In this document: in pieces, positions 1 to 64,000 of the stretch
How the letters are laid out: the number at the start of each line of letters is the position of its first letter
Position numbering within the stretch: the stretch's first letter is position 1
Program-made: the position numbers and the translations under genes
Assembly (NCBI GenBank): GCA_033851935.1
Contig: JAWSVL010000004.1
Span: 672-64,671, forward strand
Length of the DNA stretch: 64,000 bases
DNA from: Sulfitobacter sp.
Lineage (GTDB): Bacteria > Pseudomonadota > Alphaproteobacteria > Rhodobacterales > Rhodobacteraceae
Direction of reading: 5' to 3'
The notes under the pieces: model-generated
Databases searched by the model: none
What the model saw: the letters and a program-made list of their open reading frames with translations, nothing else
Told to the model about the DNA's origin: nothing

Positions 1-1022
1 CCCAGATTGCGGTGAAGTGGGTGATCGAGAGCGGGTTAATCTCGCGCCGCGCGATAATTGCGGGCGGTGGAGAAGAGGCCGCCCGTCTCATCCGAGGGCT
101 GAATGAACGACAAGACAACGACGTGCGCCTATTTGGTATTTTTGACGACCGCGATGACAACCGGTCACCGACTCAAATTCTAGGTATCCCTAAAATTGGC
201 AGCTATGGAGATTTGGTTGCCTTTGTCAGGTCTTCAGAAATTGACCTTGTAATAATTGCACTCCCCTTTGCTGCAGAGGATCGTATCAAATGGTTATTAG
301 ATGAATTTCGCGTGCTGCCAGTAGAAGTTAGGCTTTCGATCTACAGTAAGGACTATGCCTTCGAGCAAAACAACCAAGCATTTCACTTCGGCCGGCACAG
401 GCGTATTTTTTCGCCTGAACGTCGATTGACTAAACGGCTTTTTGACATTTTTTTTGCCAGTCTGGCATTGGCGATTTTCTGGCCGATTTTGATACTTGCA
501 GCCCTTGCGGTTCGTTTAGAAAGCCCCGGCTCAGTGATCTTTCGACAAAACCGCCATGGATACAATAATCGGGTAATTGAGGTCCTGAAATTTCGATCCA
601 TGTATTCCGATGTGTCAGATTCTGCAGCTAAGGATGTTGTAACACGCGGGGATGCTCGTGTTACTCGGGTTGGCCGTTTCCTCAGGCGCAGTTCGATTGA
701 TGAATTACCTCAGTTATTCAACGTATTGCGGGGGGATTTATCTTTGGTTGGCCCGCGTCCTCATGCAGTTGTGGCCTTTTCTAGCCAACAAGAACGGTTC
801 ACCCAAATTGTTGATGGCTATTCGGCCCGGCATCGTCTGCCACCTGGCATTACAGGGTGGGCCCAGATCAATGGATGGCGTGGGGAAATTGATGATGCGG
901 AAAAATTGAAGGCGCGCTTTGAACATGACTTGTTCTATATCGAGAATTGGTCTTTTTGGTTGGACCTGAAGATACTCCTTCAAACTCCAGCAAGCCTTTT
1001 CAGGAGCAAAGGCGCATATTAG
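1..1022 (+). CDS. Undecaprenyl-phosphate sugar phosphotransferase (WcaJ/ExoY-like priming glycosyltransferase), 5' partial
   Basis: C-terminal Bac_transf motifs (KRLFD, KFRSM, DPR-like DARVTRVGRFLRRSSIDELPQLFNVLRGDLSLVGPRP, PGITGWAQING) preceded by a CoA-binding-like domain. The frame is open back to the window start. Confidence 0.93.
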   Translation, partial: QIAVKWVIESGLISRRAIIAGGGEEAARLIRGLNERQDNDVRLFGIFDDRDDNRSPTQILGIPKIGSYGDLVAFVRSSEIDLVIIALPFAAEDRIKWLLDEFRVLPVEVRLSIYSKDYAFEQNNQAFHFGRHRRIFSPERRLTKRLFDIFFASLALAIFWPILILAALAVRLESPGSVIFRQNRHGYNNRVIEVLKFRSMYSDVSDSAAKDVVTRGDARVTRVGRFLRRSSIDELPQLFNVLRGDLSLVGPRPHAVVAFSSQQERFTQIVDGYSARHRLPPGITGWAQINGWRGEIDDAEKLKARFEHDLFYIENWSFWLDLKILLQTPASLFRSKGAY

Positions 1023-1685
1023 GGGCGTGGATCGGGCCCTGTTGGTTGCACGCAAAATGTCGGTATCTAACGTGTGTACACTTGAGCGGAAAAAAGGGGT
1101 CGTATCTTTGGAAACGTACGCTGAGACTGTGCGTTAATTGCGAAGGTTAGCTCGGGCCGGGAAATCGACAATGGCTTCAAAAAGTACCAATGACATTCCC
1201 ACTTGTATCGTTTTGAAATATGCGTAGCTGCCATCAAACCAGATGCCATTTCATTTTCAAAACAGTCACAGTCAGTTTGAAAAGGCAGAATAATTTCCAT
1301 ATGGTGCAAGGTTTTAGGGCCACTTGGAATGCGCGCTTTTGCGGTAGGATCCCCTTAAATTTGTTAGTTGAAACTTCACACTGCTGGATGCATTGTGAAT
1401 TTTGGTAATCACAAAACCTTAGAATGCTGCACATCCCGTGTTGCGCTTAGCTACAGTGGTGAACTCATGCCGACTGTTGTTCAACATGATGGGGCGGGGG
1501 GCGTTTGGATCACGGAAAATCGGCTGACTATCTGCAAACATCTTCTAACGGTGTTTTCGTACAGCCTGTGTTTGAGTGGCTAAAGTTTTATTTTTTGCGA
1601 AATGGTCGAATGAACTAATTTCAAATTGAATAAATCCAGCAAAGTTATTATCCTCAACCTCTAATAGCAAAACGGAGTCGATTTT

Positions 1686-2621
1686 ATGTTGCCGCTTTCT
1701 CTTTTATTTTTAATGGGCGTTTCATTTGCTTCTATGGGCGGCGGGCTTGATCTGACTGAAGCAGAAGACGAAGCCCCTGAAGCTGATGCCCTTGAAGACG
1801 AAGCCGTTGAAGACGAAGCCCTTGAAGATGTGAACCTGTCAATTGATGGAACCGTAGGCGATGAAACGTTGGACGACAGCGTTGCTGGCGTGTCACTGAC
1901 AGGTGACTCCTGTGACCCTCTGTTGTTCTGCGTCGGAGATGACGATTTGCTTTTCGGCAGTGACGGAGATGACACGCTGTCCGGTGGACTAGGGAATGAC
2001 GGTTTATTCGGCGGAGAAGGGGGCGACTCAGTGTCTGGCGGTGTTGGTGCTGACTCGCTGTACGGCGAAGAGGGTGACGACATGTTGTTCGGTGGTGATG
2101 GCAGCGATTATGTTCGTGGGGAGCAGGGTGACGATGTTCTTTACGGAGAACATGGCGATGACACCCTTCTGGGAGGCAATGATGATGACACTCTTTACGG
2201 GGGAGATGGCAACGACAACTTATCCGGCGAAGGCGGAAGTGACGCCCTGTTCGGGGGGGGAGGGAATGACCTCTTGAGGTCGTATAGCGGACAGGAGGGT
2301 AACCTCTACTACCCCTATGGCGAACAAGGGGGGGATACCTTGTCTGGTGGAGAAGGAGATGACATTTTCCAATTTGACATCGCTAGCGGACTTGACGTCA
2401 ATTCAACTATTGTCGATTTCGACCCGTCCGAAGATGTAATCCTAATAAACGTAGGGTCGAGTACGGGAACGCTGAATACTTATGAGTTGGATGTGACCGT
2501 TGAAGATTGGCCCGATGGGACTGGCGCTGATATATCAGCGGAAGGCAATGTTTTAGCTCGAATTAGTGGTGCGCAAGGGCTCGATCCAACATCAATTATT
2601 GCATATGCTAGTGTATTTTGA
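1686..2621 (+). CDS. Small RTX/hemolysin-type calcium-binding repeat protein with hydrophobic N-terminus
   Basis: About 14 GGxGxDxLx-type nonapeptides (e.g. GGLGNDGLF, GGDGSDYVR, GGNDDDTLY, GGGGNDLLR); N-terminus MLPLSLLFLMGVSF; very acidic. Confidence 0.88.
   Translation: MLPLSLLFLMGVSFASMGGGLDLTEAEDEAPEADALEDEAVEDEALEDVNLSIDGTVGDETLDDSVAGVSLTGDSCDPLLFCVGDDDLLFGSDGDDTLSGGLGNDGLFGGEGGDSVSGGVGADSLYGEEGDDMLFGGDGSDYVRGEQGDDVLYGEHGDDTLLGGNDDDTLYGGDGNDNLSGEGGSDALFGGGGNDLLRSYSGQEGNLYYPYGEQGGDTLSGGEGDDIFQFDIASGLDVNSTIVDFDPSEDVILINVGSSTGTLNTYELDVTVEDWPDGTGADISAEGNVLARISGAQGLDPTSIIAYASVF
1764..1829 (+). repeat. 15-bp tandem repeat (about 4.4 copies) encoding EDEA[PLV] acidic pentapeptides
   Basis: gaagacgaagcccct / gaagctgatgccctt / gaagacgaagccgtt / gaagacgaagccctt / gaagat. 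Confidence 0.85.
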
Positions 2622-2696
2622 AGCGACTAGGGTATGTTGGCCGCATTAGCGTGTCGATATCCCGCTACGTTTAACAGCTGCGTGGGGATCTTGCCG

Positions 2697-3250
2697 TTAT
2701 GTATGAATATCCGGACGTTGCCGGTCTGCTGATCTGCCGATGATGTCGGTGCGGTTCGCTTCATCCCGCATGGGAACTTCTGTTGCTTGATGTGGACTTT
2801 CGGATCGGAAGAGTATGCCGCCTTCGATTTTCTTTAATCGTTCAATCCGAAAGTGGCCTGCGACATCAGTGACCGCATAGACCCGACCGTCGCATGCCTC
2901 GATTGCGCGGCGATCGATAAAAGCGAGATCGGCATCAAAGAGTAACGGTTCCGTGCTGTTGCCAGTGACGCTACGCGCAAACTAACGATCTGCGATCGAA
3001 TCTTGTTGGAGCGGCCATTTTTTGCGGAAGGCGACTTGGGCTGGGAGGCGCGCATTGACGCCAATGGCACTAGGACCAACAGATAATTTCACAATGAAGC
3101 ATGCGAAGTCGTTGATTTTCCATCTATCGAGGTAGGACGGTCTGTTTCCAGCGCGATCTAAAGTGCCGCGAGGTGGCTCAAAGTTTAGCACCAATCCCAA
3201 AATCTAGGACATTGCGCTATGGTGTTCTGTACTCGGTGATCGTCATCTTC
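2697..3250 (-). pseudogene. Decayed HTH + S24 peptidase (phage CI/LexA-like repressor) gene
   Basis: One minus-strand frame reads SPSTEHHSAMS*ILGLVLNFEPPRG...SVGPSA...QVAFRKKW...ADR*FARSVTGNSTEPLLFDADLAFIDRR...DGRVYAV...IERL...GGILFRSESP...IIGR. This follows the S24 pattern VxGDSMxP-x-DGD-x-DG-xYA-x-VKRL-x-SDNP-x-IIGRV, but has in-frame stops (e.g. TAG at 2982-2984). Confidence 0.72.
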
Positions 3251-3546
3251 GAGGACCTTATTTACTCCCCTCCAGCGCACCATTCTCCCCTTTGAAATCA
3301 AAAATTCCTTTTTGTTAGAGGCTGTCGTCGTCTCTCCGCTGCATCTTTGGGTAGGTGCAATTTTGGGGTCGTTTGGAAAAATTAGCGTACAGCGAATTTC
3401 GAGATAGTCGCACATCAATTTCCAAGTTGATCGTAACGTAAAGGTGGTGCCCGTGTTGCGATTGGACCGGACGCATGGGAACATCACGATCTCAAGCACT
3501 TTCAAGCATAGGGTGTTCGATTTCAAATGGCGCAAGGACACGCACA

Positions 3547-4635
3547 ATGACCGATTTTATTCTATATGGCTCACAGGCAAGTCTCTTCACGGGTAAAGTG
3601 CGGGGATATATGAATTGGAAAGGTGTTTCCTTTGAGGAGAAGGCCGTCGACGAGACGATAATGAAAACGGTTATTCTTCCGAATGTAGGGTGGCCCGTTG
3701 TTCCGGTTCTTCAAACGCCTGATGGGCGCATTGTTCAGGACACTGCCGATATCATCGCCGAGATCGAATCCTCACACTCGGAACCATCAGTCATGCCGGC
3801 TGGCCCTGTGCAGCGCTTTGCCTCGCTTTTAATGCAGGTGTTTGCAGATCAATGGCTGCTGTTGCCTGCGATGCACTATCGCTGGAACTATAACGAGGAT
3901 TGGATTTTTTCGGAATTTGGTCGCTCTTCTGCTCCGGATGCACCAGCAAGCGAGCATTACGCCATCGGCAAACAGCGCGGAGAGAGGTTTCGTGCAATGG
4001 TTCCGCTGCTTGGCATTGATGAGACAACGATCCCGGGTATTGAGGCTTCCTATGAGCAGTTCCTGTCAGAATTTTCCGCTCACTTAGAAAAATACGATTA
4101 TGTGTTTGGTGATAGGCCTTCTTTGGCTGATTTTGCGTTGCTCGGGCCGCTCTATGCGCATCTGTACCGTGACCCGGCCAGCCGCGAAATTATGGAGCGG
4201 GTTGCGCCAAATGTTGCCAGATGGACGGAACGGACCATATCAGGTCAAAACCTCGAGGGGGATTTGGTAGGAGGTGACGTTGTTCCAGAAACTCTGGCAC
4301 CGATGTTTAAACGGCATTCCGCCGAGCATTTCCCTGTTTTGGAATCGACAATCCAGCTGTTTGATACGTGGTGTGAAACAGCATCATCTGGGGATGAAGT
4401 GCCGCGTAGCTTTGGGAAAGTTCCATTTGTTGCAGGTGGTTGTGAGGGGCAAACATTGGCGTTGTCATTCTCGCTGTTCAGGTTGCAGGCCGCGCTTGAT
4501 GCGTTGCAAGAACTGTCAGGAAACGACCGCGCCAATGCTGAGGCATTTTTGACCAGCGTTGACGGCGAAAAACTGTTGTCCTTTAAGCTGAACCGCCGCC
4601 TAGAGCGTAAAAACTGCAAACTGTGCCTTGTTTAG
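3547..4635 (+). CDS. Glutathione S-transferase family protein
   Basis: N-terminal GST thioredoxin-like domain (YGSQASLFTGKVRGYM, VPVLQTPDGRIVQDT) and C-terminal YVFGDRPSLADFALLGPL. The ATG at 3547 is preferred over 3475. Confidence 0.85.
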   Translation: MTDFILYGSQASLFTGKVRGYMNWKGVSFEEKAVDETIMKTVILPNVGWPVVPVLQTPDGRIVQDTADIIAEIESSHSEPSVMPAGPVQRFASLLMQVFADQWLLLPAMHYRWNYNEDWIFSEFGRSSAPDAPASEHYAIGKQRGERFRAMVPLLGIDETTIPGIEASYEQFLSEFSAHLEKYDYVFGDRPSLADFALLGPLYAHLYRDPASREIMERVAPNVARWTERTISGQNLEGDLVGGDVVPETLAPMFKRHSAEHFPVLESTIQLFDTWCETASSGDEVPRSFGKVPFVAGGCEGQTLALSFSLFRLQAALDALQELSGNDRANAEAFLTSVDGEKLLSFKLNRRLERKNCKLCLV

Positions 4636-4673
4636 TCGGGGGCAGCTCTATCCACGGCGTTGAACCGAATATA

Positions 4674-4700
4674 AACCCGTTCCACAGGTTGGAGCGGGTT
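4674..4700. terminator. Hairpin between convergent GST and PhnD-like genes
   Basis: AACCCGTTCCA-CAGGT-TGGAGCGGGTT inverted repeat (one G-T pair). Confidence 0.55.
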
Positions 4701-5440
4701 CAGTCCGGATTTGGTATCTTCAGATACTCTTCCTTAGCGATCTTGACGATCCCCCTTAACCCCAACAGCGCTTTATCCTCTTGATCCAGCGCATGAATCG
4801 CCGATTTGACGGCGTCAAAGATGGCATCAGCGTTATTCCCTTTTGCGGTAATCAGCGTCAACCCTGGAGTAGGGGATGTCCATTCTAAAACTCGTAAATC
4901 AGCGGCAAACGGTTCATAAGTCTCCATGAGGCGCCATGAAATTACGTCTAAAGATGCAATGTCGGCAGTGCCCTCCGCTACAGCCTGAGCTGACTTAAGG
5001 TGCTGTTCTGTGTGAAGGCGATTTTCAAACCAGAACCCCAGCGGTTTTACATGCCAGTAGGGTGCTGCATATCCGGACTGCGAAAAGGTTTGATTGTAGG
5101 CGAAAGTGGTATCCTTGAACGCCGCAACCTCGGTACGTGGATCATCGGCGCGTACAACTAGCGCGCTTTGGTAATATCCGGCGGGGCAGTCATTGATGCC
5201 AAAGTCAGGGGTGCCAACCAGCTCAACCTTTTCATGCAGCCAAGTCCTGTAGGGCATCCCGCAGGTTTGGCTCAGGACCAAATTAGGGTTGTTCCAGACA
5301 AAGAACTCTTCCGCGTCCTGAGACATTGTTTCATCGCTATCAATCCCTGCGTCATTCAAGTTTTTGCGGATCAGCGCCCAGTAACGGTTATGCGCCTGAT
5401 CCAATTGCGGGCGCTGGTACATCATCAGATTGGCAATCAT
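4700..5440 (-). CDS. PhnD/phosphonate-binding-like (PBP2) protein, no signal peptide
   Basis: SQTCGMPY, GYYQSALVV, AYNQTFSQSGY, HLKSAQAVAEGTADIASLD motifs of the PhnD/SsuA-like fold family. Confidence 0.75.
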   Translation of the reverse strand: MIANLMMYQRPQLDQAHNRYWALIRKNLNDAGIDSDETMSQDAEEFFVWNNPNLVLSQTCGMPYRTWLHEKVELVGTPDFGINDCPAGYYQSALVVRADDPRTEVAAFKDTTFAYNQTFSQSGYAAPYWHVKPLGFWFENRLHTEQHLKSAQAVAEGTADIASLDVISWRLMETYEPFAADLRVLEWTSPTPGLTLITAKGNNADAIFDAVKSAIHALDQEDKALLGLRGIVKIAKEEYLKIPNPD

Positions 5441-5482
5441 TGAGCGTAACGTTCGTTTTGTAAGGTGATCAACGATTTGTGG

Positions 5483-7060
5483 TCACGTGGATGTGGCTTC
5501 CCAGTAGGGCATGCGCAGCTCTTTCTTGAGGATTTTCCCGATTGTACTGCGGGGCATGGCGTCTCGCATTTCGACCGCCGACAAGCGTTGGCTTTTGCCC
5601 AGTTTGGCGTTCGCCTGTAGCAGGATGTCATTTCCAGTGCGGGTTGATCCGTGGCGCAGGGTCACAAGGCCCAGCGGCGTTTCTCCCCATGCCTCAGAGG
5701 GCACACCGATCACAGCAGCATCCAGCACATCAACGTCCTCTAGCAACACAAGCTCCAGATCATTGGCGTAAATGTTCAAACCACCTGAGATGATCATATC
5801 TTTCTTGCGGTCTGAAAGCACCAAAAAGCCGTCTTCGTCAAAGGATCCCATATCGCCAGAGCGGAAATAGATTTGTCCCTGTGCATTGCGCCAAATATAC
5901 TCAGTGGTTAGATCGTCCCGGCCATAATACCCCGCCATCATCGTTGGACCACGTCCACAAATCTCACCCACTTCGCCTTGCGGCACTTCCTGACCTGCGC
6001 CGTCAATCAAACGGATGTCATTGCCAGGGGCCAATTGCCCAACTGTGTGCAGTTTTGTGGGATTGTCATCCGCGATCAAAACCGTCACGCCGCCGCCCTC
6101 AGTGAGGCCGTAGTATTCGATCAGCTTACCGGGGAAGCGGGCAAGGACATCGGCCTTAACATCAGCGCGCAGCGGTGCGGACGTTGAGAACTTCATCCGC
6201 ATCGCGCTAAGGTCAAATGTATCAAAGCCCTGAACATCCATGATGCGCTTGTATTGCACAGGCACCAGCATCGTATGGGTGATGGCCTCACGCTCAGCGA
6301 TCTCCAGAAATTCCTGCGCGTCGAATTTTGTCATCATAAACACGGTTGATCCACCAAACAGCGTGGGCAGGAACGCAACAATGGTGGTGTTTGAATACAG
6401 CGGGGTCGAGATCAAGGTGCGGGCGTTATCGTCATAGCCGTTTGGTGAAACACGCTCCATTTGGGCGGCGCGCATCCAATGATTGTGCAAAATCCCTTTG
6501 GGCGTGCCCGTGGTGCCAGAGGAATAGATCAGGTTAAACGCATCCGACATTTCAATCGCGATCATCGGATCGTTGGCAGGTGCAGCCGCTAGGGCGGTTT
6601 CGTAATCGTCCAAACCGTAATGTTCAAAATCTATCGCAATCTTTCGCAACGGCAGGTCAGGGATAAAACTCTCAACCAGCCCAAAATACTGCTCAGCCAC
6701 AAAAATGGCTTTGGCGTCACTGTCGCGTAGCATTTTGTGCAGCGCGTCAGGGGACGCCATCGACGACAAAGGCGTCACGCAGGCTCCAGCGCGCAAAATT
6801 CCCAAGAACAACTCAGCGTAAGCAACCGAGTTGGCAGACAAGATCGCGATGTTATCGCCTTTATGCACGCCCATCCCCAAAACCACATTTGCGACGCGGT
6901 TTGTGCGCGCATCCAGTTCGGCCCATGTCAGGCGTTGCGCACCGCAAACAAGCGCAAGCTGCTGAGGCGTCTTTTCAGCATTTTGGCGCAAGCGATCCAC
7001 GATAGTTTGATCAGGCAGGACCGCGGGCGCGGGGGGATCAATAAGAAGCTGTGAAGTCAC
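5483..7060 (-). CDS. Class I adenylate-forming enzyme (acyl-CoA ligase)
   Basis: YSSGTTGTPKG, YYGLTE, FRSGDMG, DRKKDMIISGG, PRSTIGKILK motifs. Confidence 0.93.
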   Translation of the reverse strand: MTSQLLIDPPAPAVLPDQTIVDRLRQNAEKTPQQLALVCGAQRLTWAELDARTNRVANVVLGMGVHKGDNIAILSANSVAYAELFLGILRAGACVTPLSSMASPDALHKMLRDSDAKAIFVAEQYFGLVESFIPDLPLRKIAIDFEHYGLDDYETALAAAPANDPMIAIEMSDAFNLIYSSGTTGTPKGILHNHWMRAAQMERVSPNGYDDNARTLISTPLYSNTTIVAFLPTLFGGSTVFMMTKFDAQEFLEIAEREAITHTMLVPVQYKRIMDVQGFDTFDLSAMRMKFSTSAPLRADVKADVLARFPGKLIEYYGLTEGGGVTVLIADDNPTKLHTVGQLAPGNDIRLIDGAGQEVPQGEVGEICGRGPTMMAGYYGRDDLTTEYIWRNAQGQIYFRSGDMGSFDEDGFLVLSDRKKDMIISGGLNIYANDLELVLLEDVDVLDAAVIGVPSEAWGETPLGLVTLRHGSTRTGNDILLQANAKLGKSQRLSAVEMRDAMPRSTIGKILKKELRMPYWEATST

Positions 7061-7704
7061 GATGTTGAGGCCTTTGATCTAACGGGGCACCGTACTGCCC
7101 AGCTGGATCAAAACGGTTTGCGAGAGATAGATCAATAGAGGTGGAACAAACAGGCGGGCTTCGGGACGTAGGGTTTTGTTTGTTGGTTATTCGGGGGTAT
7201 TGAAAACAGGGTGCGGTCTCGCCTGAACCTTGGGATATCCAGAGGTCTGCGAGCGAAGATGTCCTCGCGTTCCATTGCGAGGTCCCAGAAGTGATCAGCA
7301 TCAACGATCGGCTGGAAGGTCAGCGACAATGGCGGTTGTGCTCAATACCGGGCAGTGCAGTCTGAAACAGCAGTTTGGGATCGTGTCCAGATATTGCGAA
7401 ACAAAAGGCCATCACCTTTGCGATGAATATCGACGTCTTTCTGAGTGAACCCCATCTGCCCTCTCCCAAACGCGAACTACAGAAGTCTTTAGCAGAACTT
7501 GAAGAAGAAACGTAGGCAGTAAGACACTGGGCCAAGAACCTACGGAACCAGCTTTATCACCAGAACCGCCAGAGCTTCTCGGTAAAAAGGCAAATTACTG
7601 CTCAAAAAGAAACGTATGTCTACATTCGACATCCGGATCCGCTCAGCGCAGACATTGACCATTCTACGAGGTTCAGCCAGTGAGGTTTACAAAAGGGAGC
7701 TTTC

Positions 7705-8754
7705 TTGATGATCCGTCAGACCCTCACGTCTTTGTCCTCCATCGCTGAGATCGGCGCGGATATGATCATCGACGTGCGTGCGCCGTCAGAGTTCGCACAG
7801 GATCATGTGCCGGGGGCGGTGAACCTGCCTGTGTTGTCGGATGCCGAACGGGCTGAGGTTGGGACAATTTACAGCCAGCGAAGCCCGTTTCTGGCCCGCA
7901 AGGTTGGCGCTGCGATGGTTGCCGCCAATGCCGCGCGTCATTTGCGAGGGCCATTGGCGGATCTGTTGGGGGATTGGCAGCCGCTGGTCTATTGCTGGCG
8001 CGGGGGGCAACGATCAGGATCGTTTGCAACCATCCTTGATCAGGTCGGTTGGCGCGTTCATCTGATTGACGGTGGATACCGCAGCTACCGTAAAATTGTC
8101 AGTCAGATGTTGTATGATGCGCCGCTGAGGCACCGGATGATGATGGTTGATGGACACACAGGGACAGGCAAAACCGCGTTGCTGCACCATTTGCGTGATC
8201 AAGGTGCGCAAATTCTTGACCTTGAAGGCTTCGCGGGTCACCGTGGATCGCTGTTTGGCGCGCAGGAGAGTGGGCAACCCTCACAAAAGATGTTTGAGAC
8301 GCAGCTTGCCGGCGCGCTGCAAGCGCTTGACCCAAATAAATTAACTTGGGTTGAAGGCGAGAGCAGCAAGATCGGGTTATGTGTGATCCCGCCCTCTGTT
8401 TGGGCCCGAATGAGCACTGCACCACGGATCGAAATTACCGCGCCCATCGCTGCGCGTGCGGCGTTTTTGGCTACAGCATATGACGATCTGATCCACGACA
8501 CGCAGAGGTTCATTAGTCTGATTGATCAACTGAGGAACTACCACGCAAAAGATACAATCCTTGACTGGCAGGCGCTGGCGGCAACGGGTGATTGGCAAAG
8601 CTTGGCCAAAGCGTTGATGATTGAACATTACGATCCACGCTACGCCAAATCACAGGCGCGATCGGTTCAAAAGCCAGAGCAAGTTACCTTGGCCGCTCTT
8701 GATCCGCAAAGCCTGTCAGACAAAGCACGCGAGTTGACCGCGCGGTTTAACTGA
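7705..8754 (+). CDS. mnmH: tRNA 2-selenouridine synthase (MnmH/SelU)
   Basis: Rhodanese domain (DVRAPSEF, AVNLPVLSDAERAEVGTIY, YCWRGGQRS), P-loop GHTGTGKT, DLEGFAGHRGS, EGES, EHYDPRY; adjacent to selD. Confidence 0.95.
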   Translation: MMIRQTLTSLSSIAEIGADMIIDVRAPSEFAQDHVPGAVNLPVLSDAERAEVGTIYSQRSPFLARKVGAAMVAANAARHLRGPLADLLGDWQPLVYCWRGGQRSGSFATILDQVGWRVHLIDGGYRSYRKIVSQMLYDAPLRHRMMMVDGHTGTGKTALLHHLRDQGAQILDLEGFAGHRGSLFGAQESGQPSQKMFETQLAGALQALDPNKLTWVEGESSKIGLCVIPPSVWARMSTAPRIEITAPIAARAAFLATAYDDLIHDTQRFISLIDQLRNYHAKDTILDWQALAATGDWQSLAKALMIEHYDPRYAKSQARSVQKPEQVTLAALDPQSLSDKARELTARFN

Positions 8755-10906
8755 TTGTGATAGGGCCACGGCCGGCTTTGAATTGACCAATGATATAGGC
8801 TTGCTGACCTTGTGCATGCAATGTGGTCACGGCCTGTTGCGCAGCCTCTAGGGGCAGGGCGGCTAGCAATCCACCTGCTGTTTGGGGGTCGTGCATCAGC
8901 GGATCAGAAATGCCGACGGTGGGCGCATTCTCGATATTGTCCTGCAACAGGGAGGATCGGACGCCCACATCAGACAGCGCACGGGCACCGTGATACAGGG
9001 GAACCTTGTCGCGCCAAATTTCGGCCTGTACGTCAGAGGCTTCACAGATCGCTTGCACATGTCCGGCAAGGCCAAAGCCCGTGGTATCTGTCATGGCATG
9101 GGCATCACTCAGCACGTGCGCGGCAAGATGTTGGGGCTGTTCCATCATGCCCAAAACCTGCGCCACAACATCAGCGGGCGCACTGCCAGCCATATGCGCG
9201 GCAAGGATCACACCGGTGCCAATAGGGCGCGTGAGCACAAGTGCGTCGCCGTTTTTGGCACCTGAAACGGTGATAGGCATGTCTTGGCGCTGTCCGGTCA
9301 CGGTGAAGCCGATGGTCATTTCCGCGCCCATCGTTGTGTGGCCGCCGACGATTGTGGCACCTGCCGCACCAAACACATCCTGCGCGGCATCATTGATTTC
9401 ACGCAAAGTTCGTTCCTGAAGACTGGCCGACATACGCGGCAAGATGATGGTGGACAGCGCGGTCTGAGGTGCGGCCCCCATGGCCCAGATATCACCAAGC
9501 GCGTGCACGGCGGCGATGCGGGTCATTTGCACGGGGTCCTCAATAAAGGCGCGAAGGTGATCGGTACTCAGGACCTGAAAACCGCCGCCCGCTTGGCGCA
9601 GGATCGCGGCGTCATCCCCCGGTCCGGCAATGATATCCGTGCCTTCTTTGCCTTGCTCCGTCCTTATGGCGCGTTTCAGGGCCGCTCCGCCTACTTTTGC
9701 GCCGCACCCCCCGCATAGGGGGAGCTCAGCAGCCTCCGCGCCTTTGGCGATATAGCTAGGCTGGGTGTGGGGCTGCATCACGGGCAGATTTTCCAACTGG
9801 TCCATAAAGGCGCGATCGATCCGGTCCTTCCAGCGCCACAGCAGCGGGCCAGCGGGGGCAAAGCCGTATTTCTCTGCCATCGCGGTTTTGCCGCCCAGCG
9901 AGATCAGCTTGAGGTATGAGCGTTGCGGTTTGAACGCCTTGAATGATCCACCGGCAAGCGCCGCGCGCATGTTGTTATACAGGATGGGTGCTGCACGCAC
10001 CGCAAACACACCTGCCTTGGGGCGCGGCGCAAATGGCATATGCGCGCAATCGCCGACAGCAAATAGGTTTTCGTCACCCTGAACACGCAGATCAGGATCA
10101 ATGGTAATAAACCCATTGTGCAACGGCAGATCAGTCTGCGCGATCCACGAATGTGGAAAGGCACCTGCCGCGCCGACAACGAGCGCGGCAGGAATTGCCG
10201 GATGTTGCGCAAGCACGACGTTGTCCGCGTCTATCCGCTCAATATGGGCGTTCGGTTGGAAGGTCACGCGCAGCTCGGCCATGCTGTGGTGCAGTTTTGC
10301 GCGCGCTGATGGACCAACGCCGGATATCTCGGGGCCTGCTTCGATGACGGTCACCTGTGGCACCACGCCAATGTGACGCAAGGCATGGGCCATTGCCATC
10401 GCCAGTTCACATCCTGCAACGCCGCCGCCAACGACGGCAACTGTTGGTTGTTGCTCTCCGCTCCTGACGGCCTCTAGAAAGGCGCGCCATTTATTTGCGT
10501 AGATGTCCAACGGCTTGGCCCCGACGGCATTCTCACCAAATCCGGCAATGTCCATGCGTGCGGTAATCCCGATATCTATCGATGCGGCGTCATAGGCGAT
10601 CGGGCCGCGGCCCTCGACCTCGATCATCTTGGCTGCGCGGTTGATCCCTGTTGCATGGCTCAGGATCAGGCGCGCGCCAGCGAAACGGGCAAGGCGGACC
10701 AGATCGATCTCAAGCGTGTCGCGGCTATAATGTCCGGCAATGTGGCCGGGCAACATACCTGTGTAGGGCGCTGTTGGGGCTGGGTTGATCACGGTCAGGC
10801 GCGCACCGGGTAGGGGGCTCATGCCCCATTTACGTAAAACCAGTGCGTGGGCGTGTCCGCCGCCGATTAGAACAAGATCACGTGTGAAAGGAACGGTGTT
10901 CAACAT
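8747..10906 (-). CDS. selD: Selenide, water dikinase (SelD) fused to an N-terminal FAD-dependent pyridine nucleotide-disulfide oxidoreductase domain
   Basis: N-terminal LVLIGGGHAH, VVGGGVAG, FAVGDCA, RPKAGVFAVR; C-terminal CGGCGAKV, GDDAAI, DIWAMG, GGHT, TDTTGFGLAGH, DPQTAGGLL. The catalytic residue is Cys. Confidence 0.94.
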   Translation of the reverse strand: MLNTVPFTRDLVLIGGGHAHALVLRKWGMSPLPGARLTVINPAPTAPYTGMLPGHIAGHYSRDTLEIDLVRLARFAGARLILSHATGINRAAKMIEVEGRGPIAYDAASIDIGITARMDIAGFGENAVGAKPLDIYANKWRAFLEAVRSGEQQPTVAVVGGGVAGCELAMAMAHALRHIGVVPQVTVIEAGPEISGVGPSARAKLHHSMAELRVTFQPNAHIERIDADNVVLAQHPAIPAALVVGAAGAFPHSWIAQTDLPLHNGFITIDPDLRVQGDENLFAVGDCAHMPFAPRPKAGVFAVRAAPILYNNMRAALAGGSFKAFKPQRSYLKLISLGGKTAMAEKYGFAPAGPLLWRWKDRIDRAFMDQLENLPVMQPHTQPSYIAKGAEAAELPLCGGCGAKVGGAALKRAIRTEQGKEGTDIIAGPGDDAAILRQAGGGFQVLSTDHLRAFIEDPVQMTRIAAVHALGDIWAMGAAPQTALSTIILPRMSASLQERTLREINDAAQDVFGAAGATIVGGHTTMGAEMTIGFTVTGQRQDMPITVSGAKNGDALVLTRPIGTGVILAAHMAGSAPADVVAQVLGMMEQPQHLAAHVLSDAHAMTDTTGFGLAGHVQAICEASDVQAEIWRDKVPLYHGARALSDVGVRSSLLQDNIENAPTVGISDPLMHDPQTAGGLLAALPLEAAQQAVTTLHAQGQQAYIIGQFKAGRGPITIS

Positions 10907-11020
10907 TTGAGGGCTCTATCGCTACGGGTGACGCTATCAGGGCTGTTTTGCCCGTTGACGGCCCCAATGTCCAAGTCCGAACCACTTATATTCAAAAAAG
11001 TGAAGGCGTTGTGAAGTGAG

Positions 11021-11055
11021 AAAACCCCCGCGATCATCTCGCGAGGGGTATTTTT
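11021..11055. terminator. Intrinsic terminator-like hairpin downstream of the UGSC selenoprotein gene
   Basis: AAAACCCCCGCGA-TCATC-TCGCGAGGGGTATTTTT, with A/T tracts on both sides. Confidence 0.65.
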
Positions 11056-11064
11056 CGATGCAGC

Positions 11065-11586
11065 TCAGTTTATGGTGAGCGCTGCAATGATTTGCTCTAA
11101 GGCTTGTGCCGCTTTCAGGCGCATTTCATCGTCGGTTGCATCCTGAATAGGATGTGGCACCAGAACGTAACGCGCATCGTTCATCCCCAGCGCGGTGCGC
11201 TGGCTGATTGCGGCATCGCCAAACTCGCTTGAGGCGATGGCGACTGCAGGAATCCGCTGGGTTTCAAACCAGAAATTGTCGTGCATACTGCACGTCGTAC
11301 AGGATCCTCAGTCGGCCAGTGCTTCGATCAGGAAATCGCATTCATCGCGAATTTCATGCCTCAGCGCGTCTGGACAAGGTTTGGCAAACGTCGGCTTGGT
11401 GTAGCGGCGAACAGCCACATCAGGCGCTTTTTGCTTTAACAGCTTTTCCAGCTCATCCAGCATGACATTGCCGCGCGGCTTGCTGATATCCAAAAGGCCA
11501 ATCGTCCCAGACAAAGTGCCTGACCGCTTGGTTATTTGGCGCTCAACGGGCACGCGTTCATCCGTTGGGTCGAGAATTGTAACCAT
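11065..11586 (-). CDS. UGSC-family selenoprotein (173 aa, Sec at residue 93), split by the ORF track into 11308..11586 and 11065..11286
   Basis: TGA at 11310-11308 is followed in frame by GGA TCC TGT ACG ACG TGC AGT ATG, giving ...EALAD-U-GSCTTCSMHD... and joining the two track ORFs. A SECIS-like hairpin follows, and the gene sits in the selA-selB-selC operon. Confidence 0.92.
11280..11294 (-). promoter_or_regulatory. Candidate bacterial SECIS element
   Basis: CGTGCA-GTA-TGCACG perfect 6-bp stem. The apical-loop G is 20 nt after the UGA. A lower TGT/ACA pairing is possible. Confidence 0.7.
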
Positions 11587-11610
11587 AGATTTCTCCCTAC
11601 TATCCTTAGC

Positions 11611-13200
11611 CTAGCCCAAGTCGATCTTTTTGGAAACAGATTGCGATCCAACCGCGCCTGTGGCCCAACCATGGAACGCAGATGAGAATTTGCCCGCGTC
11701 TGATCCTGCCACAACGATGTGAATGAAATCGGTACCGGCGAATTTTGGCACGGATTTTGCCATCGCCTCTGGGCCCATCTTTTCTGCCATCGCGGGTGAA
11801 ATGCCTGCGCCGCTGTCTTCATCCATCAGCATTTCGGTCAGGGGGCGGGTGGTCACCTTTTGTATTTGATCCCTTAGACGGTCTTTGGAATATTCGCCCT
11901 CGCGGGTGAGGGTATCTATATGCTCAGGGCAGACCACCAGCAGCGCATCCACAGGCAGGTTGCGCAGTTTGGGCAGGAACACCCCTTCAAGGCCTAGGCC
12001 AAGGGAACCAGCAATCTGATCCGGCGCGCGGGAGGTCTGGTCAACAATGTGCACAGGCCCGCCTGTCATGGCAAAGATGGTCACCACGGAATCCTCGGGT
12101 TTAAATCCGCGCTCGACATGCAGCGCGGGCCAGGGGGAGCGTTCCTCCCATTCGGCAAAGCACATTGTGAACTTCATTGGATTGCCAAGGGTGGATCGTT
12201 CAACCCCGCCAGTGGTTGCGCCGCCTACATTGCGTACAACAAGGCGCAGCGCGCGTCCGATGGTGGCATTGGCGCGGTTCCCAGCACCCAAGGCACCCAA
12301 TTTCATATTCATCCCGATCTTTTCGCGGATCGGGCCGTTGATGATCATCACGGGGGCCGCGCCCATGGTTGTGGCGGTGACGCCGTGGATGTTGAACTCA
12401 TCTGTGCAGACGGCCTCAACGGCGGCAATGATCACGGGCAGGTATTCGGGTTTGCAGCCCGCCATCACGGCATTGATCGCGATCTTCTCAACGGTTGCTT
12501 CGCCCATGTTTGGCGGGACCGTAGCGATCACATCTTGTGGGTCACGGTGTGTGCCGCCCAGCATACGCATGACACGTTCGGGCGTTGGCGGTACCAGCGG
12601 CAGCCCGTCAGAGAAGCCCTGATCAAACATGAACTCGGCCACGTCATCGCTGGGGGCGACCTCAATGCGGCGTGCACGAATGGGGCTGCCATCGGCATCT
12701 GCGCGCAATTTGTCATAAACTGTAGGGTCCAAGTGTTTTGATCCACATCCGGGGCGCCAAGCGGGTAGGCTTTGCCAATCTATCTGCGCGGCGGCCAGAT
12801 TGGATTGTGCGGCAATGTCTGCGCTTAGGGCTTCCCAATCGGCGCGAATGAAGCCTTCAAACTGCGATGTCACCTTGCCAGCGTCGTCTATCCAGAAAAC
12901 AGACGGGACGCTTTCTATGTCCCATTCAAACGCTGATTTGCAGGTGTGGTCATCGAGTACAGGCATGGTGAGGGCATGGCGCTCGGCAAAGACCGCATTC
13001 GCATCACCAGATTGCGAGATCAGTAGAACATCAACTTCACTGGCGTAGGCCGCATGAAATGCCTCCAGCACGGGGGCGGCGGTATTACAGGTCTCGCAGT
13101 CTTCTTTGATAAAACAGATCAGGCTGGGCCGTGAACGGGGATAGCTGTGCGGTTTTCCGGTCAGATCATTCAGTGAAAACGTTGGTTGCGGTTGGCTCAT
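11611..13200 (-). CDS. Thioredoxin-like (CETC) domain fused to a large conserved domain of unknown function; partner of the UGSC selenoprotein
   Basis: N-terminal CFIKEDCETC AhpC/TlpA-like fold, linker WRPGCGSK, then DGLPLVPPTPERV, EKIAINAVMAGC, NRANATIGRALRL. An RBS (GGAGA) precedes the ATG at 13200. Confidence 0.85.
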   Translation of the reverse strand: MSQPQPTFSLNDLTGKPHSYPRSRPSLICFIKEDCETCNTAAPVLEAFHAAYASEVDVLLISQSGDANAVFAERHALTMPVLDDHTCKSAFEWDIESVPSVFWIDDAGKVTSQFEGFIRADWEALSADIAAQSNLAAAQIDWQSLPAWRPGCGSKHLDPTVYDKLRADADGSPIRARRIEVAPSDDVAEFMFDQGFSDGLPLVPPTPERVMRMLGGTHRDPQDVIATVPPNMGEATVEKIAINAVMAGCKPEYLPVIIAAVEAVCTDEFNIHGVTATTMGAAPVMIINGPIREKIGMNMKLGALGAGNRANATIGRALRLVVRNVGGATTGGVERSTLGNPMKFTMCFAEWEERSPWPALHVERGFKPEDSVVTIFAMTGGPVHIVDQTSRAPDQIAGSLGLGLEGVFLPKLRNLPVDALLVVCPEHIDTLTREGEYSKDRLRDQIQKVTTRPLTEMLMDEDSGAGISPAMAEKMGPEAMAKSVPKFAGTDFIHIVVAGSDAGKFSSAFHGWATGAVGSQSVSKKIDLG

Positions 13201-13271
13201 GTGGTTTCTCCCCGATGTTGGGGCATCTTGCAAAGGCTAGGGGATAAATGTCCAGCCAAATGAAGGAACTA

Positions 13272-13366
13272 TGGCGGAGGTGGATGGGAATCGAACCCAC
13301 CACACGCCCATTGGACGCGTCCACGGTGTTGAAGACCGGGGAAGCCACCAGACTCCAGTCACCTCC
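13272..13366 (-). tRNA. selC: tRNA-Sec (anticodon UCA), 95 nt, CCA encoded
   Basis: GGAGGTGA-CT-GGAGTC-TGGT-GGCTTC-C-CCGGT-CTTCAAC-ACCGT-GG-ACGCGTCC-AAT-GGGCGTGT-G-GTGGG-TTCGATT-CCCAT-CCACCTCC-GCCA: 6-bp D stem with 4-nt loop, long variable arm, 8/5 acceptor/T fold, G73. Confidence 0.96.
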
Positions 13367-13382
13367 GCATGGGCAATGGGTA

Positions 13383-15290
13383 TCAAGTTGGGAGGGCAGG
13401 GGAAACAGGTAATGCGGCAGTGATATGGCGGGTGTCACCGTCAGCTGCGGTGATGCCGGACGTGTCGAAGTGTTCCAGCACAGGCACAATGATCCTGCGG
13501 CTGGTGCCAAGGGTATTGCGCGCTTGGGATGTGGTAAAGCGGATCGGTGCTGGGAAGGAGAGCCTCAGCGTATTGGCGGCGGCATCTAACGCATCGGTGT
13601 GAAACAGCAATATCTGCTTTAGAGAGACGTTGTTGAGTGAAACCAATGTGCCAACCTGTACCAAAAGCGCGATGAGATCGGCGTCTGTGTCATGATACGC
13701 GTTCGCTTGAGGTGCGGAGGTTACACCTGTGCTGAGAAAACCGGCCTCCAAATCATGCAGGCGCTGTTTCTGCGCATCACCGAGCAGGGCGATAGGGTTA
13801 TGGGTGATCAGTGCAAGGGTGTTGCCCAAGCGACGAATGTGCTGATCCCGAATGAGCGTATCTTCGACGTATTTGAACAGGTGCGGGGAGAAGGCTGGAA
13901 GGGTGGTCACGCTGTGAGGGGCACCCATGCGCAACGGATGGGCTGCGTGATAAGCGCTAAGGGACCGCAACATATCAGCCTTGTAATCCTCAACATCTTG
14001 CGTTCTGGAAAACCAGCCATCTCCCAAATTAATAAAGCTACTTTTTAGCGCAGTGGCTGTGCTTGAGGGTGGCATCCGCGAAAGTCGGGCAACATCGGTT
14101 AAACGCGTGGTCCCGCGCTGGGCTGCACACAGCGCTGTTGCTAATTTTTCTGGGGAGCCAGTCAGTGAAGCGGTCAAAACCTCAAAACGCGATGCATCGC
14201 TACTGCGGGTCGCTTTGGCCTGAGGGTCCAAGAATACCACGCCGCCTAATGTCTGCGCTGGGGACAGTCTGCGTAAAATGGCGCGCTGGCCTGCAAATCC
14301 AACGATTGCTTTGCTGAAACGCAACTGTACGAGGCCACTTTGACCACCCCGAAGCTGGCCACCGCCAAACAGGCGCACTGTGGCAACCGCATTCGTTGTG
14401 CCAAATAGAATGCGTACCTCTTCCATGTGTTTGAGCGGGGCACTGGTCGGGTTGAGATGCACATGGGCGTCGATACACTCAGTTGCTTGCATTGTGTGGG
14501 AGAGACACAACACAGAACCGCGGGGGATATCTGCGACCGCGACCGCCGCGCCGCGCAGATTAACCGCAACCCGCTCTCCTGCATGAACCGTGACGCGCTC
14601 TTGGCCGCGGCTTTGCAGGCCTCTTAAGGTGACAGGCAAGCCAGAGGGTTGCACAACCGCCTGTGCGCCCACGCTTAGGTCGTGACCCAACAAGGTGCCC
14701 GTCACAATGGTTCCATGACCAACCAATGAAAACACGCGGTCAATTGGCAGCATGCTGTGGAGAGGGGCATCTGTAGAGGGAGGACACATCAGCAGCGATT
14801 GAAGGGTATCGTGCAAGGTGTCTAATCCATCCTCGGTCTTTGCGGAGCACAGGATCATCGGCGCATCAGCCAGGGGTGTGTCGGAGAGGGTCGCTTTGAG
14901 CGTGGTGAGACATGTGGCATGTTCTGAGGGAGAGAGCAGGTCGGACTTGGTGACTGCGATCACGCCATGAGTTATGCCAAGGAGGCCCGCGATATTGAGA
15001 TGCTCAAGTGTTTGCGCGCCAACCCCTTCAGTAGCTGAGACAACCAACAAAGCAGCCTGCGCGCCAGAGGTGCCTGAGACCATGGCTTGAATGAAATCCT
15101 CGTGGCCGGGCGCGTCAATGAAATCAAGCGTGCCGTCTGGATAGGATTTATGCGCAAAGCCCGGCACAATGGACAGCCCGCGCGCCTTCTCCTCAGCAGT
15201 GCGATCCGTCTCTATTCCCGTTAGGGCGCGAACAAGGGAGGTCTTGCCGTGATCCACATGCCCAATGACAACGATGCAGCGCGTGTTCAT
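13383..15290 (-). CDS. selB: Selenocysteine-specific translation elongation factor
   Basis: GHVDHGKT, DAPGHEDF, TKSD GTPase motifs; LPIDRVF; C-terminal winged-helix SRRIIVPVLEHFD; between selA and selC. Confidence 0.96.
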   Translation of the reverse strand: MNTRCIVVIGHVDHGKTSLVRALTGIETDRTAEEKARGLSIVPGFAHKSYPDGTLDFIDAPGHEDFIQAMVSGTSGAQAALLVVSATEGVGAQTLEHLNIAGLLGITHGVIAVTKSDLLSPSEHATCLTTLKATLSDTPLADAPMILCSAKTEDGLDTLHDTLQSLLMCPPSTDAPLHSMLPIDRVFSLVGHGTIVTGTLLGHDLSVGAQAVVQPSGLPVTLRGLQSRGQERVTVHAGERVAVNLRGAAVAVADIPRGSVLCLSHTMQATECIDAHVHLNPTSAPLKHMEEVRILFGTTNAVATVRLFGGGQLRGGQSGLVQLRFSKAIVGFAGQRAILRRLSPAQTLGGVVFLDPQAKATRSSDASRFEVLTASLTGSPEKLATALCAAQRGTTRLTDVARLSRMPPSSTATALKSSFINLGDGWFSRTQDVEDYKADMLRSLSAYHAAHPLRMGAPHSVTTLPAFSPHLFKYVEDTLIRDQHIRRLGNTLALITHNPIALLGDAQKQRLHDLEAGFLSTGVTSAPQANAYHDTDADLIALLVQVGTLVSLNNVSLKQILLFHTDALDAAANTLRLSFPAPIRFTTSQARNTLGTSRRIIVPVLEHFDTSGITAADGDTRHITAALPVSPALPT

Positions 15291-16678
15291 CGGGCCGATA
15301 TCGCGTCCAAGGCATGCACAATTGATGTTACCTCGTTGTTGGACACGGTACGCATGTCCAGCACAACACGATCCTTTTCGATCCGGCTGATCACTGGCGG
15401 CGTGCTTTGCCTAAGGGCGGCGGTCAGCGCGTCTGGTGTCAGATGTGCAATGCGTAGTGTAACAGCAAAGCTGACAAGATCCTGTTCAGGCACAGAACCC
15501 GCACCAACATGGGCGATGGTCTGCTCTACCTTTACATCAGTTAAGCCAATGCCCTCTAGCGCTAGGGATAAACCCTGAGCGCGTTTTTCAACGATGCCTT
15601 TAGGTTGAGACAGCATGTTTAGAACGGGTATTTCTGTCATCGGGTCATAAGGCGCGCGGTAAAGGCGCAGGGTCGCCTCAAGCGCGGCCAAAGACAGCTT
15701 ATCTACGCGGACGGCCCGCATAAGGGGATGCGCTTTTAGGCGGGCAATCAGTTCGCGCTTGCCCGCAATAATACCTGCCTGTGGACCGCCCAGCAGTTTA
15801 TCACCCGAAAACATCACCAGATCGACGCCCGCGTCTAGGATATCGGACACAACAGGTTCATCGTCTAAGCCGTAGGGAGAGAGATCAACCAAGACGCCGC
15901 TGCCAAGGTCCTCCATCAGTATGACCTCACGCTCAGCGGCCAGCTTGGCTAGGTCTTCGCGTTTGGGCGAAGAGGTGAAGCCAATGATCTTGAAGTTACT
16001 TGTGTGGCTTTTGAGGAGTACGGCAGTCTGCGGGTCTATGGCTTCCTCATAGTCGCTAACCCTTGTTTTGTTGGTTGCACCGACCTCACGCAGGGTTGCA
16101 CCGCTTTGGGCAATGACATCGGGCAGGCGGAAGGATCCGCCAATTTCTATCAGCTCTCCCCGTGAGGCGACAACAGTGCGCCCTGACGCCGTGGCAATAA
16201 GGCTTAGCAGCACAGCGGCGGCGCAATTGTTCACGACCACGGCCGCTTGCGCTCCCGTTAGCTCACAGATGAGGTCTTGTACGTGGTCATGGCGCGAACC
16301 GCGTTTACCGGTTTCCAGATCAAGCTCAAGATTTGTCGCGTTTGCACCCGCTGACTGCATTGCCGTAATTGCGCTAGGGGCCATACGAGCGCGCCCCAGA
16401 TTGGTGTGAATGATGATCCCCGTGGCGTTTATCACAGGCCGCAGCGCTGGGTGACGGGCCGTTTCAATCTCGCCCAACACATCCGCCGCAAAATGAGCAC
16501 TGGTAAAATCAGGGAAGTCACAAGGCGCACCCGCCAAAATAGCGCCGCGCAGCTTAGAAATGATCAGGCGTAAGGCCGTGACCGTTTCAGTGTGCGAAGA
16601 TTGTTTTACCACATCTTGAAGGGAAGGCAGGGCAAGGAGGGACTGGATTTGAGGCAGGTCTTTTAGTGTGTTGGCCAT
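15287..16678 (-). CDS. selA: L-seryl-tRNA(Sec) selenium transferase
   Basis: VINATGIIIHTNLGRA, VVNNCAAAV, SRGELIEIGGSFR, EDLGSG, FSGDKLLGGPQAG (PLP Lys); ATGA overlap with selB. Confidence 0.97.
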   Translation of the reverse strand: MANTLKDLPQIQSLLALPSLQDVVKQSSHTETVTALRLIISKLRGAILAGAPCDFPDFTSAHFAADVLGEIETARHPALRPVINATGIIIHTNLGRARMAPSAITAMQSAGANATNLELDLETGKRGSRHDHVQDLICELTGAQAAVVVNNCAAAVLLSLIATASGRTVVASRGELIEIGGSFRLPDVIAQSGATLREVGATNKTRVSDYEEAIDPQTAVLLKSHTSNFKIIGFTSSPKREDLAKLAAEREVILMEDLGSGVLVDLSPYGLDDEPVVSDILDAGVDLVMFSGDKLLGGPQAGIIAGKRELIARLKAHPLMRAVRVDKLSLAALEATLRLYRAPYDPMTEIPVLNMLSQPKGIVEKRAQGLSLALEGIGLTDVKVEQTIAHVGAGSVPEQDLVSFAVTLRIAHLTPDALTAALRQSTPPVISRIEKDRVVLDMRTVSNNEVTSIVHALDAISAR

Positions 16679-16998
16679 TGCGGCTGCATCCTCAATTTTC
16701 GTTTAGCGCCACTGTGGTTCGGCACCCGTGGTCTGATTGTCACAAGGATTTAGCCTAGCTGCACAGGCGCTGGGCGTCGAGACTTGTGAAGGGGTGAAAC
16801 AACAAAGCGCTCCCTCTCCTGAAAGGTGTTTAACGCAGGGCATGAATACTTGGATGATTTTAAGCGGAAAATCGGGTATTACGCTGCGTGAAAGCCCGCT
16901 GCAGCGCCGATTATACGGATAGACACCAATAGTGATCTTTGGCTTATTTCGGCGCAACGCTGGGAGGCGAACGCGGTTCTGCACAGGTGGGGTATTTG

Positions 16999-18630
16999 AT
17001 GGCATATGATTACGTGATCGTAGGGGGCGGCTCGGGCGGTGCTACGTTGGCCGCGCGCCTTAGCGAAGACCCCAATACCACCGTTTGTCTGTTAGAGGCA
17101 GGGGGAGAGGGTAAGCACATGCTTATTCGCGCGCCTGCTGCCGTGGTGGCCATGTTGCCCGGTTGGGGAAAGATATCTAATTGGGCGTTTAAGACAGTAC
17201 CTCAGAAGGGATTGAAGGGCCGTCGCGGATACCAGCCACGGGGCAAGGCGCTGGGCGGTTCTAGTGCGATCAACGCAATGCTTTATGTGCGCGGCCAGCG
17301 CGGCGATTATGACGGTTGGGCTGAACAGGGATGTCAGGGATGGGATTGGGACAGTGTGTTACCCTACTTTCTCAAATCTGAGGGCCATGAGGACGGCGAG
17401 GCAGAGATGCATGGCGGGTCGGGGCCTTTGCAAGTTTCCCACCAGAAATCACCACGTCCGATCGCCAAGGCATTTGTAGAAGCGGCAAAATGTCTACAGC
17501 ACCGTGAAATTGCCGATTTCAATACAGGCGATAATGAAGGCGTCGGCTATTATCAGGTCACCCAGTTCCATGATGCTGCCCGGAACGGCGAACGGTGTTC
17601 AGTTGCGGCGGCGTATTTGCATCCGGTTATGGACCGCTCGAACCTGACGGTGATTACCCGGGCACATGCAACGCGCCTGTCCTTAGAGGGGAAACGCGCC
17701 ACCGGTGTGCATTACCGTCACGGCAAACAAGACAAACACGTTAAAGCCAACCGCGAAGTGATCCTGTGTGGAGGGGCGTTTAACTCACCACAATTGTTGC
17801 AACTATCTGGCATTGGCCGTCCCCAAGATATCACACCGCACGGCATTGAGATGGCGCATGACCTGCAAGGGGTGGGGCAGAACCTGTCTGATCATCTGGA
17901 TTTCACGCTGGGATATAAATCCAAGGACACGGATAACTTTGGCATTGGCGTCAGGGGAACCATCAATCTGGTCAAGCACATCCTTGAATGGCGCAAGACG
18001 GGTAGGGGCATGATCGCTACGCCCTTCGCCGAAGGGGCTGCGTTTCTTAAAACGGATCCCAGCATAGAGCGTGCGGATATTCAAATCCACTTTGTCATCT
18101 CGGTTGTAGATGATCATGCGCGCAAGCTGCATCCGGGGTACGGTTATAGCTGCCATGTCTGCGCGTTACGCCCAGAATCTAGGGGGAGTGTCAGGCTTGC
18201 CTCTGCGGATCCGTTTGCTGCGCCCGCGATTGATCCCAACTATCTGGATAAAGATGCTGACCTGCACACGCTGGTCAAGGGCGCAAAAATGTCGCGTGAG
18301 ATCATGAAAACCCCGCCCTTGGCCGATTATGAGCACAAAGAGCTGTTTGGCATACGCGATGGGATGAACGACAGCGACTGGGAAGATATCATTCGCAACC
18401 GTTCAGACACAATCTATCATCCTGTTGGCACCTGCAAGATGGGTATCGATGCAATGGCCGTGGTCGACCCGCAACTGCGTGTACACGGGATGCAAGGGCT
18501 ACGGGTGGTGGATGCATCGGTAATGCCGACAATCACCAGTGGAAATACAAATGCGCCGACAATCATGATTGCCGAACGCGCAGCAGATTTAATCAAAGCG
18601 GATGCGGCAACGCAGATCACCGCGCAATAA
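16999..18630 (+). CDS. GMC family oxidoreductase (AlkJ-like alcohol dehydrogenase)
   Basis: YDYVIVGGGSGG, QPRGKALGGSSAINAM, GVGQNLSDH, YHPVGTC, VVDASVMP, GNTNAPTIMIAERAAD. Confidence 0.92.
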   Translation: MAYDYVIVGGGSGGATLAARLSEDPNTTVCLLEAGGEGKHMLIRAPAAVVAMLPGWGKISNWAFKTVPQKGLKGRRGYQPRGKALGGSSAINAMLYVRGQRGDYDGWAEQGCQGWDWDSVLPYFLKSEGHEDGEAEMHGGSGPLQVSHQKSPRPIAKAFVEAAKCLQHREIADFNTGDNEGVGYYQVTQFHDAARNGERCSVAAAYLHPVMDRSNLTVITRAHATRLSLEGKRATGVHYRHGKQDKHVKANREVILCGGAFNSPQLLQLSGIGRPQDITPHGIEMAHDLQGVGQNLSDHLDFTLGYKSKDTDNFGIGVRGTINLVKHILEWRKTGRGMIATPFAEGAAFLKTDPSIERADIQIHFVISVVDDHARKLHPGYGYSCHVCALRPESRGSVRLASADPFAAPAIDPNYLDKDADLHTLVKGAKMSREIMKTPPLADYEHKELFGIRDGMNDSDWEDIIRNRSDTIYHPVGTCKMGIDAMAVVDPQLRVHGMQGLRVVDASVMPTITSGNTNAPTIMIAERAADLIKADAATQITAQ

Positions 18631-18657
18631 TAGCAAGTGAATGAGGAGAAAAATTTA

Positions 18658-20271
18658 ATGCTCGGACAAATGATGCAAATGCCACTGACTGTTGGCAGCT
18701 TGATTGACCACGCAGCACGGTTCCATACCAAGGGTGAAATCGTATCGGTCAAAACCACTGGTGGGATCGAAAACTCAACATGGGGCGAAGTTGGCGCGAA
18801 TGCGCATCGTCTTGCCTCGGCATTGCGCAAATTGGGTCTCCCAGAGGGCGCGCGCTGTGGCACTATTGCATGGAACAACCGTCGCCATTTGGAAATCTAT
18901 TTTGGTGTCGCTGGGGGTGGTTTTGTATGTCACACGATTAACCCCCGTATGGGCCCAGAGCAGATGGTCTATGTGATCAACCACGCCGAAGATCAGGTCC
19001 TGTTTGTAGACGCCACATTTGTTCCTGCTGCTGGCCAATTGGCACCGGCGCTAAAGCACACCAAACACATCGTAATGCTTGGCCCGCGCGACGAAGAAGC
19101 CGCAAAAGCGGTGCCCGACTTGTTGTTCTTTGACGAGCTTCTGGAAACGGGTGACGCATCCGAGCCATGGCCAGAACTGGATGAGAATGCAGCCTCAAGC
19201 CTGTGTTACACATCTGGCACCACAGGCGATCCAAAGGGCGTGTTGTATTCCCATCGCTCTACCGTGCTGCACACGCTGTCGGGCAACCAGCCGGATGGTT
19301 TGAATATTTCTGCAACAGACACGGTTTTACCCGTTGTCCCGATGTTCCATGTTAACGCATGGGGAGTGCCCTATATTGCCGCGATCACGGGCTGCAAACT
19401 GGTACTTCCGGGTCCTAACCTTGATGGCGTGAGCCTTGTGAACCTGATCGATAGCACTGAAACAACATTGGCGCTGGGCGTACCTACAATCTGGATGGGC
19501 CTGCTGGCTGCATTAGAAGAAACAGGGTCAATGATTCCCAGCCTGACACGTACGGTTGTTGGGGGATCTGCGCTTCCGCCTTCCATGATCCCGAAATTTG
19601 CCAAATACGGGGTCGATCTTTTGCATGCGTGGGGCATGACAGAAACCTCACCACTGGGGACGGTGAACCAACTCTTGCAACGTCACAGTAAGCTGTCAGT
19701 GGAAGAGCAGGCAGAAATCCGTCTGGGGCAGGGACGTCCGCCATTTGGGGTAGATCTGCGTGTGTTGGATGAAGAGGGCAATGAAATGCCGCATGACGGC
19801 GTTGCGCAGGGCGATCTGCAAATTCGCGGCCTTTGGATTGTGGATACATACTTTGGCAAAGACGCGCCCGCGCTTACGGCGGACGGCTGGTTTGACACAG
19901 GCGATGTGGCCACGATTGACGAAGAGGGTTATGTCATCATCCGTGACCGCTCCAAGGATATCATCAAATCCGGCGGTGAATGGATTTCGACCGTGACCCT
20001 AGAGAACATCGCGATTTCACATCCAGCCATCGCAAACGCAGCGGCCATAGCAGCCCTACATGAGAAATGGGACGAACGCCCCGTTTTGGTTGCCATCAAG
20101 TCTGGTGAAGTGACCGAGGCAGAGCTTTTGGCGTTCTACAAAGGAAAAGTCGAAAGCTGGCAGATTCCTGACCGTGCTATTTTTGTGGATGAGTTGCCCA
20201 TCGGCTCAACTGGTAAAGTGCAGAAAAACAAACTGCGCGAAGCTCATGGGAAAATCCTGCTAGGCGCGTAA
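18658..20271 (+). CDS. Medium/long-chain fatty-acid-CoA ligase (AlkK/DmdB family)
   Basis: Starts MLGQMM as AlkK does; [57 protein letters not shown]. Confidence 0.92.
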
Positions 20272-20286
20272 CTACACCAAAAAACC

Positions 20287-20318
20287 ACAAGCGCCGCGTG
20301 GCAACACGCGGCGCTTGT
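20287..20318. terminator. Bidirectional intrinsic terminator
   Basis: Perfect 14-bp stem ACAAGCGCCGCGTG-GCAA-CACGCGGCGCTTGT with flanking A/T tracts, between convergent genes. Confidence 0.85.
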
Positions 20319-20322
20319 TTGT

Positions 20323-21105
20323 TCAGCTGGTTTGGGGATGTGGCGCACCTACGATTTTTCGATCGCCTTTGATGAAAAGCCGAAGGTCGTTGATGTCAAA
20401 GGCCAAACAAATCGCAACTGTGATGCTCAGCAGAATTGAATAGCTTGTCGCGTCGGGTATAATCATCAACCACGCCAAGAGTGGGACCCATGGCACCAGA
20501 TGTGCCAGCCCAAGAATACGGCGAAGTCCTCCATCGTATCCGACTTGGCCTGCCAGCAGTGGGGCTGTTGCAAAATACGCAACTAAGGTCACCTCTGCGA
20601 TCTTGTCCGGCAAAAGGGCAAGCGCGAAAAGGAAAACACCGTTCAAAAAGACCAACCAAGTCTTGACCCAAAGCGGCAAAGCCATCCAGGACGTTGCAAA
20701 TGCCTTCATGTGCTCTTTGCTTGTGTGCCCATGGGAATGAAGACCCACGATCCACAGCTGGGCAACGCCAAGCCCGGCCACAACCGTGGCAACAATGACA
20801 GCCAGTACGATGCCCCATGTTGTTGTGATCCAAAGGTTGGCGATAACCAGAAAAAGCGTTGCAAGCCACCACGTAAAGTTACCCAACGAAAACCAAATGA
20901 CTTCGATCTCGCGGACGTTTGTACGTATTGAGGTAGCTATCAGATGGGCACCATTTACCAATAGTCCAATACCTAAAATGAGGATGAGGTTCGGAGGGAT
21001 CTCGCCCAAGAACGTCGCGACTGCGTGAGGCCAAACGATAAAGAGCAGACCAAAAGAAACGCAACTAGTGGCGTTCAGGCGCATGACAAATTTGAGACTG
21101 TTCAA
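20323..21105 (-). CDS. Multi-pass membrane protein of unknown function (two roughly 4-TM halves)
   Basis: About 8 hydrophobic segments separated by the polar linker HSHGHTSKEH; divergent from marR. Confidence 0.75.
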   Translation of the reverse strand: MNSLKFVMRLNATSCVSFGLLFIVWPHAVATFLGEIPPNLILILGIGLLVNGAHLIATSIRTNVREIEVIWFSLGNFTWWLATLFLVIANLWITTTWGIVLAVIVATVVAGLGVAQLWIVGLHSHGHTSKEHMKAFATSWMALPLWVKTWLVFLNGVFLFALALLPDKIAEVTLVAYFATAPLLAGQVGYDGGLRRILGLAHLVPWVPLLAWLMIIPDATSYSILLSITVAICLAFDINDLRLFIKGDRKIVGAPHPQTS

Positions 21106-21119
21106 GTGATTGCTCCATG

Positions 21120-21138
21120 TTGTAAACTAGGCTTACAA
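21120..21138. promoter_or_regulatory. Candidate MarR operator
   Basis: TTGTAA-ACTAGGC-TTACAA inverted repeat in the 52-bp gap between the divergent genes. Confidence 0.55.
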
Positions 21139-21157
21139 ATATATTTAGAGTTTCATC

Positions 21158-21628
21158 ATGTCAACCAAACTGACAACATCGAGCGGACCACCTGCGTATG
21201 AAATGGCTGAAAGCCGTTCACTCAAGCTTGTCCATCTGACATCAAATTTCGAACGACGCGCCCAAAAGTGGTTAGTCGATTTGCTGCATGGAAGGGGATT
21301 CATTGGCCTGACACAAAGCCAATTGAGCTTTCTCGGGGCATTGGATTGCGGGCCAAACAGCGCCTCTCAGATCGCAAACGACCTAGCTATCACCAGACAA
21401 GCTGTCCATAAGACCGTCAAAGAGCTCGAAATCTGTGGTTGGCTAAAAAGCGAAGCTGATCAGGTCCGTCGGAACCAGCGCATTATCACCTTCACCGACG
21501 AGGGCGAGCGTATGATGTCAGAAGCCCGCGCACTTTTTAAGCAGTTGGACGAGAGATTATTCGCGGATTGGGACGATGAACGCATAGACGCTGTGTTCAA
21601 TCTCTTACAGAGCCCGCTTGAGGATTAG
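21158..21628 (+). CDS. MarR family transcriptional regulator
   Basis: LTQSQLSFL...ASQIANDLAITRQAVHKTVKELE..GWL...DQVRRNQRIITFTDEG winged helix. Confidence 0.88.
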   Translation: MSTKLTTSSGPPAYEMAESRSLKLVHLTSNFERRAQKWLVDLLHGRGFIGLTQSQLSFLGALDCGPNSASQIANDLAITRQAVHKTVKELEICGWLKSEADQVRRNQRIITFTDEGERMMSEARALFKQLDERLFADWDDERIDAVFNLLQSPLED

Positions 21629-21652
21629 ACAAGGCAGACAGAATTAATGTTG

Positions 21653-22577
21653 CTATGGCGTGTGCTGTTTAACGACTGCAAACGCAGGGTGCGCTGCGGC
21701 CGCTTCGCGCACCAACCCGGCGATCCCTTCTAACTGATGCGCAAGGGCGGAGGTACTACGCCACACCATGCCTACAGTGCGTTTGGGATAGGGCGATCCC
21801 ATAGGGGCGATGCTGACGGCGGCGGAACGTGTCTCAACCGGAACGGCCATTTCGGGGATTAGCGTTACACCAATGCCAGCACCGACCATTTGCACCAATG
21901 TGGTGAGGGATGATCCATCCAGCCCTTCACGGGGTAATGAATTGCGCATTGCGCAAAACGACAACGCCTGATCGCGAAAACAATGGCCTTCTTCCAATAA
22001 CAAAAGCTTCATCTGACTTAGCGTGTCCATGTCGGGCACGGGGCGATCTGCGTCTGTTTCTGGGCGCACCAGCACCATTGCCTCGTCAAACAGAGCTACT
22101 TCGGTGAGGGTGGGCTCAGAGACGGGCAGGGCGACGATGGCGCAATCTAGCTTACCTGCGCCCAACTCTTCGATCAGCTTGTGGGTCATGGTCTCACGGA
22201 CCATCAGATCAATTTCGGGATGGGCGGCAGTGATATGGCCAATGACCGATGGCAATAGGTAGGGGGCGATAGTGGGGATCACACCGATGCGCAGCCGTGT
22301 CAGGGCCGTTTTTCCCGCACCGCGCGCCATATCGGCAAGGGCCTCGGCGCTGCGCAGTATTTCGCGGGCGCGGGTCTCAAACTGCTCACCAAACGCTGTT
22401 AGGCGTACCTGCCGAGGATTGCGTTCAAATAGCTGCAATCCCAGCGCGGACTCCAACGTGGCTATTTGGGCTGAAAGGGCGGGCTGCGAAATCGCGCAAG
22501 TTTCCGCCGCACGGCCAAAATGGCCAAGTTGGGCTACGGCTTCAAAATATCTGAGCTGTTTGAGCGTAAAGTTGATC

Positions 22578-22579
<2 letters not shown>
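21653..22579 (-). CDS. oxyR: Hydrogen peroxide-inducible genes activator (LysR family)
   Basis: LysR HTH (TLKQLRYF..VA..GHFGRAAE...ISQPALS), IPTIAPYLLP, EEGHCFRDQALSFC with both redox Cys; divergent from katG. Confidence 0.92.
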
Positions 22580-24909
<2,330 letters not shown>

Positions 24910-24932
24910 TAACTAGGTTAAACCAATCAACG

Positions 24933-24966
24933 ATGGCGCTCCCGCAGATGTGGGGGCGCCATTTTT
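24933..24966 (+). terminator. Intrinsic terminator after katG
   Basis: ATGGCGCTCCC...GGGGGCGCCAT followed by TTTT. Confidence 0.75.
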
Positions 24967-25024
24967 GTTGCTGCGTGCAATGGCTGGTGGATCTGATGGT
25001 CAGTTTAGGGGTTAGGTGGGCGGT

Positions 25025-25663
25025 TTAGAAGAACGCCACCCAGATGCCTGCAAACATGAATATTCCGCCAATGTTCACGCAGATGTGCCAAATCGAATAG
25101 CGGAATGGCATCGTTTTGCGGGCATAAAACGCGGTCCCAATCAGGTAGCTCACTGATCCTGCGATGATGAACCACAGTGTTTCAATTGGCACGTTGGTCA
25201 GGTCGGGCAGGGCACACAAGCCAATTGCACCCAATCCGATATAGGAGGCAGTTGACCACTTTGATTTTACGGTTTTGTTGGTGATCTTGTTCCAGATGGC
25301 GATTGCCGTAAATATCCAACACACCCACAATAGGAATATTGTCCATGAGGTGTCAGCCAGCACAAAGAATGTTGTGAAAGTCCCTGAAATGCTAGGGTAA
25401 ATTGCGGCGTGATCAATGCGGCGCAATAGCGTGCGATGCGCGTGCCACGGTGAAAAATGATAGGCAATGGATGCCAGATTTGAGGCCAGCGCACACAACA
25501 CATACACTACCAATGCAATAACCAAGCTCGTATCAAGCAGCCCGAGTGCCTTTGAAATGACAATTGTTCCCGCAGTCAGGATCATCACAAGACCAAAAAG
25601 GTGAACCGCCTGATCCGCACGGCGGTGTTGTAATACGGGGCTTGGATAGGTCTGTTCTGTCAT
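25025..25663 (-). CDS. Hemolysin III (PAQR) family membrane protein
   Basis: SIAYH, RRIDHAAIY, YIGLG, YLIGTAFY, HSIWH-like YSIWH motifs; 7 TM. Confidence 0.88.
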   Translation of the reverse strand: MTEQTYPSPVLQHRRADQAVHLFGLVMILTAGTIVISKALGLLDTSLVIALVVYVLCALASNLASIAYHFSPWHAHRTLLRRIDHAAIYPSISGTFTTFFVLADTSWTIFLLWVCWIFTAIAIWNKITNKTVKSKWSTASYIGLGAIGLCALPDLTNVPIETLWFIIAGSVSYLIGTAFYARKTMPFRYSIWHICVNIGGIFMFAGIWVAFF

Positions 25664-25918
25664 GGCAATCTCGTGCTTGGGTTGCCTCGCGTTACGCTTC
25701 CTTGCTCTCAAAGTCCACAATCCGAGCAAAGTGACGCTGAGGCAAAGCCGTTAGATTATTGTGGAAACCGCGATGACGCAGAATAGTAATTTCTATGCAG
25801 TTAAGCAGAGACACAGTTGAACGTGGGTTTGGATGTGTCTGGCAGTAAACGCTTTGCGGTAGAAGTTTGTTTACGCATTCTGTTGAAACCGCAAAGATGG
25901 TCTAAATATCCGAATCTA

Positions 25919-27313
25919 ATGATAGGAAATCAACCCTTGAACAATCGTACCATATTGGAAACAGCACGCGAAATTGACGTTATCCATGAAACCGATGTGC
26001 TTGTCGTTGGCTCTGGTCCGGGCGGTTTGCCTGCTGCACTCGCAGCCGCACGGGTGGGCGTTCAGGTGGCTTTGGTTGAGCGGTTTGGTTGTTTTGGGGG
26101 CAACTTAACTGTCGTTGGTGTAGAGGGGATGCATTGGTACCGGCATGAGGATACAATTGAATCGAACGGTATCGCCCGCGAGTTCGAGGACCGCGCCAAA
26201 GAAATGGGTGCTGCGGTTCCTGAATCGCAATCTCTATCTTATGAAATCGATTCAGAGGGGTTCAAGTTGGTTGCAGACCAGATGGTCCTGAACGAGCCCA
26301 ACCTGACACCCATGTTGCACCGTCAGTTTGTGTCCCCGATTATGGACGGCAACACAATTGTCGGGATCATCACTGAGTCAAAAGCTGGCCGCGAAGCTAT
26401 TCTGGCAAAGCGGGTGATTGATGCAACGGGTGACGCCGATGTTGTGAAACGGGCAGGCGCGCCAACCTATCTAACACCAAAAGAAGAGATGATGGCAGCC
26501 TCGGTAATGTTCCACGTCGCTGGCGTGGATAAGACCAAATTCATGGAGGGCATTAAATCGGACCCGCAGACCTACAAAGACTGGGGTGGGGGTGGTGAAT
26601 GGAACATCGAAACAACAGGCAAAGAGGATGACATGTTCTCGCCATTCCTGAAAAAACCATTTGAACAGGCGATCAAAGATGGGCTTATCCCTGCCAAATT
26701 GAACACTATCGCAGGAACATGGGGGGCTGTGCATGACACAGGAGAGCTGACCTATATGAACCTCATCCATATGGATGATTGCGATGGAACGGATCCAAAT
26801 TCCCTGACGAAATACGAAATTGAAGGCCGCCGTCAGACGATGCTCGCGATTGAGGCACTGCGACGGTATACACCCGGATGTGAGGGCATACGCCTTCGGA
26901 ATTTCGGTATGTCGATTGGCATACGTGACACCCGTAAAGTTGACTGTCAGTACAACATGACCTCTCAGGATGTGCGTGAACAGGGGCGGTTCGACGACAG
27001 CATTGGTATCTTCCCCGAGTTCATCGACGGGTATGGCATTCTCATTCTGCCAACAACTGGTCGGTACTTTCAAATACCCTATCGTAATCTTCTTCCAAAG
27101 AACGTTGAAAACCTGCTCGTGGCTGGGCGGGCGACAGGTGGTGATCGTGACAGTCACGCGGCAACCCGCAACATGGCGTGCTGCGCTGTAACGGGTCAAG
27201 GTGCCGGTGTCGCTGCTGCGTTATCGATCCAGAAACAGGTGAACACCTTGGCGGATCTCGATGTCGCTGACGTTCAAAAAGAGCTGGAACGTCAGGGTGC
27301 CAGACACCATTGA
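25919..27313 (+). CDS. FAD-dependent oxidoreductase (FAD_oxidored type)
   Basis: DVLVVGSGPGGLPAALAAAR, FGGNLT, IDATGDAD, GIRDTR, QIPYRNLLP..ENLLVAGR, TGQGAGVAAA. Confidence 0.9.
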   Translation: MIGNQPLNNRTILETAREIDVIHETDVLVVGSGPGGLPAALAAARVGVQVALVERFGCFGGNLTVVGVEGMHWYRHEDTIESNGIAREFEDRAKEMGAAVPESQSLSYEIDSEGFKLVADQMVLNEPNLTPMLHRQFVSPIMDGNTIVGIITESKAGREAILAKRVIDATGDADVVKRAGAPTYLTPKEEMMAASVMFHVAGVDKTKFMEGIKSDPQTYKDWGGGGEWNIETTGKEDDMFSPFLKKPFEQAIKDGLIPAKLNTIAGTWGAVHDTGELTYMNLIHMDDCDGTDPNSLTKYEIEGRRQTMLAIEALRRYTPGCEGIRLRNFGMSIGIRDTRKVDCQYNMTSQDVREQGRFDDSIGIFPEFIDGYGILILPTTGRYFQIPYRNLLPKNVENLLVAGRATGGDRDSHAATRNMACCAVTGQGAGVAAALSIQKQVNTLADLDVADVQKELERQGARHH

Positions 27314-27690
27314 TAGGCGGTGGTTTCGCTTGGCAATGAATGGAGTTCATTCAGGTTTATGCTCGTCGCTGCATCATATCATGGACGGTTACCTGTACAT
27401 ACGGCAGCGTATGTGTTGGAGGTCGCAGACTTATCCGTTCACTCTCTTCTAGCCAGCAAGATGATCGTGCAACATAGTCCTGCCTCGTTCCACCTAGATC
27501 GAATTGAATGATTTAACCCGCACGGTTGTTGCTGTAGGGGCAATAGTTACTCCTCGACGCGCTAGATATTGCAAATGTTCGTCAGAATGCGCGAAGGTAG
27601 CAGCAGGCAGGTAATGAATACATTGGCTGACACGAATGGCTGTTTAGCTTACATCGTTTCAACTGGGTGCCGCGGACAAGGAACAACGCA

Positions 27691-28812
27691 ATGACCGACC
27701 GATCATTCAAAATGACAGCGCCCATTTTTCGGCGCGCCATACGAATTTGGTCAGGGCTCTTTCTGCTAGCCTTTGTAACCAGCCACCTCATAAATCTTAG
27801 CCTCGGCTTAATCTCGATTGAGGCTATGGACAGCGCACGTCCATACCTTTCAGGTTTCTGGACCGGTCCATTCACTGGGATATTGCTATCTGCGTCCTTG
27901 ATTAGCCATTTCTTTCTGGGGCTTTGGGCTGTCTACGTTAGGCCAACTTTGCGGACAAACACGCAAGATATTGTTCAATTGCTGACTGGTGTGGGTGTTG
28001 TGCCACTTTTGGCAACGCATGCCATTGGTATTTCAATGCTGGCAGATGCGGGGGTGCAGTTCGGGTATGCTGATACGATCCGCTTGTTTTGGCTACAGGT
28101 GCCAGCTCTTGGTCTCATGCAGGTTGTGATGCTTTCAGTGGTTTGGGTGCATGGTACTGCGGGCCTGTTTACATGGTTGCGGTCAAAGGAAAACGCAGGG
28201 CGATTGCTGAATTGGCTCTACCTTCTTGCAGTCATTGTTCCTGTTTTTGCACTGCTTGGATACGCCGAAGCAGGGCGCGAAATGTTGATTGCTGGGCAAA
28301 CCGGTACTGAGTTGGCCAATAGCGCAGCGATACCAGAAGATGTTGTTGTGCCCTTTGCGCAAATCAAACAAGTTACCAAGGCTGTTATTTACGGCTCGAT
28401 CTTATTGGCTATTTTCACGCTGGTGGCGCGTTTCATCCGTCTGACCTTGCAAAAAACTCAAGAGGTCATCCTTATTCGCAATGGCGGCCAAGAAATGATC
28501 TCGACATCAGCACTGAGCATGTTGAGTGGGTTTGAACGCAACGATCAACAGCATGCGAGCATTTGTGCCGGACGCGGCAGATGCGGCACCTGCGCGGTCC
28601 ACATCGTTCGGTCAGAATTTCCGCTTCCGCTCCCGTCTGAGTTGGAACAGCGCACGCTACACAGGGTGGGTGCCCCAGAGGGCGCAAGGCTGGCGTGTCA
28701 ACTCACGCCTGCGGGCGGCAAGGTAGAAGTTCTGGCTATTTACCCCGCTGACTATTCATTCGAGGACCCCAGACCGACGGAAACCGCTGCACCATCCGAG
28801 GCCCTAACGTGA
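27691..28812 (+). CDS. Heme-b-type membrane domain plus 2Fe-2S ferredoxin (CyaC-like N-terminal part, no cyclase domain)
   Basis: TM helices carrying four His (SHLIN, SHFFLG, THAIG, WVHGT); C-terminal CAGRGRCGTC...RLACQL; stop shortly after the ferredoxin. Confidence 0.8.
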   Translation: MTDRSFKMTAPIFRRAIRIWSGLFLLAFVTSHLINLSLGLISIEAMDSARPYLSGFWTGPFTGILLSASLISHFFLGLWAVYVRPTLRTNTQDIVQLLTGVGVVPLLATHAIGISMLADAGVQFGYADTIRLFWLQVPALGLMQVVMLSVVWVHGTAGLFTWLRSKENAGRLLNWLYLLAVIVPVFALLGYAEAGREMLIAGQTGTELANSAAIPEDVVVPFAQIKQVTKAVIYGSILLAIFTLVARFIRLTLQKTQEVILIRNGGQEMISTSALSMLSGFERNDQQHASICAGRGRCGTCAVHIVRSEFPLPLPSELEQRTLHRVGAPEGARLACQLTPAGGKVEVLAIYPADYSFEDPRPTETAAPSEALT

Positions 28813-31061
28813 TCGCCTTGCGCCGTATCGCGATCGTACTCGCTTGCGTTTTTGCGCTGGCCTTGTCGCAGCCTGTATCGGCACAAACAGATATCGTTGT
28901 TCCGGCACCCTCTGCAAATGATCTGCATGAATTCACCCGTCTTTTGGCAGATGACCGCATTCAGGAATGGCTTAGCCAACAAGCTGACGAGGCGGAGAAT
29001 GCTGACGTCCCTGATACGCTAGGAATCCGTGATCAGTTTGATGCGTTGGTCTTGCAGACAAAAAACCGTATCGGCGCACTTATCCGGACGTGGGAAGGTT
29101 TGGAGCAGGCCCCAGAGATGATGCAGGGGCGGTGGAGAGAGCAGGTCACTGATGATCGCCGCGTCCAAAGCCTTACGTTTGTGTTAATTTTCTTGTTTCT
29201 AGGGGCTGGTTTGGAATGGCTTTTCCGGCAGTACTCAAACCCGACGCGCCGCCGCCTTGAAATTATTGAATTCAAGACACACACCAAACGCATCACAGCG
29301 GCAATATCGCGTGCAGGTCTGGCATTGTCTGGGCTCCTTGCCTTTGCGGTTGGCAGCATCGGCGCATTTTCTGCGTTTGACTGGCCGCCGATACTCTTTG
29401 CATTGATCCTGAATTTGCTGATGGCAATAGTCGCAATCCGTGTGGTTGGCACTACCCTGCTACTATTTTTGGCTCCTTATGTGCCGCGCCTTCGGTTGGT
29501 GCCAGTCAGCACTGCAATGGCCCGTGTTATTTCCCGCACGACGCTTTGCTTCTCTGGTGTGTTAATCCTCGCCATTGCATTCAATGATGTTTTTCAAAGT
29601 GTTATCGAAGTATTTAGGCCTCAGGGTAGCGAAAACGCCATCTTGGCCATTTCCATCTTGTTGGCTGCAGTTGTCACACTTGCGGCACTGGTTAGCCTGC
29701 ATATCGGTTTCTACCTTGCTGGTCGCATTAGTCCCGCCGCAAATTCCAAGCAAGCCCGCAAATGGCGCAGTTTTGTGAGCCTTGTGATCATTGTGTCGCT
29801 GGGGATGTGGGTACTAGACCTTAGCCTAATCATGTGGAGCGTGCTGTGTCTGGGCCTTCTGGTTGTATCTCTGAAGCTGCTGCGGTCTTGGGTTAATCAC
29901 GCATTTGACAATGCGATTGTCGATTATTTAGCAAAACTTCCGCCTCCGCCTGTTGTTGAACCGCCCGAAGATGGCACCGAAGTGGAAGAAATGGTCGATG
30001 AAGAGGTTCTGGCCAGTGACCCATATGAGACTTATCGCCCCATTGCACAACGGGTTGTACGGTTTGCACTGATCATTACGGTTGGCTTTATCCTCGCGCT
30101 GATCTGGAACCTCGGAATATTCGAGAGCTCCGAGAACCCTACAGTGACGCAACGCATCTTTTCAGTGATGTTAGACAGCGCAGCAGCGCTGTTGATTGCG
30201 GATTTGCTTTGGACTTGGGCCCGCACCGCCATAGACCGCAGGCTAAGTGCCTACACCCCTCCAACTGACGGCTCTGCACCCGGACCAGAGGCCCGAATGG
30301 CCACACTATTGCCACTCCTGCGGGTTGTGCTGATGGTGACATTGTTACTGATGGTGGCCATGTCGATCCTTTCCTCAATGGGTGTGAACATCGCGCCGAT
30401 CCTAGCAGGTGCCAGCGTCTTGGGGATTGCAATCGGATTTGGTGCGCAGTCATTGGTCAAAGACGTTGTGTCTGGTATCTTCTTCTTGATCGATGATGCC
30501 TTCCGCGTTGGTGAATATGTCGAGATTGACCAGCTTCGCGGCACAGTCGAGAGGATCTCGATTAGATCTCTGCAAATCCGCCATCACCGCGGAGCTGTCC
30601 ACACGTTACCCTTTGGCGAATTGAAGTCCATGACGAATTATTCGCGCGATTGGGTGATCATGAAACTCGAGTTCCGCGTGCCGTTCGACACTGACCTAAA
30701 GCTTGTAAAGAAGTTGATTAAGCAGGTTGGAGCACAGCTAAAAGAGAACCCAGATTATGGTGATAGCATTTTAGAGACACTGAAATCACAGGGCGTGCGC
30801 CGTATGGAAGAGTTCAATATGGTGGTTGGGGTTAAATTCATGACACGACCGGGCGAGCAATGGGTTGTGCGCCGCGATGCCTATCAAGGAGTGCGAGACA
30901 TATTCACTGCGAATGGCATTCGGATGGCAGAACGCAACGTGAAGGTCGAGATAGCAGGGGACGAGACGTTGACCGACGAACAACGAAAAGCCGTCAGCGC
31001 CGCAGCCCATGATGCTGTCGCAAACAAGTTGCCTCCCGGGCCTGTACCTGATGAGCCTTAA
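28809..31061 (+). CDS. Large MscS-family mechanosensitive channel
   Basis: GVNIAPILAGASVLGIAIGFGAQSLVKDVVSGIFFL..FRVGEYV...GTVERISIRS; many N-terminal TM helices; GTGA overlap with the upstream gene. Confidence 0.92.
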   Translation: MIALRRIAIVLACVFALALSQPVSAQTDIVVPAPSANDLHEFTRLLADDRIQEWLSQQADEAENADVPDTLGIRDQFDALVLQTKNRIGALIRTWEGLEQAPEMMQGRWREQVTDDRRVQSLTFVLIFLFLGAGLEWLFRQYSNPTRRRLEIIEFKTHTKRITAAISRAGLALSGLLAFAVGSIGAFSAFDWPPILFALILNLLMAIVAIRVVGTTLLLFLAPYVPRLRLVPVSTAMARVISRTTLCFSGVLILAIAFNDVFQSVIEVFRPQGSENAILAISILLAAVVTLAALVSLHIGFYLAGRISPAANSKQARKWRSFVSLVIIVSLGMWVLDLSLIMWSVLCLGLLVVSLKLLRSWVNHAFDNAIVDYLAKLPPPPVVEPPEDGTEVEEMVDEEVLASDPYETYRPIAQRVVRFALIITVGFILALIWNLGIFESSENPTVTQRIFSVMLDSAAALLIADLLWTWARTAIDRRLSAYTPPTDGSAPGPEARMATLLPLLRVVLMVTLLLMVAMSILSSMGVNIAPILAGASVLGIAIGFGAQSLVKDVVSGIFFLIDDAFRVGEYVEIDQLRGTVERISIRSLQIRHHRGAVHTLPFGELKSMTNYSRDWVIMKLEFRVPFDTDLKLVKKLIKQVGAQLKENPDYGDSILETLKSQGVRRMEEFNMVVGVKFMTRPGEQWVVRRDAYQGVRDIFTANGIRMAERNVKVEIAGDETLTDEQRKAVSAAAHDAVANKLPPGPVPDEP

Positions 31062-31387
31062 AGCGTTGACCTATTAGCCATCAGGTTTGCTTTCGAAGAA
31101 TTCAACATTGAACATCAATCGGCGGTGGAAGAGGGCGCTGTTACCCTACGTGAAGGGACTCCAACGTGCTTCCACTTTGATGGTTTGGGGGGATTGCTTT
31201 GGCAATTGTTGAAGTACAGCCCTCTAAATCTCCCATTCTCAAATAACTGTAAGGAACGCGACATATTGGCGTAAGGAAACTCAACAATACCCCAACTTGT
31301 ATTGAGTGATGTAGTGCCGCCCATACAGGCCACGCTTTATCATTTGAGGCGCTTGACGTAAGATTTAGAGAATTCAGAGGGACCTAT

Positions 31388-32020
31388 ATGGACTACGCCG
31401 AACTTACCAAAGCCTTTGGGGCATTTTTTGCGATTATGAATCCGTTTGTGAATTTGCCGATTTTTTTGGCTTTGACTGCAGGGTTTACGGTGACACAACA
31501 GCGCACACTCGCTTGTAAGATAACGATTTTTTCGGCGATTATGTGTTTGGTGATCTTGGTTGCAGGACAAAAAATCATCGGTTTCTTTGGGATCACTGTT
31601 GATCAGTTTCGGATCGCGGGCGGTATCGTGTTGGCTCATATCGCATGGTCTATGCTGAACGGAAACGACATCTCATCACATCACGGCACTGCTAAGGAAA
31701 AAGACTATATCCAAGATCTTTCTGGCCTCGCGTTTTACCCAATTACCTTTCCGATGATTGTTGGACCGGGAACAATAGCGACGCTGATAATATATGCGGG
31801 CCACGCAAAGGGAATTAGCGGATTGATCGCTGTTGGTGGGGTTGTAGGCGTCATTTTGGCGATGCTGTTTTTTGTACTGTTCTTCGCATCGTTCTTTGGC
31901 AAAGCTCTGACAGACACAATGCGCGTTATCATGACGCGTTTGATGGGAATGATTTTACTGGCAATCGCAGTAGAAATGATAGTTGCGGGTACAAAGGCTG
32001 TACTACCGGGACTGGCGTAA
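31388..32020 (+). CDS. MarC family membrane protein
   Basis: FAIMNPFVNLPIF, FRIAGG, PITFPMIVGPGTIA, RLMGMILLAIAVE. Confidence 0.92.
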   Translation: MDYAELTKAFGAFFAIMNPFVNLPIFLALTAGFTVTQQRTLACKITIFSAIMCLVILVAGQKIIGFFGITVDQFRIAGGIVLAHIAWSMLNGNDISSHHGTAKEKDYIQDLSGLAFYPITFPMIVGPGTIATLIIYAGHAKGISGLIAVGGVVGVILAMLFFVLFFASFFGKALTDTMRVIMTRLMGMILLAIAVEMIVAGTKAVLPGLA

Positions 32021-32030
32021 GGGGCCGAGA

Positions 32031-32303
32031 ATGAAACTGTTCAATCCAGACAACCATACCAAATCCGAGGACCACAAACGGCTCTATGCTCTTTGTGAAG
32101 TGGCCTACACATTTGTCGATTTCTCAGCGGCAGCGCTTTTTGTCATAGGCAGCGTCCTTTTCTTCAAGGAAAGCACAACCTATTTTGGAACCTGGCTTTT
32201 TGTTGTCGGTTCGGTGTTGTTTGGATTACGCCCAACCATCAAGTTGTATCGTGAGTTTGGATACCTCAGGCTTGGGGACTACGACGATATCAACAAAGGA
32301 TGA
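32031..32303 (+). CDS. YrhK-like small membrane protein
   Basis: YEx-AYT-xVDF-type motif (CEVAYTFVDFSAAALFVIGSVLFF...GTWLFVVGSVLFGLRPTIKL). Confidence 0.78.
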   Translation: MKLFNPDNHTKSEDHKRLYALCEVAYTFVDFSAAALFVIGSVLFFKESTTYFGTWLFVVGSVLFGLRPTIKLYREFGYLRLGDYDDINKG

Positions 32304-32908
32304 AACATGGGGCGATAGATGGTCTTTCGCCTCCGGCACGGCTGGCAATGGTTCGTTGTCTTGATGGTTTGATCCTATTTCGGCAGCATCATTTACTTCC
32401 TGTTTGATGAAATCGATCTTGGGAATAGGGCGAACAAGCGGCACAATGGGATCTTCGCTCAAATCAGGACCAAAGCAGCCCACCTGATGGGGGCACGGAG
32501 GATACTGACCTTCTGATTGATCCACTAAACAGGTCTACCTTTCAACATGCGGGATCGATCAATTGGTACCATCCGGTCACAGGAAACAACGCGAAACGGA
32601 TGGCGAATGCTGCCGTTAGCAACGCAGCCTACTCGCCGATATTGATGCTGCCCAAAGTCACATTCATGTCCTGTAGTACATTTGGTAACGGCCAACTTGA
32701 CCCGTTCATGTTCAACGGCACTGGAAACTTCGGACGTTGCGCTAACCCCGAGGGTGTCCTTTCTAAGGGCGGAGCCAAATTTCGCGAAGTTTCGTGTACT
32801 TCCGCCAAAAAAAAGAGGATGGAGGAATTGTGATAACCACCCTACCCAGAGGTCAACAAGAGTCGCGGTTCATATACCGCTCAGACCAGAGTCCGTGTTG
32901 AATGAAGT

Positions 32909-33853
32909 TTACAGGCTGGATCTAGCATTGCGTCGGTAGGTGCCCGGGGCAAATGAATGGTATTTCTTGAAAACCCGACTGAACGCAGCCTCAGAATGGT
33001 AGCCGACCAGTTCTGCAATTTCGACAATAGGCTCATTGGTTGTCGTTAACTGCTTTCGCGCGATCTGCATTCGCCAATTTGTTAGGTACTCCAACGGCGT
33101 CATGGTTGTGCATTGCAAAAAGCGGTTGGAAAATGCCGTGCGCGACAGTCCGGCAATCTTTGATAACCGCTCAAGAGGCCAAGCATCACCCGGCGATTTG
33201 TGAATGGCAGTCAAGGTACGCGCGATATGAGGTTCAGCAAAGCCAGCCAAGACGGGCGTGTTTGCCCCTTCGGCTGCCAGATAGGCCCTCAGAGCTTGGG
33301 CAAAGATGATCTCTGACAATTTGAGTGCAATGAGATTGCTGCCCAAATGCTCATGCCCGACCTCGGCCCCAATAACCTTGAGGGTGTGTTCGAGCCAAGT
33401 GCCCGAAGCTTCGCCGTAGTTTTTGATGAGGATATGAGAGGGAAGGGCGTCTATCAAAGGGTGATGCGCGCCGGGATCAAACGCGAAGTGCCCGCAGACA
33501 AGTTGTGTCTCGTGGTCCGTACCGAACTCTCCATACACAAGCGCACCAACACCTGTGAAGCCTGATTTTTGAACCACCTCATCCACCATCATGGCTGGAT
33601 TTTCGGTTTTCGGATCACAGTAAAGCGTATGCGCCGCGCCGCGTGTGATGATCACAAGGTCACCCTGTTCCAGAAAAACCGGCGGCTTATCAGCTTCGAT
33701 CCTGATCAGGCAACGCCCCTTTAACGCAAAATGAAAGCGCGCGACATTTTCAAATTGAGGAACACCCACGCTCCAAGGTGACGTAAATGATGTCCGAAAG
33801 TAGAGCGTCCCCTTTAGTTGTAGTTTGGACAGGATATCACTGAGCAGGTCCAC
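32909..33853 (-). CDS. AraC family regulator with N-terminal cupin domain
   Basis: DLLSDILS, GDLVII.RG..H, LVCG.F.F, HIARTL..IH, LSRTAF..RF, VGYHSEAAFSRVFKK; GTG start after GGAGG. Confidence 0.92.
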   Translation of the reverse strand: MDLLSDILSKLQLKGTLYFRTSFTSPWSVGVPQFENVARFHFALKGRCLIRIEADKPPVFLEQGDLVIITRGAAHTLYCDPKTENPAMMVDEVVQKSGFTGVGALVYGEFGTDHETQLVCGHFAFDPGAHHPLIDALPSHILIKNYGEASGTWLEHTLKVIGAEVGHEHLGSNLIALKLSEIIFAQALRAYLAAEGANTPVLAGFAEPHIARTLTAIHKSPGDAWPLERLSKIAGLSRTAFSNRFLQCTTMTPLEYLTNWRMQIARKQLTTTNEPIVEIAELVGYHSEAAFSRVFKKYHSFAPGTYRRNARSSL

Positions 33854-34036
33854 ATTTAGTCCTCCGTTGTAGTTTTCCTTAGTATAACACATCTATCATT
33901 GATGTGGAGTGATTCTGGACGAATGATCACAAATATCGTCATTTTCGTCATTCACCGTTCTAGGATTTAGCGGTTTAGTCAATTCAGGCAGTCGCCGTGT
34001 GTGCGTGCTGTGTGACTAAATCAAAAAAGGAACTTC

Positions 34037-34567
34037 ATGATGAAAATCACCTCTACTCTTATAGCTTTGGGTCTGGCTGTTGCCTTTCAATCGCCAGTGC
34101 AGGCGCAATCACCTGCTGAACTGAACGATCTTGAAATTGCGCATGTGGCCTATGTAGCTGACAATATTGACATTCGTTACGCCCATCTGGCGCTTGCAAT
34201 TAGCCGGAATCCGGAAGTCCATGAGTTTGCTAATACGATGATCCGTGACCATGAGGCGGTCAATACACAGGCGTTGGCCTTGTTGGCGAAACTGGGTGCC
34301 CAGCCGCAGGACAACTTCCTGAGCCAAACTCTTGAGATCAATGCAAAAGCGCTGATTGACGAGATGAGCCAACTTCGCGGCTCCGCGTTCGACAAGCGCT
34401 ATGCCGAGAACGAGTTAGCCTATCATAAAGCTGTCAATGACTTGGTTGAAAATGCGTTTGTTCCCAACATCGAAAACGCAGAAGTGAAAGCGTTGTTCGA
34501 AGCCGGATTGGTGATCTTCAAAGCTCATGAAGGCCATGCCGAAATGATGGTTGGAAAGCTCAACTAG
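34037..34567 (+). CDS. Exported DUF4142-family (ferritin-like) protein
   Basis: Signal peptide; AHLALAISRNPEVHEFANTMIRDH, FDKRYAENELAYH. Confidence 0.8.
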   Translation: MMKITSTLIALGLAVAFQSPVQAQSPAELNDLEIAHVAYVADNIDIRYAHLALAISRNPEVHEFANTMIRDHEAVNTQALALLAKLGAQPQDNFLSQTLEINAKALIDEMSQLRGSAFDKRYAENELAYHKAVNDLVENAFVPNIENAEVKALFEAGLVIFKAHEGHAEMMVGKLN

Positions 34568-34921
34568 ATGAATGAAGGGACAAGACGGGTCTTTCTTCAA
34601 CATGCTTTGCTGGGTCTCAGTGTTGGGAATATTGCGATGTTTGCACCCGCATCTAGCCACGCAAGCACAGAGCATCATGTTGAAATCAGGGCGTTCGAAT
34701 TTGCGCCTGAACATCTAACTGTAAAGGTGGGTGACACGATCGTCTGGACCAACTTTGATATCGTTCCGCACACAGCTACTGCGGATGATCTGAGTTGGGA
34801 AACTGAGACCCTTGAACAGAGCGCGTCTGCTCGGATGACAGTCGTTGAGGGGATGACCGTCGATTACTTCTGTGCGTTTCACCCGCACATGAAGGCGCGA
34901 TTGCAGATTGAATACCAGTAA
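34568..34921 (+). CDS. Cupredoxin (amicyanin/plastocyanin-like), Tat-type signal
   Basis: TRRVFL; FAPEHLTVKVGDTIVWTN; type-1 Cu ligands VPHTAT and YFCAFHPHM. Confidence 0.88.
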   Translation: MNEGTRRVFLQHALLGLSVGNIAMFAPASSHASTEHHVEIRAFEFAPEHLTVKVGDTIVWTNFDIVPHTATADDLSWETETLEQSASARMTVVEGMTVDYFCAFHPHMKARLQIEYQ

Positions 34922-34970
34922 GCCGCGCGGCCGTTCGCGCATGCATCATACACAATGAAAGTAACTGCCC

Positions 34971-35336
34971 ATGTATAAATTTATGAACAAAAATCTCCAT
35001 GCCTATCTCGACTATCCAGTCGCTTTTGGCTTGATCGCAATGCCGTTTGTATTCGGTCTTGGGGCCGAAAATACGTTAGCGCTTTGGCTGTCAGTGGTCA
35101 CCGGGCTCGCGGCATTTATTTTAACGATCTTCACGGATCATCACCTAGGCCTTATCCGTGTCCTTCCTTATAAATTGCACCTAATGGTCGATTTTTTGGT
35201 GGGGGTGGTGTTCGTTGTAGCCCCGTTTGCATTGGGGTTCTCCGGCTTGGACGCGATGTATTATTGGCTTCTTGGTGCAACAGTCTTGATGGTTGTCGGA
35301 CTCGACAATACGCAAAATGCGGTCACCATAGAATGA
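34971..35336 (+). CDS. Small 4-TM membrane protein (SPW-repeat-like)
   Basis: HAYLDYP, TD..LGLIRVLP.K.HL.VDFLVG pattern. Confidence 0.72.
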   Translation: MYKFMNKNLHAYLDYPVAFGLIAMPFVFGLGAENTLALWLSVVTGLAAFILTIFTDHHLGLIRVLPYKLHLMVDFLVGVVFVVAPFALGFSGLDAMYYWLLGATVLMVVGLDNTQNAVTIE

Positions 35337-35341
35337 AAACG

Positions 35342-35376
35342 GCCGGACCCTCAGCGACACCTCGCAAGGGTCCGGC
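35342..35376. terminator. Hairpin between convergent genes
   Basis: GCCGGACCCT-N15-AGGGTCCGGC. Confidence 0.55.
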
Positions 35377-35487
35377 TTGTCTACATGGCGGTCTTTGATC
35401 GCATCAAATTGCCTGCGCTATTGCAGGATTGTCCCCTAAATAACTTGACTGTCACCAACATGCTCAGGGGAACTCAAGAGGTACCCT

Positions 35488-37656
35488 TCAGGGCTTTGAT
35501 TCCTGCTTCCTCCGTGCAGACAAAATCACTACCGCCACGATGAGTGTCGCACCCGCAATGTTGAATAAAATTGCCAACGGCCAGTATGCACCGATTGCAC
35601 CAAGGACCAGAAGTAGCGCGCTAAGTGGGCCAATCGGCCCCTCAGCGTACCACTGTATGATCGCGTTGGTTGCATAAATTCCGAACAACGCAAAGAAACC
35701 AATCTGAAACACCTCAACCAATTCGCCGGATATCAAAGGGGTGTAGGCGAACAGCAACGGGACGACATACAGACCTTTGGCAATTTTCCAGCTTTCAAAA
35801 CCAGTCGCCATGGGAGATGAGCCCGCAATACCAGCCGCAGTGAAAGCTGCAAGGCAGACAGGTGGGGTTACGTTTGAATCTTGGCTGAGCCAAAATATGA
35901 TCAGGTGGGCGGTAAGCAAGAATGTGGTCAACATTGCCGGATCGACCATGACAGGGCGAATGGTAACTGCGATCTCAAATGGGATGTTCCGGACAAGTTC
36001 CCAAGCTTCAGCCTGTGTCATGCCTGTCGCTACTTGGGCGACCAGCGGGTGATCCACAAGGAAGAAAAGGCCAGCCTTTGCCGGATCAGTGATCCCAGCC
36101 ATCAACTGATCCGCAATCAGCCCGTCAGCCATGATCCCAGCGAGTGCTGGTGCTGTTAGGATTGCTAGTATGATGTATGCGGCGGTTACGGGTAGCCCCA
36201 TTCCCAAGACAAGCGAGGCAATTGCAATTAAAGCAATGGCAAGCACCAACGACCCTTGTGACCATTGTGCTATCATCAAGGAAAATCCGTTTCCAACGCC
36301 GCTGGTTACAATCGCATTGTTCATAATCCCGATGGCTGTCAGCAAAATTGCTGTCATGATCGCGGACTTAATGCCGCTAACCAGGGCCTCGGAAATCTTG
36401 GCGGGACCCATGTTGACGGGTTTGAACCCCCCGTCATTGTTGAAATGTGCAATCACGCTGGTGAGCCATGATGTTGCGATGACAGCAGCGATGGCCCAGC
36501 AGGCCGCAAAGGACGGGGTAACGCCTGACAACAGCAACCAGATCATCACAGCCAATGGAATGACAAAAACCAGACCACCTGACAACATTTTGCCGTGATC
36601 AACGGTCAAATCGATCTCGGACCCGACGTCGTATTTCACGGCTTCAATGCGTACGATGAACGCCACTGACAAAAAGTAGAGGATCGCAGGAACAACAGAC
36701 ACAGCTACGATTGTGCCATAAGGGATAGACGTATAGCTGGCCATCACGAAGGCCCCAGCGCCCATGATTGGTGGCATCAGCTGACCACCCGTCGATGCAG
36801 CAGCTTCAACCCCAGCGGCAAATTTCGGGCGAAAGCCGTTTGATTTCATCAATGGGATGGTGATGACCCCAGTAGACGCCGTGTTGGCAATGGCTGATCC
36901 AGATATCGTGCCTGTAAGTGCCGAAGAAATAATAGCGACAAACGCGGCCCCACCTTTGATGCGGCCTGCAACGACCTTTGATATTTCGATCACAAAGTTG
37001 CTGGCACCGGAAACAACCAGAAAGCCGCCAAAGATCATAAATAGGGTTATGTTCGTGACCGAGATATTACCAAGAATTCCAAACATGCCCTCGTCATTGT
37101 AAAGCGTTCGAAACAAAACATCGTTTAGCGGCAGGCTGGCTGAGCGGAAAACACCCGGCAGCAGTGTACCTAAAAACAAAATATAGCTGAGCGACAAGAT
37201 AATCAGAATGGGAATGACCCAACCAGAGACCCGACGAGAGAGATCAATGCATGCAAAGATCAGTAGCAAACCTGCGGCCCAATCAATGAACGTAAATTGC
37301 CAGCCCAAACCTGTGACTGCGAGGGATCGTTCGTACAAGTCGCTTTCGGCTCCAGCCACCCACAACGCGGCACCCGCAACGAGCAAACCATAGGCAATGT
37401 CCACTACCCAAGCCCACGTTTTGCCAGAGTGTTTCCCCCAAGGACTAAGGGTGATGGAGGCGAGAAACGCAAACCCTGCAAAGTGTATGGCGTTTTGCCA
37501 TAACCCCGGCTCTGTTAGGTAGACGTTTGTTAAAACGTGCCAAATGGCAAAGCACATAGCGAAAACAAGCACGATGTGCTGTGCCTCAAATTTTCCACGC
37601 GGCATGTTTAACAGCGTGTCTCTAGTCATCGGTTCATTCTCAATTGCGGCTGTCAT
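35488..37656 (-). CDS. TRAP transporter fused 4TM/12TM permease (TAXI type)
   Basis: GTISGSAIANTASTGVITIPLM, EAAASTGGQLMPPIMGAGAF, LGMGLPVTAAY, VTPPVCLAAF. Confidence 0.94.
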   Translation of the reverse strand: MTAAIENEPMTRDTLLNMPRGKFEAQHIVLVFAMCFAIWHVLTNVYLTEPGLWQNAIHFAGFAFLASITLSPWGKHSGKTWAWVVDIAYGLLVAGAALWVAGAESDLYERSLAVTGLGWQFTFIDWAAGLLLIFACIDLSRRVSGWVIPILIILSLSYILFLGTLLPGVFRSASLPLNDVLFRTLYNDEGMFGILGNISVTNITLFMIFGGFLVVSGASNFVIEISKVVAGRIKGGAAFVAIISSALTGTISGSAIANTASTGVITIPLMKSNGFRPKFAAGVEAAASTGGQLMPPIMGAGAFVMASYTSIPYGTIVAVSVVPAILYFLSVAFIVRIEAVKYDVGSEIDLTVDHGKMLSGGLVFVIPLAVMIWLLLSGVTPSFAACWAIAAVIATSWLTSVIAHFNNDGGFKPVNMGPAKISEALVSGIKSAIMTAILLTAIGIMNNAIVTSGVGNGFSLMIAQWSQGSLVLAIALIAIASLVLGMGLPVTAAYIILAILTAPALAGIMADGLIADQLMAGITDPAKAGLFFLVDHPLVAQVATGMTQAEAWELVRNIPFEIAVTIRPVMVDPAMLTTFLLTAHLIIFWLSQDSNVTPPVCLAAFTAAGIAGSSPMATGFESWKIAKGLYVVPLLFAYTPLISGELVEVFQIGFFALFGIYATNAIIQWYAEGPIGPLSALLLVLGAIGAYWPLAILFNIAGATLIVAVVILSARRKQESKP

Positions 37657-37675
37657 TTGGTTCTCCCCCCAAAGC

Positions 37676-37706
37676 AATGAGGGGCAACCAATTGGTGCCC
37701 CTCATT
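37676..37706. terminator. Intercistronic stem-loop between the TAXI receptor and permease genes
   Basis: AATGAGGGGCA-N9-TGCCCCTCATT perfect 11-bp stem. Confidence 0.65.
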
Positions 37707-37720
37707 TTCGTCTAAGTGAT

Positions 37721-38716
37721 TTATTCAGCGATCAAGTTTGCTGGAATTTCCAAGCCAACTTCGGTGTAATAGCGTGCCGCACCGGGGTGCAGGGGCGCTG
37801 GAAGACCGGCCATCGCAGATTCAATCATCATTGCTTTGGTTGCGGGGTGGATTGCCTGCAAGAAGGGCAGGTTCTCGTACATGGTTTTGGTCAGCATATA
37901 GACGTGCTCTTCGTCCACGCTGGCGTTCACAGCCAAGAAGTTCGGTTGTGCGATTGTGTTCACGTCATTGGTTTGACCGGGGTAGGTGCCAGCCGCGATC
38001 GTGTAGGGCACCCAAAGATTACGGCCAGCGTCCATTGCCGCAGCTTGATCCGCTGTCACGTCAAGGATGGTGAATTTACCTTCATTTGACGCCATCAGTT
38101 TTGTTATCGCACCAGTCGGCGGGCCAGACGGGATACCCGCAGCAAATGCTTGACCATTTGCAAGGGCATCCGTTGTTGGGCCGTAGCCCGCAGAGATCAG
38201 CGTAAAGTCACTAGCGACATCTAAACCCAGACCCGCAAGCAAAACCGAGTTGGAGCCGATAGTGCCGGAGTTTTGTTTGCCCATGCCAACAGACATGCCT
38301 TTGATACCTGTTAAGTCTTCGACCGTGCCTGTTGTGGCCTTGTCCGTTGGCACAACAAATTGCTCTACGTTCTGCCACAACATCGTTATCGAACGAAGGT
38401 TTGCCTGCGGCTCACTGACCGGTCCTGTACCTGTAACGGCGTATGACCCGAACAGGCCTTGCAAAATTGCGAAATCAGCAGTGCCTGCGGACAAGGCCTG
38501 AACGTTAGCGCCAGAGCCTGCCGAGTTTACGGCCGTAAGTGAGAAGTTCTGTTTTGGCAGTAACTTGATTTTCGACAATGTCGAGATTGCAGTGCCAACA
38601 GGGTGATACGTGCCGCCTGTTGATGCTGTGTTCAATACGTAATCTGCGCTTTGCGCAAAGGCAGCGCCGGACGTAACAAGACCGGCACTTACAACAAGTG
38701 CTTTCAACATTTTCAT
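37721..38716 (-). CDS. TAXI family TRAP solute-binding protein
   Basis: Signal peptide MKMLKALVV..GAAFA; TASTGGTYHPVG, SAGSGANV, SGT, YTIAAGTYPG, LHPGAARYY. Confidence 0.93.
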   Translation of the reverse strand: MKMLKALVVSAGLVTSGAAFAQSADYVLNTASTGGTYHPVGTAISTLSKIKLLPKQNFSLTAVNSAGSGANVQALSAGTADFAILQGLFGSYAVTGTGPVSEPQANLRSITMLWQNVEQFVVPTDKATTGTVEDLTGIKGMSVGMGKQNSGTIGSNSVLLAGLGLDVASDFTLISAGYGPTTDALANGQAFAAGIPSGPPTGAITKLMASNEGKFTILDVTADQAAAMDAGRNLWVPYTIAAGTYPGQTNDVNTIAQPNFLAVNASVDEEHVYMLTKTMYENLPFLQAIHPATKAMMIESAMAGLPAPLHPGAARYYTEVGLEIPANLIAE

Positions 38717-38843
38717 TGTGATTCCTCCCAGAAACATGGCCGTGGACCGGCCTGCGGCGTTCATGCCAAACAGGGAGGGATTCGCGATACGAGAGAAAAC
38801 GCAGGAGAGGTAGGAAGCTGCCTGCGGATTTTCGCAAGGCCGT

Positions 38844-40181
38844 CTAACGTGCCAAAATGGCATCCTTATCAAGCCCCAGTTTGACGATCTTTTCGTTCAA
38901 CGTTCGCCTGCCGATACCAAGTGAAGCGGCGACATCATCCATACGCCCTTCGTCGGTTTGGATGGCGCGACTGATCAATTCGCGCTCAAACATAGCAACA
39001 GCTTCGCGAAGTGTTTCGGGGAAGGGCTGTGATGATGTCTGTTTGGCGATGGCATGTCTGACAGACCCGCCACCACGCCGTTGCGCCAACACACGTCTTT
39101 CAGCGACGTTTTGTAGCTCACGCACGTTGCCAGGCCAATCATACGCGATCAGCGCAGAGATATCGTCATTTGTTAGCGTTGGGGTTGGCAGTTCATAAAG
39201 CTGACTAAGCCGATGCAGATAATGGCGGAACAACAGCAGCACATCTTCGCCACGATCGGCCAAGCTAGGTAGAACAATTTCAAGAGTGTTGAGACGAAAC
39301 AAGAGGTCTTCGCGAAAGGCCCTATCGGTAACCAGCTGCGCAAATTGCCCCGATGCTGCACTGATCACGCGCAGTTCTACCGCTTGAATCTGGGTCTCGC
39401 CCACGCGTTGGTATTGCTGGGTCTCAATTGCGCGTAAAAACTTGGATTGGGACTGATAGGGCATGGAGCTGAGTTCGTCCAAAAACAGCGTTCCTCCATC
39501 TGCTTGGCTCATCAATCCGCGTGGGTTATCAATGGTTCCGAAAACAGTTTCTTCGAATTGTTCGGGCGGGATCGTGGCACAATTTATCGCGACAAACGCT
39601 GCGGCAGGGGATTGACCTAGGTCATGTAATGCCCGCGCAACCAGTTCTTTTCCAGTGCCCGTATCTCCAAGGATCAAGACATTTGCGCGGCTCATGGAAA
39701 AGTCGAAAATCAAGTCACGGACAGCAGAAATTTGGGCGCTGCTGCCGATCAATATGCGTTCCAAGTCTGCCAACTCAACCAACCGATTTTGCAACATTTT
39801 GGTGCTGTCTTCCAGCCGCTTCATTCGAATAGCGTTTTTCAGAATCCCCAAAAGGCGACGCGGTTCAAACGGTTTCTCAACAAAGCTGTACGCGCCATCC
39901 TGCAACGCAGCGACAGCCATTGGAATATCGCCGTGTGCCGAGATCAGAATGACGGGTGCATGACTGATTTCACGGGCTTTGCGCTGAAACTCCAGCCCAT
40001 CCATCTCAGGCATTCGAACATCGCTTAAGACAACATCAGGTGCGTTTTGCTGCAAAGCATCCAACCCGGCCTGCCCATTCTTTGCAATGAGGGTGTTATA
40101 ACCTGCGCTTTGCAATAAATGATCCAATGAGACGCGCATTTCACGATCGTCATCAACAACAAGTACCGTGCCTTTACTCAT
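38844..40181 (-). CDS. DctD/NtrC-like response regulator (REC-AAA+-HTH)
   Basis: VLVVDDD, SDVRMP, SAHGD, GDTGTGKE, TLFLDEL, FREDLLFRL, WPGNVRELQN, Fis HTH; the GAFTGA loop is absent. Confidence 0.92.
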   Translation of the reverse strand: MSKGTVLVVDDDREMRVSLDHLLQSAGYNTLIAKNGQAGLDALQQNAPDVVLSDVRMPEMDGLEFQRKAREISHAPVILISAHGDIPMAVAALQDGAYSFVEKPFEPRRLLGILKNAIRMKRLEDSTKMLQNRLVELADLERILIGSSAQISAVRDLIFDFSMSRANVLILGDTGTGKELVARALHDLGQSPAAAFVAINCATIPPEQFEETVFGTIDNPRGLMSQADGGTLFLDELSSMPYQSQSKFLRAIETQQYQRVGETQIQAVELRVISAASGQFAQLVTDRAFREDLLFRLNTLEIVLPSLADRGEDVLLLFRHYLHRLSQLYELPTPTLTNDDISALIAYDWPGNVRELQNVAERRVLAQRRGGGSVRHAIAKQTSSQPFPETLREAVAMFERELISRAIQTDEGRMDDVAASLGIGRRTLNEKIVKLGLDKDAILAR

Positions 40182-41902
40182 GTTCTACTCCCATTGACGT
40201 CAAATGGTAACGTCACAACAAACGTGGCACCATCACGGACCTCACCAAGGGCAAGCTCACCACCGTGATCCTTAATGATTTCAGTTGCGATAGCCAAACC
40301 AAGACCCATGCCAACACCTGATGGTTTTGTGCTGAAAAACGGTTCCTGCAGATCGGTGAGGGTCGCATTTGCAAGGCCCGAACCATTGTCAGCCACGTGG
40401 ATTTCAAGACTGTCAAATCCAGTGACAACATCAATTCGTATCGTTGGATTAACCGTATCTTCTACAGCATGGATCGCATTCTTAACGAGGTTGACCAAGG
40501 CTTGTTCCAACTGGATTTGATGCGCATGGATTGTGATAGGAGAGGGCAACTTTGCAGGATGAAAATCAATCTGCCCCTCCAATAGTTCTACGTGCAATAA
40601 ATTCTCAACTTCTTCAAAGACCGTTGCCAGATTTACGCTGGTCTTTTTGTCACCCCGCCCGCGTGCGAAAAATTTGAATTGCGCGGTGACGGCTTCCATA
40701 CGGTCGACAAGTTTGTTTAGGTTTTTGGCCGTTTGAGGCGAAGTGATCTCATTGCTGATTTCCGCAGCCGCAAGGTGGTTTCGGAACGCGCTGATGGGTT
40801 GACCCAACTCATGCGTGACAGAGGCTGCCAAATGCCCAAGCGCGGCCAGTTTAGCATTACGCGCCAATTCTGTTTGTGCGTGTTCTAGGCGCTGATTTGT
40901 CTCAATTAATTCTGTGCGCCGACGTTCAGATGCAGTGTAGGCTAATTCAATGCGCCGGGATCGCAAAAATGTAGCAAAGCCCAAAAGGAAAGTGATAATA
41001 CTGCCGAAAAAAGCAGTCGTCAAAAGCGTTTCACGCAAGATGATGTTTTCTGGATGCAGATAGTGGACGGTCCAATTGCGCCACTCGGAACTGCCAGACG
41101 CCAGCAAATAGTCGGCCCCTTCGATCCTCATGCGATCTTCTCCTATGGGTGTCCAATTTAGAGGTTCGAGGGTTTCGTTGCCAAATTGACGGCTTTCCAA
41201 AATGGCTTTCCGAACCTTTGGGTCTAGGGCGCTGATAGGGCGGTATAGCCAGTTAGGGTTTGAGGCCAAAACCACGATATTGTCTTCATTGATGGCAACG
41301 ACGGTTTCACTATCGCTTTCCCATGAACGCTGGAGTTCGCTGACATCCAGTTTGATTGCAATGACACCCTTTTGGGTGTTCGAAGCAAATGAAACGGGTT
41401 CAGCGACGAAATAACCGGGTCTGTCGGATGTGGCACCAATCGCAAAGTAATCGCTGCGTTTACCTTTCAAGGCATCCTGAAAATAGGGGCGAAAACCATA
41501 ATTTTGTTCAAGGAAACTATCGGGTTGATCAGCGTTTGAGGTCGCAAGAACGCGTCCTGTGGCATCCATGAGGTAGATCGCTTCCAATTGGGCCTCACTG
41601 GCCAACCGTTGCAATCTATCGTTGATGTCAGCCTCTATCGAGTTGGGTTGCAAAGCCTGTGCGTAGCGGGGGTCACTTTTCAATACAAAGGGCAAGTGCT
41701 GGTGACGGCGTAGCCGCTCGTTCAATGCGCGTTGGTACAATACCATGCGGTTGGACGCGGTTTCTGTCTCTAGTTTTTTAAAATAGTGTTGGGCCCCAAA
41801 AAAGGTCGCCAATGTGGCAAGCACAACTGTAATGAGTAAAACACCCAGCACACGTTTCCGCATCTTTGTCGGTGCACGCTCAATATCGACCTCATTTTGC
41901 AT
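40178..41902 (-). CDS. DctB-like sensor histidine kinase
   Basis: Periplasmic Cache region with NYGFRPYF; H-box LAASVTHELGQP; QALVNLVKNA, DNGSG, FFSTKP.GVGMGLGL. Confidence 0.93.
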   Translation of the reverse strand: MQNEVDIERAPTKMRKRVLGVLLITVVLATLATFFGAQHYFKKLETETASNRMVLYQRALNERLRRHQHLPFVLKSDPRYAQALQPNSIEADINDRLQRLASEAQLEAIYLMDATGRVLATSNADQPDSFLEQNYGFRPYFQDALKGKRSDYFAIGATSDRPGYFVAEPVSFASNTQKGVIAIKLDVSELQRSWESDSETVVAINEDNIVVLASNPNWLYRPISALDPKVRKAILESRQFGNETLEPLNWTPIGEDRMRIEGADYLLASGSSEWRNWTVHYLHPENIILRETLLTTAFFGSIITFLLGFATFLRSRRIELAYTASERRRTELIETNQRLEHAQTELARNAKLAALGHLAASVTHELGQPISAFRNHLAAAEISNEITSPQTAKNLNKLVDRMEAVTAQFKFFARGRGDKKTSVNLATVFEEVENLLHVELLEGQIDFHPAKLPSPITIHAHQIQLEQALVNLVKNAIHAVEDTVNPTIRIDVVTGFDSLEIHVADNGSGLANATLTDLQEPFFSTKPSGVGMGLGLAIATEIIKDHGGELALGEVRDGATFVVTLPFDVNGSRT

Positions 41903-42547
41903 TTATGTCTCCCATGAGGGCACATGTGATACGGGTCGGTTGGCTATGTAAATAGGTGGTCGCTTCCGTTTCTACGCGTCCCTGCGGGAATCCGCAGAGT
42001 TGGATCGTTTCTGTTGGTTTGTCTGACGTTGGTTCAATCCAGCTTAGGGTTCATTTAGACATTTTTCGGTTTCTTTGGTTCTGTTTTTGGAGTGAGCGGT
42101 AACCAAGCCTATTGGGAAGGCAGAAAAATACATCCATCCACGGAGTATAGTCGTCAGGCATTTGCGGTCGCGCCCGACCCGATCAAGAGGTTTGTACGAG
42201 GCTACAGAAATAGCGCCCTTCATCAGGTGATATCGCACCGTTTCTAACGTTAGATGGCGAAGTTTTTGAGCAGCCTGAATCGAGTGATTTTGATTTGGCT
42301 TTAACTGAATTCATCAAGATGGCTTTGCCGGTTTCGAACAATACTCCTCCTGAAATTCGAAGTTGAGAGCTAGGGCTTGATCGGGTTGGTTCATTGGTAT
42401 GACGCCTTTAGGCAGTCGATGAATCAACTGGCCGACTTGGATAACAATGTCACACATACGCCGCTCGGGGCTGCTTAACGAAAACGAGTTGTCAGTTGGT
42501 GCCAAAAAGAACAAAAGTTCTGTGAACGACGAGAGGATGAATCGCCT

Positions 42548-45466
42548 GTGACATTGCTGCCAGAAAATGCTGGATACGATTTTCCCATGATCCCACTTGA
42601 GAGCAGCTTTGTTGTTGTCACGGGTATGCATCGCTCCGGTACGTCAGCGCTCTCGCGGACACTTGATCTACTGGGGCTCGATATGCCTCGAAACCTGATC
42701 CCGCCAAATGTCTTCAATAGACCTGGATATTGGGAATCTGAAACCATCGTCAATTTCAATGACCTGCTGTTGCAAAGGCAGGACCGCCACTGGTCTGATC
42801 CCAAAGTGTTGCATGACAGCTGGCAGGATATGACTACTTTTCAGACGGACAGTCAGGAGGCCGTGCGCATTTTGCAAGGCGTGCTTGATCGATCTTCTGG
42901 TGTTGTGGTGAAAGATCCAAGGATGTCGCGGACGTTTCCAATTTGGCGTCATGCAATCGAGAGCATGAACGTGACCCCTATTTGCCTCATTGGGTGCAGG
43001 CATCCCCTTGAGGTTAGCCAATCCTTAGAGCGGCGCAACGGGATGACGCGCGAGCATGCGCTAAAGCTTTGGCAGAGTTATATGTTAGATGCTGAACGGT
43101 GCACCCGAGGGATGCGCCGCGCTGTTGTGCATTATGACCATTTACTGAAAGACTGGAGAGCCGAATTAGGTCGCGCGTTTGAGGCCTGCGGTGCCGGTTT
43201 TGACATCAGCCGTAGCATCAATCAGGAGAAGATTGACGGCTATGTTTCGGTGGGCAATCGCAACCACGACAACGCTGTCGATACTTTGTCAGAATACGAG
43301 GCCGAAACGCGTGGAGTTGCTGCGCTTTTTGATTTGTACAAAAGCAATGACCTTGACCAACATCAAAACGATTTGGACCGTCTCGCTGTAGATTGGCAAA
43401 CAGATTGGGCGGCCCATAGCCCGGGGCGCGCGCAGTCGGATTATCCCCAAACCATTGCTGCATGGCACTGGGAAAGTAGCAAATCCCATGCCGCAGCAGG
43501 GCACCAAACCGCAGCTCTTGAGGCGGCAAGGAAGGCAACTATCCTTGATCCCGGCAAGTCTGGTTATTGGTATGCGTTGGGCAAGAGATTGCAGGCTATT
43601 AAGCATCCTAAGAGGGCGGCAAAGGCGTTCGGTGAGGCGGTTCGGCTAGATGAAACGGTGTCGGTTTACCACGAAGCTCTTGCAGATACGCTGCTCGCTC
43701 TGGGACGATCAAATCAAGCGCATGCGGCGGTCAAAGCGGCTATCGCACTGGCCCCTGATCAGGCTGAATTATACTTCCTTGCGGGCAAGATCTTACGCAC
43801 GAAGAAGCTGGATGGCCGTGCCATCGCGGCTTACCGTCACGCGATTTTATTGCATGACGGTGTAGCAAGATATCATTTTGCGTTAGGCAATGCCCTGCTT
43901 GGATCTGGTGACCGTGCAGCAGCGGCAACATCCTTTAATAATGCGCTGCGGTTTGATCCCAAGGATGTGAACCCCGTGATGGCGTTGGGCACGTTGTATC
44001 GCAATAATGGCCAGTTACCTGCAGCGGAAAAGATGTTTCGGCGCGCGCTGACCCTTCATCAAGACCGCCCTTTGGTGACCAGTGTGCTTGCCGATGTATT
44101 GCACCGCTTGGGTCAAAATGACGACGCGATTGCAGTCATTGAGGAAACGTTGTGCAGTGAAACAGGCCCAGAATATCTATACGATTTATGGGGTCGAATT
44201 CTTGCAATGCAAGGACGTCTGGACGAGGCTGAAACAGCATTTAATATGTGTGCAGAGTTGGACCAAAAGGCGTTTACAATGCCACAGGGGGCGAACGCGC
44301 CTGTAGATATCGCCCTGAGAGCACTCAAAGACCTTTGTGCAACCCGCCCAATAGGGGACATTCGACAACAACAATGCCGAAGGGTCTTAAGCGGCCTTGG
44401 AGCTGACTGGTGGGCGCACGATCTTAGCCGCATCCTCAAAGAACCAAAGATTGCTTCATTACCCGATATAGAAAGATGGCCTGTAGGCGAAAGGCGAGCC
44501 GAATACGGATATGTTCCGATTACACAGCGGCCAAGCAACACGGATACCTGCAGCATATCAATCATGATCCCCGTCTATGAAGTAGGGCGGGAAAGTTGGT
44601 TGCGAGGATGTATCGAGAGCATTCTGGAACAAGATCGTGGCGCGGATTGGGGCGAAATTGTTGTTGTTGATGACTGCTCTCCGAGTGGAAATGTCGCCGA
44701 GATCGTAAAAGATTATGAACCTAGAGTTAAGTATGTACGTAATGATGCCAATCTGGGTCTGATCGGCAATCATAACCGCTGCATTGAAATTGCACGGGGC
44801 GATTTTGTGCATTTTGTGCATCAGGATGACCGGGTTGAACCCGGATTCTACGATGCAGTTCTTGATCCGATGATCGCGCGGGATGATCTTGTGGCTGCGT
44901 TCTCGGGCTGGCAATCCATTGATGAAGACGACCAGCTTGCGGGGCATTGGCCCTCAGCATCCACGAAGCCGGGCGTGCAGACTGATCTGGTTCAAGAACT
45001 TGGGTTCTTTTCGTGGATGACTTTTCCGTCAATCATTGTACGGCGGTCCTCGTACGAAACGGTTGGCGGATTTTCTCCGTCGTTTCCGTTTATTTTTGAT
45101 GTTGATATGTGGTCGCGTCTCGCGGTTTTGGGAAATGTCTGGAGCGAGCCACGCTCGCTTGCACGGTTCCGCCAACATAGGGGGTCGGCCACACACCGGT
45201 TCTCGGAATTTGAACGTTTGACCGATCGGATGCGAGTGAGGGAGAGGACGCTATCGCATCTGCCCCAAGATGTACATTACGCGACTGCCCGCGCGACGTT
45301 CCGCATTTTATTCCAAGTGAGTTGGCGTTCTCTTGTGGATGGGTCAACGGATTTGGGTAATGAAGATATCGTCAGGACAATTGCGTTACTCACTCAAGGT
45401 TGGGCATCTGCTGAGCAACAGCGCGAAATGGAAAACCTTATATTGGAGAAGCGCACAGCGGGTTGA
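42548..45466 (+). CDS. Sulfotransferase-like + TPR + GT2 glycosyltransferase fusion protein
   Basis: GMHRSGTS and KDPR (sulfotransferase-like), several TPR helices (e.g. YHFALGNALL, VMALGTLY), then SIMIPVY, VVVDDCS, HQDD (GT2). An alternative start lies at 42587. Confidence 0.85.
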   Translation: MTLLPENAGYDFPMIPLESSFVVVTGMHRSGTSALSRTLDLLGLDMPRNLIPPNVFNRPGYWESETIVNFNDLLLQRQDRHWSDPKVLHDSWQDMTTFQTDSQEAVRILQGVLDRSSGVVVKDPRMSRTFPIWRHAIESMNVTPICLIGCRHPLEVSQSLERRNGMTREHALKLWQSYMLDAERCTRGMRRAVVHYDHLLKDWRAELGRAFEACGAGFDISRSINQEKIDGYVSVGNRNHDNAVDTLSEYEAETRGVAALFDLYKSNDLDQHQNDLDRLAVDWQTDWAAHSPGRAQSDYPQTIAAWHWESSKSHAAAGHQTAALEAARKATILDPGKSGYWYALGKRLQAIKHPKRAAKAFGEAVRLDETVSVYHEALADTLLALGRSNQAHAAVKAAIALAPDQAELYFLAGKILRTKKLDGRAIAAYRHAILLHDGVARYHFALGNALLGSGDRAAAATSFNNALRFDPKDVNPVMALGTLYRNNGQLPAAEKMFRRALTLHQDRPLVTSVLADVLHRLGQNDDAIAVIEETLCSETGPEYLYDLWGRILAMQGRLDEAETAFNMCAELDQKAFTMPQGANAPVDIALRALKDLCATRPIGDIRQQQCRRVLSGLGADWWAHDLSRILKEPKIASLPDIERWPVGERRAEYGYVPITQRPSNTDTCSISIMIPVYEVGRESWLRGCIESILEQDRGADWGEIVVVDDCSPSGNVAEIVKDYEPRVKYVRNDANLGLIGNHNRCIEIARGDFVHFVHQDDRVEPGFYDAVLDPMIARDDLVAAFSGWQSIDEDDQLAGHWPSASTKPGVQTDLVQELGFFSWMTFPSIIVRRSSYETVGGFSPSFPFIFDVDMWSRLAVLGNVWSEPRSLARFRQHRGSATHRFSEFERLTDRMRVRERTLSHLPQDVHYATARATFRILFQVSWRSLVDGSTDLGNEDIVRTIALLTQGWASAEQQREMENLILEKRTAG

Positions 45467-45479
45467 TAGGCCGGTACGG

Positions 45480-45821
45480 GTCCGACTTCCTAGGCCCATA
45501 CCACCTGTGTTTGTTTACGGGCTGCTTTGTGCCTCTAGATCCCGCTCCGGTGCCATCGCAGACAGAGAAGGCGAAGAGAGCGCCTACAAGGCACGGTGGC
45601 TTCAAATGCCGTATCGACTGACCAGTAGGGGTATGCCTTGCGTGAAACCATTCAGGCAGGCGTTGATGGTGAGGAACTTCGAAAGACAGATTGCGAAAAT
45701 CCAAGTCCGCATTACCATTCTCTGCTGATACACCGCTCTTGGCATATCTACCACAGAGCCCAAAGGGTAAACCTGTCTGGTGGAAGGGGGACGCCCTGCA
45801 TCCGATTTGGGCAACAATGCC
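45480..45821 (+). mobile_element. IS5-family (IS903 group) relic: degenerate transposase C-terminus plus right inverted repeat
   Basis: Frame reads ...CVKPFRQALMVRNFERQIAKIQVRITILC*YTALGISTTEPKG*, matching the typical end ...LMARDFDRQVAELQxRIAxLNxYTALGIPxT. GATTTGGGCAACAATGCC (45804-45821) resembles the IS903-type IR. No left end was seen. Confidence 0.8.
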
Positions 45822-46007
45822 CATCATACCCACTGCGTTCATTTGTCGTCACAATCGGCGGTGATCACCAATACGCGGAGCTCAGCGTTTGATGAACACG
45901 TCCTTTATGGCGGGCTATCGTATGTTCCCCAAAAACACCGGTCACTGATTTCTGGTGTTGATGACGATGCAGCGCACTTTCAAAACGCTGTACCCTCACC
46001 ATTTTGG

Positions 46008-47771
46008 TCAGGCAATAAAGACAAGGTCGTCCATCGAGAACCAACCCGCATTTTCGACGTGATCGTTTGTGATGTCGCCGCCCGTTGCAACAAATTCAAT
46101 GTGATCAAGCCCTTCCCAATTCAGGTGGTGCGTGACGTGTTCAAATGTTAGGTCGATCTCGATGCTTTGGACCGTTTCACCATCATGATAACCATTGATA
46201 GTGACTTTATTGGCCCAACTCCCTTCTGGAATACCTGTAGGGTCCGCGCGCGACGTATTCGCCAATGACAAGCTGGCAAAATCGAACTCGCCTTCATCAT
46301 CAACAAGGGAAAATCCAAAGGTGGCCCCCCAAGAGTTAAACGCTTCCAGATCAGTATCTGCGGACTCGCCGCCATATTCACTTGGAGTGACAATGCCTTG
46401 GATGTTATATTTTCCTTGCCCAATATCGATGACGAAGTTGCCATCCAGCACCTGATCACCATCCGTGACGTTAACGTCGTTGTTGAAATCCAGAACGTAC
46501 TCTGTCGAAGCTTCAGGAATTTCGATTTGCGGGAAGTATCCAAGGATCTCTTCTGGGATTTCTTCCGCGCTGGCATAGTTCGTAACTTCTTGGCTACCAT
46601 CTTCGGCATATTCGTAAATCTGTACCAACCAATGGGCACTATCGTCGCCATCGTATTGCAAAGTTTGCGAGCGAGCCCCACCTTCGAATAGCGTAATAGT
46701 AATATCGCCTTTATCAGACGTCACATTTCGTTGCGTGATGTTACCAGCATCAAAAAATGTTTCGCGCGTCTCCCAAGTAGTGCTGTCTTTCAAATCCTGT
46801 TCAACCATCTCAGAACGCAGGCCATTTTCAAATGTTTGGGTTTTGTGTACGCCCGTATCAAACACCGCGGAATAGTGTTCGATAGTGCCAGCAGCATCGT
46901 ATGTGGTATGGATTTCAGTCCAGTTTTTCGAGCCCCCGTCTGTGGGCCCTTCGTCTGTTGACGGGGCAATGTTGTCATACTGACTAACTGCGGAACGCAC
47001 GCCGTTTTCGAACGTTTCGATCTTACGCACGCCAGTATCAAATATGGCCTCGCGGGTTACAATGACGCCGGCAGTGTCGAAAGCGGTGTGAATTTCAGTC
47101 CAGTTTCTGGCACCACCGTCTGCTGACGCTTCACCTGTTGATGCATCAACATTGTCATACTGACTAATTCCAGAGCGCACACCGTCTTGGAAGGTTTGGA
47201 TTTCGCGCACACCAGAATCGAACACAATTGCCTTTTTTTCCATTGTGCCAGCGGCGTCAAACGAGGTTCGGGTTTCAGTCCAGTTTTTGGTTCCAGCGAC
47301 ATCGAATACGTCAAATGTGTAAGTTTGGTCATCATAAACAGTGGTTATGTCTGTAATGCCGCCATTGACGTCATAGTTTGTCGATACAGACTGCCAATCA
47401 TGAATATCTCCAAGGCTCAGATATGGAGAGTCATAAAAACCATCACGGCTAAGTGTGTTGACCAAATTTCCGTCAACAAATGTCGACGTTAATCGTGTGT
47501 AATCGTCAAATACAGTGCCGATTTCCGCAATGTTACCTGTCTCATCATAAGTAATATTTTTGTTGCTATACGTAAATGCACTACCGGTATCGACCACATA
47601 AGTTTGAACCAAAACCCCGTCTTCATATGTTCCAAATTCTTCGTGTGTGTCATCAAATAGCGAACGCGTGCTGCGAACGCCGCCGACGACGTCAGTGTCA
47701 TAGGTGGTCTGTATGGATGTCCATGAAAACTCATTATCGGTATCATAAATTGTGCGCTGGGTTACGGTCAT
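46008..47771 (-). CDS. Acidic repeat protein of unknown function (W-x7-[YF]D-x2-G beta repeats plus a C-terminal globular domain)
   Basis: 587-aa ORF with about 8 recurring units, three spaced exactly 180 bp; no signal peptide; ends DDLVFIA. Confidence 0.8.
   Translation of the reverse strand: MTVTQRTIYDTDNEFSWTSIQTTYDTDVVGGVRSTRSLFDDTHEEFGTYEDGVLVQTYVVDTGSAFTYSNKNITYDETGNIAEIGTVFDDYTRLTSTFVDGNLVNTLSRDGFYDSPYLSLGDIHDWQSVSTNYDVNGGITDITTVYDDQTYTFDVFDVAGTKNWTETRTSFDAAGTMEKKAIVFDSGVREIQTFQDGVRSGISQYDNVDASTGEASADGGARNWTEIHTAFDTAGVIVTREAIFDTGVRKIETFENGVRSAVSQYDNIAPSTDEGPTDGGSKNWTEIHTTYDAAGTIEHYSAVFDTGVHKTQTFENGLRSEMVEQDLKDSTTWETRETFFDAGNITQRNVTSDKGDITITLFEGGARSQTLQYDGDDSAHWLVQIYEYAEDGSQEVTNYASAEEIPEEILGYFPQIEIPEASTEYVLDFNNDVNVTDGDQVLDGNFVIDIGQGKYNIQGIVTPSEYGGESADTDLEAFNSWGATFGFSLVDDEGEFDFASLSLANTSRADPTGIPEGSWANKVTINGYHDGETVQSIEIDLTFEHVTHHLNWEGLDHIEFVATGGDITNDHVENAGWFSMDDLVFIA
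46800..47300 (-). repeat. 180-bp-period intragenic repeats (60 aa)
   Basis: The NWTE codons (ccagtt on +) recur at 46920, 47100 and 47280 with similar flanks. Confidence 0.8.
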
Positions 47772-48434
47772 CTAGTTACACTTCCTTCTAAATGTAGAAA
47801 GTGAATTTTTATCAGCGAAATATGACTGAAATGTGGAGGGATCAATGATGAATGACAACTTTTTTTAACTTAAGTATATGGTTTCAATTGTATAAATCGA
47901 ACATTTTTAGCTCCTGAGGAAAACAGATACTAGGCCTGCTGTGGATGTCCGGGGCGTACCCAAAATGTGGAACTGCCATATCGGATGTGGGCGGGGAGCG
48001 GTTCGTATGCCGGTGGTGTGCAGACCAGCATTGTCTGAAAATCTTTGCCTCCCCGTCGTGACAGGCGTTCAGTTTGAGAAGTGACGGGGCGAAAAGCGGC
48101 TAGAATTTTCGGAAAATAAAATGCCAGTTTCGTAAGACTTCGCGCAAGCGAAAAGCCCAATAGGTTGCGAATGGCCGGACGCTGGTTCGGCTACCCTTTG
48201 CTGCAAGAGCAAAAAGAAAAACGCGACCGTTTTGGTGCCAGTACGTAGGGCGGCGGATAACCATTCGTTGCAGGCACTATCTAGTACCTGACTCCATCGT
48301 GAACACACCTCCAATCGAAGTTGAATAAAAATTTCTATGCACAGGACGACGTGTTCGATATGGTCGTATGAAACGATCATAATTTCCTTCGATGAAATAT
48401 GGCGATATTGACTTGAAATAGTAAGATGAACTGA

Positions 48435-49184
48435 ATGATTTCCCAGCTCGAACCTTTTGAAAGAACGATTGGCGAGATTAACGAGCGATTCAAAGTCAAT
48501 GGCGATGACGAAGATAATTGGCGGATCATACAGAGCATCGTTCACGGCATAGGTGGAAATGCTGTGAATGTTGGCGGAACAACTTTGTTGGGTGATCAGC
48601 CGGGGTGGGGGCGTTCTTCGATGTCTGCTGCTTGGCTGGAACAATACGAGGCCAAACAGTACCATCTTGTTGATCCATTTATTTCTGCTCTGATTAATCG
48701 TCTTCCAGAAGTAATGACTGATTGTGGGGTCTTGGAACGGTCCGATCCTGCCTATGAATTGAACCATGATCTAAAGGCACATGGGTATGGATCCTTGTAT
48801 GCAAACACTTCTGGAAGCCTCTCGTCAGGGTACAGGGCTATGGTTGTTTTCTGCACCGAACACACCTTGGCAGAAGTTGACGCCAGCATTGGTTTCAGCC
48901 GGCTAAAGATCATTCATGCGATTATTGCAGCAAATATGCCGACGCAGCAAAACACAGAGGTGTCTGGCCGGATCAACATTAGAAGGACGTCACTGACGGC
49001 CAAAGAGTACGATGTTCTCAATTGGTTGGCGTGCGGACTACGCAATGACCAGATCGCATTCAATGGAAACATTGCTGAGGTCACAGTGCGAAAACACTTG
49101 TTGTCTATTCGGAAAAAACTGGGCGCCACTACACGCGAACAAGCGATTGCAGTCGCAATTCGTGATGGTTGGATAACCTTGTAA
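48435..49184 (+). CDS. LuxR-family regulator with autoinducer-binding domain (solo; no luxI in window)
   Basis: WLEQY...Y..VDP sensor motif; C-terminal LTAKEYDVLNWLACGLRNDQIA...IAEVTVRKHL..IRKKLGA..R.QA. Confidence 0.9.
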   Translation: MISQLEPFERTIGEINERFKVNGDDEDNWRIIQSIVHGIGGNAVNVGGTTLLGDQPGWGRSSMSAAWLEQYEAKQYHLVDPFISALINRLPEVMTDCGVLERSDPAYELNHDLKAHGYGSLYANTSGSLSSGYRAMVVFCTEHTLAEVDASIGFSRLKIIHAIIAANMPTQQNTEVSGRINIRRTSLTAKEYDVLNWLACGLRNDQIAFNGNIAEVTVRKHLLSIRKKLGATTREQAIAVAIRDGWITL

Positions 49185-49762
49185 AAATTGTATCGGAAAC
49201 GATACCTTGATGAAATCCTCCATTTCAATAGTCTTATCTACGTGGCTACTTAGAAGCCTGTCATGCAACTCAGATTTAGAGTGATGCAAGGTTTGTACGA
49301 TTAGGTCAGGTAATAGAACGGAAAAGATTTGGAATGAAAATGTGTTGACCGGAAGTATTATGCACGCTTAACGGTGTCCATTGCAGTCACAGCATCGTTA
49401 GCACACGCTGATCGATAGCCTGATAGCTTTCGATGTGCGGGCAATCATTCAGTAATTGATATATCTTAGAAACCCTCGGATTTGCAGTGGCTGTACTGGT
49501 GGCATGGTTTGTCTGTTTGCGTCGCTAATTACGCTGTGAATCTAATTGAGTGAACAAATTTGTGCCACGCTCTTTTCGCGTGTTGAGTTGCGAGATAGAC
49601 AACGCGGGGCGTGATTTAATGCAATGCATTAGGTCATATTCAATAAGGATGATTTTGCGATCAAATAGAATTTACGTTCACTTGCAGATTTTGGATGTCT
49701 ATTTTAAATTTGAAGACCCGAAATTTGAGTGGGTATTACTGCGCAAATTTCGCTGACGTAAT

Positions 49763-49794
49763 TCGTATTGCGAGAATATATTTTCGCAATACGA
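49763..49794. promoter_or_regulatory. 32-bp near-perfect palindrome upstream of the giant adhesin
   Basis: TCGTATTGCGA-G-AATATATT-T-TCGCAATACGA (single G/T mismatch). Confidence 0.6.
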
Positions 49795-49888
49795 GAATTC
49801 ATATAAGTATATTGATACATTGCACATATTTTATGTTAACTCATTGATTTTGAGTGATAATGTATGTAATTTTCTCAAACCTAAATAA

Positions 49889-49904
49889 TTAAAAATTCGT
49901 TAAG
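49889..49904. promoter_or_regulatory. Candidate CtrA binding site
   Basis: TTAA-AAATTCG-TTAAG versus consensus TTAA-N7-TTAAC; a TTGACT hexamer follows at 49911. Confidence 0.45.
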
Positions 49905-50228
49905 TTTTTCTTGACTGGGGGTTATCCTCTCAGCAATGTACATTCAGTTTTGTATATTACCCCAATTGATTCTTTGTTGAGTGGCAATATTTTTATCGTT
50001 TATCGATTGATATTGTGATGTCTCAGGTTGTGTTTGGGTTTGTGAGATAGGCCATTTTGCGCGCGCTTCTGGCGCGTTTTTTGGGGCTTGAGGGAATTCT
50101 TCTGATTCTAAATCGGTAGTTTTTTTATAGAGCCGTGTTTTGTTCTCTCACTGAATTTCGTTGTTTGAGTTGTTTTAACTCGCCCCTTTTTTTGCGTGCT
50201 GTCGCGCTTAGCTTGAGAGATTATTTTT

Positions 50229-53200
50229 ATGCCTACTGTTTCTTCCCCCGTCCTTGTAGATTCTAGCAATTCCGGTTCTTTAGGCGATCTAATCACAAAC
50301 GATGTAACGCCTTCGATTTCATTCCAGATCCCGTCAGACGTCGCAGACGGCACGACAGTTACGCTGTACATTATGCAGGGTGACCCGTTGGCAGAGGTTG
50401 AGGTTGGGTCCGTAGAGGTTGACGCTGCATACCTGCCGGGTGCGGAAGTTACTCTTCTGCATTCCGGGAGTGACTTGACAGCCGGAACCTATGATTATTT
50501 CGTTCGGGTCGTAGAGGATCCAATAGGCACAGCAGTAACAACTGACTCGGCCGTTACCTCCGTAATAATTGACAATATTCAACCCAACGTGTCGGGAATA
50601 GTCGCGCCTGCAGTTTTGAATGAAGCTGCGGTTATGGCGGGTACGTTTGACGTGGTGATCACATTTGACAGCGAGATGGATACCGGCGCTGGAGCTACCC
50701 CCGCAATCACCTTTTCCACACCGATTTCAGGGGCAACGCTCTCAGGTACGGGGTGGAATATGGATGGGACGGTCTTTACCGCTACTTACACCTTGGCCGA
50801 CGATGGTCAGGATGTTTCTGGAATCACGATGGCTGTCACAGGGGCCAAGGACCTTGCCGGTAACGACCTTACGCCATCAACAGGCCTCGGTAGCGTTCAA
50901 GTTGATACTGCTGCGCCAGCGTCCGAAGCGGGCACGCCTTCCATTGCCGAGATTGCGGATCAGGATGTTGCAAATACTGGCATAGCTGTTGTTATCGACA
51001 GCTTATCAGGGGCGGATGGCACCACCTATGTGCTTGATGGTACGGGCGGTGTGTATGACCACGTGGACATCGTGTCTGATGGTGGAACCGACTTTAACCT
51101 GATTATCAAAGATACCGTTGCTGCACGCGGCTTTTTCGATCTCGAAGACCAGACAGGCGCGATAGATATAGCGGTCATCGCCACAGACAATGGAGGCAAC
51201 ACCACAGCTTCAACGATTTCAGTGACTCTAACAAATGTGAATGACGCGGTGCAGTTGGACAGCGCGCCTGAGGTGCTTGATGTCACTTTGGCGGAGCGCG
51301 CTGACGGCACCGGAGAAAACCTAACGCCGTTTTCTACCAGCGGCAGCTTTGCCGTTACGGATGATGAGATCGCGGATGGGCATTCCGTCAGCATCAGCAA
51401 CGCCACTTCAACAGCGCCCGGCGGCGCATTCCTTGGTTTCCTCACGGCGGGTTTTGACAATCCTATCACCGGCGATGGTGCTGGTGTGGTTGGTTGGGAC
51501 TTTGGCATCGCCGCCCCGCTGCCCGAAGCAACGCGTGCAAGTCAAATGGCCATAATCGACGCGCTTGCCGTCGGTGAGACGATTGAGCAAACCTACACCG
51601 TCACTGTCTCGGATGGCAGTGGTGATAATCTTGTCGAGACATTGACGATTACGATCACGGGCACCAATGATGCGCCTGTAATTTCTGGTGCAGCAATCAC
51701 TGACGCCCTGATAGAGCCAGCGGATGGCGTGATGGCCGACCAGCAGCTGTCAACCACGGGTACGCTGTTTGTCCAAGACACTGACGCCAACGATACGGTC
51801 ACAATGTCCGTTGACAGCGCAGTAGTCGTAAACGGCACAGGTGCTGGGGCATCGACCCTGACGCAAGTCGAACTGGCCGCAATGATGCAATTGGCCTCGG
51901 GCGATGGCACCGGATCACCGACCTATTCACAATCCGTAGGGAGCCTGGCCGCGCCCGAGAATGGCACTGGGTCGGCGTTTACCTGGAAATTCGAGGCGGG
52001 CACAGTCGGTGCCTCACCGTTTGATTTCCTCGGCAGCGATGAGACGCTTGAGCTGACCTATACATTGACCGCGACAGATACCTCTGGTGCAGGTGATGAC
52101 ACAGACGCGCAAACCGTTGTGATTACAGTCACTGGCAGCAATGACATTCCAACGATCACATCCTTGGTTACTGCTTCTGGTGTGATCGAGGCAGGTGGTA
52201 CTGCAAATGCGACAGTTGGCACTGCCACAGTGACGGGCGGTCTGGCGGCCGAGGCGGGGTGGGGCGATCTCGACAACGGCGAGACGGCAACGCTTGCCAT
52301 CATCGAGGGATCTGCCGGAACCGGCACTGCGCAAGCTGGGCTTACCTTTGACAGTGGCCCCGGCTTTGATGAGGCTGCGATCACTGGCACATATGGGACA
52401 TTGTATCTGACGGCAGAGGGCGCATACCGCTATGTCCTCGATGATATGGATGGTGACACGCAAGCTCTTTATGAAGGGCAGGCAGCCAGCGAGACATTTA
52501 ACTACACGATCCAAGACACCAGCGGCGTTGAGGGCAACACGGCGAGCAACGCACTGAATATCAGCATTACTGGCAGCAATGATGCGCCAGTGATTGCTGT
52601 CGCAGCAGGCACGCCAGACAATGATGTAACAGAAGCTGGCACAGGTGTGGCAGGGGACCCGAGCGCGAGTGGGTCATTTGCCGTTACGGATGTGGACGCG
52701 GATAATCCTGGCGATAACGCAGATAATGCCAAGCTTTGGTCGATCACGTCGGTCAACGGCGACGATTTGGCGATGCCAGAACAGGCCAACGGCATGGCTG
52801 CAGTGGTGTCGGGAACATACGGTAGCCTGTCACTCGATAGCAGTGGCAACTGGGTTTACACATTGGACGACAGCGACGCGGACACACAGGCGCTGGCCAG
52901 TGGTGTTACCATGACCGAGATTTTCACTGTGCAAGTCGCAGACGGTGTTGGCGGTACATCCGCGTTGAATGTTACTGTGACGGTCAATGGCACGAATGAT
53001 GGTCCGGTTGTTTCGGTAGAGACGGAAGACTCTCAGGCGGAGTCCGTCGGGGAATCCGACTCGGCCAACCTCATGATCAGCGACACCATCACTTTCTCGG
53101 ATGTGGATGCGAACGACAGCGTGACACTGAGTGTTACCGCCGTTTCAGCGACGGGAACAACGGGCAGCTATGATATGGACGCGGCTGCGTTGCAGTCGAT

Positions 53201-56200
53201 GCTGACCATCACGGCGAATAGCACGTTGGCAACAGGGACGGGCAATGCCGGGCAGGCCGCTACATGGACCTTTGATAGCACTACAGAGACATTTGATTTC
53301 CTTGCAGCTGGTGAAAGCGCCGTTCTGGCGTTCACTGTTACTGCCAACGATGGTGATGCAAGCAACACTGATGTAATTACCATCACTGTCACCGGTACAA
53401 ACGACCAACCAGAAATTGCGCTTGGTGCGGGCAGTGCCGCTGGAGGTGTTACCGAAACAACCGAGGCAGTTGAGGGTGATCTGACCACTTCGGGCACGTT
53501 GGACATTGTTGATGTGGACCTGTCTGACATTCATACGGTCGCGCAGACCCGCAGTTCCACAGCGTGGGAAGATGGCGCAGGCGCAACTGCGGGCACACCG
53601 CCAGTTGGCCTTGATGCGGCACTTGATGCGGCCTTCGGCACCGCGATCAACGGGACCGATGCCCGCCAGATCGACTGGAGCTTTACGCTGGGTGACACGG
53701 TCGCCGATTTCCTTGCCGTAGGCGAAGAGTTGATCGTGGTTTATGACGTCACCGTCGACGATCAAAGCGCCGACGGCCCAAATACAGACGAGGCTTCGAC
53801 CTCTGCTGTGCAACAGGTTACCGTAACAATCACAGGCACCAATGATGTGCCTGCCATCACCGCAGGGGCCAGTTTTACACTGACTGAAGGGGGTGATTTG
53901 AATGTTATGTCGCAGATTGAGGCTGACGGCACGCTTGCCATCACAGATCTTGATTTGAACGACACACATACAATTTCAGTAACTGCACCCGCCGTCACTT
54001 GGAACGGCGTAAGCGCTGAAGTACCAGTGGCAGTACCAACGGCGCTTGAGACCGCTCTTGCGCTTGGCACGACCTTCACCGCCACTAACATCGGTGTGGA
54101 TGACCGGCAGATCGATTGGAACTTTGCCCTGGATGATGCTGAGGTAGATTTCCTAGGCGCTGGCGAGTCCCTGACACTGGTTTATGATGTGACGGTTTCT
54201 GACGGAAATGGCGGCACATCTGGAGTGCAGCAAGTTACCATTACCATCAACGGAACCAATGATGCGCCAACAGTCTCCGCCAACAATGCGAGCTTTGACG
54301 AGGGCGATTCACGTGTCGTGCTCGACGGTGTCGACACTGGCGCGGCTGAAGCGGATGACGTTACGATCAATCTGCTTGGTACCGGATCAAACACTGCCAG
54401 CGAAATTTGGGTCACAACCATCACAAATGAACCTGACCTGAATGATGTCGCCAGCATTTCAGGCACCACGAGCATTTCTGTAACGAGCACGCTGCCTGCC
54501 GCACTGAGCGGCGCGGGTTATACGGCGGCGGATGTGTCTGCAGCCTTTGATCTGACAGACAATGGAGCACCTACGTTCAATCGCAACGCAACTGTCTTTG
54601 ACGCGCTGGATGCCGGCGATTCCATTACGATCGATATCTCGTATGAAGTTACAACCACTTCGCCAGACGGAACGACGACGACCGTTGATAATATGATTTC
54701 GACCATCACGATCAATGGCAACAATGATCTGCCCTTCATCACCGATGGCGGCGGTCTTACAGCCACAGTGACCGAGATTGTAGACGGGGCCGATGGTGAA
54801 AACGAGGCCCGTGATCTGGTCACCGGCACCATTAGCTTTGACGACATTGAACCCGCAGATATCCCAAATCTGTCAGTTACAGTCGCGGCTGTTCAGGGGA
54901 CCGCGGCAGAAGGAGAGCCGCCTGCGGCCGATCTTGCGAGCTATATCGGTAATCTGGGCGCAGGCTTTAGCGCGCCGTCTGGCGGCGCCGATGGATTGGT
55001 ATTCTACACGTTCAACCTTAATGACACGGCATTGGATTATCTGCGCGCAGAAGAGAGCTTTACGCAGTCGTATGACGTAAGTATTTCGGACGGATCAGGT
55101 GGATCGACCACGCGGCCTATCGTTCTGACCTTCGTCGGCACCAATGATGCTCCTGTTATCACAGCTGAAGTCGGGGATGGCGATGATGTCGATAAGACTG
55201 TCGTCGAGACAGATGCCGGCCTCATGACTGACGGTAGCTTTACGCTGACCGATGTGGATCTGGCGGACACGGTCACGCTGACGATTTCAGATAGCAACAT
55301 GGTCATGAACAAGGCAGGTACACAGGTTGATGTCTCGGGCATGTTGACGCTGGCGACCACTACTTTGGCCAATGATGCGACCTCCGCGCAGGTCATGTGG
55401 AACTTTAATAGTGGATCGGAGGTATTTGATTTTCTTGATGTAAGCGATGAGTTGGTGCTGACCTATACGGTAACAGCCGCCGACGATTCCGCTGTTTCGG
55501 GTCAGACAACGCAAGACGTCATTGTACGCATCACTGGCACCAACGATGCGCCTGTCATCGAGAACGTCAGTGCGACTCCGACTGTCACAGATACAGCTGC
55601 GACGGATACGATCGCAGATGTGACTGGCACGCTGGTTGGCACAGATGCAGACGCAAGCGCCACTCTTGAGTACTCCATTGACAGCGAAACCATCGACATG
55701 GGTGCCACCGCCTTGGCTGGTACATATGGCACGCTGACGGTCAATACTGACGGCACCTACACCTATGTAGCGGATAATGCCGCTGTGAACGCATTGGCCG
55801 CAGGGGCAACGCCGACCGAGACGTTTACGGTCAAAGTCGATGATGGCACGGCGAGTGACACTTCAGTGCTGACCATTGATGTGATTGCTGCAAATGACAC
55901 ACCGATCTTTGGCGATCTGACTGCAGATCTTGCTGACACTGCCCTCGTTTCGGGCCTTGCTGATCTGACAGGTACGTTGGGGGCCACGGATGTGGATACC
56001 GGTGACATGCTGTCTTATGTGATCGACGGGGAGACACCGTCCAGCGGAGAGACGTCCGAGACCTACTACCTTGACCAGACTGATGGGACAGTCACGACAA
56101 CATCTTCTGGCGATACGATTGTATTGGGCACCATGACTGTCACTACCGCGGGCGGTTACACCTTTGCGCCTAATGACGCAGGCGTTGACGCGCTAAGGGT

Positions 56201-59200
56201 CGGTGATACAGCAGTGGTTGTCACAAATTTGACAGTCACAGATCTGTCCAATGCGACTGCTCCGGCGACGCATACGCTGACCATCACCGGAGCGCAGGAT
56301 GCGCCGAGCTTCAGCGGTGGGTTGTCTGGTATGTTGTCAGAGGTCAATGAGGGTCCAGCTGCCACCGCAACAGGGACCGCGGTAGTTGCGGACCGAGATC
56401 GGGGGGAATCCGTCTTTGTGGCGGCGAACGGTCTTGAAGGAACTTTTGGCACACTGGACATTACAGCAGGTGGGGTCTGGACCTACACGCTTGACAGCAC
56501 CAATGCTGTGATTGACGCATTAGCGGCGACTGAGACAACGATGGACACTGTTACGGTCACGTCCGCTGACGGCACCACGCAGGCTATCGGTCTAACTATT
56601 CAGGGCACCAACGATGGTCCGGTCATTTCCGTTAGCGATGGGGACAGCATTGCAGGGGCCCATACTGAAACCGATTTGGGCTTTATCCTCAGCGATACAC
56701 TAACGCTGTCTGATGTTGATACCAACAATACAGTTAGCCTGAGCGTCGCAGGGCCGGCAGCCTTGAGCCTCGAAGGGGGCGGGACGCTAGCCGTAGCGGC
56801 CATGCTAACCGTTGGCGTAACTGACGGGCTTGGCGATGCTGAGACCTCTAACACGTTCACATGGACGTTCAACAGCGATGTGGAGCCGTTCGATTTTGTT
56901 ACTAATGGCGATGATCTTGAGCTGGTTTATACTATTACAGCGACTGACAGCAGCGGCGCCATGACCACTCAGGATGTCACGATCACGATCACAGGCACCA
57001 ATGATTTGCCCATGGTTGCAGGAACGTTGACAGGATCTATTGCCGAAGACGCCACCATGTCGATCAACGGGACAGCAACTGTGTCGGATCCGGATGCGGG
57101 CGAATCCAGTTTTGTAGCAATTTTGGCTGCAGCAGAGGCGGGATCTTACGGCACGTTCACCATCGATGCGGCTGGTGCCTGGGACTATGCGATCGACAAC
57201 AACCTTGATGCTGTACAAGAGCTGGCCGTGGGTCAGATGCTGACTGATACGATTACAATCACCACCGCGGATGGCAGTACTTCCAGCGTTGCGATCACGA
57301 TCACAGGCACCAATGACGCACCAGTTGTTGACGCCAAAAGCGTGCTTACCAACGAAGATGTCACATCATTGCTTATCGACGTGTCCGGTCAGGTAACCGA
57401 TGTAGATACGGCCACCGGAGATACCCTGATGTATAGTCTGGATGACACGGGAACAGTTGGCTCTGTGGTTCTGACAGATGCCGCAGCTGGCACCTACACC
57501 TATAGCGCCAATGGCCAGTTTGAAGACCTTGCAGTTGGAGACACCGCAACTGACACGTTTAACTATGTCGTAACAGACGGACAAAATGTTCAGCGCACAG
57601 AAACGGTCACCATCACGATTGATGGAGCCAATGATGATCCAACAGTTTCCGGCGCGCTTATGGCGTCAGAACTTGAAGACGGTTCAGCGGTTGTACTTGA
57701 TCTTTTGTCTGGTGCGTCAGATGTGGACGCGGGCGCGGTGCTGTCCATTACTGGGGTAACCTTTGCCATCGACGGTGGTTCAGCGGATGCAATGGTCCCT
57801 GCAGGTGTTTCGATTGATGCTTCCACACTGACTGTTGATCCTGCCGACAACGCGTTCCAGGGTTTGGCTGCGGGCGAAGACCGTGTCATTGCGATCAATT
57901 ATACGGTCAACGACGAGCTAACCGGCTCTGTTGCGCAAAGCGCCACGGTCACCCTCACAGGGACGAATGACGCGCCGAGTATTACTGTATCCATAGAGGA
58001 CCCAGCGTCTGCGGATATTGATGAAACCGATCTTGGTCTATCCGCTGACGGCACCTTGTCGTTGGTTGATCACGATACTAGCGATCTTGTAACCTTGTCC
58101 GTGACACCACCGGCCAGCTTCACCGATCCGAATGGTGGGACAATTGATCCGTCCACTATGTTTACGGCCTCTCCCGGCCTCGACGGGACTGAGAGCAGCG
58201 GTACCATCAATTGGTCCTTTAACAGCGACAGCGAGAACTTTGACTATCTAGACGCGGGCGGCACTTTGGTGCTGACTTATACCATCACAGCGACGGATGA
58301 TGATCCGACCACACCATTGAACGATACGCAGGATGTTGTGATTACCATCACTGGTACAAATGATGCGCCGACGCTGGCCGCTGAAACAACGGTTACGGTT
58401 GTAGACACTGCTGCAGATGACACATTTGCGGATCTAACGGGGACGTTGGATGGTGCGGACGTGGATGAAAACGCTCTGTTGAGCTATTCCATCACAGGCA
58501 GTACCGCGGATGTAATGACTGGTGCCACCGAACTGGTTGGTGCCTTTGGTACGCTGACTGTTCAGACTGACGGTAGCTACGGTTACGTTGTGAACGCAGC
58601 TGCGGTGCAGGGCTTAGGGGTTGGTGAAACACCCACTGATACCTTTGCAATTCAGGTCTCTGACGGGGCCAGCGTCGCAACGGAAACGCTGACAGTAAAT
58701 ATTACCGGTGCCAATGATACGCCTGAATTACAGGATGTCTCGGGGCTTAGCCTCGTAGACACTGTGGCGGCAGATGATCTAGCTAACCTCACGGGCAGCT
58801 TGACAGTCACCGACCGGGACACAGATGACGTGGCCGATATGACCTTTGCCATCGACGGGACCACGCCGGATGTAAATGGCGATACGACGCTGACCTATTA
58901 CTACAACACCGCCACATCGGCGCTGGTCAGCGCTGCGGGTACGGATGTTATTGAGTTGGGTACGTTGACCGTGACCTCTGATGGCACTTACACGTTTGAT
59001 CCCAAGGCGGCAGACAGCCTGCCGGGCACACCTGGTATTGACGGTCTAAAGCCCGGACAGAACCCAAGCCTTGTCACCACGCTGATTGCTTCGGATGGAA
59101 TTGCGTCTGACACGGCGACGATCACCATTGATTTGACCGGTGCAAATGACACGCCTGTGGTCACTGGTACAGTGCCATCCATAGTGGACGGCACCGTTTC

Positions 59201-62200
59201 TGTCTCTGCGACAGAGCAGGATCAAGCCAATGAAGGTATGTTGGTCACTGCTAGTGGCACCATCGCGTTTGCCGACGCGGACAGCACCAGCATCCCAAGC
59301 CTTGGCTTCACGGCAGCTGCGGCAGGCTATCAAGGTACAATTGCCTTTACCGCTCCTTCTGGGACCGTCGCGGATGGCACCGTCGGTTGGGCCTTTCAGA
59401 TTGATGATACCCTTTTGAATGCCTTGGCAGAAGACGAAGCACTCGGTAGCAGTCCACAGCAATACGACATCACTATCAGTGATGGCGCCCAGCAGGTTCT
59501 GCAAAGTGTGTCGATCTCCATTGTGGGTGTGAACGATGTGCCGTTGATCGCGGGAGCCATTGATGGCCGCGCCTTGGCGGATGCCGCTGGCGTGACCGAA
59601 GACAGCGGAGCCACAGCGGTAACGACTTCGGGCACCTTGTCCGTCTCGGACGAAGATTTGATCGACACGGTCACCATGAGCATCACGGGTGCAAGTATTA
59701 CTTCATCACCTGAAGGTGTGACCGTGCCGTTGCTGAACCTGTCTAGCATGATGGAATTGGCCAGCGGCGCAGATGCGATAACGGGCTTTGGGTCCTCGGT
59801 GTCTTTGGGCGCGGATGGGGCCGGGTCAGATTTTACCTGGCAGTTCACCTCTGGCACCAGCGGCGCAAACGCGTTTGATTTCCTTGCTGACGGCGAAACG
59901 TTAGAGATTGAGTACACGTTGACGGCCAATGATGGTGCAACGTTGAACAACACAGCGACCCAGACGGTTACAATCACCGTGACGGGATCCAACGACGCTC
60001 CAGTAGCTGCTGCGGACGTTGTGACAACTGTTGCAGAAGATCTAACTGATACAGTATCCATTGCAGCCGCCTCCGGCTCGGACGCGGACCAGACTGATGT
60101 CTTGAGCTATGCGATCACGGTGGGGAATGGCGCTGGCTTGTTTGAGATCGACAGCAACTCAGGCGTTGTTAGTCTTGCGGATGGGGTTGCGTTGGATCAT
60201 GAGACCGCACAATCGCATGTGCTGACAGTAGAGATCACAGACGGAAATCTTGGATCTACTACGCAGCAAATCACCGTCAATGTGAGTGATGTTGATGACA
60301 ACATCACTACAGCACCGGTCGACACGAACCTTGCCGCGGAGGCCGTGGATGAGAATGCAACAGTAGGCATTGAAATTGGGATTACGGCATCGTCCAGCGA
60401 TGCGGACCTGACCTCTGGCGATATTAGCTATTCGCTGGTGGGCGAGCCTGCGAACCGCTTTGAGATCGACAGCGTTACAGGGGTGGTCACCGTAGCTGCC
60501 GGTGCAAACCTTGATCGTGAGAACGATGGTGCCAGCTATACCGTTACTGTATTGGCTACACCTAATAATGGCGCCGCAAGTTCAACTCAGGACTTTATCG
60601 TCACGTTGAACGATCTGGACGATAACGTCACCACCACTCCAGTTGATGTAGATATGGCAACCAACGCAGTGGACGAAAACGCGGCCCAAGGCACCACCGT
60701 TGGTGTCACGGTGTCTTCGACTGATGCAGATGCCACGTCGGGTGTAATTACCTACAGCCTAAGCGACACTGCGGGAGGGCGGTTCCAGATTGATGGCTCC
60801 TCAGGAGAGGTCTCAGTTGCGGCAGGGGCGGATCTTAACCGTGAAACCGATGCCAGCTTTGACATTACTGTGTTGGCGACACCGGCAAACGGCGCGGCCA
60901 GTACGGCCGAAACATTTACCATTATGATCAACGATGTGGACGAATTCGACGTCTCCACGCCAGCTGACGATGATATCGCAGCCGATGAGGTGTCCGAGGC
61001 AGAGACAGGAAACGTGCTTGTCGGGATCGATGCATCTGCGTCTGACGATGACTTTTCTAACCATGCGGTCAGCTTCACTCTGACGGACGACGCTGAAGGC
61101 CGCTTCACGATCAATGGAACCACAGGCGAGGTCCGTCTTGTGGCTGGCGCGTCGCTCGACTTTGAGACTGATGAAACACACGACATCACCATCGAGGCCA
61201 CCAGCATGGATGGGTCAACGGCGACGCAGACCTTTACGATCAACGTGCTTGACGTGGATGATACAGCACCTGTGATCACCAGCAACGCAGCCTTTGACGT
61301 GGCTGAGAACAGCACGGCTGTGGCGACCCTTACGTCAACAGATGTGGACAGTGCGACCGATGCGACCTTTACCATTCTACCCGGCGCAGATGGGGCGGCG
61401 TTTGAGATTGCAGGTAACAGCTTGCAATTCACTGCCGCACCAGACTTTGAAACAACCACGGCAGGAGCTGGTGGAGCCATCTACAGCGTCATGGTGCGGG
61501 CCACAGATGCAGCGGGCAACAACACGGACCAATCCATTGCAGTCACAGTCACCGACGTAAACGAGGCACCCACTGCGGTCACGCTGAACGATCAGGTCAC
61601 TACCGTGGCCGAGAACACCACTATAGGCACCGGTATCAAGGTTGCCACCATTGCAATCACCGATGATTCACTGGGTGAGAACTCTGTTACGCTGGGCGGG
61701 GTTGATGCTCCGGATTTCACGTTGGTCGACAATGATGGCACACTCGAGCTGCATTTTGTCGGGACATCGCCTAATTTTGAGGTCGCGTCTGATGATAGCG
61801 CGGATGGTACCTACAACGTCACTGTCCTAGTGGATGATAGCACCGTTGGCAGCACACCAGACGTAATGGCGTCCTTTGCGTTGAGCGTCACGGATGTAAA
61901 CGAAGCACCTGTGGTCGATACTGAGCTCTCGGATACCTCCGGATCAGCAGATGAAGATAACACCATCAGTGGTACCATCATTGCGACGGATGTAGATGAC
62001 AGTGATACACAGAGCTTCACCGTCTCGACTGTTCCAGCCAATGGCAGTGTTGTGCTAACTGGCGGGGCGTATGTTTATACACCAAGTGATGATTTCAGTG
62101 GCGATGACAGCTTTGTTGTCACAGTGACTGACAGCGGTGGACTCAGCGATACGGTTACCGTCGATGTGACGGTATTGCCTGTCAATGATGCGCCGGAGAA

Positions 62201-64000
62201 CTGGACACCAGCGGATTACACAACGATCGAGGACACGGACCTAAGCCTGAATGGCCTGTCTGTTTCGGATGTGGATGCCGGAACGGCTGCGATTAGTGTT
62301 ACGCTTTCGGTTAGCGAAGGTACGCTGTCGGCTACAGGCGGAACTGGCGTTACTGTTGGCGACAGCGGCACTGCGGCGCTAACGCTGTCTGGAAACCTTA
62401 CGGACATCAACGCATTCCTCAACGCGACTCCACCCACATTTAGCCCTGCAGACAATGCAACTGCTGATGTAACGTTAACCATGACCACCAACGATGGCGG
62501 CAACACAGGATCGGGTGGCGCGATGGACGCCATAGACTTGTTGACCATTTCAATCACGGCACAGGACGATGCGCCTATTGTTGCCGATAGCACAGCCACT
62601 ACTGATGAAGACGGCACCGTTACCATTAACGTGGCGAGCCTGATTACCGAAGTTGATGGCGAGGCGACAACGGTCACCGCATCGGTGCCTACAGCACAAG
62701 GCACAGTCACTGTATCGGGCAATGTGATCACTTTTGTTCCTGCGGATCACTTCAATGGGGCAGCACAGATCACCTACACGGTGACCGACACCACTGGTAC
62801 ATTGTTTGATGATGGTATCATCGATGTGACCGTGAACGCGGTCAACGATGCGACTGAGATGGATGTCACAGCTCAAACTACTTCGGCCCATGTAGAGAGC
62901 GTAGATGACGCGACGCCAACGGCGACAGCAGTGGCGGCAGATGTCGCGCTGACTGATGTGGATGCGCTTGACTATGACACCGCGGTATTCACGGCCTCAG
63001 TAACAAGCGGTGATGTGACGGATTTGTTGGATTTGGGAACATCGGTCGACGTGGACATGGGCGCGGTGAGTGTTGGTGGCACGGCCATTGGCTCAGTCAC
63101 GGGGCAGGGTACAGCGATGCTTTCGGTGACGTTCAACTCTGATGCTCTTGCAGCAGACGTAGAGGCAGTCATCAACGCGCTGTCCTATGTCACACTCAAT
63201 GACACACCCGAAGCCAACCGCGAGATCGCGCTGAGTTTGACCGATGGCGACGGTTTGTCCGCGCTAGGCCAGACCGTCACCGTTGATATTACCGCGATGA
63301 ACGACAGCCCAACACCAACAGATGATACGCTCTCGGTCTCCGAAGGGACATTCTCGGGCGCATATAATGTGATAGCATCTGGAATGCCTGACAGTGATCC
63401 AGAGGGCCAGATCCTGACAGTAACACAAATCGCAGACGTGGATGATAGCAACGGAACAGCGGATGCCGGGGTTGCCGTAGGTGCTGCGTCCGGGGTGATT
63501 ACCACGGATTGGGGCGCGGAGGTTGTCCTGAATTCAAGCGGCCAGCTTACTTACAACCTAACGTCCAACAGCGCGCGGTTCAACGAACTGGGCCAAGGTG
63601 AAACCGCCATCGACTCCTTCACCTACACTGTGACGGATGGCGCGGCGTCAACTACGGCGACGGTCAGCGTGACTATCACAGGGGAAAATGACGGCGTTGT
63701 AGCGGCAGCTGACACGATCAACACCAGCGAAAACGCGGCTGCGGCCTTTGTGGGCAACCTACTGGCCAATGACACCGATACAGATGTGAATGACACGCTA
63801 GAGGTCGTCAGCGTAAGCAGCTCTGTGACAGCAACGGGTCTGAGCACAGCTGATGGGTTCCAGATTACCACTGTAGACGGAATCGTGATCCTTCTGGCGG
63901 CAGACGGGGGGTACACTTTGACGGCTCCCGATAGTCTTGATGCCGGGACGGCGTATACTGCGAACTTCCAGTACACCGTGCGCGACAACGGCTCTGCTCT
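50229..64000 (+). CDS. Giant repetitive adhesin (Big/VCBS/cadherin/tandem Ig repeats), 3' partial, at least 4590 aa; probably a T1SS substrate
   Basis: ATG at 50229 (MPTVSSPVLVDSSNSGSLGDLITNDVTP). The same frame is in register at the window end (...NFQYTVRDNGSA), and no stop-terminated ORF is listed in it. About 22 TITG[TSA]NDxP junctions (51.6-60.0 kb), 6-7 cadherin-type DVDE/DVNE junctions (60.0-61.9 kb), then PVNDAP-type repeats. Confidence 0.93.
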   Translation, partial: MPTVSSPVLVDSSNSGSLGDLITNDVTPSISFQIPSDVADGTTVTLYIMQGDPLAEVEVGSVEVDAAYLPGAEVTLLHSGSDLTAGTYDYFVRVVEDPIGTAVTTDSAVTSVIIDNIQPNVSGIVAPAVLNEAAVMAGTFDVVITFDSEMDTGAGATPAITFSTPISGATLSGTGWNMDGTVFTATYTLADDGQDVSGITMAVTGAKDLAGNDLTPSTGLGSVQVDTAAPASEAGTPSIAEIADQDVANTGIAVVIDSLSGADGTTYVLDGTGGVYDHVDIVSDGGTDFNLIIKDTVAARGFFDLEDQTGAIDIAVIATDNGGNTTASTISVTLTNVNDAVQLDSAPEVLDVTLAERADGTGENLTPFSTSGSFAVTDDEIADGHSVSISNATSTAPGGAFLGFLTAGFDNPITGDGAGVVGWDFGIAAPLPEATRASQMAIIDALAVGETIEQTYTVTVSDGSGDNLVETLTITITGTNDAPVISGAAITDALIEPADGVMADQQLSTTGTLFVQDTDANDTVTMSVDSAVVVNGTGAGASTLTQVELAAMMQLASGDGTGSPTYSQSVGSLAAPENGTGSAFTWKFEAGTVGASPFDFLGSDETLELTYTLTATDTSGAGDDTDAQTVVITVTGSNDIPTITSLVTASGVIEAGGTANATVGTATVTGGLAAEAGWGDLDNGETATLAIIEGSAGTGTAQAGLTFDSGPGFDEAAITGTYGTLYLTAEGAYRYVLDDMDGDTQALYEGQAASETFNYTIQDTSGVEGNTASNALNISITGSNDAPVIAVAAGTPDNDVTEAGTGVAGDPSASGSFAVTDVDADNPGDNADNAKLWSITSVNGDDLAMPEQANGMAAVVSGTYGSLSLDSSGNWVYTLDDSDADTQALASGVTMTEIFTVQVADGVGGTSALNVTVTVNGTNDGPVVSVETEDSQAESVGESDSANLMISDTITFSDVDANDSVTLSVTAVSATGTTGSYDMDAAALQSMLTITANSTLATGTGNAGQAATWTFDSTTETFDFLAAGESAVLAFTVTANDGDASNTDVITITVTGTNDQPEIALGAGSAAGGVTETTEAVEGDLTTSGTLDIVDVDLSDIHTVAQTRSSTAWEDGAGATAGTPPVGLDAALDAAFGTAINGTDARQIDWSFTLGDTVADFLAVGEELIVVYDVTVDDQSADGPNTDEASTSAVQQVTVTITGTNDVPAITAGASFTLTEGGDLNVMSQIEADGTLAITDLDLNDTHTISVTAPAVTWNGVSAEVPVAVPTALETALALGTTFTATNIGVDDRQIDWNFALDDAEVDFLGAGESLTLVYDVTVSDGNGGTSGVQQVTITINGTNDAPTVSANNASFDEGDSRVVLDGVDTGAAEADDVTINLLGTGSNTASEIWVTTITNEPDLNDVASISGTTSISVTSTLPAALSGAGYTAADVSAAFDLTDNGAPTFNRNATVFDALDAGDSITIDISYEVTTTSPDGTTTTVDNMISTITINGNNDLPFITDGGGLTATVTEIVDGADGENEARDLVTGTISFDDIEPADIPNLSVTVAAVQGTAAEGEPPAADLASYIGNLGAGFSAPSGGADGLVFYTFNLNDTALDYLRAEESFTQSYDVSISDGSGGSTTRPIVLTFVGTNDAPVITAEVGDGDDVDKTVVETDAGLMTDGSFTLTDVDLADTVTLTISDSNMVMNKAGTQVDVSGMLTLATTTLANDATSAQVMWNFNSGSEVFDFLDVSDELVLTYTVTAADDSAVSGQTTQDVIVRITGTNDAPVIENVSATPTVTDTAATDTIADVTGTLVGTDADASATLEYSIDSETIDMGATALAGTYGTLTVNTDGTYTYVADNAAVNALAAGATPTETFTVKVDDGTASDTSVLTIDVIAANDTPIFGDLTADLADTALVSGLADLTGTLGATDVDTGDMLSYVIDGETPSSGETSETYYLDQTDGTVTTTSSGDTIVLGTMTVTTAGGYTFAPNDAGVDALRVGDTAVVVTNLTVTDLSNATAPATHTLTITGAQDAPSFSGGLSGMLSEVNEGPAATATGTAVVADRDRGESVFVAANGLEGTFGTLDITAGGVWTYTLDSTNAVIDALAATETTMDTVTVTSADGTTQAIGLTIQGTNDGPVISVSDGDSIAGAHTETDLGFILSDTLTLSDVDTNNTVSLSVAGPAALSLEGGGTLAVAAMLTVGVTDGLGDAETSNTFTWTFNSDVEPFDFVTNGDDLELVYTITATDSSGAMTTQDVTITITGTNDLPMVAGTLTGSIAEDATMSINGTATVSDPDAGESSFVAILAAAEAGSYGTFTIDAAGAWDYAIDNNLDAVQELAVGQMLTDTITITTADGSTSSVAITITGTNDAPVVDAKSVLTNEDVTSLLIDVSGQVTDVDTATGDTLMYSLDDTGTVGSVVLTDAAAGTYTYSANGQFEDLAVGDTATDTFNYVVTDGQNVQRTETVTITIDGANDDPTVSGALMASELEDGSAVVLDLLSGASDVDAGAVLSITGVTFAIDGGSADAMVPAGVSIDASTLTVDPADNAFQGLAAGEDRVIAINYTVNDELTGSVAQSATVTLTGTNDAPSITVSIEDPASADIDETDLGLSADGTLSLVDHDTSDLVTLSVTPPASFTDPNGGTIDPSTMFTASPGLDGTESSGTINWSFNSDSENFDYLDAGGTLVLTYTITATDDDPTTPLNDTQDVVITITGTNDAPTLAAETTVTVVDTAADDTFADLTGTLDGADVDENALLSYSITGSTADVMTGATELVGAFGTLTVQTDGSYGYVVNAAAVQGLGVGETPTDTFAIQVSDGASVATETLTVNITGANDTPELQDVSGLSLVDTVAADDLANLTGSLTVTDRDTDDVADMTFAIDGTTPDVNGDTTLTYYYNTATSALVSAAGTDVIELGTLTVTSDGTYTFDPKAADSLPGTPGIDGLKPGQNPSLVTTLIASDGIASDTATITIDLTGANDTPVVTGTVPSIVDGTVSVSATEQDQANEGMLVTASGTIAFADADSTSIPSLGFTAAAAGYQGTIAFTAPSGTVADGTVGWAFQIDDTLLNALAEDEALGSSPQQYDITISDGAQQVLQSVSISIVGVNDVPLIAGAIDGRALADAAGVTEDSGATAVTTSGTLSVSDEDLIDTVTMSITGASITSSPEGVTVPLLNLSSMMELASGADAITGFGSSVSLGADGAGSDFTWQFTSGTSGANAFDFLADGETLEIEYTLTANDGATLNNTATQTVTITVTGSNDAPVAAADVVTTVAEDLTDTVSIAAASGSDADQTDVLSYAITVGNGAGLFEIDSNSGVVSLADGVALDHETAQSHVLTVEITDGNLGSTTQQITVNVSDVDDNITTAPVDTNLAAEAVDENATVGIEIGITASSSDADLTSGDISYSLVGEPANRFEIDSVTGVVTVAAGANLDRENDGASYTVTVLATPNNGAASSTQDFIVTLNDLDDNVTTTPVDVDMATNAVDENAAQGTTVGVTVSSTDADATSGVITYSLSDTAGGRFQIDGSSGEVSVAAGADLNRETDASFDITVLATPANGAASTAETFTIMINDVDEFDVSTPADDDIAADEVSEAETGNVLVGIDASASDDDFSNHAVSFTLTDDAEGRFTINGTTGEVRLVAGASLDFETDETHDITIEATSMDGSTATQTFTINVLDVDDTAPVITSNAAFDVAENSTAVATLTSTDVDSATDATFTILPGADGAAFEIAGNSLQFTAAPDFETTTAGAGGAIYSVMVRATDAAGNNTDQSIAVTVTDVNEAPTAVTLNDQVTTVAENTTIGTGIKVATIAITDDSLGENSVTLGGVDAPDFTLVDNDGTLELHFVGTSPNFEVASDDSADGTYNVTVLVDDSTVGSTPDVMASFALSVTDVNEAPVVDTELSDTSGSADEDNTISGTIIATDVDDSDTQSFTVSTVPANGSVVLTGGAYVYTPSDDFSGDDSFVVTVTDSGGLSDTVTVDVTVLPVNDAPENWTPADYTTIEDTDLSLNGLSVSDVDAGTAAISVTLSVSEGTLSATGGTGVTVGDSGTAALTLSGNLTDINAFLNATPPTFSPADNATADVTLTMTTNDGGNTGSGGAMDAIDLLTISITAQDDAPIVADSTATTDEDGTVTINVASLITEVDGEATTVTASVPTAQGTVTVSGNVITFVPADHFNGAAQITYTVTDTTGTLFDDGIIDVTVNAVNDATEMDVTAQTTSAHVESVDDATPTATAVAADVALTDVDALDYDTAVFTASVTSGDVTDLLDLGTSVDVDMGAVSVGGTAIGSVTGQGTAMLSVTFNSDALAADVEAVINALSYVTLNDTPEANREIALSLTDGDGLSALGQTVTVDITAMNDSPTPTDDTLSVSEGTFSGAYNVIASGMPDSDPEGQILTVTQIADVDDSNGTADAGVAVGAASGVITTDWGAEVVLNSSGQLTYNLTSNSARFNELGQGETAIDSFTYTVTDGAASTTATVSVTITGENDGVVAAADTINTSENAAAAFVGNLLANDTDTDVNDTLEVVSVSSSVTATGLSTADGFQITTVDGIVILLAADGGYTLTAPDSLDAGTAYTANFQYTVRDNGSA

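Follow-up and report, generated by a model that had tools for sequence, protein, structure and literature searches.

A six-helix anchor–ferredoxin gene overlapping a YbiO-type MscS channel gene: a candidate redox-regulated channel in Alphaproteobacteria

Adenylate cyclases of class IIIb include a published ferredoxin-associated cluster whose membrane anchor is cytochrome-b-like (cluster 1, Beltz et al., 2016, as excerpted from PMC4821796), and CyaC of Sinorhizobium meliloti is a redox-regulated cyclase with a di-heme-B anchor (Wissig et al., 2019, as presented in passages of PMC10463352 and PMC9552081). Ubiquinone acts on the two hemes of CyaC, oxidising and reducing them, with a resulting change in activity (passages of PMC10463352). 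MscS-like channels are regarded as gated by membrane tension alone, and a review states that activation of mechanosensitive channels requires no accessory proteins (passages of PMC13591265). The same passages give eleven transmembrane helices for YbiO, of which TM1–8 are not resolved and highly flexible, and name no partner for it; by term search the words ‘partner’, ‘auxiliary’ and ‘redox’ are absent from this review. A search of literature titles and abstracts, with subscription journals outside its coverage, found no description of an MscS channel paired with a ferredoxin/cytochrome protein.

Here we describe such a pair of genes, denoted A and B, in a window (the whole stretch of DNA that was analysed, 64,000 nucleotides) from Sulfitobacter sp. 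The features are as follows.

27691..28812, forward strand: gene A, a 373-aa membrane protein with a six-helix di-heme-b-like anchor and a cytoplasmic 2Fe-2S ferredoxin domain, lacking a cyclase domain (basis: ORF, Pfam, database homologues, structure model).
27691..28449, forward strand: anchor domain of A, residues 1–253, six long helices, with H32, H73, H110 and H154 on helices 1–4.
28462..28737, forward strand: ferredoxin (2Fe-2S) domain of A, residues 258–349, with C292, C298, C301 and C336 (basis: PF00111, PDB profile matches, fold).
28798..28801, forward strand: GAGG, a Shine-Dalgarno-like motif for B within the last codons of A, 7 nt before the GTG.
28809..28812, forward strand: GTGA, where the start of B overlaps the stop of A, a signature of translational coupling.
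28809..31061, forward strand: gene B, a 750-aa MscS-like channel of the YbiO type, comprising a signal peptide, a short helical region in the periplasm, 11 long helices, and the beta- and C-terminal domains of MscS.

Domain make-up of the two proteins and their junction

The frame of gene A is the ORF 27667..28812, in which the start was set at the ATG at 27691 by orthologues and by an identical database protein (P0001, 373 aa); besides the latter, a database search found 202 homologues. The AlphaFold2 model (mean pLDDT 76.7) predicts long helices at residues 4–40, 60–83, 91–119, 138–164, 170–203 and 222–253, with the four histidines distributed one per helix over the first four. All four are invariant in 16/16 orthologues and in 41/41 of a larger set. 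The best non-ferredoxin folds for the anchor are 5xmj_C (Z 13.3, 186 residues aligned), 1e7p_C (Z 13.0, 205 aligned) and 9lay_C (Z 10.9), which are di-heme cytochrome b subunits of quinol:fumarate reductase (QFR) or succinate dehydrogenase (SDH); no cytochrome b chain was matched at sequence level in a PDB profile search with A.

The sole Pfam match of A is Fer2 (PF00111, residues 280–340, 24.9 bits versus a cut-off of 21). PDB profile matches of this domain are ferredoxins and NqrF, and its predicted fold compares with 2Fe-2S ferredoxins at Z 12–13.4. The motif reads C292-x5-C298-x2-C301-x34-C336, and the four cysteines are invariant in the same sets (16/16, 41/41). Judged by this conservation of ligands, A should bind two b-hemes on its four histidines as well as a 2Fe-2S cluster. 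The C-terminus extends 37 residues past C336, about 20 residues beyond the ferredoxin fold. Since the Pfam scan detected no PF00211 cyclase domain in A and the frame stops at residue 373, A is, by its domain content, a relative of the cyclases' sensor module and not a cyclase. Two PF00211 genes are present in the same genome, both on contigs other than that of A.

B matches the MscS beta-domain (PF00924, 61 bits) and C-terminal domain (PF21082, 33 bits), both above cut-offs, and the TM2/3 model PF21088 slightly below cut-off (22.5 versus 23.1 bits). Profile matches to MscS chains in the PDB range from E 1e-13 to 5e-40, and the solved YbiO chains 9go3_A and 7a46_A are matched over residues 96–706 at E 5e-59. 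The model of B contains 11 long helices (115–152, 158–188, 194–220, 235–269, 274–307, 314–335, 339–376, 405–432, 446–480, 493–523 and 529–564). Against the NCBIfam equivalog model for YbiO (NF008542), B scores 173.4 bits in an alignment limited to residues 411–721; as this is far below the cut-off of 596, B is classed here as a relative of Escherichia coli YbiO, not as its orthologue. B has no invariant cysteine, and its sole invariant histidines (592, 593 and 598) all lie in the beta-domain, so that nothing in B resembles a redox acceptor.

The junction reads ...CTA ACG TGA, and the GTG at 28809–28811 opens the 750-aa frame. A 4-nt ATGA/GTGA overlap, joining the TGA stop of A to an ATG or GTG of B, is present in 39/39 genome loci and in 30/34 metagenome A–MscS pairs, and GAGG is found at the corresponding position in 28 of 39 genome junctions (read by eye). 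The sequence-only reading had described four histidines in transmembrane helices, a complete 2Fe-2S motif followed by a stop, and a TGA overlapping the GTG of a 750-aa MscS gene. These descriptions stand: the histidines fall in four of the six predicted helices and are invariant, the cysteines are accompanied by a Fer2 match with no cyclase domain behind it, and the overlap leads into a gene with PF00924 and PF21082.

A promoter scan found no sigma-70-like site in 27250–31450, and terminator-like sites in that interval are at chance level. Metatranscriptome contigs (four libraries of one study, in which DNA may be present) match stretches of both A and B with 95–100% identity. None of the contigs from these libraries spans the A/B junction; the X1 pieces stop at 28772 and resume at 28847.

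Kinship with anchor–ferredoxin–cyclases and conservation of the gene pair

The profile of A matches proteins of ∼ 550–630 aa across the whole module of ∼ 360 residues. Fer2 together with PF00211 (Guanylate_cyc) was detected in 5/10 scanned relatives of 519–660 aa and in 3/3 long frames that were fetched. It took an exhaustive profile search to find the cyclase-length relatives, which number in the hundreds; a word-indexed search missed them all. The proposal of the sequence-only reading that a membrane-heme plus ferredoxin architecture is the sensor part of CyaC-type class III cyclases is thereby upheld over the entire module. The four histidines and four cysteines are invariant both in a 77-tip clade of short forms and in 81 cyclase-length relatives, the only departures being gaps. 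D93 and G299 are the only positions that distinguish the MscS-linked clade from the cyclases, so that no obvious new interface surface emerged in A.

All 43 MscS-linked tips of the tree fall into the 77-tip clade, which includes no cyclase-length tip; support is weak for the full clade (0.446) and 0.959 for a 65-tip core. As placed by this tree, the short-A clade nests inside the family of anchor–ferredoxin–cyclase class III cyclases. Orthologues of A, down to 30–40% identity, are all ∼ 360–460 aa long and none carries a cyclase. Because close as well as distant orthologues are without a cyclase, in a clade without cyclase-length members, A is on phylogenetic grounds not a recent truncation. 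Short and cyclase-fused paralogues coexist in two genomes (G165 and G015), so that the two forms have distinct functions.

The sequence-only reading had kept the alternative that A is a truncated cyclase, which here would be a decaying gene lying beside mscS by chance. The module is indeed homologous to the N-terminal parts of cyclases, and several homologues have been named ‘adenylate cyclase’ by JGI. However, the short forms span 30–100% identity with intact frames and invariant ligands, they make up a clade of their own without any cyclase-length member, and both the channel neighbour and the overlap are kept in many metagenomes and in four or more families of Alphaproteobacteria. The conservation data refute this explanation, and we regard it as hardly credible.

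The sequence-only reading had also suggested looking for homologues of the same length beside mscS, and this linkage is widespread. Neither of the two outcomes that it gave as refutations, a cyclase domain in all close orthologues or an unconserved mscS linkage, was observed. The channel gene lies directly 3′ of A in 39/40 genome loci, the remaining locus ending at the contig end. Because the same arrangement recurs so consistently, it is far above chance. Of 401 genomes from the same bacterial family, 9 contain short A, and the same 9 contain the N-terminal half of B, always adjacent; the two genes are thus co-inherited, and the pairwise distances of A and B are correlated (r 0.96, 41 pairs). 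Three further alphaproteobacterial families carry the pair with the same overlap (loci L044, L045 and L048). The 80 metagenome loci of the module include 39 that are cyclase-fused and 34 in which a short form is followed by an MscS gene; among these loci, every short form with 401 nt or more of sequence downstream has MscS. The pair occurs in marine Roseobacter-group strains that can be cultured, and also in soil bacteria.

Two short A-like genes (L046 and L047) have no adjacent MscS gene. YbiO-type channels work without partners, and genome G649 encodes a full-length B homologue, 34% identical, with no A upstream. A 281-aa ORF that precedes this homologue was considered as a possible A and rejected for want of similarity (hhalign probability 0.1). 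As YbiO-like channels also occur without A, A appears to be an add-on of one YbiO-like channel subclade rather than a general requirement of such channels.

These observations bear on the possibility that A and B are expressed together to serve one physiological situation without touching each other, A being an independent small membrane redox enzyme or electron relay (between quinol and an acceptor in the cytoplasm, in either direction) and B an ordinary tension-gated valve. The resemblance of B to stand-alone YbiO over residues 96–706, the existence of either protein without the other and the lack of conserved redox residues in B beyond its beta-domain would all fit such an arrangement. On the other hand, the near-constant 4-nt overlap, the exact co-occurrence in 401 genomes and the lack of a further conserved neighbour typify subunits produced in a fixed ratio rather than loosely co-regulated genes, and in every other setting the module is fused to the cyclase, a signalling output, rather than to a redox enzyme. 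We consider independent action of the two proteins unlikely.

Clustering of all neighbours revealed no third conserved gene beside the pair, the largest real neighbour cluster being present in at most 9 of 41 loci. The genes neighbouring the pair in the window (KatG, an HlyIII-family protein, an FAD oxidoreductase, MarC) were considered as further partners and rejected; HlyIII alone recurs, in one locus (L023).

A model for redox control of the channel

We suggest that A and B form a two-gene unit giving a redox-regulated MscS-like channel in which A is a quinone-pool redox sensor and an auxiliary channel subunit, and we rate the chances of this model as even. The fumarate-reductase-like anchor of A would hold two b-hemes on its four histidines which, by analogy with CyaC, may equilibrate with the membrane quinone pool. 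Electrons would pass from the hemes to the 2Fe-2S cluster at the cytoplasmic side of the membrane. The same module directly precedes the catalytic domain of the cyclases and sets its activity; in A the catalytic domain is gone, and the module would instead be produced by coupled translation with an 11-helix YbiO-type channel. We speculate that the peripheral helices of B, its cytoplasmic cage or both form the docking site for A, whose cofactors would, according to their redox state, shift the tension threshold or the open probability of the channel. Release of solutes and ions would thereby come under the control of the respiratory state. Signal transfer as it occurs in the cyclases is no ready template for the channel, because class III cyclases work as dimers but MscS channels as heptamers.

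An A–B complex could also serve other ends. Tension on B might modulate electron transfer in A, or A might be a purely structural or assembly subunit that stabilises the flexible outer helices in B, its cofactors being structural too. The evidence of pairing applies equally to this explanation, and the unresolved, highly flexible TM1–8 of YbiO make a stabilising partner plausible (passages of PMC13591265). Yet all eight cofactor ligands are as invariant in A as in the cyclases, which share a family with the published redox sensor CyaC (passages of PMC10463352); a structural role alone would not call for two hemes plus the cluster, and no electron acceptor is conserved nearby. Reverse flow or a purely structural role is, in our view, distinctly improbable.

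If the model of a redox-regulated channel is right, it would provide a fast, transcription-independent link between the state of electron transport and membrane permeability or turgor in bacteria. Respiratory redox state would be a new input to a channel family that is present in plants as well as in all bacteria, and a conserved, translationally coupled heme/iron–sulfur partner would give the extra helices of large members such as YbiO a job, the docking of a sensor. We tentatively suggest that this could be the first case in the MscS family of a dedicated auxiliary subunit, and likewise of gating or tuning by redox, with a quinone-reading heme-b/2Fe-2S sensor directly controlling a YbiO-type valve, so that one sensor module may be wired either to cAMP synthesis or to solute and ion flux. 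For the cyclase field, the pair would be a natural experiment in which one sensor module serves two outputs that are unrelated, and comparison could reveal how anchor and ferredoxin transmit a signal. The system is small (two genes) and open to direct experiment.

Comparison with known systems

Ancillary subunits of channels and transport systems are known elsewhere. The K+ efflux systems KefC and KefB have redox-active ancillary quinone oxidoreductase subunits (KefF and KefG, respectively), soluble flavoproteins that are encoded just upstream; we know of no heme/iron–sulfur membrane partner for Kef systems. The Kv-beta subunits are a further case, and the cyclic-nucleotide-binding MscS homologues (bCNG) are MscS-family channels with a second-messenger input. 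The protein families concerned are unrelated to A–B, and the likeness is one of analogy only.

Residues 1–216 of A resemble the cytochrome b of type-B QFR/SDH (FrdC/SdhC), with four histidines on separate helices and an iron–sulfur centre on the cytoplasmic side. In contrast to that subunit, A has one helix more, the sixth, and in place of the separate FrdB subunit a 2Fe-2S ferredoxin is fused to it. Near A, the 41 loci conserve neither a flavoprotein gene nor one for FrdB, the channel being the sole conserved neighbour, and by this genomic context A does not appear to be the membrane subunit of a flavoprotein/iron–sulfur enzyme complex.

B shares with E. coli YbiO (PDB 9GO3 and 7A46) the MscS beta- and C-terminal domains, a signal peptide, a small periplasmic region and, in its model, 11 long helices; it differs in that its subclade always has gene A directly 5′ of the channel gene. 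The likeness of A to CyaC, the studied di-heme-B-anchor cyclase, is drawn on the anchor. Closest to A are the class IIIb ferredoxin-associated cyclases, with which it has in common the fumarate-reductase-like fold of the anchor, the four precisely placed histidines and a 2Fe-2S domain right after helix 6. Whereas those proteins continue into a catalytic domain, A ends before it, and its candidate output is a separate, translationally coupled gene for an MscS-type channel.

Gene A, gene B and their products

Features of the locus
22624-24909, catalase-peroxidase-like gene, named by eye without a domain scan
25025-25729, minus strand, Haemolysin-III-family membrane protein
25817-27313, PF12831 FAD-dependent oxidoreductase, separated from gene A by a 377-bp gap
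27667..28812, plus strand (as gene B), reading frame holding gene A (ORF scan of the window)
28809..31061, plus strand (as gene A), reading frame of gene B (ORF scan of the window)
31388-32020, MarC-family membrane protein, downstream of the pair
31983-32303, YrhK-like small membrane protein, downstream of the pair

The start of gene A (membrane anchor plus 2Fe-2S protein) is ATG 27691, as placed by orthologues of 373 aa and by a database protein identical to A at the same length. Its junction with gene B, the MscS-like channel, reads CTA ACG TGA and gene B is opened by GTG at 28809, with GAGG 7 nt upstream. The overlap of the TGA with the GTG, described in the sequence-only reading, is therefore present in the window as GTGA, 4 nt common to both genes. 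RNA-library contigs from one algae-associated study match both genes at 95-100% identity, none of them spans the junction, and they are weak evidence for expression of the pair. The three genes upstream (22624-27313) are not kept beside the pair in other genomes, nor are the MarC-family and YrhK-like frames, which share 38 nt.

PF00111 (2Fe-2S ferredoxin domain, residues 280-340) is the sole Pfam match in A. H32, H73, H110 and H154, as well as C292-x5-C298-x2-C301-x34-C336, are invariant in 16 and then in 41 orthologues, and the four histidines and complete 2Fe-2S motif first noticed by eye thus hold throughout. The AlphaFold2 model (mean pLDDT 76.7) consists of six long helices (4-40, 60-83, 91-119, 138-164, 170-203, 222-253), a β-rich domain (258-349) and a disordered tail. 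It was compared, independently of Foldseek, with 48,161 PDB representatives. Residues 257-355 match 2Fe-2S ferredoxins best (Z 12-13.4). The top matches of residues 1-216 are di-heme cytochrome b subunits (D. gigas QFR, 5xmj_C, Z 13.3, 186 aligned; W. succinogenes QFR, 1e7p_C, Z 13.0, 205 aligned; C. aurantiacus SDH, 9lay_C, Z 10.9), values to be read with the caveat that helical bundles can reach Z about 13 by chance. These three best non-ferredoxin matches are one kind of protein and span five of the six helices; the helical proteins ranking next have Z about 7. Foldseek retrieves the same cytochrome b chains, weakly, and sequence matches to PDB chains cover the ferredoxin part only. From the N-terminal positive residues and the six helices we infer that both ends of A and the cluster domain are cytoplasmic.

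Gene B matches the Pfam MscS β-domain, C-terminal domain and TM2/3 models. The nearest NCBIfam model is YbiO, far under its cut-off (173 versus 596 bits) and aligned at residues 411-721 only, and a B profile matches the solved YbiO chains 9go3_A and 7a46_A over residues 96-706 (E 5e-59). Passages of a 2026 MscS review (PMC13591265) identify 9GO3 as YbiO and give YbiO eleven TM helices, of which TM1-8 are flexible and not resolved. The B model (AlphaFold2, pLDDT 74.7) has 11 long helices ahead of the β-domain. The protein begins signal-peptide-like; a helical stretch in the periplasm follows and contains an invariant motif region. Conservation of B is high in the C-terminal half (mean distance 0.21), and the N-terminal half is variable (0.57). 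The orthologue alignment holds no invariant Cys, and invariant His is confined to 592, 593 and 598.

Kinship of A with class III cyclases

The anchor-ferredoxin-cyclase architecture is described as a class IIIb cyclase cluster (Beltz et al. 2016, PMC4821796). The six-helix domain of S. meliloti CyaC is stated in passages of two papers to hold two heme-B molecules, whose oxidation or reduction by ubiquinone alters cyclase activity (PMC10463352, PMC9552081). A word-indexed search for longer relatives of A found none; when 1.84 billion representatives were searched exhaustively with a profile (E <= 1e-30), 455 proteins matched, many of 550-630 aa and over the whole module (A-type anchor plus ferredoxin unit). 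Both Fer2 and the class III cyclase domain PF00211 were detected (E <= 0.001) in five of ten scanned proteins of 519-660 aa, the others having Fer2 only, and in 3/3 long frames fetched from genomes. These whole-module matches bear out the earlier assignment of A to the sensor part of CyaC-type cyclases, and by its sequence A is assigned as a sensor module with all cofactor ligands present.

Module-containing proteins of 519-660 aa with Fer2 and without PF00211 at E <= 0.001 include P0135 (616 aa), P0264 (660 aa), P0141, P0145 and P0139; divergent cyclases or further outputs may make up their C-terminal parts. In two of these proteins the match to the module is split into two stretches, suggestive of a large insertion.

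A near-length search, of the kind proposed in the sequence-only reading, returned 202 homologues of A; the 120 listed span 100% to 43% identity, and most of them have 356-405 aa. In a FastTree phylogeny of 190 module sequences (10 of 200 inputs, with < 280 aligned residues, were left out), the smallest clade with all 43 MscS-linked tips has 77 tips, of 302-457 aa bar one 1088-aa chimeric frame. Outside it, 81/113 tips are cyclase-length, most of these 540-626 aa. The full clade has a support of only 0.446, its 65-tip core 0.959. Two genomes (G165, G015) each carry short and cyclase-fused paralogues; in the window's own genome A is single-copy, and two unrelated PF00211 genes sit elsewhere, on other contigs. 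The near-length homologues and the separate short-form clade rule out a recently truncated cyclase, the alternative raised originally, and we regard decay of A from a cyclase as exceedingly improbable.

The 1088-aa frame (P0124, L033:3532-6846) lies on a MAG contig of low coverage that is labelled Verrucomicrobiota. Its TonB-dependent receptor part (STN, Plug, β-barrel) passes with no stop into the A-type module, entering it at its residue 33, after which the contig ends; this is probably a chimeric assembly or frame read-through, not a true fusion.

Pairing of the module with MscS genes

A scan of genome contigs gave 40 A loci. A B homologue lies directly 3' of A in 39, so the mscS linkage put up for checking is conserved; in the fortieth (L033) the contig end falls inside A. 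B is full-length (735-784 aa) in 37/39 pairs and cut by the contig end in L027. The TGA of A has an ATG or GTG 4 nt back in 39/39, and GAGG precedes the B start in 28/39 junctions (read by eye). Of the other window neighbours only the HlyIII-family gene recurs (in L023), and clustering all ORFs of 41 loci yielded no real cluster in > 9 loci that could be a third conserved neighbour. The sole broken channel partner among the 39 pairs is in a Sulfitobacter MAG (L039:7098-7868), where B ends at 256 aa and the DNA beyond it is AT-rich and unrelated, through either an insertion/disruption or a misassembly.

The short form (module without cyclase; E <= 1.3e-97, frames 380-469 aa) occurs in nine of 401 genomes sampled from the window's family, alongside 47 matches whose frames are 526-784 aa long (E 1e-47 to 1e-68). 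B residues 1-480 match the same nine genomes (E <= 1.3e-79), adjoining A on the same strand, plus one weakly (G261, 6.7e-6). Pairwise distances of A and B correlate with r 0.96 (820 pairs, 41 sequences; 0/999 permutations reach this value), which fits inheritance as a unit, although a correlation is to be expected in any case for neighbouring genes of related genomes.

The module was found in 108/401 alphaproteobacterial genomes. Eight short frames were fetched with their surroundings. In three, which come from other families (L044, L045, L048), there is an MscS gene with a 4-nt overlap; two (L046, L047) lack a nearby MscS, and the remaining three sit at contig ends. In a phylum sample, 40/401 genomes carry the module; 15 matches are non-alphaproteobacterial (13 in frames of 557-652 aa, two partial), and no short form was seen outside Alphaproteobacteria among the genomes searched. 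A metagenome scan seeded with the L048-type subclade kept 80/173 loci. The module's frame includes a cyclase-like region in 39; in 34 the module is short and an MscS gene follows (RTGA overlap in 30, absent in L072, L079, L126 and L133), six have a short module with < 401 nt of downstream DNA and one runs off its contig. None of the 80 with enough downstream DNA has neither cyclase nor MscS. At the level of gene arrangement, these data show two mutually exclusive predicted outputs of the module, either a cyclase fused to it or a channel encoded by a coupled gene, and an obligate, overlap-coupled A/B pairing kept from about 30% to 90% identity.

L046:4980-6263 and L047:5007-6080, from other alphaproteobacterial families, are short A-like genes of 427 and 357 aa in which Fer2 is the sole domain; neither belongs to the MscS-linked clade. 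Next to them lie either a TPR protein together with an AMP-binding enzyme and a hydrolase, or ORFs without Pfam match. The two genes may represent a third kind of output or orphans.

YbiO-like channels also occur without A. L055:2891-5089 (G649) encodes a 732-aa full-length B homologue, 34% identical, with similarity that takes in the periplasmic motif; the 281-aa ORF upstream is unrelated to A. L056:2696-4852 (G778) is a 718-aa MscS-like gene directly after a response regulator. Both genomes hold an A-like gene elsewhere, at a contig edge. That A and B have independent functions and are co-expressed is, in our view, unlikely.

A candidate redox-sensing partner for a YbiO-type channel

Most economically, A would act as an auxiliary redox-sensing subunit of the YbiO-type channel B. 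We give this reading a roughly even chance; the contact and gating effects are entirely inferred. An A-B complex with reversed or purely structural logic seems rather improbable.

The sensor module and the channel family are each already known. Database names for the cyclase-less clade are generic ('2Fe-2S iron-sulfur cluster-binding protein' at NCBI, 'adenylate cyclase' at JGI), and titles and abstracts of open-access papers and preprints yielded no case of a heme/FeS protein paired with an MscS-like channel. By a term search, 'partner', 'auxiliary' and 'redox' are absent from the MscS review (PMC13591265), and 'accessory' occurs once, in the statement that activation requires no accessory proteins. 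The eight ligand residues are as invariant in the 77 short-clade sequences as in the 81 cyclase-length ones, gaps being the sole departures. The pair can be seen as a known sensor whose new output is non-covalent or, just as well, as a known channel whose partner is of a new class.
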